Origin: a virus
Lineage: Duplodnaviria > Heunggongvirae > Uroviricota > Caudoviricetes
DNA: 11,544 bases
Virus record (IMG/VR): IMGVR_UViG_2778261419_000002
Reading direction: 5' to 3' (one strand)
Shown here: positions 1 through 11,544 of the stretch, piece after piece
How positions within the stretch are numbered: the first letter of the stretch is position 1
How the letters are laid out: every line of letters starts with the position of its first letter
Notes under the pieces: model-generated
What the model saw: the letters and a program-made list of their open reading frames with translations, nothing else
The model's database searches: none
Told to the model about the DNA's origin: nothing
Position numbers and translations under genes: made by a program

Positions 1-63
1 GTTCTGAATGGTACGGATACTCGCACCGAAAATGTCAGCCAGCTGCTTTTTGTTGACTTCCAT
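1..63 (-). CDS. nohA: Terminase small subunit Nu1-like, N-terminal 21 codons only (gene continues beyond window start)
   Basis: Minus strand translates from ATG at 63..61 as MEVNKKQLADIFGASIRTIQN, matching the N-terminus of lambda Nu1 as I recall it; upstream context GTGGAATGAACA-ATG also resembles lambda. Symbol could equally be nohD/nohQ. Confidence 0.85.
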   Translation of the reverse strand, partial: MEVNKKQLADIFGASIRTIQN

Positions 64-240
64 TGTTCATTCCACGGCCAAAAACAGAGAAAGGAAACGA
101 CAAAGGCCCAAAAGCTCGTTTTCAGCACCTGTCGTTTCCTTTCTTTTCAGGGGGTATTTTAAATAAAAACATTAAGTTACAACGAAGAAGAACGGAAATG
201 CCTTAAACCGGAAAATTTTTATAAATAGCGAAAACCCGCG

Positions 241-252
241 AGGTCGCCGCCC
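241..252. other. cosN cohesive-end sequence of a lambda-type cos site (cosB expected between here and the Nu1 start, about 64..240; cosQ side about 253..275)
   Basis: Plus strand aggtcgccgccc is the reverse complement of GGGCGGCGACCT, the lambda 12-nt cohesive end; flanking minus-strand sequence CGACAGGTTACG|GGGCGGCGACCTCGCGGGTTTTCGCTATTTAT closely resembles the lambda right-end/left-end junction from memory. Confidence 0.7.
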
Positions 253-451
253 CGTAACCTGTCGGATCGCCGGAAAGGACCCGCAAAATGATAATAATTA
301 TCATCTGCATGTCACAACGTGCATCTACGCAATCAAACCACGTCAAATAATCAATTATGACGCAGATATCGTATTAATTGATCTGCATCAACTTAACGTA
401 AAAACAACTTCAGACAATACAAATCAGCGACACTGAATACGGGACAACCTC

Positions 452-685
452 ATGTCAACGAAGAACAGAACCCGCAGAACAACAACCCGCAACATCCGCT
501 TTCCTAACCAAATGATTGAACAAATTAACATCGCTCTTGAGCAAAAAGGGTCCGGGAATTTCTCAGCCTGGGTCATTGAAGCCTGCCGCCGGAGACTGTG
601 CTCAGAAAAAAGAGTTTCTTCTGAAGCAAACAAAGAAAAGAGTGACATTACTGAATTGCTCAGAAAACAGGTCAGACCAGATTGA
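452..685 (+). CDS. ynfO: Small basic protein, probable ribbon-helix-helix DNA-binding fold (YnfO-like, 77 aa)
   Basis: ORF with ATG at 452; Arg/Thr-rich N-terminus followed by IRFPNQMIEQINIALEQKGSGNFSAWVIEACRRRL, which resembles an RHH (CopG/Arc-like) beta-strand plus two helices; weak SD. Size and position match K-12 Qin ynfO as I remember it. Confidence 0.55.
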   Translation: MSTKNRTRRTTTRNIRFPNQMIEQINIALEQKGSGNFSAWVIEACRRRLCSEKRVSSEANKEKSDITELLRKQVRPD

Positions 686-742
686 AGCAATTTAGATAAT
701 CGTGCAGACTACGCCCCCTCATATCACATGGAAGGTTTATCT

Positions 743-1153
743 ATGGATCAGGTAGTCATTTTTAAACAAATATTTGATAAAGTTCGAAACGATTTAAACT
801 ATCAATGGTTTTATTCTGAGCTAAAACGTCACAATGTCTCACATTACATTTACTATTTAGCCACAGAGAATGTTCATATTGTATTAAAAAATGATAATAC
901 AGTGTTATTAAAGGGCCTAAAAAACATTGTGTCTGTCAAATTTTCAAAGGATAGGCATCTTATAGAAACGACCTCTAATAAGCTGAAATCCAGAGAGATC
1001 ACATTTCAGGAATACAGAAGAAACCTTGCTAAAGCAGGAGTTTTTCGGTGGGTTACAAATATCCACGAACAAAAAAGATATTACTATACCTTTGATAATT
1101 CATTACTATTTACTGAAAGCATCCAGAAAACTACACAGATCTTACCACGCTAA
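743..1153 (+). CDS. ydfO: DUF1398-family prophage protein (YdfO/YbcV-like)
   Basis: ORF in track starts at 728, but the ATG at 743 is preceded by GGAAGG at 7-nt spacing, giving a 136-aa product; sequence matches my recollection of the YdfO/YbcV family. Confidence 0.65.
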
Positions 1154-1304
1154 ACCATAACGTCCGGCTTCTCTCACTCCTGAGCCGGACTGCATTGGTT
1201 TAATAAAAACCATCAACAATTGTGATTTAGATATTCGGAACCATTCAAATATAACAAAACCCCGTAAAAACGAGGTTTATGGATAAATTTTATTATTGAA
1301 TACA

Positions 1305-1481
1305 TCAGATTAAATTAATCTTGACATCATAGCTTTCAAGACCCGTCATTTTTTCCCGTGCGGTAAACTGAATACTGGTAACTTCTTTCCCGGTCTTTTT
1401 CTTAAGTTCAATAATTTTTTTTGTTATATATTCAGAAATATCTGCTTCTGCTTTTGTTTTTAAGTTTTCAATATTCATCAT
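1305..1481 (-). CDS. gnsB: GnsA/GnsB-family small protein, 58 aa (absent from the ORF track, which appears to have a size cutoff)
   Basis: Hand translation of minus strand from tandem ATGATG at 1481: MMNIENLKTKAEADISEYITKKIIELKKKTGKEVTSIQFTAREKMTGLESYDVKINLI, stop TGA at 1307..1305; strong SD AAAGAGGAAA immediately upstream; resembles GnsB from memory. Confidence 0.7.
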   Translation of the reverse strand: MMNIENLKTKAEADISEYITKKIIELKKKTGKEVTSIQFTAREKMTGLESYDVKINLI

Positions 1482-1649
1482 TTCCTCTTTTAGTCTGTTA
1501 TGACTTTCCAGTTACACAGTAAGTCGATTATATGGTGCAAACGTGTAAAAGATAAGATGAAACATCGCAATAATCAACATACGATAGTCTAAATTTTACA
1601 CAAACAGACAAAGAGAATTTTCCTGAATTATCAATGCAATAGCATCAAA

Positions 1650-1805
1650 TCAACTCAAGAGCCTTATTGCTGCTTCCAGAATTTCTTCTGAAGTAACATG
1701 TCGATCCGCGGCTACATAAATGACTTTATGATCTCCGGTCAGAGATGGAAACCCTGCGGCCATTACAGTAAGGTGTGTTTTTTCGCCATTTGGATATTCA
1801 CGCAT
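1650..1805 (-). CDS. ynfN: YnfN-like small prophage protein (51 aa from internal ATG; track ORF extends to 1841)
   Basis: ORF MREYPNGEKTHLTVMAAGFPSLTGDHKVIYVAADRHVTSEEILEAAIRLLS; I recall K-12 YnfN as 51 aa starting MREYPNGEK; GGAG lies upstream of this ATG. The longer 63-aa start at 1841 cannot be excluded. Confidence 0.5.
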   Translation of the reverse strand: MREYPNGEKTHLTVMAAGFPSLTGDHKVIYVAADRHVTSEEILEAAIRLLS

Positions 1806-1923
1806 GATGGTGTTAACTCCAGTCATCGCTGGCACTACCACTGCTGGTTCAGAGTTAAAAAAACTATGATTTTTTTCATGATGTTACCGTAGTATGTGAG
1901 TATCCATCGAATAGACACCAAGC

Positions 1924-1961
1924 AAAAAAGCTCCCGAAGGAGCCTTCATTTTCACTTTTTT
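1924..1961. terminator. Candidate bidirectional rho-independent terminator between cspI and ynfN
   Basis: Hairpin GCTCC-CGAA-GGAGC (1930..1943) flanked by an A-run upstream (1924..1929) and a T-rich tract downstream (cttcattttcactttttt), so a U-tract follows the stem on either strand. Confidence 0.45.
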
Positions 1962-2150
1962 AAATCCAACGACAGACGGCTGGCATTTAAGTATTGTGAA
2001 ATATTATCAAATGTAATCATCATTGATTTACAAAAGATACATTTTGCCCCGAAAGGATTCATGTCAGAAACATCAAAAGATGATGTTCTATACTGGGAAC
2101 CATGACAACACGGGCATCTAAAGTGAATATGGTTTGTAATATTGTCTACC

Positions 2151-2363
2151 TCAAAGCGCCACTACATGAACAGCGGCAGGACCTTTAGGTCCGTTCTCAA
2201 TACCAAATTCAACTTCCTGATTCTCAGTTAATGTTTTGAAATCGTTGCTCTGAATTGCTGAGAAATGGACAAACACATCTTTGCTGCCATCTTTCGGCGT
2301 GATGAAACCAAAACCTTTTTCAGGGTTAAACCATTTCACTAAACCAGTCATTTTGTTAGACAT
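2151..2363 (-). CDS. cspI: Cold-shock protein CspI (CspA family, 70 aa)
   Basis: Translation [70 protein letters not shown] contains the RNP1-like motif KGFGFI and the RNP2-like VFVHF of cold-shock domains. Confidence 0.9.
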
Positions 2364-2600
2364 AATTATTACCTTTTGAAGAAATTAGCCCTTGGGCAGA
2401 ATGGTCCGAAAAAAATATCAGAGAGAAAAACCAACAAGGAAATCTCAAGAGGTACAAATAATAAAATTATAACAATGACTGCTTCAGATAAATTTGTAAC
2501 AAACCAGAACACCATTAACGCATGATTAACCACCCATAGCAAGGATTACTTTTGTAAAGAAAAACACAGCAATGAAAGAATAGCTTTATTTATTAATAAA
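2364..2600 (-). promoter_or_regulatory. Probable cspI promoter and long AT-rich 5' UTR
   Basis: About 240 bp of AT-rich non-coding sequence upstream of cspI on the minus strand; CspA-family genes typically have long structured 5' leaders. Exact promoter elements not resolved. Confidence 0.35.
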
Positions 2601-2724
2601 ACGTGTCATTCTGATTAAGACCTTTTATCTTACCCTTAAGATTTCAGGAATTTTGGCTCATGGAAGAGTCCTTTTTATTTAAATTTTACATTCCGCGATG
2701 TAAATGTTCCGATTTAATATTACC

Positions 2725-3752
<1,028 letters not shown>

Positions 3753-3807
3753 GGATATTTATCAGGATGCTACCAATGAAAGATACTGGAAAGCCAACTG
3801 CAAAAAG

Positions 3808-4122
3808 CTAACAACCCGTAATCGAGTTATCTGAACTGTTAATTTTTATGGTATACCGAGCCTCTGAACAGGGTCGCGTTTCTGGCAACAGCTCGTCCCC
3901 TTCACATAACCCGGCAGCAACATCCAGGAAGACCTGTCTGATGCTCCTTCTGGCTGCTGCCTCATAAAACTCCAGCGCGGCACCTTCAACATGGTCCAGC
4001 GAGATGTCCAGGTCAAAAATTTCACCGTCAAAGCGTTCTTTGTCCCGTAACGCTAAAGTTACCGTAACTTTATTCTCAAAATTGCGGATCCCTTTCACAA
4101 TCAGTTCATATTTTTGAGTCAT
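3808..4122 (-). CDS. ydfR: DUF1327-family prophage protein between holin and endolysin (YdfR-like)
   Basis: 104-aa ORF with ATG at 4122 preceded by GGGGAGAG; sits 4 nt downstream of the holin stop; size and position match K-12 ydfR. Confidence 0.65.
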   Translation of the reverse strand: MTQKYELIVKGIRNFENKVTVTLALRDKERFDGEIFDLDISLDHVEGAALEFYEAAARRSIRQVFLDVAAGLCEGDELLPETRPCSEARYTIKINSSDNSITGC

Positions 4123-4126
4123 TGAA

Positions 4127-4342
4127 TTACTCTCCCCGTGCAGCCTTACGCTTGTCTTCTTTAATCTTGAAATAAAGGTTTGTCAGATACGTCAGCATGC
4201 CAAATACCAGACTACCCAATACACCTATTGCCGCCCACTGTGAGGGCGTGACTTTATCGAGCAACTGTAAAAACCAGTAGCCAGCACTGCCTGCAGAGGT
4301 GCTGTAGGCGATGCCCGTTGTTAACTTATCCATGGATTTCAT
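4127..4342 (-). CDS. essQ: Class II holin of the phage 21 S type (pinholin), dual-start motif MKSM
   Basis: 71-aa product [71 protein letters not shown] with two TM segments and a charged C-terminus; strong SD GGAGGTGA before ATG at 4342; a second Met at codon 4 gives the classic antiholin/holin dual start. Track ORF extends further upstream without support. Confidence 0.85.
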
Positions 4343-4430
4343 AGCCTCACCTCCGCAGATAACGGATGGTGTACACGGTTTGGTTCGAAGAAGGAAAGAA
4401 GTTACATTAGCGTAAGGCCCGAACATCTAT

Positions 4431-4463
4431 TCAAAAAGAAAAACGCCAGCAATTATTCTGGCG
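4431..4463 (-). terminator. Rho-independent terminator downstream of the AraC-family gene, immediately upstream of the holin
   Basis: Minus strand reads CGCCAG-AATAATTG-CTGGCG followed by TTTTTCTTTTTG. Confidence 0.55.
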
Positions 4464-4532
4464 TAGCTAAAAATATCGTATAATCTTACACTTCAAAAAA
4501 TAACTTTATAAAATGCCATCACATCATATCTT

Positions 4533-5246
4533 CTAAGAAAATCTTGATAAATATTGGTGCGGAGGCACACCAAAATATCCTCTAAAAACACTTACAAAAT
4601 ATGATGCATTGTCATACCCGCATATTCCCGCCACCTTGCCGACAGTATGGTTACTGTAGATCAATAATCTTTGCGCCATCATCATTCGTTCTTCAAGAAT
4701 TAATTTACTAAACGATAATCCTTCGTCTTTTAATTTTCTTTTTAACAAACTCTCGCTCATATATAATCTTGAAGATATATCACAAAGTCTCCATGACGCT
4801 GAGATATCCGAGTGAATAATAGCCTTAACTTTACAACCTAAGCTATTAAGACTTCCGAACAAAAAACTTTGCACTATTTTCTCTGAAGATAAGACAGCAA
4901 GACATGCAAGTGATATTTGATTTCTAACTACATCCACGGTTTTGCTATCACAATTCAAGCATGCAACCAAGTTCTTTAACAATGAAAAATCTTCACATTC
5001 TACTATCAAGTATGACGGATAAAACCTTCTTACAGAAAAAGGTGAGAGTGTGTAGTTTTTAAAGAAATCATTAACTGTTTTCTCCTCAACATCTACGATC
5101 ATTAGATGATCTGTATTTGACGAAAAAAGATCTTTTAAATTGTATTCAATGAGAACAGTATTTCCTTTTTTAAACAAAATATCTTCTTTACCAATTCGGA
5201 CACCAAACGAGTTCAACACCAAAATGATAGAACATATGTATGGCAT
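4533..5246 (-). CDS. AraC/XylS-family transcriptional regulator (AppY/EnvY/GadX-like), AT-rich
   Basis: C-terminal region LLKRKLKDEGLSFSKLILEERMMMAQRLLIYSNHTVGKVAGICGYDNASYFVSVFRGYFGVPP has the two-HTH AraC signature; ATG at 5246 preceded by AGGTGGA, whereas the track start at 5255 is GTG; base composition is visibly more AT-rich than the flanking phage genes. Confidence 0.8.
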   Translation of the reverse strand: MPYICSIILVLNSFGVRIGKEDILFKKGNTVLIEYNLKDLFSSNTDHLMIVDVEEKTVNDFFKNYTLSPFSVRRFYPSYLIVECEDFSLLKNLVACLNCDSKTVDVVRNQISLACLAVLSSEKIVQSFLFGSLNSLGCKVKAIIHSDISASWRLCDISSRLYMSESLLKRKLKDEGLSFSKLILEERMMMAQRLLIYSNHTVGKVAGICGYDNASYFVSVFRGYFGVPPHQYLSRFS

Positions 5247-5652
5247 ATTATCCACCTGATATCATTGGGGTTACACCAGGTAAGTATAGGTGGAAAATCA
5301 ATATTCGCCAGTTCAACAATAAGGAAAATCTCATTGCATCACAACTATAAAACCATGTGTTTAACTCACAAAAAACAAATCATTAAACTAATCTGTTATA
5401 TTATAATATCTGCGTGCAATAATAATATTATATGCTCTTAATATTCACTTGAAATATCTTCATATAAAAACAGATTGAATAAAATCTTTTGGGGCTGGTA
5501 TGTTTACCAACATTAAATTGCATCTCAATGTTTTCTTTAGCGTGAACAGGATTTTTATAAAAACTGACACTATGAGCATCATAGCGTAGTTTTTACGATT
5601 GTAAATATCCTGCATACAGGAACTCATCACTTTCAGATGATATCGCATACAG

Positions 5653-6612
5653 TTAATTCACCATCAGTCTTAGAGCCAGTTCTTCCGGATAGGGATCGAA
5701 GTAATTCTGTGTAAGCAAGTAATCATTAGGATACTCACCCAGATAATGCTTCAGCAGAGTCAACGGCGCAAGAAGAGGCAATGTGCCAAAGCGATAGTTA
5801 AGTATAACCTCGCTCAACTCTTTACGCTGGCGTGTACTTAAGTAATTACTAAAATACCCCTGTATATGCATCAGCACATTCGTGTGATTTTTACGTGATG
5901 CTGGTTTTCTGAGAATCGCCATCAGATTATCACGATACACCTCAAAGTATGATTCAAGGTCCGCCCACTCGTGTATTGCAGCCACAAATGGTCCCATATC
6001 TTTATAGCCTGCCTGGCTATGCGCCAACAACTGAAGCTTATAACGACTATGAAAAGCTAATAACTCTCTTCTTGATAATTTCTCCTTGTAAAGGTGATTG
6101 AGCTCATGCAAAGCAAAAACTCTTTCAATAAAATTCTCACGAAGCACTGGATCATGTAATCGCCCATCCTCTTCAACCGGTAGCCAGGAAAACTTTTCCA
6201 TCAAAGTGCTCGTAAATAGTCCCACTCCATCTTTACGACCTCGATTACCATTTTCATCATAGACACGCACGCGCTCCATGCCACAGCTGGGAGATTTAGC
6301 ACAAACCACAAACCCCGATACATCCTTTAATTTGTCCATATAAGAACGACTAAACTCTGTCATTCTCTCTGTCACATCCTCATTCTGGTCGTGGCTGAAA
6401 CACATCCGTATATTTCCTTGCTTCGAGCGCACAAGTCGTAGAGCAGGACGCGGAACTGGCAGCCCTATAGCCATTTCCGGACATACTGGTCTGAATGTTA
6501 CCCATTCCACTAATTTGTCCATTAAAAAGTCATCTCTTTTGTGACCACCATCAAAACGAACAGCAGAACCGCCCAAACAACCGCTGATCCCAATCACAGG
6601 TTTTTTTATCAT
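5653..6612 (-). CDS. DUF523/DUF1722 fusion protein (TudS-like 2-thiouracil desulfidase family N-domain plus YbgA-like C-domain)
   Basis: 319-aa ORF; N-terminus KPVIGISGCLGGSAVRFDGG ... VCPEMAIGLPVPRP matches the conserved Cys-containing DUF523 motifs as I recall them; strong SD GGGGGAGG before ATG at 6612. Confidence 0.75.
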   Translation of the reverse strand: MIKKPVIGISGCLGGSAVRFDGGHKRDDFLMDKLVEWVTFRPVCPEMAIGLPVPRPALRLVRSKQGNIRMCFSHDQNEDVTERMTEFSRSYMDKLKDVSGFVVCAKSPSCGMERVRVYDENGNRGRKDGVGLFTSTLMEKFSWLPVEEDGRLHDPVLRENFIERVFALHELNHLYKEKLSRRELLAFHSRYKLQLLAHSQAGYKDMGPFVAAIHEWADLESYFEVYRDNLMAILRKPASRKNHTNVLMHIQGYFSNYLSTRQRKELSEVILNYRFGTLPLLAPLTLLKHYLGEYPNDYLLTQNYFDPYPEELALRLMVN

Positions 6613-6804
6613 TTCCTCCCCCTTGACTAATTCATTAACACATAAACTTTGTAGTGCACGGACTAAATTGCCTTTCTGGCTTCATCACTGACAATTTTTC
6701 TGTTATTGACTATTCCTAATATAGTAGGAAAGTTCTTTAAGTGATCGGTCGTACTCATCTATCTTTCATACTTACTCTCAACTATCAAAAGTACAGGATT
6801 TATT

Positions 6805-7329
6805 ATGAAGTTATGGCCTGTGTTGACTGGCATTGCACTCTCTTTCACTCTTATAGCATGTAAGGCCCCGACACCACCTAAAGGTGTGCAGCCGATTACA
6901 AATTTTGACGCCAACCGCTACCTCGGAAAATGGTATGAAATAGCTCGCCTCGAGAACTGGTTCGAACGTGGTCTGGAACAGGTCAGCGCTACTTATGAAA
7001 AACGGAACGACGGAGGGATTCGCGTACTTAACCGTGGATACGATCCAACGAAAAACAAATGGAGCGAGAGCGAAGGTAAAGCATACTTTACTGGAGATAC
7101 TAAAACTGCAGCGTTGAAAGTTTCGTTTTTTGGCCCCTTCTATGGTGGCTATAATGTAATCAAACTGGATGATGAGTATAAGTATGCTCTTGTCAGTGGT
7201 CCGAACAGAGAATACCTATGGATTCTGGCAAGGACCCAAACTATTCCAGATAATGTAAAAGCAGACTATGTGCGTACCGCTCAAAAGTTGGGATTCAATG
7301 TCAATGAACTATTATGGGTTAAACAATAA
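6805..7329 (+). CDS. Bacterial lipocalin Blc-like outer-membrane lipoprotein
   Basis: 174-aa ORF; signal peptide with lipobox LIAC then K at +2; motifs NFDANRYLGKWYEIARLENWFERG and KVSFFGPFYGGYNVI...YLWILART closely parallel E. coli Blc; SD AGGA 6 nt before ATG. Confidence 0.85.
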   Translation: MKLWPVLTGIALSFTLIACKAPTPPKGVQPITNFDANRYLGKWYEIARLENWFERGLEQVSATYEKRNDGGIRVLNRGYDPTKNKWSESEGKAYFTGDTKTAALKVSFFGPFYGGYNVIKLDDEYKYALVSGPNREYLWILARTQTIPDNVKADYVRTAQKLGFNVNELLWVKQ

Positions 7330-7354
7330 AATCCCCACCCGAAATGATACTTAT

Positions 7355-7384
7355 TAGAAAAAAACCAGCCTTTGGGGAGGCTGG
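7355..7384 (-). terminator. tR'-type rho-independent terminator downstream of Q (also lies just 3' of the convergent blc-like gene)
   Basis: Minus strand reads CCAGCCT-CCCCAA-AGGCTGG followed by TTTTTTTCT; located about 100 nt after the Q stop codon. Confidence 0.6.
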
Positions 7385-7484
7385 CTAAATCAGGAAACAA
7401 GCTGTTATATGATAATAACTACGTTGCGATTCCAACATTTAAAATGTTAGACTAATGAAAATCAGACAGCAACTTTTCCTTTAA
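7385..7484 (-). promoter_or_regulatory. Candidate Q-dependent late promoter (pR'-like) and Q-utilisation region
   Basis: Position between the Q stop and the terminator matches lambdoid pR' architecture; minus strand has TTGCTG-17nt-TAACAT, a possible -35/-10 pair. Assignment is positional, hexamers are weak. Confidence 0.3.
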
Positions 7485-7862
7485 TTATTTCGAACAATCA
7501 GCATCCATCTCCAATCGGAGATCCAACACCATCAGCATGCCCTCCACTACGCCCTCAGCTTTCTGGAGCATCCTGCCAACCCAACAATCAGATCGCCCAT
7601 GCTTACGTGCAAGCGCCATAAAAGTCATGCCGCCGACATAATAGTCCACCAATAAATCATGTAAATCGCTGTTGTTTTTTTTCAGGCGAGCCATACATTC
7701 ACAAATGATCATCGCGTCATCGTCACAGCATTGCGGACGAGATCTTACTTTTGAAGGAATTAATCCCTTAAAACCGGCGGCAATGGACGACCAGGTCACA
7801 TCTTCATGATTATTAGCCGCCCATGCCCCCCAACGCTCAAGAACCATCTGAATATCACGCAT
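7485..7862 (-). CDS. Late-gene antiterminator Q, phage 82 / QuuD-like family
   Basis: Translation from ATG at 7862: [76 protein letters not shown]... matches my recollection of DLP12 QuuD; track start at 7877 is a TTG extension; GGAG upstream of the ATG. Confidence 0.8.
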
Positions 7863-7879
7863 CAACTTACTCCACAAAA

Positions 7880-8929
7880 TTAGGCCAGCACACCAATTGC
7901 CAGCGCGCGATCGATAAATCGAAAAATCAGCTCCAGTTGGGAGCCATACTTCTCTTCAAATGCCACGGTATCCGTATGCAACTCGTCGTGATGCTTTCTG
8001 CACAAAGGCAACACAAAGAGATCATGTGCTTTGGTTCCCATTCCGCCCTGCCCGTGACCAATCAGATGATGCGGATCGTCGGCTGGCATACCGCAGCAAG
8101 CACACGGCTGTGTCTTAACCCAGCGTGTGTATTTCTCCTTAACCCAACGGTGACGTTTAGGCAGCTTCATGAAAGATTCCGGAGACTCTGGATCAACGGT
8201 GATGCTTACCACCGTCTTTTCTTGTGATGGGTTTTGTTGCTGGTGGGCGTGAGGCAACGGTGCAAGATTTTTTGTGCGCTGTTTCAGTATGCTGGTGGCG
8301 GTCTGCTCTCCCGGTACGATGTCGCTTTCACGGTACATTGAGCGGATTTTTTCCGCACGCAACCCCAGCGAACGACGTAATACCGCTTCCGGTAGCGCGT
8401 CCGCCACCTGATTGCGGACCGCCCACCAGGATAATTCAGCCAGAGATAATTCACGCTCCTGCGTACCGCTTATTGCGTGACCGATGACGTCAATCATCCA
8501 TGCTGACAGGTTTTGATGAGCTAGTTGCTCGAGTGATTCGGATGTCTGGTCACGCAGCTGGTTGTCGCAGTGCCAGCACAACACCATTGCGCCGGTACCA
8601 TAACGGTGAATGACGGTTTCGCTGTGATGATAATCGCCGTGTGGCCACTGGCAGGATTTAATATGGCGCAACAGCCAGTCAGACAATGCACCAGCACCAC
8701 CAGCAGCACGAATCACCCGTGCGTTACTGAAAAACGGCAGCAATGTTTTGTCTTCCACCAGCGGCTGGCGAGCGGCAGGAACGACCCCGGACGGCAGATT
8801 ACGCATGCTTTTCGGTTCCGGCTCCACCAGTAACCGGGTATTGTGGAATACCGGCATGGGTTCACGGCCCGGCTTAACGATCACCAGCCCGAGTTCCGGT
8901 ACCAGAACAGGTCGAAGTAATACCCGCAC
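7880..8929 (-). CDS. ydfU: DUF968-family prophage protein with C-terminal Cys/His (HNH-like) motif (YdfU-like)
   Basis: 349-aa ORF; start is GTG at 8929 with a strong SD (TGGAGGTAAC) 5 nt upstream; C-terminus contains CACCG...[10 protein letters not shown]...CRKHHDELH. Confidence 0.75.
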
Positions 8930-8930
8930 G

Positions 8931-9209
8931 TTACCTCCAGATGCGTTGCTGGAATGTGCGGGACGGACGCGGTGGGCGTTCGGAGTAAGGAAGCCTGACG
9001 GAGATTATCCAGTGACGGTAGTCGAGGCTAAGGGCTTTTTGAACCTCGCATCCGCGCCTGCGGTAACACTGAATGAGCCATTCGGCCTGTTCTTCAGTGC
9101 ATGGGGGATGCTGGTACCAGTCTGACTTAAATGCGTGAGAATACCGCTCGTGCGTGTGGGCAAGAACGGTCGAATTATCATGATTGTAATATTTTGCGTT
9201 GCGTGCCAT
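8931..9209 (-). CDS. Hypothetical 92-aa prophage protein, translationally coupled to the DUF968 gene
   Basis: ORF with ATG at 9209 and SD-like GGAG upstream; stop TAA at 8933..8931 lies 1 nt before the GTG start of the next gene; His/Cys-containing segment HTHERYSH...PPCTEE...QCYRRRGC. No family recognised. Confidence 0.45.
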   Translation of the reverse strand: MARNAKYYNHDNSTVLAHTHERYSHAFKSDWYQHPPCTEEQAEWLIQCYRRRGCEVQKALSLDYRHWIISVRLPYSERPPRPSRTFQQRIWR

Positions 9210-9275
9210 CGGTTTTCTCCGGTGGCACGGTGTTACTCAGCGGGAGTTCAGCCCCGCGCAAGATTGTAGATGAGT

Positions 9276-9527
9276 TTATTCTTCTGAAAAAGCAGAAAAG
9301 CCAGCTTTTATTCCGATCTCTTTCAATGCCTGTAATGAAGTGACAAACTCACCGTCGCGCAAGATAAATCCGTCCGTCACTCGGGCATCCACATAATTAA
9401 TTAACGCAGCCCCATTTTTTTGCAAACACACAATGCGGTAATGACTAGCAATATTTCCATTTTCAACGCACACAGCATAGAGGCCATCTTCACAAAAAAT
9501 TTTACGCAGTTCTTCGATGTTCATCAT
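9276..9527 (-). CDS. rem: Small prophage protein, Rem-like (83 aa)
   Basis: 83-aa ORF starting with tandem ATGATG preceded by GGAAGGA; size and position (between hokD and the DUF968 gene) match K-12 Qin rem as I remember it; sequence identity not verifiable here. Confidence 0.5.
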   Translation of the reverse strand: MMNIEELRKIFCEDGLYAVCVENGNIASHYRIVCLQKNGAALINYVDARVTDGFILRDGEFVTSLQALKEIGIKAGFSAFSEE

Positions 9528-9643
9528 CAGAATCCTTCCGGATAATTAGCTCTCCCCTTTAAGGGACCATCCCTCTTATCCCTGCGCGCTACTTAAGTAT
9601 TTTTGATTCTATTCCGGCACCATCCAGAACTTCAAATGCGTTG

Positions 9644-9675
9644 AAAATAAAAACAAAAACCCGCCGAAGCGGGTT
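9644..9675 (-). terminator. Rho-independent terminator of the relB-relE-hokD operon
   Basis: Minus strand reads AACCCGC-TTCG-GCGGGTT followed by TTTTGTTTTTATTTT. Confidence 0.6.
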
Positions 9676-9743
9676 AAGTGCGGGTGCGTTGAGGATGCCT
9701 GCCACATCAGAGGTGGCGAGGGATTTCTCACTCGCCGAGTCTC

Positions 9744-9899
9744 TTACTCCTCAGGTTCGTAAGCTGTGAAGACAGCGACCTCCGTCTGGCCGGTTCGGAT
9801 TCGTACCTCGCAGAGGTCTTTCCTCGTTACCAGTGCCGTCACTATGACGGTTAAACAGATGACGATCAGGGCGATTAACATCGCCTTTTGCTGCTTCAT
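9744..9899 (-). CDS. hokD: Hok-family type I toxin HokD (RelF), 51 aa (absent from the ORF track)
   Basis: Hand translation of minus strand: MKQQKAMLIALIVICLTVIVTALVTRKDLCEVRIRTGQTEVAVFTAYEPEE, a typical Hok single-TM peptide; SD AGGAG upstream of ATG at 9899. Confidence 0.85.
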   Translation of the reverse strand: MKQQKAMLIALIVICLTVIVTALVTRKDLCEVRIRTGQTEVAVFTAYEPEE

Positions 9900-9970
9900 A
9901 GCCTGCTTCTCCTGTCAACGCAAAGCAGAAGTGTCACCTTCGGTGCGAAACAGAGATGTCATGCTTTGGT

Positions 9971-10258
9971 TCAGAGAATGCGTTTGACCGCCTCGCTATA
10001 TACTTCCGAGCGTTCTCTTTTCCCAACAGAAATCACGAAAACGACAACTTTCTCGTCTATAACCTGGTATACAAGGCGATAGCCTGAAGACCGGAGCTTA
10101 ATCTTGTAACAATCAGGCATACCACGGAGCTTGTTTGCTTCAATCCGGGGTGACTCAAGTACTTCAACCAGCTTCTTTTTCAACTGTTCACGTACCGTCG
10201 AGCCCAGCTTTCGCCATTCCTTTAGTGCCCGCTCGTCAAAATCCAGAAAATACGCCAT
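9971..10258 (-). CDS. relE: Type II toxin RelE (ribosome-dependent mRNA endonuclease)
   Basis: 95-aa ORF MAYFLDFDERALKEWRKLGSTVREQLKKKLVEVLESPRIEANKLRGMPDCYKIKLRSSGYRLVYQVIDEKVVVFVISVGKRERSEVYSEAVKRIL; ATG overlaps the relB stop (ATGA). Confidence 0.9.
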   Translation of the reverse strand: MAYFLDFDERALKEWRKLGSTVREQLKKKLVEVLESPRIEANKLRGMPDCYKIKLRSSGYRLVYQVIDEKVVVFVISVGKRERSEVYSEAVKRIL

Positions 10259-10497
10259 CAGAGTTCATCCAGCGTCACACGTACTGGCTTAGGATTACGA
10301 AGCCGTTCTTTCACTATCTCCACAAGTTCAGCATCTTCATCACTCAGGAGTGTCTGTTTGAACGGCAAGCGTTCATTGTCAGCGATATACTCGAGCATGA
10401 GACGAAGCGCTTCAGAAGGAGTTACACCCATTTTTTCAAGCGCGGCGTAAGAACGCGCTTTAAGTTCATCGTCAATACGCAGGTTAATGCTACCCAT
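10258..10497 (-). CDS. relB: Type II antitoxin RelB (RHH repressor)
   Basis: 79-aa ORF MGSINLRIDDELKARSYAALEKMGVTPSEALRLMLEYIADNERLPFKQTLLSDEDAELVEIVKERLRNPKPVRVTLDEL; SD GAGGTG upstream; immediately 5' of relE. Confidence 0.9.
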   Translation of the reverse strand: MGSINLRIDDELKARSYAALEKMGVTPSEALRLMLEYIADNERLPFKQTLLSDEDAELVEIVKERLRNPKPVRVTLDEL

Positions 10498-10508
10498 GTC
10501 TTACACCT

Positions 10509-10534
10509 CTTGTAATTACAAATGTCATTACAAG
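10509..10534 (-). promoter_or_regulatory. relBE operator (relO) inverted repeats overlapping the operon promoter
   Basis: Perfect palindrome TTGTAATTACAA (10510..10521) followed by a related half-palindrome TGTCATTACAAG, directly upstream of the relB start; consistent with RelB/RelE autoregulation sites. Confidence 0.55.
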
Positions 10535-10827
10535 TATCGCACTACAACATGCTTAGGGCAAGTCACGAAGGAAGTCAGAAAGTAGTCGTAAGAACGGTGA
10601 TCACTGTCCGCTTTCTGCCAGGAGCAGCCATTGCTAAGTCCATCCTGTATTGTGCAGGTCAGCTCGTTTTTAAAGAGTCCGGCCATCATCTTACTGGTAC
10701 AGACACCATATACTTTGTGACGGTCAGGCTACATATGCACAACTCAACTTATTCATCTATTTTTTGCTTTAGCATGTCAGTGTTGCTTTCTCGTCGGCGG
10801 GTGAGCGGTGACCTGACCTGTCGATAA
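10522..10827 (+). CDS. ydfV: Doubtful 101-aa ORF (YdfV-like annotation); coding status uncertain
   Basis: Length and position (between relB and flxA, + strand) match the K-12 ydfV annotation as I recall it, but there is no convincing SD, it overlaps the relB promoter/operator, and the translation has no recognisable features. Confidence 0.25.
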   Translation: MSLQVSHYNMLRASHEGSQKVVVRTVITVRFLPGAAIAKSILYCAGQLVFKESGHHLTGTDTIYFVTVRLHMHNSTYSSIFCFSMSVLLSRRRVSGDLTCR

Positions 10828-10979
10828 AGGAACGTAACACGTTTTATGCAACACCCGCATGCGGCAGAAAATTATTGCCGAACGTTTACCCCTGTCAACA
10901 AGCTTTACTTTCTGAGGCGCGCCAGCCCGCGAGGAAAACAATCTGAACATCAAACAATTAATGACACAAGAAATACGAT

Positions 10980-11006
10980 TAAAGATTTTTTTGTTCATGC
11001 CGATAG
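10980..11006 (+). promoter_or_regulatory. Sigma-28 (FliA) class 3 flagellar promoter of flxA
   Basis: TAAAGATT (10980..10987), 11-nt spacer, GCCGATAG (10999..11006), matching the sigma-28 consensus TAAAGTTT-N11-GCCGATAA; SD AAGGAG follows. Confidence 0.6.
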
Positions 11007-11029
11007 TGCTTTTTTAAAAGGAGAAATCT

Positions 11030-11362
11030 ATGTCTGTCACAATTCAGGGAAATACCTCAACCGTTATTTCAAACAACTCCGCCCCGGAAGGAACATCAGA
11101 AATAGCCAAAATCACAAGACAAATTCAGGTGCTGACTGAAAAGCTTGGGAAAATCTCATCGGAAGAGGGGATGACGACACAGCAGAAAAAAGAAATGGCT
11201 GCATTGGTACAGAAGCAAATTGAAAGCCTCTGGGCTCAACTGGAGCAGTTGTTAAGGCAGCAGGCAGAGAAAAAGAATGAAGACGCGACAGTTCAGCCTG
11301 ATAAAAAAGAAGAGAAAAAAGACGATACAAATACCGCTGGCACCATTGATATTTACGTCTAA
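11030..11362 (+). CDS. flxA: FlxA, FliA-regulated protein (110 aa)
   Basis: ORF MSVTIQGNTSTVISNNSAPEGTSEIAKITRQIQVLTEKLGKISSEEGMTTQQKKEMAALVQKQIESLWAQLEQLLRQQAEKKNEDATVQPDKKEEKKDDTNTAGTIDIYV with SD AGGAG and an upstream sigma-28 promoter. Confidence 0.85.
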   Translation: MSVTIQGNTSTVISNNSAPEGTSEIAKITRQIQVLTEKLGKISSEEGMTTQQKKEMAALVQKQIESLWAQLEQLLRQQAEKKNEDATVQPDKKEEKKDDTNTAGTIDIYV

Positions 11363-11376
11363 GTGACAGCCGTATT

Positions 11377-11400
11377 GTGGCCCTCATCGGGCCACTTTTC
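11377..11400 (+). terminator. Rho-independent terminator of flxA
   Basis: GTGGCCC-TCATC-GGGCCAC followed by TTTTCG, 15 nt after the flxA stop. Confidence 0.55.
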
Positions 11401-11544
11401 GCCATCAGCCTTTTCTTTAAAGACATATTATCTTTGTATCATTTCTGATAGTTAACATTACAAGATATGAATCGCCACGGGTTTAACAGACACCTCAGAG
11501 TCATTTAAGATGGCTTAAAGAGAGGTGCCCATGAGCGGTAAGCG

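Follow-up and report, generated by a model that had tools for sequence, protein, structure and literature searches.

A probable composite moron cassette of blc, rudS and an araC-family gene between Q and the holin of a Qin-type Escherichia coli prophage

In Stx phages, stxAB occupies the Q-S slot, between the gene of the late antiterminator Q and that of the holin. The lipocalin gene blc was scored as a moron in >50% of gut lambda phages (PMC6969025), and RudS_vir of phage 1H12, a tRNA 4-thiouridine (s4U) desulfidase, lowered tRNA s4U when it was expressed in E. coli; its tRNA desulfidation was weaker than that of other RudS enzymes (PMC11417400). According to the same study, overexpression of RudS_KT from Pseudomonas putida diminishes the UVA growth delay, RudS_ST (ORF319) of Salmonella is controlled by a MerR regulator, and rudS is elsewhere linked to light- and UV-response genes (PMC11417400). 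This primary RudS paper and a 2026 review describe E. coli as being without RudS, and both take this absence as the reason that s4U levels in this species do not fall under near-UV.

Here, we analysed a window of 11,544 nucleotides (the whole stretch of the viral record IMGVR_UViG_2778261419_000002), which belongs to a Qin-type lambdoid prophage of E. coli with the gene set ydfU-rem-hokD-relBE. Its cargo at 4431-7484 consists of three genes, flanked by a Q21-family antiterminator and a P21-type holin. An earlier note on this DNA had described the three as unrelated to lysis or morphogenesis, in keeping with their Pfam/NCBIfam matches, and coordinates and dN/dS confirmed three real genes at the stated place. 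Its naming of a Blc-like lipocalin (+ strand), a DUF523/DUF1722 fusion and an AT-rich AraC-family regulator was likewise correct (PF08212; PF04463 and PF08349; PF12833, 33% GC). We consider it likely that the locus is a composite moron cassette, made of two separately acquired units, which sits in the Q-to-holin slot and moves by recombination.

The antiterminator gene (7485-7862, minus strand, 125 aa; PF06530, 8e-51) encodes a distant member of the Q21 family, with a phmmer match to the Q21 structures 6p18/6jnx (E 5e-9); it shares 82% amino acid identity with DLP12 QuuD and 13% with YdfT of K-12 Qin. At the other side, the left edge of the shared Q-cargo-S block is formed by the P21-type class II holin (4127-4342, minus strand, 71 aa, dual start MKSM; PF04971, 1e-33), which is 96% identical to DLP12 EssD. 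Its start is most likely at 4342, according to the PGAP annotation of a near-identical strain, and a start at 4426 was set aside on the same basis. Compared with K-12 Qin, an exchanged block spans 4372-7879 and contains the Q gene itself. The same slot holds nmpC in DLP12 and, next to a different Q, ynfU-cspB-cspF-ynfS in K-12 Qin, where the earlier note had also placed cspB/cspF. A 62-aa ORF between rudS and araC (5460-5648, minus strand) was taken as spurious because it overlaps a terminator hairpin and has no PGAP annotation. The sole Rfam match in the window was the cspA thermoregulator upstream of cspI, and the search returned no match inside the cassette.

The product of rudS (5653-6612, minus strand, 319 aa) is a fusion of TudS (DUF523; PF04463, residues 7-149, 5.8e-40) and DUF1722 (PF08349, residues 192-309, 9.4e-40), and is 91.8% identical to gp66 of phage 1H12, which is RudS_vir. 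An alignment to TudS (6z92) showed that Cys12/44/110, Glu46, Arg55 and Ser107/109 are all present at the same offsets. In RudS_vir and RudS_ST, Cys12/44/110 are the ligands of the [4Fe-4S] cluster, and E51, R60, S111 and S113 are the catalytic residues of RudS_KT (PMC11417400). Judged by these residues and domains, the fusion protein is RudS, a predicted [4Fe-4S] tRNA 4-thiouridine desulfidase. rudS was found in 1183 of the 5426 complete E. coli genomes, with nearly all copies in prophage Q-S slots. Hence, ~20% of strains contradict the published view of E. coli as a species without RudS, and the choice of strain could therefore alter the outcome of experiments on s4U, UVA or tRNA modification.

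The divergent neighbour, blc (6805-7329, plus strand, 174 aa; PF08212, 7e-43), encodes a predicted outer-membrane lipocalin lipoprotein with a signal peptide and the lipobox LIAC (Cys19). The protein passed the cutoff of the NCBIfam Blc subfamily NF007786 (312.6 bits, cutoff 267), and it shares 59% identity with Blc of K-12 and 78-79% with the rudS-linked Blc proteins from Citrobacter and Enterobacter. The prophage-type allele WP_000780581 has been detected in a proteome and assigned to the outer membrane, and in a proteomics paper the protein was 2-3x up under meropenem. Current proteomics and annotation labels, "Blc" for Blc and "YbgA family protein" for RudS, hide the identities of these proteins.

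The third gene, araC (4533-5246, minus strand, 237 aa, 33% GC; phrog_1450), occurs only in Escherichia prophages. Its product belongs to the GadX/YdeO/Rns class of the AraC/XylS family and carries a C-terminal double helix-turn-helix DNA-binding domain (PF12833, 3e-16; PF00165, 6e-11), with a profile match of 1.6e-33 to the GadX DNA-binding domain 3mkl, to which it is 41% identical. The best NCBIfam matches all fell far short of their equivalog cutoffs (YdeO, 112 of 348 bits; HilD, 92.5 of 354; GadX, 90 of 500), so the regulator is no orthologue of YdeO, GadX or HilD. Identity was 48% to the O157 AraC protein at the OI-8 position (0.33 Mb), which by its position alone is probably PatE, followed by GadW (33%), AppY (30%) and YdeO (29%). 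The top full-length PDB matches of an AF2 model (pLDDT 84) were CsvR, Rns and ToxT, at a TM of only ~0.44 and an rmsd of ~15 A. The nearly invariant K20/R74 were considered as equivalents of H20/R75, which bind fatty acid in Rns; a shift of ~29 residues in the profile (HMM) alignment to Rns led us to reject this idea.

All three cassette genes are located between Q/pR'/tR' and the holin. Read from the sequence, the best candidate for the late promoter pR' is at 7444-7472 on the minus strand (TTGCTG, 17 nt spacer, TAACAT) and has a weak -35; a second candidate on that strand, at 7484-7513, matches the consensus. Among cassette alleles, this candidate region is conserved; that of DLP12 is unlike it. 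About 100 nt downstream of Q, immediately beyond the end of the convergent blc reading frame, lies a tR'-like intrinsic terminator (7354-7386, minus strand; hairpin 7363-7386) with a 9-bp GC-rich stem and U7 (dG -14.9 kcal/mol, z -3.6), the stem of which is identical in four cassette alleles. blc, on the plus strand, is antisense to late transcription, and rudS and araC, on the minus strand, are co-oriented with it, rudS being the first sense-oriented gene after pR'/tR'. The earlier view of the cargo as placed under late transcription can therefore hold for rudS and araC only, by their orientation, and fails for blc.

The 192-bp divergent region between blc and rudS (6613-6804) presumably houses the promoters of both genes. 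Behind rudS, a terminator-like hairpin flanked by A and U tracts (5560-5595, minus strand; dG -17.6 kcal/mol, z -6.2) is conserved among cassette alleles. The region upstream of araC (5247-5559, ~31% GC) would contain the araC promoter, and a 17-mer within it, TTTCCACCTATACTTAC (5280-5296), does not vary among alleles and contains a -10-like hexamer, TATACT. As the earlier note had read, araC has an intrinsic terminator of its own (4433-4464, minus strand; hairpin 4443-4464 and U-tract, dG -11.3 kcal/mol), ~100 nt upstream of the holin start. Each minus-strand unit, rudS as well as araC, ends in such a terminator-like hairpin, and both of these hairpins, like that of tR', are conserved. A search of the cassette promoters for LexA/SOS boxes gave chance-level matches only, none of them in the intergenic regions. 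With a presumed promoter for each of blc, rudS and araC, expression would be possible in the lysogen, in which pR' transcripts would halt at tR'. After induction, Q-modified RNA polymerase would pass tR' and proceed antisense over blc, then in the sense direction through rudS and araC, past the terminator of each, and on to the lysis genes.

The moron character of the genes is seen in their presence or absence among related phages and in a GC content of 33-44%, compared with 47-50% in the flanks. The module as a whole has 37.9% GC and is AT-richer than the backbone, as had been claimed, and composition is uneven among its genes (araC 33%, rudS 43%, blc 44%). Elsewhere in the window, 600-2800 is equally AT-rich. 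Comparison between cassette alleles gave dN/dS values of 0.06-0.26 for blc, rudS and araC, which indicates purifying selection on all three, and the dS of araC exceeded that of rudS and blc. Some strains have IS3 or IS1 inserted in blc, rudS or araC, which shows that these genes are dispensable.

A search for carriers and replacements, which the earlier note had proposed, matched the cassette in 1154 of the 5426 complete E. coli genomes (~20%), with K-12 Qin and DLP12 holding other cargo; the trio was covered to at least 80% in 883 genomes. The order Q-blc-rudS-araC-holin occurred on three backbones, Qin-type, DLP12-like and lambda-like, and the cassette is also carried by viable, plaque-forming gut coliphages, 1H12 among them. 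Neither of the arrangements that would have spoken against the module was seen: the trio is absent from K-12 Qin and never occurred outside a prophage context. We propose that the cassette passes between lambdoid phages together with its own Q gene and the P21-type holin.

The idea of separately acquired units was borne out from both sides. In non-phage context, a divergent blc adjoins rudS in 42 of 62 non-E. coli loci, C. sedlakii also having the direct divergent layout with a spacer of 188 bp, and the blc-rudS cluster has been mobilised by IS26 on E. coli plasmids. Chromosomal and plasmid loci have a MerR/MlrA-like regulator in between, which the phage version is without; intergenic sequence is not conserved between phage and chromosomal versions, which left no basis for deriving a shared operator. 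Among GTDB species representatives there was no near-identical blc-rudS donor (best 76% for RudS and 80% for Blc at the amino acid level), and the proposed capture of this first unit, whole, from an enterobacterial chromosome is therefore drawn from the shared layout only. The second unit would be the AT-rich regulator of the GadX/YdeO/PatE class, relatives of which (59% and 50% identical) are the only cargo between Q and holin in phages where Q is of another type and the holin of the same family. In strain 2824, IS1 stands in place of araC and blc-rudS is intact. These results support a composite cassette, with blc-rudS and araC acquired separately. The Q-S slot thus appears to be filled in steps: some phages have an AraC moron there, and others have gained blc-rudS in addition.

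The earlier note had left it undecided whether the three genes work together, and the constant order of the trio on three phage backbones, with 883 genomes at the stated coverage, means that functional coupling instead of three independent morons could be involved. In such a single stress module, the AraC protein would be a dedicated regulator of blc and rudS that replaces the MerR-type regulator of the chromosome, in line with the loss of the MerR/MlrA-like gene from the phage version. However, AraC relatives fill the same slot without blc-rudS, araC differs in GC and has the higher dS, strain 2824 keeps blc-rudS after its araC was replaced, the closest characterised relatives (PatE, PsrB, AppY and GadX) control host regulons, and the two intergenic regions showed no operator-like motif in common. 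We regard this one-system reading as unlikely, and the case for a regulator with its effectors as weak. Under the composite reading, the AraC protein most likely rewires host stress genes (acid or stationary-phase), by analogy with PatE, PsrB and AppY, and RudS would turn tRNA s4U8 back into uridine and so reduce the near-UV cross-linking of tRNA that causes the growth delay.

Compatible with the composite cassette is a mainly phage-serving role of rudS, which we hold to be possible without being probable. [quoted passage not shown] Being the first sense gene after pR'/tR', rudS would be expressed along with the late genes; its position and orientation, its retention in plaque-forming phages, the effect of RudS_KT on UVA growth delay (PMC11417400) and the ties of rudS to light/UV-response genes elsewhere all fit such a role. 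The terminator of its own and the divergent promoter region from the chromosomal layout do not, nor do the lack of a LexA box and the persistence of intact rudS under purifying selection in defective Qin-type prophages. A role of the cassette in anti-phage defence or superinfection exclusion is most improbable: PADLOC models matched none of the three proteins, all of which fall in clear non-defence families, and other genera have blc-rudS as a chromosomal locus of housekeeping type, even though prophage accessory slots frequently house defence genes and an outer-membrane lipoprotein could in principle disturb adsorption.

The cassette offers a simple natural system for asking if a phage ties a tRNA-modification eraser to induction. 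As a rather doubtful extension, RudS of temperate coliphages might be an induction-coupled tRNA eraser, the SOS response to UV or sunlight also triggering s4U8 removal, and blc-rudS an unrecognised enterobacterial unit of light and envelope stress that phages and IS26 plasmids spread into E. coli; a search of the literature on lipocalins in LitR/light regulons gave no usable support. The cassette is already common and partly known, since blc (PMC6969025) and RudS_vir (PMC11417400) were both studied from phages carrying it. Its parts have each been noted before in related phages, and as a kind it belongs to the known Q-S morons. New here are the composite origin, the antisense position of blc, the terminator of each minus-strand unit and the presence of RudS in ~20% of E. 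coli strains.

The closest counterpart is gp64-gp68 of phage 1H12, with the same order and orientation of Q, blc (opposite strand), rudS, araC and holin, and the sister infant-gut lambda-like phages Lambda_2E9, ev087 and IdasGreatGrand have the same layout. Identity between the 1H12 proteins and those of the window is 95% for Q, 96% for Blc, 92% for RudS and 92% for the holin, but 75% for AraC, the 1H12-group alleles of which are notably divergent. 1H12 and its sisters belong to the viable lambda-type phages and have ninB/ren/P early regions, whereas the window is from a Qin-type prophage. The slot itself is polymorphic, stxAB of Stx phages, nmpC of DLP12 and ynfU-cspB-cspF-ynfS of K-12 Qin taking the same position between Q/pR'/tR' and the holin. 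Like blc here, nmpC and cspF are Q-adjacent genes antisense to the late transcript, a repeated pattern; the cargo differs, a tRNA-modification eraser and a transcription factor here compared with toxin, porin or cold-shock proteins in the other slots. The divergent blc and rudS also resemble the chromosomal blc|(merR-uraH-)rudS loci of Enterobacter, Leclercia and Citrobacter, and further counterparts are the IS26-bounded E. coli plasmid copy and orf242-orf319 of Salmonella SPI-2. Chromosomal and plasmid counterparts are 66-76% (RudS) and 68-80% (Blc, mostly 75-80%) identical to the window proteins. Unlike the chromosomal loci, the phage version is without the MerR/MlrA-like regulator and the transthyretin-like gene, and lies within a phage late operon with araC downstream. 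The window AraC resembles PatE, PsrA/PsrB of EHEC, AppY of DLP12 and the host proteins GadX, GadW and YdeO in being AT-rich and ~240-250 aa long, with an N-terminal beta domain and two HTH motifs, but it is an orthologue of none of them, given the wide shortfall from the NCBIfam equivalog cutoffs, and it sits in the Q-S slot and not near the tail-fibre or att end.

The window is an E. coli lambdoid prophage of the Qin type. It was 99% identical to strain 13P484A across 11.5 kb, and K-12 Qin was collinear with it on both sides, at 98.5% identity over 1-3762 and 96% over 7880-11468. The minus-strand order is relB, relE, hokD, rem, ydfU, Q, the cassette region, holin, ydfR, rrrQ, rzpQ and cspI. 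The Q gene (7485-7862, minus strand) encodes a distant relative of Q21, and a P21-type holin is encoded at 4127-4342 on the minus strand. The 71-aa holin form starting at 4342, with an MKSM dual start, fitted the P21-holin domain and the PGAP annotation, which disfavours the 99-aa mechanical ORF from ATG 4426 (extra 4343-4426). Dual starts of the MKSM kind are typical for S21-type holins. The sole Rfam match of the window was a full-length cspA-type thermoregulator 5'UTR before cspI (2124-2508, minus strand, 114 bits). Between ydfU and rem lies a 92-aa ORF (8931-9209, minus strand) that matched phrog_1212 (6e-36); related strains list it as a hypothetical gene, and the homologous site of K-12 is without gene annotation. 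At the left end, intergenic and close to nohA, ynfO and ydfO, positions 1-614 and 665-1172 shared 96% and 85% identity with the DLP12 nohD-ylcI-ybcV region, an example of mosaicism linking these two types of cryptic prophage in K-12.

Between Q and the holin gene, three ORFs within 4431-7484 gave strong Pfam and NCBIfam matches: an AraC-family regulator (4533-5246, minus strand), a TudS(DUF523)-DUF1722 fusion, rudS (5653-6612, minus strand), and a Blc lipocalin (6805-7329, plus strand). These matches, together with dN/dS values of 0.06-0.26 among the cassette alleles compared, indicate that all three are real genes. Each product fell into an existing PHROG family without assigned function. The AT-richness noted earlier was found for the module as a whole (37.9% GC vs 47-50% in the flanks) but was unevenly distributed, with 33% in araC, 43% in rudS and 44% in blc.

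RudS homologues of 66-76% identity were found, with one genome scanned per species, in Citrobacter, Enterobacter, Klebsiella, Kluyvera, Leclercia, Pectobacterium and others, and in 42 of the 62 such rudS loci a Blc homologue (68-80% identical) was located just upstream on the opposite strand. In C. sedlakii, blc and rudS diverge directly from a 188-bp spacer, compared with 192 bp in the window, and the locus is plainly chromosomal (yjbB, a BCCT transporter gene, rluF and lysC as context). The Enterobacter arrangement differs in having a MerR/MlrA-like regulator and a transthyretin-like gene between blc and rudS. Copies of IS26 flank the same Enterobacter-type cluster on E. coli plasmids, which are thus a second, non-phage route of the blc-rudS cluster into E. 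coli. The AraC gene, Q and holin were absent from all these non-phage blc-rudS loci, in the chromosomal scan and in the IS26 plasmid cluster. The rudS search returned 60 places on plasmids; one of these clusters (L079, E. coli plasmid NZ_CP187565.1, 59-61 kb) is an IS26-bounded fragment with a lipocalin gene opposite MerR, uraH (transthyretin-like) and a divergent rudS of about 66% nucleotide identity. A third rudS lineage, with 67% nucleotide identity, was present on the chromosome of E. coli strain I2 (L080, 791-793 kb), where rudS is co-oriented and overlaps with a DUF3833 gene in an IS-rich island beside xylose-utilisation genes.

Distant AraC alleles (59% and 50% identical) were found alone behind other Q families (PF03589 and PF06323). 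In the single such locus reaching far enough (L082), a P21-type holin gene lies directly downstream of the lone AraC gene. This locus, from a related prophage on a Logan ERR273785 contig (821-3166), also encodes a Hok toxin, a Fic protein and a KilA-N/BstA_C protein immediately upstream of the nin region; downstream of the lysis genes it has a TrkH-like gene and genes for ParB_N and TAGT (PF20691) proteins. Because the pair is chromosomal elsewhere, AraC relatives stand alone in other phages, and GC content and dS differ, these results support the separate acquisition of blc-rudS and araC, which the earlier note had suspected.

Matches to the 3-kb region were obtained in 1154 of 5426 complete E. 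coli genomes (883 with at least 80% coverage), in two main identity classes of at least 99% and 90-95%, and rudS alone in 1183 (1111 with at least 80% coverage). The order Q, blc (opposite strand), rudS, araC, holin was seen on Qin-type (L001, L077), DLP12-like (L002) and lambda-like (L003) backbones as well as in viable phages including 1H12, Lambda_2E9, ev087 and IdasGreatGrand. Strain 13P484A carries a Qin-type copy with 99.9% identity. The block common to different backbones corresponds to 4126-7904 and contains holin, cargo and Q. Insertion sequences damage a minority of copies. In the E. coli B lineage, BL21(DE3) (H193) and C41(DE3) (L004), IS3 truncates rudS at about 6466; the B-lineage copy retains intact blc and Q and has lost araC and the lysis genes by deletion. 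IS3 lies within blc in strain ET745 (L083), and IS1 replaces araC in strain 2824 (L077). Two short contigs of a MAG named 'Candidatus Nanosynbacter sp.' (L060 and L065; JARKOR010000151 and JARKOR010000135) carry the cassette as Q, Blc, RudS, AraC and holin at 85-98% amino acid identity; misbinning of E. coli phage DNA is the almost certain explanation.

By its sequence, the fusion protein is RudS. TudS-DUF1722 proteins strip 4-thiouridine (s4U) from tRNA (Jamontas et al. 2024, PMC11417400); in that study, overexpressing RudS enzymes in E. coli lowered tRNA s4U, and RudS_KT, the enzyme used for that test, reduced the UVA-induced growth delay. RudS_vir, gp66 of phage 1H12, was among the enzymes tested and was active on tRNA, yet weaker than other RudS enzymes (PMC11417400). 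It resides in the same cassette and shares 91.8% identity with the window protein, which retains the cluster ligands Cys12/44/110 and, as E46, R55, S107 and S109, all equivalents of the catalytic E51, R60, S111 and S113. The lipocalin scored above the curated Blc subfamily cutoff (NCBIfam) and carries a lipoprotein signal whose lipobox reads LIAC. Judged by identity (59% to core E. coli Blc, 78-79% to rudS-linked Blc of other genera), it is a second Blc type. The cassette allele WP_000780581 (ST648-type) has been detected as protein, increasing 2-3-fold with meropenem (PMC13459554), and blc has been counted among the morons of over half of a set of 19 infant-gut lambda phages (PMC6969025).

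Protein searches with the AraC regulator matched only E. coli-annotated or unnamed sequences, and all contexts examined were Escherichia prophages or coliphages. Its top NCBIfam matches, YdeO, HilD and GadX, were each far below cutoff. It was 48% identical to the AraC protein at the OI-8 position of O157:H7, which by position is probably PatE, and 33%, 30% and 29% identical to GadW, AppY and YdeO. The best full-length matches of an AlphaFold model (pLDDT 84) were CsvR, Rns and ToxT, at a TM of about 0.44 and an rmsd of about 15 A, and the DNA-binding domain matched that of GadX. That prophages encode AraC regulators of types such as PatE, Psr and AppY is well established.

Late transcription runs from right to left. 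A candidate pR' lies at 7444-7472 or 7484-7513 (minus strand), in a region kept among cassette alleles, unlike DLP12, and a tR'-like hairpin at 7363-7386 (minus strand) follows about 100 nt downstream of Q. Conserved terminator-like hairpins on the minus strand follow rudS (5567-5590; dG -17.6, z -6.2) and araC (4443-4464); the latter, with its U-tract, is the terminator named in the earlier note. The start codon of araC is preceded, at a distance of about 37 nt, by an invariant 17-mer that contains TATACT. The proposal that the cargo is under late transcription fits the sense orientation of rudS and araC, but not blc, which converges with Q and so lies antisense to late transcription.

Linkage across genera and independent mobilisation by phages and IS26 suggest that blc and rudS form one unit. 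That the AraC protein regulates this pair is doubtful, since araC has a separate history, has been lost without loss of blc-rudS, and has relatives that regulate host regulons. RudS may possibly serve the phage after UV-triggered induction, as rudS is the first sense gene in the late operon, but a LexA box is absent; this reading is non-exclusive with the others. Most likely, the cassette operates in two modes. In the lysogen, tR' would stop late transcription, and blc, rudS and araC would be expressed as three autonomous units, the sole direct evidence being the Blc protein. Upon induction, judging from how lambdoid Q proteins act, Q-modified polymerase would pass all three terminators into the lysis genes, and read-through would yield mRNA of rudS and araC along with antisense RNA to blc.

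Q-S slot morons are a textbook kind of feature, and earlier publications cover both the lambda moron blc and the enzyme activity of RudS_vir. In the literature searched, no description was found of this cassette as a single unit of composite origin, of blc lying antisense while rudS and araC lie in sense orientation, or of how common the cassette is in E. coli. Its prevalence contradicts the published claim that homologues of TudS or RudS are missing from E. coli (PMC11417400), restated by a 2026 review.

Other cargo occupies this site in K-12 Qin and DLP12, so it is a classic polymorphic Q-S cargo slot, as had been proposed. In K-12 Qin, the block matching 4372-7879 consists of ynfU-cspB-cspF-ynfS, which includes the expected cspB/cspF, and an unrelated Q (YdfT, 250 aa, 13% identical to the window Q); in the Qin lineage, the cargo came in together with its own Q gene. 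DLP12 has homologues of the window Q (82%) and holin (96%), with homology ending at 4362 and 7503, and its cargo is nmpC. The antisense placement of blc resembles that of nmpC in DLP12 and of cspF/ynfS in K-12 Qin.

Follow-up and report, generated by a model that had tools for sequence, protein, structure and literature searches.

AraC regulators encoded on prophages, among them AppY, PatE and PsrA/B, tie DNA gained by horizontal transfer into the core circuits that govern acid resistance and virulence in Escherichia coli. PatE (Z0321/ECs0287) of E. coli O157:H7 is a prophage-encoded, AraC-like activator of acid resistance, and PsrA and PsrB of O157:H7 (ECs1087 and its paralogue) are prophage-encoded secretion regulators which, according to a review, influence both type III secretion and acid resistance by way of gadE and yhiF (PMC10877973). 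PatE, PsrA/B and AppY activate gadE/hdeA and the AR2 acid-resistance system, and prophage AraC regulators of this group control acid-resistance and type III secretion regulons (PMC10877973; PMC10057817), confirming the claim of a first-pass annotation of the DNA studied here that they act on host acid-resistance or virulence regulons. The present locus encodes a further regulator of this type (araC below), carried on an 11,544-nt stretch of viral DNA (the window). Our preferred reading, held as a whole with slightly better than even confidence, is that a Qin-like lambdoid prophage carries araC as cargo (a “moron”) in its late region, and that the araC product is functional as an AraC/XylS-type transcription factor within the PatE/Psr/GadW/AppY/YdeO subgroup and probably activates host acid-resistance genes.

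Judged by its phage genes and by its colinearity with K-12 Qin, the window can be identified as an E. coli prophage of the Qin-like lambdoid type, which bears out the earlier description of araC as prophage-borne. Neighbours of araC in the window are flxA, relBE, hokD, rem, ydfU, Q, holin, ydfR, lysozyme, rzpQ and cspI. Positions 1-3762 and 7880-11468 align colinearly with K-12 Qin by blastn (96-98.5% identity) with no match between them; in this slot K-12 Qin carries ydfT(Q)-ynfS-cspF-cspB-ynfU, and the window carries a module lying just upstream of the holin and running in the direction of the late operon, arranged as follows.

4372..7879, minus strand: Q-blc-rudS-araC module differing from K-12 Qin (blastn of the window against K-12 Qin)
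7485..7877, minus strand: late antiterminator Q of the PF06530 type (Pfam, 8e-51), first gene of the swapped module
7363..7386, minus strand: predicted tR'-like intrinsic terminator about 100 nt downstream of Q (terminator scan; dG -14.9 kcal/mol, z -4.3)
6805..7329, plus strand: blc, outer-membrane lipoprotein of the Blc-type lipocalins, opposite in strand to the late operon (Pfam Lipocalin_2, 7.5e-43; NCBIfam NF007786, 312.6 bits, cutoff 267)
5653..6612, minus strand: rudS, TudS desulfidase-DUF1722 fusion (Pfam PF04463 and PF08349), upstream neighbour of araC
4533..5246, minus strand: araC, PatE-like AraC/XylS-family regulator of 237 aa (Pfam, PHROG, identity to PatE, AlphaFold), last gene of the module
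4443..4464, minus strand: predicted intrinsic terminator about 70 nt past the araC stop codon, before the holin (terminator scan; dG -11.3 kcal/mol, z -3.25)
4127..4342, minus strand: class II holin, EssD/EssQ-like (Pfam PF04971 and RefSeq annotation of the same locus), first lysis gene past the cargo

The rudS product, assigned by homology as a tRNA 4-thiouridine desulfidase that removes 4-thiouridine from tRNA, has 92% amino acid identity to RudS_vir (gp66 of phage 1H12), which has been cloned and tested (PMC11417400). None of the three cargo proteins matched a defense system in PADLOC. The gene order Q+ blc- rudS+ AraC+ holin+ recurs in 70 of 80 viral contigs, and the module is also found in Qin-like and DLP12-like prophages and in the free phages 1H12 and IdasGreatGrand. 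As expected of a moron, araC occupies the Q-to-lysis slot, is swapped between otherwise colinear phages and has a GC content of 33% against 47% for neighboring phage genes. That araC travels with blc and rudS in so many contigs, across three allelic backgrounds, could also mean that it mainly controls its cargo neighbors rudS and blc, or else late and lysis genes of the phage, and not host regulons, as AraC-family members often control adjacent genes and intergenic conservation is highest in the block immediately following rudS. We consider this unlikely, as the closest relatives (proteins 59 and 50% identical, PatE and PsrA) have no adjacent rudS or blc, characterized members act on distant host promoters (PMC10877973; PMC10057817), and synonymous divergence is lower for rudS than for araC (dS of 0.04-0.29 versus 0.32-0.58), so the two genes recombine independently. 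A pairing of rudS with an AraC homologue was also considered for Salmonella SPI-2 orf319 (RudS_ST) and rejected, the match being AdiY (32% identical to the araC product), which is encoded between adiA and adiC.

Position and orientation between Q and holin are conserved downstream of three unrelated Q families (those of the window and of the 59 and 50% identical relatives, whose genes, like psrA, also lie directly downstream of Q). The same slot holds stx in Stx phages, and Q is followed by a tR'-like terminator; it could thus be argued that araC is a late-operon gene, expressed mainly upon Q antitermination after induction and reprogramming a dying host for the lytic program instead of serving lysogenic conversion. 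We judge this improbable. Conserved promoter-like elements and a predicted terminator (4464-4443) of its own accompany araC and might permit expression from a repressed prophage, and the gene persists in defective prophages (e.g., Qin-like and DLP12-like elements). Among its relatives, according to the review (PMC10877973), deletion of patE has a phenotype and patE expression is higher in stationary phase, while deletion of psrA raises type III secretion activity and is complemented in trans.

An open reading frame for araC spans 4533..5255 on the minus strand, with a GTG start. Its true start, on the evidence of a Shine-Dalgarno sequence, the RefSeq annotation and the family-wide N-terminus, is the ATG at 5246, giving a product of 237 aa: the RefSeq counterpart (WP_001146314.1; 714 nt) differs by one residue from the window protein, and the pattern M-x-x-x-C-S-[VI] is common to the N-termini of the whole protein family in alignment.

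5252..5257, minus strand: Shine-Dalgarno sequence AGGTGG, separated by 5 nt from the ATG at 5246, invariant in alignments of the upstream region
Residues ~1-135: N-terminal domain of the araC product
Residues ~136-237: double helix-turn-helix DNA-binding domain of the araC product

The C-terminal double helix-turn-helix of AraC/XylS type proposed in the first-pass annotation was recovered on profile search, with both Pfam HTH_18 (59.9 bits against a cutoff of 33.6; 3e-16) and HTH_AraC (42.6 bits against 26.6; 6e-11) matching residues 161-237 above their gathering scores, and PHROG 1450 matched the protein over its full length (6e-97). An AlphaFold model (pLDDT 87.5) placed the helices of the DNA-binding domain at 136-236, and this domain superposed on that of GadX (3mkl; TM 0.87-0.90, rmsd 1.2-1.5 Å) and also on the domains of MarA, AraC and AdpA, in agreement with the seven-helix DNA-binding fold of AraC/XylS proteins. 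The best NCBIfam alignments were to YdeO (full length) and to GadX and HilD (partial). Residues invariant in the subgroup alignment are C5, S6, the SES-L-K (SESLLK) motif of the recognition helix and K169, the last being the counterpart of AppY K170, which is essential for DNA binding (PMC10057817).

When searched by blastp against characterized AraC regulators, a check that had been suggested earlier, the araC product matched PatE best (48% over residues 1-237, with 65% for the DNA-binding domain and 35% for the N-domain), followed by PsrA (37-38%, rising to 54% within the DNA-binding domain), GadW (33% over 1-232), AppY (30% over 1-235) and YdeO (29% over 1-229). The protein is thus colinear over its full length with PatE, GadW, AppY and YdeO, including a short N-terminal domain of ~130 aa. 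The likeness of the N-domain to an AppY/EnvY/GadX/PatE group, as first described, therefore stands for PatE and AppY (and extends to GadW and YdeO) but not for GadX, where it is confined to the DNA-binding domain; EnvY does match residues 43-235 at 31% identity, yet its N-domain is only 14% identical. At 48% identity overall and 35% in the N-domain, the targets and signals of the araC product could differ from those of PatE, a point against our preferred reading.

The region between rudS and araC contains the following elements.

5247..5652, minus strand: AT-rich intergenic region from the rudS stop to the araC start (406 bp, 30.8% GC)
5283..5311, minus strand: candidate proximal promoter (-10 TATACT at 5288-5283, -35 CTGGCG at 5311-5306, 17-nt spacer)
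5578..5605, minus strand: distal conserved block TTTACA-16 nt-TATGAT, sigma-70 promoter-like (promoter scan, 10/12 matches)
5555..5595, minus strand: strong hairpin between an A-tract and a U-tract that overlaps the distal conserved block and may be the intrinsic terminator of rudS

The -10 of the candidate proximal promoter lies in a context (CCTATACTTAC) that resembles a sigma-S-type -10; TATACTT, ~37 nt upstream of the ATG, is invariant in six of six aligned relatives, including patE of strain Sakai, and across 31 unique intergenic sequences invariance peaks twice, once in the block 5299-5280. The -35 is weak (3/6 matches), and the 5' UTR predicted from this promoter is ~30 nt. The distal block forms the top invariance peak in the same set and hardly varies even in 1H12, a divergent allele; if active, it is predicted to give a 5' UTR of ~325 nt. 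The poor proximal -35 and the overlap of the distal block with the possible rudS terminator hairpin, both promoters being predictions, weigh against our preferred reading. The hairpin is strong in the window allele (dG -16.0 to -17.5 kcal/mol, z -6.6 to -7.0) and weak in other alleles (-9.2 kcal/mol in one; -4.5 kcal/mol with z -0.4 in another), and the window allele also has a 54-55-nt insertion at about 5438-5492. The description of ~400 bp of AT-rich sequence upstream of the gene is accurate as to length and composition, but the distal part is 3' flank of rudS, with the hairpin followed by a U-run, and not all of it is regulatory. Two further candidates in this region were discarded: a 62-aa open reading frame (5460-5648, minus strand), whose frame is broken in other alleles by a 1-nt indel near the start, and an anti-Shine-Dalgarno pairing (CCACCT/AGGTGG), which folded no better than shuffled sequences (z about -0.8). 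Rfam returned no RNA family in 4533-5652.

The marked AT-richness of the gene, as first reported, was confirmed: the araC coding sequence has a GC content of 33.2% (GC3 30.3%), compared with 42.7% for the whole window, 43% for rudS and 47% for Q, and just 1.8% of the 1120-nt segments scanned along the sequence equal araC plus its upstream region in AT-richness. Values of 30.8-33.2% against 42.7% fit the high AT content expected of an H-NS-silenced xenogeneic gene, and the 31% GC DNA around the araC promoters is likely bound and damped by H-NS. The candidate silencing of 5247-5652 is proposed from its AT content; the high-affinity H-NS nucleation motif TCGATAAATT was not enriched in the sequence (16 matches against 19 expected), which counts against our preferred reading, and had zero matches inside 5247-5652. 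Taken to its limit, such AT-richness would make araC a silent passenger, xenogeneic DNA held down by H-NS with no current function in host or phage. Literature searches by accession and by genomic context yielded no paper, experimental data or reported function for the protein, and truncated alleles exist elsewhere (for example, a 195-aa cluster and fragments of 131-133 aa). We nevertheless regard this explanation as very unlikely, given that dN/dS for araC is 0.20-0.22 against three alleles diverged to dS 0.32-0.58, which points to purifying selection, that the Shine-Dalgarno and -10 elements are conserved, that the open reading frame is intact in 78 of 80 IMG/VR copies and that 18% of complete E. 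coli genomes carry the locus. Homologues of 237-253 aa can also be aligned with the protein from end to end; by these measures araC is not a pseudogene, and neither truncation nor frameshift, which would have overturned the first-pass annotation, was found in the window copy.

The locus is widespread, occurring in 976 of 5,426 complete E. coli genomes (18%), and the 98%-identity cluster of the protein holds 1,532 sequences. Carriers include the commensal strain E. coli HS, strains 28Eco12 and ECONIH1 (which we take to be ST131) and viable temperate phages. The gene bears the locus tag ECHS_RS08175 in E. coli HS and is absent from K-12. A scan of species-representative genomes gave one close match, on a 3.2-kb contig of a “Nanosynbacter” metagenome-assembled genome that is probably misbinned E. 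coli phage DNA.

Under our preferred reading, araC would probably be transcribed in the lysogen from its own promoter, with the TATACT -10 upstream of the ATG and possibly a second promoter at the distal TTTACA/TATGAT element, and would be subject to damping by H-NS; once the prophage is induced, readthrough by Q-modified RNA polymerase would transcribe it as well. The product would then probably bind AT-rich host promoters, most likely those of the acid fitness island (gadE, hdeAB, gadY), so that acid resistance would rise and other regulons would be affected secondarily, as with PatE, PsrB and AppY. If araC does activate gadE/hdeAB like its relatives, it would be a widespread determinant, variable between strains, of how well E. 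coli survives acid on its way through the gut, and would offer a tractable case of a regulator moving between phages in a swappable “Q + cargo” module, adding a data point and no new principle. A broader proposal, in our estimation quite unlikely, is that Q-blc-rudS-araC constitutes one stress-protection unit, in which the diverged N-domain of the araC product would sense a signal (e.g., stationary phase, acid or membrane/lipid stress) and coordinate the cargo with the host acid-fitness regulon. RudS would strip near-UV-sensitive 4-thiouridine from tRNA, Blc would act as an envelope lipocalin, and prophage induction would also fire araC by virtue of its Q-to-holin slot. Were this true, phage development would be coupled to host stress regulons in about 1 in 5 E. 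coli strains.

Among full-length structures, Foldseek ranked the fatty-acid-responsive virulence regulators CsvR, Rns and ToxT, whose full-length structures are solved, as the best matches to the araC model (probability 1.0, E 4e-11 to 2e-7), with TM of 0.40-0.45 over the full length, a low value that reflects a different domain arrangement. Profile homology of the Rns type reaches into the N-domain, beginning at Rns residue 97-98 (araC residue 68-69), while the pocket residues of Rns are H20 and R75; as the N-domain of the araC product is ~29 residues shorter, the Rns H20 segment has no counterpart that could be aligned. Rns-like fatty-acid sensing was accordingly set aside as unsupported by this alignment, in which no evidence of fatty-acid binding was found. 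Closer in architecture are AppY (DLP12 prophage, K-12), GadW and YdeO, colinear two-domain proteins of 242-253 aa belonging with AdiY and GadX to a group of acid-stress AraC regulators 28-33% identical to the araC product, which falls far below the NCBIfam equivalog cutoffs for YdeO (112 against 348 bits) and GadX (90 against 500 bits), likewise a point against our preferred reading; appY itself lies at the far end of DLP12, unlike the window gene between Q and holin. By context the gene resembles psrA, likewise an AraC regulator gene downstream of Q in a lambdoid prophage, but differs in being accompanied by blc and rudS and in having its locus carried by E. coli HS.

The gene CIW80_12240 of E. 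coli Nissle, overexpressed as “PatE” (bioRxiv 10.1101/2025.08.01.668021), was considered as an araC orthologue and rejected; by locus tag it is two genes away from gadA (CIW80_12250), and the qPCR primers both fall within gadW of K-12. Locus-tag numbering of the Nissle genome in RefSeq does not correspond to that in GenBank. By sequence comparison, the closest characterized relative of the araC product is PatE of O157:H7, with which it has in common the M-x-x-x-C-S N-terminus and the SESLLKRKLK recognition helix, and whose gene shares the upstream TATACTT and Shine-Dalgarno elements; P0016, 84% identical to PatE, occupies the same Q-to-holin slot. The araC product is, however, 10 residues shorter at the C-terminus than PatE, blc and rudS accompany araC and not patE, and identities of 48-50% to ECs0287, P0016 and P0017 set it apart as a clade separate from PatE, whose alleles share 83-98%. 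On these alignments, the araC product is a distinct, unstudied clade within the known prophage acid-stress AraC group.

In the ORF list the AraC-type gene of the window (araC, encoding a PatE-like AraC/XylS regulator) is a 240-aa ORF with a GTG start (4533..5255 (-)); Shine-Dalgarno spacing, RefSeq annotation and the family N-terminus place its biological start at the 5246 ATG, for a product of 237 aa. In other E. coli genomes the gene (714 nt) is listed by RefSeq as a “helix-turn-helix domain-containing protein” (WP_001146314.1; a single residue change, T30A), and the N-terminus (M-P-Y-I-C-S-I-I) fits the M-x-x-x-C-S-[VI] start of PatE, GadW, AppY and YdeO. Residues 161-237 scored above cutoff against Pfam HTH_18 (59.9 bits; cutoff 33.6) and HTH_AraC (42.6 bits; cutoff 26.6). 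Base composition was as follows:

4533-5246 (-): araC CDS, GC 33.2%, GC3 30.3%
5257-5252 (-): Shine-Dalgarno AGGTGG, 5 bases 5' of the ATG
5247-5652: intergenic region of 406 bp, GC 30.8%
Whole window: GC 42.7% (rudS, the upstream neighbor, 43%; antiterminator gene Q, 47%)

Just 1.8% of the 1120-nt windows across the sequence reached the AT content of araC plus its upstream region. The ORF and its start, Pfam domains and base composition thus confirm the first-pass annotation of an AT-rich AraC-type regulator gene with about 400 bp of AT-rich DNA upstream; the helix-turn-helix domain is present and the ORF is neither truncated nor frameshifted.

All searches, including one against characterized AraC regulators, assigned the protein by sequence to the same AraC subgroup, with PatE closest (48%), in line with the grouping proposed at first reading. 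The best NCBIfam alignment was to the YdeO model (full-length, 112 bits, the equivalog cutoff of 348 bits lying far above), followed by partial matches to the HilD and GadX models. PHROG 1450 (function unknown) spans the whole protein (6e-97), and the best sequence matches among solved structures were the GadX DNA-binding domain, then CsvR, Rns and ToxT.

Identity of the window AraC protein to reference proteins from K-12 and O157:H7 Sakai (overall; N-domain; DNA-binding domain)
PatE (ECs0287): 48% over all 237 residues; 35%; 65%
PsrA (ECs1087, N-terminus extended): 37-38%; 24%; 54%
GadW: 33%; 24%; 45%
AppY: 29-30%; 22%; 38%
YdeO: 28-29%; 20%; 40%
GadX: blastp alignment in the DNA-binding domain only; 16%; 40%
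EnvY: 26% (31% in blastp local alignment, residues 43-235); 14%; 41%

A Salmonella match at 32% was identified as AdiY. The first recognition helix of PatE is nearly identical to SESLLKRKLK of the window protein, whose K169 aligns with AppY K170, where a K170E change abolishes DNA binding (PMC10057817). For psrA (Sakai ECs_1087; reading frame at 18677-19390 (+) of the Sakai stretch L005), the annotated CDS encodes 195 aa, but the frame aligns with the family N-terminus (MVVVCSVIM...) from 126 nt further upstream, which suggests that the true start lies upstream of the annotated one. The “PatE” of bioRxiv 10.1101/2025.08.01.668021 (CIW80_12240, overexpressed in E. coli Nissle) was rejected as such and is gadW, because its locus tag stands only two genes away from gadA and each of the qPCR primers falls inside gadW (5891-6619 of the K-12 stretch L003) with 1-2 mismatches.

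AlphaFold, run on 14 sequences (pLDDT 87.5, pTM 0.77), predicts a small N-domain rich in beta structure, followed by a helical linker and a seven-helix DNA-binding domain, the last superposing on GadX 3mkl with a TM of 0.87-0.90. Full-length Foldseek matches were CsvR, Rns and ToxT (probability 1.0), at a TM of only 0.40-0.45 owing to a different domain arrangement. The N-domain of Rns is ∼29 residues longer, so that the Rns segment with the fatty-acid ligand residue H20 has no counterpart in the window protein.

The window is a Qin-like lambdoid prophage of E. coli, with genes including ynfO, ydfO, gnsB, cspI, rzpQ, lysozyme, ydfR, holin, Q, ydfU, rem, hokD, relBE and flxA, and is matched by strain 13P484A at 99% identity across 11.5 kb. 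An Rfam cspA thermoregulator (2124-2508 (-); 114 bits, E 3e-29) spans cspI and its leader. K-12 Qin is colinear with both flanks (1-3762 at 98.5%; 7880-11468 at 96%), whereas 4372-7879 has no K-12 counterpart; in its place K-12 has another Q (ydfT), then ynfS, cspF, cspB and ynfU. The stretch that replaces this part of K-12 Qin is a module of four genes (Q, blc, rudS and araC), and a clear example of “Q plus its downstream morons” exchanged as a unit:

7485-7877 (-): Q antiterminator, PF06530 type, module gene
7386-7363 (-): terminator resembling tR' (dG -14.9 kcal/mol, z -4.3)
6805-7329 (+), opposite strand: Blc-type lipocalin, blc (NCBIfam 312.6 bits; cutoff 267)
5653-6612 (-): TudS + DUF1722 fusion, rudS, module gene
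4464-4443 (-): good predicted intrinsic terminator after the araC stop codon (z -3.25)
4127-4342 (-): holin, downstream of araC

The same module in the same order was found in a DLP12-like prophage of strain ECONIH1 (in what we take to be the slot of nmpC in K-12), in the free phages 1H12 (Jouyvirus) and IdasGreatGrand, and in 70 of the 80 IMG/VR contigs carrying araC; most of the other 10 probably reflect a contig-end effect, several of the 80 loci being cut by short-contig ends. Megablast detected the araC locus in 976 of the 5426 complete E. coli genomes, chromosomal every time, with two main identity bands (≥99% in 339 genomes; 80-90% in 539). An 85%-identical copy of the regulator on a 3.2-kb contig (JARKOR010000151.1) of a “Candidatus Nanosynbacter” MAG is probably a binning contaminant.

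Relatives in the protein database formed clusters at 98% identity to the window protein (237 aa; 1532 member sequences), 85% (243 aa; 1131), 76% (243 aa; 449), 59% (244 aa; 12), 50% (244 aa; 9) and 48% (PatE, 247 aa; 1788). The window allele stops six residues short of the 243-aa alleles, beyond the end of the helix-turn-helix domain. Against three alleles having the module, araC dN/dS was 0.20-0.22 (dS 0.32-0.58), which indicates purifying selection, and ORFs of 237-248 aa were intact in 78 of 80 IMG/VR copies. The adjacent rudS was less diverged (dS 0.04-0.29), pointing to recombination breakpoints between the two genes. Taken together, araC is an intact, selected gene for a two-domain AraC-type DNA-binding protein, which is almost certainly a functional AraC-family transcription factor. 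That a gene so maintained is a silent passenger is very improbable.

The 59% relative has a lambda-type Q (PF03589) immediately on one side and the contig end on the other, and the 50% relative (84% identical to PatE) lies between a PF06323-type Q and holin, both in late-operon orientation and with blc and rudS absent nearby. In Sakai prophage Sp4, PsrA likewise comes after Q; PatE is at the IS-scarred end of degraded prophage Sp1. The Q-to-holin slot is thus typical of this clade of AraC genes. In Stx phages, stx occupies the slot between Q and holin. After induction, araC would here be read through by Q-modified RNA polymerase that starts 3' of Q, and in the lysogen araC would need its own promoter. 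A phage function within the late operon would fit this slot and orientation; with conserved promoter-like sequence upstream of araC and a predicted terminator after it, we consider it unlikely.

Upstream-region alignments (four alleles; six relatives including patE; 31 unique intergenic sequences from 75 loci) contained two conserved islands, the AT-rich DNA elsewhere being variable:

5605-5586 (-): distal island, part of TTTACA-16 nt-TATGAT (10/12 consensus matches)
5299-5280 (-): proximal island, TTCCACCTATACTTAC
5288-5283 (-): candidate -10 hexamer TATACT, in the proximal island

TATACTT is invariant in every relative, patE included. In the window clade, TATACT has C at -13 before it and TA after it, the context of a sigma-S-type extended -10, which the candidate -10 resembles; the candidate -35 (CTGGCG) is poor (3/6 matches, 17-nt spacer). 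Expression of patE is stronger in stationary phase, as for rpoS (PMC10877973). The distal TTTACA-16 nt-TATGAT block is the most conserved intergenic block, its island kept even in the divergent 1H12 allele despite drift in flanking sequence. A strong hairpin followed by a U-run (dG -16.0 to -17.5 kcal/mol, z ∼ -7) overlaps the block in the window allele (5555-5605 (-) in all) and could be a rudS terminator. Since the same hairpin is weak in other alleles (-9.2 and -4.5 kcal/mol), the conserved feature is tentatively more likely a promoter-like or protein-binding sequence than the stem. A 54-55-nt AT-rich insertion (∼5438-5492 (-)) marks the 409-nt intergenic class, window included, and is absent from the 352-355-nt class (ECONIH1 DLP12-like, 1H12 and IdasGreatGrand alleles). 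CCACCT (5288-5293 (-)) could pair with AGGTGG (5252-5257) in long transcripts, but the predicted fold was no better than shuffled sequences (z -0.8), leaving only a hint of an anti-Shine-Dalgarno role. The published H-NS nucleation motif was not enriched, with zero matches within 5247-5652, so the case for H-NS as a candidate binder rests on AT content and the precedent of appY, H-NS being one of the regulators on which its expression depends (PMC10057817). Overall, araC lies in a mobile late-region module with conserved cis elements and its own predicted terminator.

Of the neighboring cargo, the rudS product (319 aa; PGAP label “YbgA family protein”) shares 92% identity with the gp66 protein of phage 1H12. 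This gp66 is RudS_vir, which was cloned and tested in the study that established RudS as a tRNA 4-thiouridine desulfidase and in which the adjoining AraC gene (gp67, annotated as hypothetical) goes unmentioned (PMC11417400). By homology, rudS encodes a RudS-type desulfidase, prophage cargo that could alter host tRNA modification and the near-UV response. The blc product is a Blc-type outer-membrane lipocalin lipoprotein. Its gene lies between Q and rudS on the strand opposite to phage late transcription, which would need antisense read-through of blc. That the AraC protein is a local regulator of these cargo genes would suit their shared module; with neither gene near the 59% and 50% relatives, we give it a similarly slim chance to a late-operon role.

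The action of GadW, GadX, YdeO and AdiY converges on acid-resistance genes. That of PatE, PsrA/B and AppY does likewise (PMC10877973, PMC10057817). Because all characterized close relatives converge in this way, the acid fitness island is the likeliest target, and by analogy the AraC protein probably activates AT-rich host promoters, most likely there. The full reading, a functional AraC factor in a mobile module activating host promoters, most likely of this island, is slightly favored overall, and the first-pass proposal of a host-regulon modulator is supported at candidate level.

A literature search by protein, its accessions and PHROG 1450 found no paper naming any of them, and the clade may be among the “six additional Psr homologs” of a pangenome analysis (PMC10877973). 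The analysis adds the kinship with PatE, the Q-blc-rudS-araC module with its distribution, the selection evidence and the conserved promoter-like footprints. Prophage AraC regulators are well known as a kind, of which the window protein is a new, uncharacterized member.

Follow-up and report, generated by a model that had tools for sequence, protein, structure and literature searches.

A predicted tRNA 4-thiouridine desulfidase of the RudS family in the Q-to-holin cargo slot of an Escherichia coli lambdoid prophage

What would an iron-sulfur desulfidase do in the late region of a tailed phage? The question is raised by an open reading frame in IMG/VR virus record IMGVR_UViG_2778261419_000002 (Caudoviricetes), an 11,544-nucleotide stretch of DNA that is referred to here, at its full length, as the window. 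The ORF fills positions 5653..6612 exactly and is intact, with an ATG start and a TAA stop, and it encodes a protein of 319 amino acids. We place it on the minus strand, a detail absent from the original prediction, which had been made from the letters of the sequence and without database searches. In an HMM search against Pfam, the N-terminal domain (residues 7-149) matches the full PF04463 profile (1-141/141; E 5.8e-40; 137 bits with a cut-off of 34.7 bits) and the C-terminal domain (residues 192-309) matches the full PF08349 (DUF1722) profile (1-117/117; E 9.4e-40; 136 bits with a cut-off of 22.5 bits). PF04463 carries the Pfam name '2-thiouracil desulfurase' and was earlier named DUF523. 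A DUF523/DUF1722 fusion had been predicted, and both domains are indeed matched well above the cut-offs and are joined in one polypeptide, which is the architecture of the RudS proteins.

Fusions of a TudS domain to DUF1722 constitute the RudS family of [4Fe-4S] desulfidases, which convert 4-thiouridine in tRNA (s4U8) to uridine (Jamontas et al., NAR 2024, PMC11417400). The substrate positions are 8 or 9 of the tRNA, catalysis resides in the TudS domain and binding of the anticodon region in DUF1722, and the mechanism was worked out by mutagenesis of the Pseudomonas putida orthologue (PMC11417400). One of the characterized proteins, RudS_vir, is gp66 of Escherichia phage 1H12 (YP_009909557), for which Cys12, Cys44 and Cys110 are listed. 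E. coli tRNA contained less s4U when any of the tested RudS proteins, among them RudS_vir, was overexpressed, an effect shown neither by TudS on its own nor by E. coli YbgA, which is DUF1722 alone (PMC11417400). RudS_vir was tested by overexpression only, and it was less active on tRNA than RudS_ST when the two proteins were present in similar amounts (PMC11417400). The window protein is 92% identical to 1H12 gp66 over all 319 residues in a gapless alignment with 26 substitutions. On the basis of its sequence, the window ORF very probably encodes a RudS enzyme, a tRNA s4U desulfidase, and it is referred to below as rudS. Both the enzyme and a phage example of it are therefore known, as the family, its tRNA substrate and the 92%-identical phage-borne copy have already been published. 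The original prediction was correct as to the architecture and the Fe-S cysteine ligands, although the precise family is RudS and not TudS. Similarly, its suggestion of tRNA thionucleosides as substrates fits RudS, whereas the modified nucleotide pools that it also offered are unlikely to be the main target of a family whose primary substrates were judged not to be free thiouracils (PMC11417400).

The relationship to the two single-domain families is one of partial likeness. TudS (PDB 6z92 and 6z96) shares the fold and the Fe-S ligands of the window N-terminal domain, but it is a single-domain protein of about 160 residues whose substrates are free 2- and 4-thiouracil and 4-thio-UMP, and the window protein adds DUF1722 to it; at 319 residues with a second domain it also lies outside the size range of stand-alone TudS (a single domain of about 150-170 residues). 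The C-terminal half resembles E. coli YbgA, a stand-alone DUF1722 protein encoded in the ybgA-phr operon, but YbgA lacks a catalytic domain and leaves s4U unaffected (PMC11417400). The match to the YbgA equivalog model (NCBIfam NF007549, PRK10167) reaches 189.1 bits, under its cut-off of 237 bits, and covers residues 161-315 only. The RefSeq name of the window protein is nevertheless 'YbgA family protein', and PHROGs assigns it to phrog_3275, function unknown; both resources under-annotate rudS. The same two domains and the same catalytic set as in the window protein are found in RudS_KT (P. putida PP_0741) and RudS_ST (Salmonella STM1389/ORF319).

The residues needed for catalysis are all in place. 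The cysteine motifs that had been noted are present as GISGC(12)L, PVC(44)PE(46) and KS(107)PS(109)C(110)G, and in a sequence alignment with crystallized TudS (6z92), C12, C44 and C110 fall opposite its cluster ligands Cys10, Cys43 and Cys104. Mutation of E51, R60, S111 or S113 abolished the activity of RudS_KT (PMC11417400); when RudS_KT and RudS_ST residues were mapped onto the window protein by motif and family alignment, these corresponded to E46, R55, S107 and S109. The seven positions (C12, C44, E46, R55, S107, S109 and C110) are invariant among 24 close homologues, and none of the 26 substitutions between RudS_vir and the window protein lies at a validated catalytic position. In a diverse family alignment of 143 sequences, comprising the window protein and 142 full-length representatives at 35-56% identity, the seven positions are retained in 136-142 sequences and the three cysteine ligands in 139-141, with E46, R55, S107 and S109 conserved in at least 95% of the RudS family. 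The sole departure of the phage clade from a family-wide conserved position is S142, which is proline in 136 of the 142 representatives. An AlphaFold model of the window protein, built with a shallow set of 23 homologues, is of moderate quality, with a pLDDT of 69 and a pTM of 0.71; it is an apo model in which the cluster-binding loops score below 50, too low to judge the geometry of the cluster. TudS (6z96) was its only significant fold match in a Foldseek search of the PDB (probability 1.00, TM 0.61 normalized to TudS), and no solved structure in the PDB was matched by the DUF1722 half of the model.

By analogy with the characterized enzymes, we propose that the TudS-type N-terminal domain holds a [4Fe-4S] cluster on the predicted ligands C12, C44 and C110, leaving the fourth iron to bind the sulfur of 4-thiouridine. 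E46, positioned by R55, S107 and S109, would then activate a water molecule so that oxygen replaces sulfur. DUF1722 would dock the anticodon arm of the tRNA, so that the enzyme would act on s4U8 (and s4U9) within intact tRNA instead of on free thiouracil. The expected outcome is that the near-UV-sensitive s4U mark is erased from host tRNA. The catalytic domain is nonetheless TudS-like, and the enzyme could instead serve in TudS-type salvage or detoxification of free 4-thiouracil or 4-thio-UMP pools, with tRNA as a side substrate. Such a role would be in keeping with the phage-clade substitution at the otherwise conserved P142 and with the behaviour of RudS_vir, which had the shortest lag on free 4-thiouracil among all RudS proteins and comparatively low tRNA activity despite good expression (PMC11417400). 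However, no RudS equalled TudS in rescue of a uracil auxotroph, none, the phage protein included, supported growth on 2-thiouracil, free thiouracils were not considered the main substrates of RudS, and tRNA s4U was lowered by RudS_vir and not by stand-alone TudS (PMC11417400). The DUF1722 tRNA-docking domain is, moreover, fully kept and under purifying selection in the phage proteins. We therefore consider a primary role in free-base metabolism unlikely, while the substrate balance may be shifted in the phage clade, as suggested by the short 4-thiouracil lag and the lower tRNA activity of RudS_vir. The short lag also speaks for some free-base activity, to the credit of the earlier substrate idea. 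Erasure of s4U from host tRNA by a RudS enzyme carried on a lambdoid prophage, with the cargo role proposed below, is as a whole the reading that we regard as probable.

The neighbours of rudS identify the setting as a lambdoid late region. The gene order is Q antiterminator, lipocalin (on the opposite strand), RudS, AraC-type regulator and holin. The upstream boundary of the cargo slot is formed by the late-gene antiterminator Q (7485..7877, minus strand; PF06530, 171 bits), which is labelled 'antiterminator Q family protein' in all matched genomes, and the downstream boundary by a P21 S-type holin (4127..4426, minus strand; PF04971, 115.6 bits) annotated as essD. Divergent from rudS is a gene for a Blc-like outer-membrane lipocalin lipoprotein of 174 residues (6805..7329, plus strand; PF08212, 146 bits), which scores 312.6 bits with the NCBIfam Blc subfamily model (cut-off 267). 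Downstream of rudS lies a gene for an AraC/XylS-type, YdeO/GadX-like regulator of about 237-240 residues (4533..5255, minus strand; PF12833 and PF00165). The best NCBIfam match of this protein is YdeO, at a score far under the YdeO cut-off; it belongs to phrog_1450 and is 77% identical to 1H12 gp67. Its gene is very AT-rich (about 31-34% GC), and the cassette as a whole is AT-rich (31-42% GC). A position between a regulator and a lipocalin had been predicted for rudS and is borne out, as is its description as prophage cargo: the cassette is flanked by Q, holin, lysozyme and Rz genes, and a 99.9%-identical region lies in E. coli 13P484A within a Qin-type lambdoid prophage at rspB/ynfA that also carries integrase, replication, head and tail genes. 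The window thus covers the late and lysis genes of such a Qin-type prophage.

The cassette is not confined to this backbone. RudS_vir, likewise of 319 residues with Cys12/44/110, is encoded in a cassette of the same layout (Q, Blc-like lipocalin, RudS, AraC-type regulator and holin), but phage 1H12 has a lambda-like backbone in place of the Qin-type prophage at rspB/ynfA. The order recurs with a 98%-identical allele in a prophage at attLambda near ybhB and with a 92%-identical allele in a DLP12-type element near emrE, so that the cassette is found in three prophage backbones, at the Qin, attLambda and DLP12 sites. It is also present in 68 of 80 IMG/VR viral contigs that encode a RudS 97-100% identical to that of the window. 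This recurrence in several settings indicates that the cassette moves with the lambdoid Q-to-holin module. It occupies the lambdoid Q-to-holin cargo slot and, by its position and its presence in different backbones, it can be regarded as a 'moron'.

The arrangement of candidate signals in and around the cassette suggests how rudS might be expressed. A consensus scan found a pR'-like promoter match that overlaps the Q stop codon (7513->7484, minus strand) and, about 100 nucleotides downstream of Q, a tR'-like intrinsic terminator (7363..7386, minus strand) with a 9-bp stem containing five G-C pairs and a T-run. A promoter match followed by a hairpin after Q would be the layout expected for a lambdoid pR'/tR'. 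A further intrinsic-terminator-like hairpin was found by the same type of scan between the AraC-type and holin genes (4443..4464, minus strand). The rudS and AraC-type genes are on the strand of the late transcript, whereas the lipocalin gene is antisense to it. We therefore picture rudS as a lambdoid moron downstream of Q and the putative pR'/tR', upstream of the holin gene and on the late-transcript strand. Read from consensus motifs alone, the pattern and timing of cassette expression would follow from this position on the late strand after Q, which implies strong rudS transcription by Q-antiterminated read-through upon induction; in a lysogen, low-level transcription might come from a promoter of its own.

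The divergent rudS and lipocalin genes are separated by a spacer of 192 bp (6613..6804), which presumably holds the promoters of both and is conserved among four prophage and phage alleles. It contains an 18-bp palindrome at 6713-6730, TTCCTAATA followed by TAGTAGGAA, which has one match in the window where 0.03 would be expected. The palindrome is repeated exactly in 33 phage or prophage loci of E. coli, whereas the loci from other species lack it. An operator shared with Citrobacter chromosomal spacers was considered and rejected: those spacers cannot be aligned with the phage spacer, and the palindrome is specific to phage loci. At the rudS end, the Shine-Dalgarno-like sequence GGGGGAGG, read from the sequence at 6615..6622 on the minus strand, ends two nucleotides upstream of the ATG. 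The very strong ribosome-binding site claimed for rudS is therefore present as a motif, but it lies only two nucleotides from the start codon and its GGAGG part varies in three sister alleles; an AAGGGG a few bases further upstream is conserved.

A further question is whether rudS is functional cargo at all. It might be a neutral hitch-hiker that is unexpressed or non-functional in E. coli: the cassette is AT-rich, a common property of DNA silenced by H-NS, no clear sigma-70 promoter emerged from the consensus scan in 6613..6804, directly upstream of rudS, and IS insertions are present within the matched cassette region of some genomes. Against this, dN/dS for rudS is 0.14-0.21 between prophage alleles (in the comparison with C. 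sedlakii the synonymous sites are saturated), a pattern which indicates that selection preserves the gene during its carriage by phages. In 1064 complete E. coli genomes the match spans at least 80% of rudS, every catalytic residue is kept, and RudS_vir, at 92% identity, shows activity when produced in E. coli (PMC11417400). Neutral carriage thus appears very improbable.

The cassette has recognizable relatives on enterobacterial chromosomes. A genome scan returned 64 loci, two of which (L064 and L069) are fragments of the same E. coli phage cassette binned into a metagenome-assembled genome. The remaining 62 RudS loci from other species are all from Enterobacterales and encode proteins 66-76% identical to the window RudS. 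A lipocalin homologue 68-80% identical to that of the window (mostly 75-80%) accompanies RudS within the fetched locus in 43 of these 62 cases, usually at a distance of no more than about 1.5 kb. An AraC-type relative, by comparison, is beside RudS in none of the 62 and was found only in the phage fragment L064. In Enterobacter cloacae the lipocalin gene is followed divergently by genes for a MerR/MlrA-like regulator, a transthyretin-like protein and RudS. Citrobacter sedlakii resembles the phage in that its lipocalin and RudS genes are directly divergent. The phage thus has the lipocalin-RudS pair of enterobacterial chromosomes, minus the MerR gene and plus an AT-rich AraC-type gene. A second chromosomal arrangement, seen in Citrobacter, Klebsiella and Pectobacterium, places RudS at the end of an operon in the order SnoaL, SDR, amine oxidase, DUF1365, CFA-synthase-like, DUF2878, an unannotated gene, DUF3833 and RudS. 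The unannotated 175-residue protein of this operon in Citrobacter and Klebsiella was considered as a lipocalin candidate and discarded, as tblastn with the window lipocalin found nothing in the Citrobacter-type operon loci that encode this protein; in L061, the only such operon locus with a lipocalin match, the match is about 5 kb from the 175-residue gene.

The regulators set the phage cassette apart from the characterized chromosomal loci. The genes for RudS_KT and RudS_ST adjoin photolyase genes and LitR or MerR regulators in light-responsive loci (PMC11417400); the window cassette, by contrast, has an AraC-type gene, lacks a MerR-type one and is set in a phage late region. The MerR-type regulator next to Enterobacter RudS has been linked to light-inducible expression (PMC11417400) and is missing from the phage cassette, and a light response of phage rudS can for that reason not be assumed. 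We also considered whether the AraC-type neighbour corresponds to Salmonella SPI-2 ORF242, which lies beside ORF319 (RudS_ST). This identification was rejected: that regulator is described as a MerR-family protein (PMC11417400), the 241-residue neighbour in Enterobacter is MerR/MlrA-like, and the 62 loci have no AraC relative near RudS.

What the phage or its lysogen would gain from erasing s4U is suggested by the photochemistry of the nucleoside. Under near-UV light s4U8 crosslinks to C13, which leads to poor aminoacylation, a burst of ppGpp and a growth delay, and E. coli overexpressing RudS_KT had a UVA growth delay of about 60 min, down from about 105 min (PMC11417400). In a host without a chromosomal RudS, the prophage enzyme would reduce s4U8-C13 photocrosslinking and so shorten the near-UV growth delay and the stringent response, and/or it would keep translation running during induction triggered by sunlight or UV. 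The likely benefit is thus near-UV tolerance for the lysogen, protected translation on induction, or both.

Loss of s4U could also be turned against the host or a competing phage. As a counter-defence or takeover factor, RudS would favour the phage in a phage-host or phage-phage conflict by altering tRNA stability or recognition, for example through degradosome-mediated loss of tRNA-Tyr and tRNA-Ser, or by blunting the stringent response. RudS_KT overexpression roughly halved the abundance of tRNA-Ser and tRNA-Tyr (PMC11417400), and the Q-dependent late-transcript slot in which rudS lies is used by other lambdoid cargo. On the other hand, PADLOC defence models gave no match for RudS, the AraC-type protein or the lipocalin, many Enterobacteriaceae carry the RudS-lipocalin pair as an ordinary module of their chromosomes, and no experimental hint of such a role was found in the literature searched. 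The original prediction had raised phage-host conflict as a speculation; it gains no support here, and we regard a function of this kind as highly unlikely. Protection of host tRNA from near-UV damage remains our preferred role for the gene.

The distribution of rudS in E. coli was wider than expected from the literature, in which E. coli is said to lack TudS and RudS homologues, a statement that underlies an argument contrasting E. coli with Enterobacter (PMC11417400) and that is repeated in a 2026 MMBR review. The laboratory strains used in that work were BL21, HMS174 and DH5-alpha (PMC11417400), and for these the statement is true. It does not hold for the species as a whole: of the 5426 complete E. 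coli genomes scanned, 1136 (21%) carry rudS, nearly always on the chromosome and in three allele groups. An enzyme of this type on a phage had been thought unusual, which neither this prevalence nor the published RudS_vir bears out. The gene itself adds little, the enzymology being settled; what sets it apart is its context, namely regulation without MerR, the conserved lipocalin partner, the AraC-type gene, the late-operon placement and the 21% prevalence in a species said to be without the enzyme. A virus-encoded eraser of a tRNA modification in the Q-to-holin slot of the late operon would be worth testing. The word 'desulfidase' is absent from the text of a 2026 review of tRNA modifications in viral replication.

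Tentatively, near-UV sensitivity in E. coli might be a prophage-determined, strain-variable trait, with Q-dependent RudS erasing s4U8 in lysogens and/or upon sunlight-triggered induction, so that photocrosslinking and the stringent response would be prevented and translation of late genes would go on, and with the lipocalin and the AraC-type regulator belonging to the same light- or envelope-stress conversion module; such a scheme is possible, although we would not put it at better than a modest chance. Since rudS is carried on lambdoid prophages in those 1136 genomes, near-UV growth-delay or s4U experiments in E. coli may depend on the prophage content of the strain used.

The Blc-like outer-membrane lipocalin (window 6805-7329, plus strand) is a conserved partner of RudS, the predicted tRNA 4-thiouridine desulfidase. 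When the gene was compared across the RudS loci of the genome scan, 43 of the 62 loci from other species were found to contain a lipocalin homologue (68-80% identical) within the same fetched locus, mostly no more than ~1.5 kb from RudS, and the two genes are directly divergent both in the phage and in C. sedlakii. The spacer between rudS and the lipocalin gene contains an 18-bp palindrome, TTCCTAATA|TAGTAGGAA (window 6713-6730). Among the loci compared, 33 from E. coli phages or prophages have an identical copy and those of other species have none. We propose this palindrome as a candidate operator. On the strand opposite to the lipocalin gene, 34 nt past its stop codon, lies a hairpin (7363-7386) resembling tR', the lambdoid late terminator downstream of Q. 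Because of this placement, Q-antiterminated late transcription would run antisense across the whole lipocalin gene and could lower its expression during induction.

The AraC/XylS-type regulator (window 4533-5255, minus strand) has YdeO as its top NCBIfam match, far under the cut-off. The gene has a GC content of 31-34% and is preceded by a 397-nt AT-rich leader that includes a candidate promoter (10/12 match, 5605->5578). Among the loci compared, E. coli phages are the only ones in which it accompanies RudS. Its product is the more divergent of the two proteins, with 77-86% identity between alleles compared with 92-98% for RudS. The regulator may be a member of the Psr/AppY-like group of prophage proteins, which rewire acid-resistance and type III secretion system regulons.

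A conserved operon that ends in RudS is present in Citrobacter, Klebsiella, Pectobacterium and Dickeya (L003-L005, L009-L011, L013-L017 and others), in the order SnoaL, SDR, amine oxidase, DUF1365, CFA-synthase-like, DUF2878, an unannotated gene, DUF3833 and RudS. RudS occurs twice in Citrobacter braakii ATCC 51113, once with the operon (L013) and once without it (L012). In Salmonella (L006-L008), a 73% identical copy (protein P0033) is found in a phage remnant, together with an integrase fragment and DUF1367, that directly adjoins ttcA, the tRNA 2-thiocytidine synthase gene. This position may represent an old prophage integration site, and the proximity of two genes related to tRNA thiolation is probably a coincidence.

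Within RudS itself, position 142 (codon near 6187-6189, minus strand) is serine in the phage clade, whereas 136 of 142 diverse RudS representatives in the alignment have proline. S142 immediately precedes the conserved WLPxEEDGR loop, which includes the equivalents of the tRNA-contacting residues E152 and R155 of RudS_KT, the Pseudomonas putida enzyme (PMC11417400). For RudS_vir, the phage 1H12 enzyme, activity on tRNA is reported to be lower and growth on 4-thiouracil to be faster (PMC11417400), differences to which the substitution might be related.

The remaining genes of the window are typical Qin-type content, with ynfO/ydfO-like, gnsB, cspI, Rz, lysozyme and YdfR-like genes on the left and rem, hokD, relE, relB, ydfV and flxA on the right (9276-11362), and nothing out of the ordinary was seen there. 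Several E. coli genomes (among DNA matches H15-H17, H22-H25 and H38) have IS3 or IS1 insertions inside the matched cassette region, and in H38 rudS is split by IS1. Pieces of the E. coli phage cassette in a 'Candidatus Nanosynbacter' MAG bin (L064 and L069), with identities to the window of 92-97% for RudS, 85% for AraC and 97% for the lipocalin, are almost certainly binning contamination. A 403-aa fusion of RudS to a GGDEF domain, represented by a single record (P0002), is probably an annotation or assembly artefact.

Follow-up and report, generated by a model that had tools for sequence, protein, structure and literature searches.

Lipocalin genes carried by lambdoid prophages are already known from RefSeq, phage records, PHROGs and a 2020 survey of lambda morons. 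That survey covered 19 Lambda-like coliphages of the gut; more than 50% of them had blc as a moron, and the lambda morons were dominated by membrane proteins, including sie; the origin, promoter and function of blc were not analysed (Mathieu et al. 2020, PMC6969025). In the literature on prophage and lambdoid lipocalins, we found no study of what a phage blc does, and literature searches returned no expression or phenotype data on a prophage lipocalin and no mention of its RefSeq accessions. E. coli Blc is anchored in the outer membrane, faces the periplasm and has fatty acids, lysophospholipids and tetrapyrroles as ligands (PMC8177097). Its own biological role is unsettled (PMC8177097; PMC9113575), and host blc is up 3.6-fold on entry into stationary phase (PMC2241611).

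Two further systems resemble the gene analysed here in organization. Bor and Lom of lambda are envelope protein morons that are expressed from the prophage, and their genes lie among the late genes, against the direction of late transcription, as does that of the phage lipocalin. Bor has no sequence relation to the lipocalin and lies downstream of Rz (opposite Rz in Lambda_2E9), whereas the lipocalin gene is between Q and the holin gene; unlike the phage lipocalin, Bor has a proven phenotype, serum resistance (summary in PMC6969025). In Stenotrophomonas maltophilia, the lipocalin-family gene Smlt2367 belongs to the sigmaE/ChrR singlet-oxygen regulon, is co-regulated with CFA-synthase-like lipid-modifying genes and is up 165-fold on deletion of chrR (PMC11832516). 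To this background we add that the phage gene belongs to a different lineage from host blc, that it probably forms with RudS a two-gene block from a MerR-controlled stress locus, and a hypothesis for the role of the moron in light or oxidative envelope stress.

A Blc-type lipoprotein gene opposite the late genes

The window, by which we mean the whole 11,544-nucleotide stretch of DNA that was analysed, contains an ORF of 174 amino acids plus stop at 6805..7329 on the plus strand. The full-length product matched lipocalin profiles above their curated cut-offs: Pfam PF08212 (Lipocalin_2; E=7.5e-43; 146.4 bits, cut-off 24) and, over residues 1-174, NCBIfam NF007786 "outer membrane lipoprotein Blc" (312.6 bits, cut-off 267). 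The solved E. coli Blc structures 3MBT and 1QWD matched at E about 1e-66, and residues 20-174 aligned without gaps to 3MBT (E=8e-67), a sequence match that points to the eight-stranded barrel. All 38 invariant residues of the family are kept. The RefSeq entry for the ORF is WP_000780584.1, named "lipocalin family protein" or "blc", and the PHROGs entry is phrog_2809.

A PROSITE-style lipoprotein rule matched the signal peptide MKLWPVLTGIALSFTLIA followed by Cys (6805..6861, plus strand), with Lys2 in the n-region and the lipobox LIAC within GIALSFTLIAC, residues 9-19; the codon for Cys19 is at 6859-6861. The residue at +2 is Lys. Under the Lol rule, a lipoprotein without Asp at +2 is sorted to the outer membrane, and the product is thus predicted to be lipidated at Cys19 and Lol-sorted to the outer membrane. 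E. coli Blc (1QWD, 2ACO, 3MBT) is of the same family and length, and likewise has a Cys19 lipobox and no Asp at +2.

The lipocalin is the sole plus-strand gene of its block. On the minus strand lie the antiterminator Q (7485..7877, 130 aa; Pfam PF06530, E=8e-51; the structures of phage 21 Q match distantly, E=5e-9), RudS, an AraC-like gene, and the genes for holin, lysozyme and Rz. RudS (5653..6612; TudS desulfidase plus DUF1722, Pfam PF04463 and PF08349; annotated "YbgA family") is the divergent partner of the lipocalin. The third gene of the cargo block (4533..5255) encodes an AraC/XylS-family, YdeO/GadX-like regulator (Pfam HTH_18/HTH_AraC; phrog_1450), whose best NCBIfam match, YdeO, scored 112 bits, far under the cut-off of 348. 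A hairpin scan placed a terminator-like hairpin at 4443..4464 on the minus strand, between this gene and the holin gene. The original prediction of a Blc-type lipoprotein with an LIAC lipobox and no Asp at +2, encoded on the strand opposite Q and the late genes, was borne out by the profiles, the structures, the signal-peptide check and the ORF list.

The same prediction had the 3' end of the lipocalin gene sharing a tR' hairpin. A tR'-like intrinsic terminator is indeed present at 7363..7386, 34-57 nt past the lipocalin stop, with a 9-bp stem of 5 GC pairs, a 6-nt loop and a T-run, and it is conserved in phage alleles. The terminator scan called it on the minus strand only. In the plus direction the stem folds at -13.3 kcal/mol but is followed by CUAAAUC, and the scan gave no clear plus-strand terminator for the lipocalin mRNA. 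A search for pR' downstream of Q returned only weak or oddly spaced candidates within 7409-7472 (TTGGAA-15-TATCAT, TTTAAA-20-TATTAT and TTGCTG-17-TAACAT). The sole Rfam match was the cspA thermoregulator upstream of cspI, with nothing by the lipocalin.

The phage lipocalin groups apart from host blc

All but one of the 5426 complete E. coli genomes have host blc (5425), with the gene order ampC-blc-sugE. It escaped a "distant" blastn search that used the phage ORF as query, the two genes being only 63% identical in DNA, and was reached by way of the CMY-2-linked Citrobacter blc. Alignment with E. coli Blc put the divergence at 59% amino acid identity (58.6%, or 62% in the mature part), and both the signal peptide and the neighbouring genes differ. 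In a neighbor-joining tree with 300 bootstraps, ampC/sugE-linked lipocalins formed one clade (98) and MerR-linked lipocalins, including those of phages, another (97); the phage alleles formed a clade of their own (100), whose sister group had a bootstrap below 55. The closest relatives of the phage lipocalin are MerR-linked lipocalins of Enterobacter, Leclercia, Buttiauxella, Klebsiella, Cedecea and Scandinavium, at 74-79% amino acid identity. The nearest chromosomal DNA is just 65-74% identical to the phage gene, which indicates that the capture was not recent, and in E. coli our searches found the phage lipocalin lineage in prophages, with no chromosomal copy elsewhere.

From these sequence comparisons, we conclude that the phage lipocalin is not copied from host blc and belongs to a second, MerR-linked enterobacterial lineage. 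As the window has neither ampC nor sugE, and as the gene falls in the other clade, it does not qualify as an orthologue of ampC-linked blc, and "blc" calls in prophages should not be read as such. The original prediction was right that the host already has a chromosomal blc and that the phage gene is a different one. Its term "paralogue" holds for a second Blc-type gene on a phage, but not for a duplicate of host blc, the gene being of a distinct lineage and probably acquired with RudS.

The phage gene could nonetheless act as an extra dose of host blc, doing the same job under the same control (RpoS, stationary phase) and giving lysogens a higher Blc dosage. The original prediction had essentially this role in mind. 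Membership of the same NCBIfam subfamily, above its cut-off, and retention of the 38 invariant residues are what such a copy would be expected to show, and the 3.6-fold rise of host blc (PMC2241611) also speaks for this reading. We consider it unlikely, given the 59% identity and the separate, well-supported clade. In addition, several enterobacteria, such as Buttiauxella izardii (loci L021 and L027), have lipocalins of both lineages, which argues for non-redundant roles.

A lipocalin-RudS pair probably captured as one block

In the MerR-linked lineage, the lipocalin gene is divergent from a gene for a MerR/MlrA-like regulator. Among the 16 closest bacterial loci that were examined, 15 have a MerR-family neighbour (loci L006-L012 and L015-L024, the exception being L023). 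The operon of this regulator includes RudS, a tRNA 4-thiouridine desulfidase, in Enterobacter, Leclercia, Buttiauxella and Raoultella. Among the ten loci L015-L024, nine have a lipocalin divergent from MerR, (transthyretin-like gene) and RudS, and the tenth, L023, is linked to RudS with no MerR hit. RudS proteins of these ten loci are 70-72% identical to the phage RudS.

The phage locus shares several features with these bacterial loci. The leader MKLWPV...AC-K is common to the phage and MerR-linked lipocalins and is not found in E. coli Blc, an upstream box (box 1, below) is shared as well, and so is the RudS linkage in the case of the Enterobacter group. In contrast to the MerR-linked loci, the phage has no transthyretin-like gene and no MerR-like regulator, with no MerR homologue found in either the window or the phage loci. 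The phage intergenic region is about 75 bp longer, on the RudS side, and the flanks are Q and the AraC-like gene. Since the phage has the same divergent pair without the regulator, the pair appears to have been captured as one block. RudS was found in 1136 of the 5426 genomes and the lipocalin in 1145, with matching identity bands.

Taken together, our preferred reading, which we hold to be probable, is that the lipocalin is a lysogenic-conversion moron of the MerR-linked lineage that was captured with RudS as one block. The block would now fill, together with the AraC-like regulator, the Q-to-holin cargo slot of lambdoid phages, and it would represent a natural "regulator-deleted" version of a conserved, uncharacterised enterobacterial locus. 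The phage RudS has 92% amino acid identity to its Lambda_2E9 homologue, and the DNA match statistics of Lambda_2E9 equal those of phage 1H12, which is the source of the tested RudS_vir; E. coli has been reported to lack RudS (PMC11417400).

Conserved boxes upstream of the lipocalin gene

The Shine-Dalgarno sequence AGGA (6795..6798, plus strand) lies 6 nt before the ATG and is invariant in the alignment. Alignment and a lenient scan identified a proximal -10-like box, TCATACTT (6766..6773, plus strand; hexamer CATACT at 6767-6772), 32-39 nt upstream of the ATG. This box is the phage counterpart of a family-wide CTACACTT box found 27-40 nt upstream of the ATG in ampC/sugE-linked blc genes, including that of E. 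coli, and in MerR-linked lipocalins. Such a counterpart to the host box is consistent with an extra-dose copy under host-like control, but the phage version has lost the T with which the hexamer begins, and the base at that place varies among phage alleles, which argues against that possibility.

Multiple alignment with MerR-lipocalin intergenic regions revealed a second conserved element, box 1 (GACTATTCCTAATATAGTAGGAA, 6708..6730). It aligns with GAATAyTCTCAATATACTACGAAT of the MerR-lipocalin intergenic region in more than 10 genera, and the pattern AATATASTASGAA, 75-87 nt before the ATG, is confined to the phage and MerR-linked loci. We conclude from this conservation that box 1 is likely a cis-element common to phage and regulator-linked loci, with putative regulator binding. 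The box contains TATAGT (6720-6725, plus strand) and, towards RudS, TATATT (6723..6718, minus strand), and it could serve either strand, including to drive RudS. Both upstream boxes are visible by multiple alignment only; when the intergenic DNA of the phage was compared with the bacterial loci by BLAST, homology was confined to the two coding regions.

A TATAGT with a weak -35, reminiscent of the stationary-phase control of host blc, had been described for this region. The hexamer is present at 6720..6725 and its -35 candidates are weak, with 2-3 of 6 matches, as described; the link to stationary phase is weak because box 1 is specific to the MerR-linked lineage and reads TATATT towards RudS, and the element in common with host blc is the proximal box instead. 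A consensus promoter scan of both strands of 6613-6804 listed nothing, both candidate boxes falling below threshold, and a lenient scan of the same region gave several candidates at 7-8 of 12. With regard to the own promoter and terminator that mark a moron, the gene has two conserved -10-like boxes, no consensus-grade promoter and no plus-strand terminator. An inverted repeat in box 1, TTCCTA-N6-TAGGAA, was considered as an operator and rejected, IdasGreatGrand having TATGAA at that place.

Distribution and selection

Several strains, S1 among them, have a Qin-type prophage at ydfJ to which the window is 99.9% identical. Parts of the window are matched in 5364 genomes, whereas the lipocalin is found in 1145 of the 5426, about one in five. 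Twelve sequenced lambdoid phages carry the gene, annotated "Lipocalin Blc", and isolated free phages show the same order of Q, lipocalin, RudS, regulator and holin. Between the same ydfU and essQ flanks, the Qin prophage of K-12 has another Q plus cspB/cspF. The gene is therefore present or absent at a module junction among collinear phages, as expected of a moron. The gut-coliphage blc moron (Lambda_2E9, 1H12) is the same gene, with 96-97% amino acid identity and the same layout; the window copy differs in carrying R52W and in residing in a defective Qin-type prophage. These results support the original prediction of a Bor-like moron, a status already reported for phage blc (PMC6969025).

R52W (codon 52 TGG, Trp, 6958..6960) is the only difference of the window from residues conserved at 95% or more, the position being Arg in 121 of 127 relatives, including intact phages. 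An exact 31-mer with the R52W codon is present in 401 of 5426 genomes. Matching prophages are degraded, with truncated portal and tail-fibre assembly genes and an integrase cut by IS1, and some strains have IS insertions in the AraC-like gene and RudS. With a substitution at a near-invariant Arg and a defective prophage, the window copy may be impaired. These same observations would fit a lipocalin that is passive or decaying cargo, hitch-hiking in a defective Qin-type prophage with no fitness contribution now. We regard this as quite unlikely: the ORF is intact and identical in about 400 genomes, its dN/dS against functional-phage alleles is 0.1-0.23, and the lipobox, Shine-Dalgarno sequence and upstream boxes are kept. 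Across the lipocalin alleles, dN/dS was 0.08-0.23, and we conclude that they are under purifying selection.

Strong purifying selection also bears on whether the protein serves the phage rather than a host envelope trait, for example in superinfection exclusion, where it would mask a receptor in the outer membrane on its periplasmic side, in the manner of T5 Llp or Cor. A predicted outer-membrane lipoprotein of a temperate phage, oriented for prophage expression, would be suited to this, and membrane proteins including sie are prominent among lambda morons (PMC6969025). However, the lipocalin is 74-79% identical to chromosomal, non-phage lipocalins and keeps all but one family-conserved residue, and zero PADLOC defence-model matches were obtained for the lipocalin, RudS and the AraC-like protein. 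Conservation and purifying selection point to a conserved role in ligand binding more than to an exclusion factor, which would evolve fast, and we view a phage-directed function as highly improbable.

Expression and possible role in the lysogen

Under our preferred reading of a lysogenic-conversion moron, transcription of the lipocalin in the lysogen would start from a weak sigma70/sigmaS-type promoter of its own, at 6767-6772 and/or 6720-6725. By analogy with E. coli Blc, the product may face the periplasm from an outer-membrane anchor, bind a hydrophobic ligand and so aid the envelope under stress. Following induction, Q-modified RNA polymerase that started downstream of Q would pass the minus-strand terminator and run antisense across the lipocalin gene, which would probably be silenced, similarly to lambda bor.

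The type of stress may be suggested by the bacterial relatives. Clusters of MerR, SnoaL, SDR, amine oxidase, DUF1365 and CFA-synthase genes adjoin relatives of the phage gene, and the Smlt2367 regulon parallels these MerR/CFA-synthase clusters, although the type of regulator differs and the parallel is drawn from gene context. From Pseudomonas LitR regulons and the S. maltophilia ChrR regulon, we infer by analogy that such loci may be induced by light or singlet oxygen. We therefore offer a speculative hypothesis, to which we give a small chance of being right, that the divergent lipocalin and RudS genes are a regulator-less fragment of a MerR/LitR-type light or photo-oxidative-stress locus that raises the tolerance of lysogens to near-UV, blue light or photosensitised oxidation. 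RudS would erase the UVA-sensitive s4U mark of tRNA, and the lipocalin would act in the periplasm as a trap for tetrapyrrole photosensitisers or oxidised lipids. If true, E. coli living outside the gut would receive from the phage a kind of "sunscreen" module. The species is otherwise without either gene: our searches returned no chromosomal copy of the lipocalin lineage beyond prophages, and RudS is absent according to PMC11417400. The Pseudomonas LitR regulons include phrB, SDR, FAD-oxidoreductase and UfaM genes, and a PhrB-LitR-RudS operon.

A second Blc-type lipoprotein gene

The plus-strand ORF at 6805..7329, with a Shine-Dalgarno AGGA 6 nt 5' of its ATG, encodes a 174-aa protein that matches Pfam Lipocalin_2 (E=7.5e-43), scores 312.6 bits against a curated cut-off of 267 for the NCBIfam subfamily 'outer membrane lipoprotein Blc', and aligns gap-free to E. 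coli Blc crystal structures over residues 20-174 (E ~1e-66). On these matches, which agree with the original prediction, we have very little doubt that the product is a Blc-type lipocalin. Its N-terminus, MKLWPVLTGIALSFTLIAC, passes a PROSITE-style lipoprotein rule, with Lys2, an h-region without charge, the lipobox L-I-A-C, Cys19 and Lys at +2, so that the claimed lipobox without Asp at +2 withstood signal-peptide analysis. Under the Lol-avoidance rule, Asp at +2 keeps a lipoprotein in the inner membrane. Because the +2 residue is Lys and not Asp, outer-membrane sorting is predicted.

A DNA search with the phage ORF as query gave no match to chromosomal blc. Using a Citrobacter-derived blc adjoining blaCMY-2 as a bridge query, we found ampC-blc-sugE in 5425 of 5426 complete E. 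coli genomes, in line with the claim that the host has its own blc. The phage lipocalin and E. coli Blc share 58.6% amino acid identity over the full length and 62% in the mature part, with 63% DNA identity between the genes, whereas the window protein is 96-97% identical to the alleles of free phages. The phage gene is therefore not the chromosomal blc itself. With all the elements of the earlier description found in the window, we conclude that the original observation is confirmed and its interpretation essentially right.

The phage lipocalin belongs to a MerR-linked lineage

The nearest non-phage proteins (74-80% identity) are encoded by genes that adjoin neither ampC nor sugE. A MerR-family regulator carrying MlrA-type domains is divergent from the lipocalin gene in Cedecea, Scandinavium and Klebsiella, and stands at the head of a cluster of SnoaL - SDR - amine oxidase - DUF1365 - CFA-synthase-like - DUF2878. 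A wider survey, in which one genome per species was scanned and neighbours were then sought by tblastn, identified ten further loci (73-79% identity) in Enterobacter spp., Leclercia, Buttiauxella, Huaxiibacter and Raoultella. In nine of these, the lipocalin faces away from MerR - (transthyretin-like) - RudS; the Huaxiibacter locus keeps the RudS link and gave no MerR match in the tblastn of neighbours. RudS from the ten loci is 70-72% identical to the left neighbour of the phage lipocalin.

True Blc orthologues, the sugE/ampC-linked genes, are 56-61% identical to the phage lipocalin. A neighbour-joining tree of mature proteins (300 bootstraps) separated a sugE/ampC-linked clade (98% support) from a MerR-linked clade (97%), and the phage alleles formed a 100% group within the latter, without a resolved sister. 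Since Buttiauxella izardii carries both lineages (L021 and L027), they are paralogues, whose roles are presumably distinct. Thus, the proposed phage Blc paralogue is indeed a second Blc-family gene, but it does not come from host blc. By DNA search, the second lineage is absent from E. coli chromosomes except in prophages.

A truncated, Enterobacter-like lipocalin copy accompanied by MerR-UraH-RudS also occurs on a few plasmids. In one, an Enterobacter-like segment of the E. coli 0H23 plasmid (NZ_CP081685.1, 164819-171147), the truncated gene is divergent from MerR - hydroxyisourate hydrolase-like - RudS, and the locus is therefore mobile on plasmids too.

Probable capture of lipocalin and RudS as one block

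The YbgA family gene to the left (5653..6612, minus strand) has the RudS architecture, a TudS-type desulfidase domain plus DUF1722, with Cys12 and Cys44 present. RudS_vir of phage 1H12 removed tRNA 4-thiouridine when tested, less efficiently than bacterial enzymes (Jamontas et al. 2024, PMC11417400), and a Pseudomonas RudS shortened the UVA-induced growth lag of E. coli (PMC11417400). The same paper places RudS genes in light-responsive MerR/LitR operons and notes the absence of RudS from E. coli (PMC11417400); the E. coli genomes that do have it, about 21%, therefore owe it to prophages alone.

Window 5535-7500 matches 1H12 and Lambda_2E9 DNA equally, at 91.1%, and RudS of Lambda_2E9 is 92% identical to that of the window. 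RudS DNA was present in 1136 genomes, with identity bands of 407/619/110 versus 414/621/110 for the lipocalin. The shared bacterial synteny, the similar divergence of the two genes and their joint distribution indicate that both were probably captured as one block, with loss of the regulator. Against any sampled chromosome the phage block is 65-74% identical in nucleotides, in coding regions only, and the capture was therefore not recent.

Only phage versions of the locus have an AraC/XylS-family regulator gene (4533..5255, minus strand) between RudS and the holin, cut by IS1 in some genomes. Its best matches, all far below threshold, are YdeO, GadX and HilD. It is possibly a member of the prophage-encoded Psr/PatE family, the regulators of acid resistance and type III secretion in EHEC (PMC10877973).

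Distribution

The 772-bp lipocalin feature occurred in 1145 of 5426 genomes, in at most four copies per genome and nearly always on the chromosome. It was also found in 12 lambdoid phage genomes (IdasGreatGrand, Lambda_2E9, 1H12 and relatives), all arranged as Q - lipocalin - YbgA - regulator - holin. 'Lipocalin Blc' is already the name given to it in several phage records, and PHROGs lists it as phrog_2809, function unknown; a literature search found no functional study of a prophage or phage lipocalin. Mathieu et al. 2020 (PMC6969025) listed blc as a moron in more than 50% of 19 gut Lambda-like phages. Annotation and literature thus both have the feature, as a common lambda moron, and its novelty is therefore low. 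What we add is the paralogue assignment, the capture with RudS as one block, a conserved but orphaned upstream box, and caution on promoter and terminator assignments. A 2113-bp contig binned as 'Candidatus Nanosynbacter sp.' (JARKOR010000135.1) encodes the lipocalin (97% aa) and Q (98% aa), and is almost certainly a fragment of an E. coli prophage that was binned wrongly.

Two conserved upstream boxes

Multiple alignment of lipocalin upstream regions revealed two conserved boxes. Box 1 (6708-6730; GACTATTCCTAATATAGTAGGAA in the phage, GAATAyTCTCAATATACTACGAAT in bacteria) holds the TATAGT noted previously, at 6720..6725, and the -35 was weak as described, candidates matching at 2-3 of 6 positions. 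Of 94 fetched loci, 18 retain its core pattern, each a single time and at a constant distance to the ATG; these are phage and MerR-linked loci, and no ampC/sugE-linked locus among the 94 has the pattern. The opposite strand of box 1 reads TATATT, facing RudS in the phage and the MerR operon in bacteria, and the box may serve either strand.

Box 2, the 8-mer CTACACTT, precedes the start codon by 27-40 nt in both lineages (2967-2974 in L013, 2906-2913 in L005, ~9961-9974 in L015-L023), and E. coli blc and the CMY-2-linked copy have it too. It is kept across many enterobacterial genera though the remaining intergenic DNA does not align. It resembles the extended sigmaS -10 consensus (CTATACTT) and probably represents a sigmaS-like -10 element that was ancestral to the family. 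The phage counterpart, TCATACTT (6766-6773), has C as its first hexamer base, which is A in Lambda_2E9; among phage alleles TATAGT is invariant and box 2 degenerate.

Host blc is described as stationary-phase-induced (Bishop 1995, as cited in PMC8177097), and it rose 3.6-fold in stationary phase in O157 Sakai (PMC2241611). The proposal that the phage gene shares this control would therefore be better anchored in box 2, which is sigmaS-like and shared with host blc, than in TATAGT, on which it had been based, although box 2 is degenerate in the phage. That the gene simply supplies an extra, RpoS-controlled dose of Blc, as the shared box might suggest, we consider unlikely.

Gene layout and late transcription

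The window is the right-hand portion of a Qin-type lambdoid prophage inserted at ydfJ in E. coli, and positions 1-11468 are 99.9% identical to E. coli strain S1 and about 40 further complete genomes. The lipocalin is the sole plus-strand gene from Q to the holin, on the strand opposite Q and the late genes, as predicted. The minus strand carries relBE, hokD, rem, a DUF968 protein gene (7880..8929), antiterminator Q (7485..7877; PF06530, E=8e-51; distantly similar to phage 21 Q), then, beyond the lipocalin, the P21-type holin, YdfR, lysozyme, Rz and cspI. K-12 Qin has a different Q and cspB/cspF between the same ydfU and essQ flanks, which argues that Q and its cargo are an exchangeable module in a classical moron slot.

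Because the lysis genes lie downstream of Q on its strand, gene geometry implies that late transcripts must cross 7329->6805 antisense to the lipocalin. In Lambda_2E9, bor similarly lies opposite Rz. A tR' hairpin shared with the lipocalin 3' end had been proposed; the stem-loop is present at 7363..7386 (9-bp stem, then a T-run), but is called a terminator on the minus strand only, the plus-strand stem (-13.3 kcal/mol) being followed by CUAAAUC. Between the AraC-like gene and the holin there is another terminator-like hairpin on the minus strand, 4464..4443.

Q-type antiterminators act at a promoter directly downstream of their own gene. Several weak promoter candidates fall within the 98 nt from the Q stop (7485) to the minus-strand terminator (7386..7363), a segment that is conserved in phage alleles and, as RNA, folds unusually well (z = -3.7 against shuffled controls). 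Within 7400..7484 (minus strand) is a 9-bp palindrome, UCUAACAUU-UUA-AAUGUUGGA (~7432-7452), and this stretch may be part of a Q-utilisation site or a short leader RNA.

Selection and possible role

Between window and phage alleles, dN/dS was 0.08-0.23 for the lipocalin and 0.11-0.24 for RudS, and we regard decaying cargo as a rather improbable description of the gene. Among residues conserved at 95% or more, the window protein departs at position 52 only, with Trp (TGG, 6958-6960, plus strand) where 121 of 127 relatives, intact free phages included, have Arg (motif ENRFERG). The exact 31-mer around this codon occurs in 401 complete E. coli genomes, which fits the band of copies with at least 99% identity. 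Since the surrounding prophage is defective, the window allele may be impaired, and Trp52 could be a hypomorphic allele fixed in a defective Qin-type prophage.

We favour, with some confidence, a prophage-expressed envelope-stress lipocalin. Anchored in the outer membrane and facing the periplasm, it would bind a hydrophobic ligand and support the envelope under stress; it would derive, together with RudS, from a locus under MerR control, and convergent late transcription would shut it down on induction. E. coli Blc binds fatty acids and lysophospholipids (PMC8177097; see also PMC9113575), heme (Kd 1.4 uM) and hematoporphyrin (0.14 nM; PMC8177097), and its own ligand and role are unsettled. 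That it is a phage-directed exclusion lipoprotein we consider highly improbable; PADLOC gave no match.

In a speculative reading to which we give little weight, the lipocalin-RudS pair might be what remains, on a phage, of a regulon for light and photo-oxidative stress. Pseudomonas class II LitR regulons include phrB, SDR, FAD-oxidoreductase and the CFA-synthase-like UfaM (PMC9758184), as well as a PhrB-LitR-RudS operon (PMC11417400), and the S. maltophilia sigmaE/ChrR regulon combines a lipocalin with CFA synthases (PMC11832516). For the enterobacterial MerR/MlrA-like regulator and the phage gene, these systems are an analogy only. Tetrapyrrole binding by Blc would suit photosensitiser sequestration under such a reading.

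Other features of the window

The last 76 bases (11469..11544) are unlike the best genomic matches, which all end at base 11468, suggesting a possible rearrangement or insertion boundary directly after flxA. An Rfam scan of the window found the cspA thermoregulator (2124..2508, minus strand; 114 bits), covering cspI (2151..2363) and its 5' leader, and no other family. The Rz-like gene (2725..3222, minus strand), intact here and annotated as frameshifted in strain S1, contains a nested out-of-frame ORF (2775..3047, minus strand) for a small lipoprotein with lipobox LTSC, the counterpart of K-12 Qin rzoQ in a nested o-spanin/i-spanin pair.
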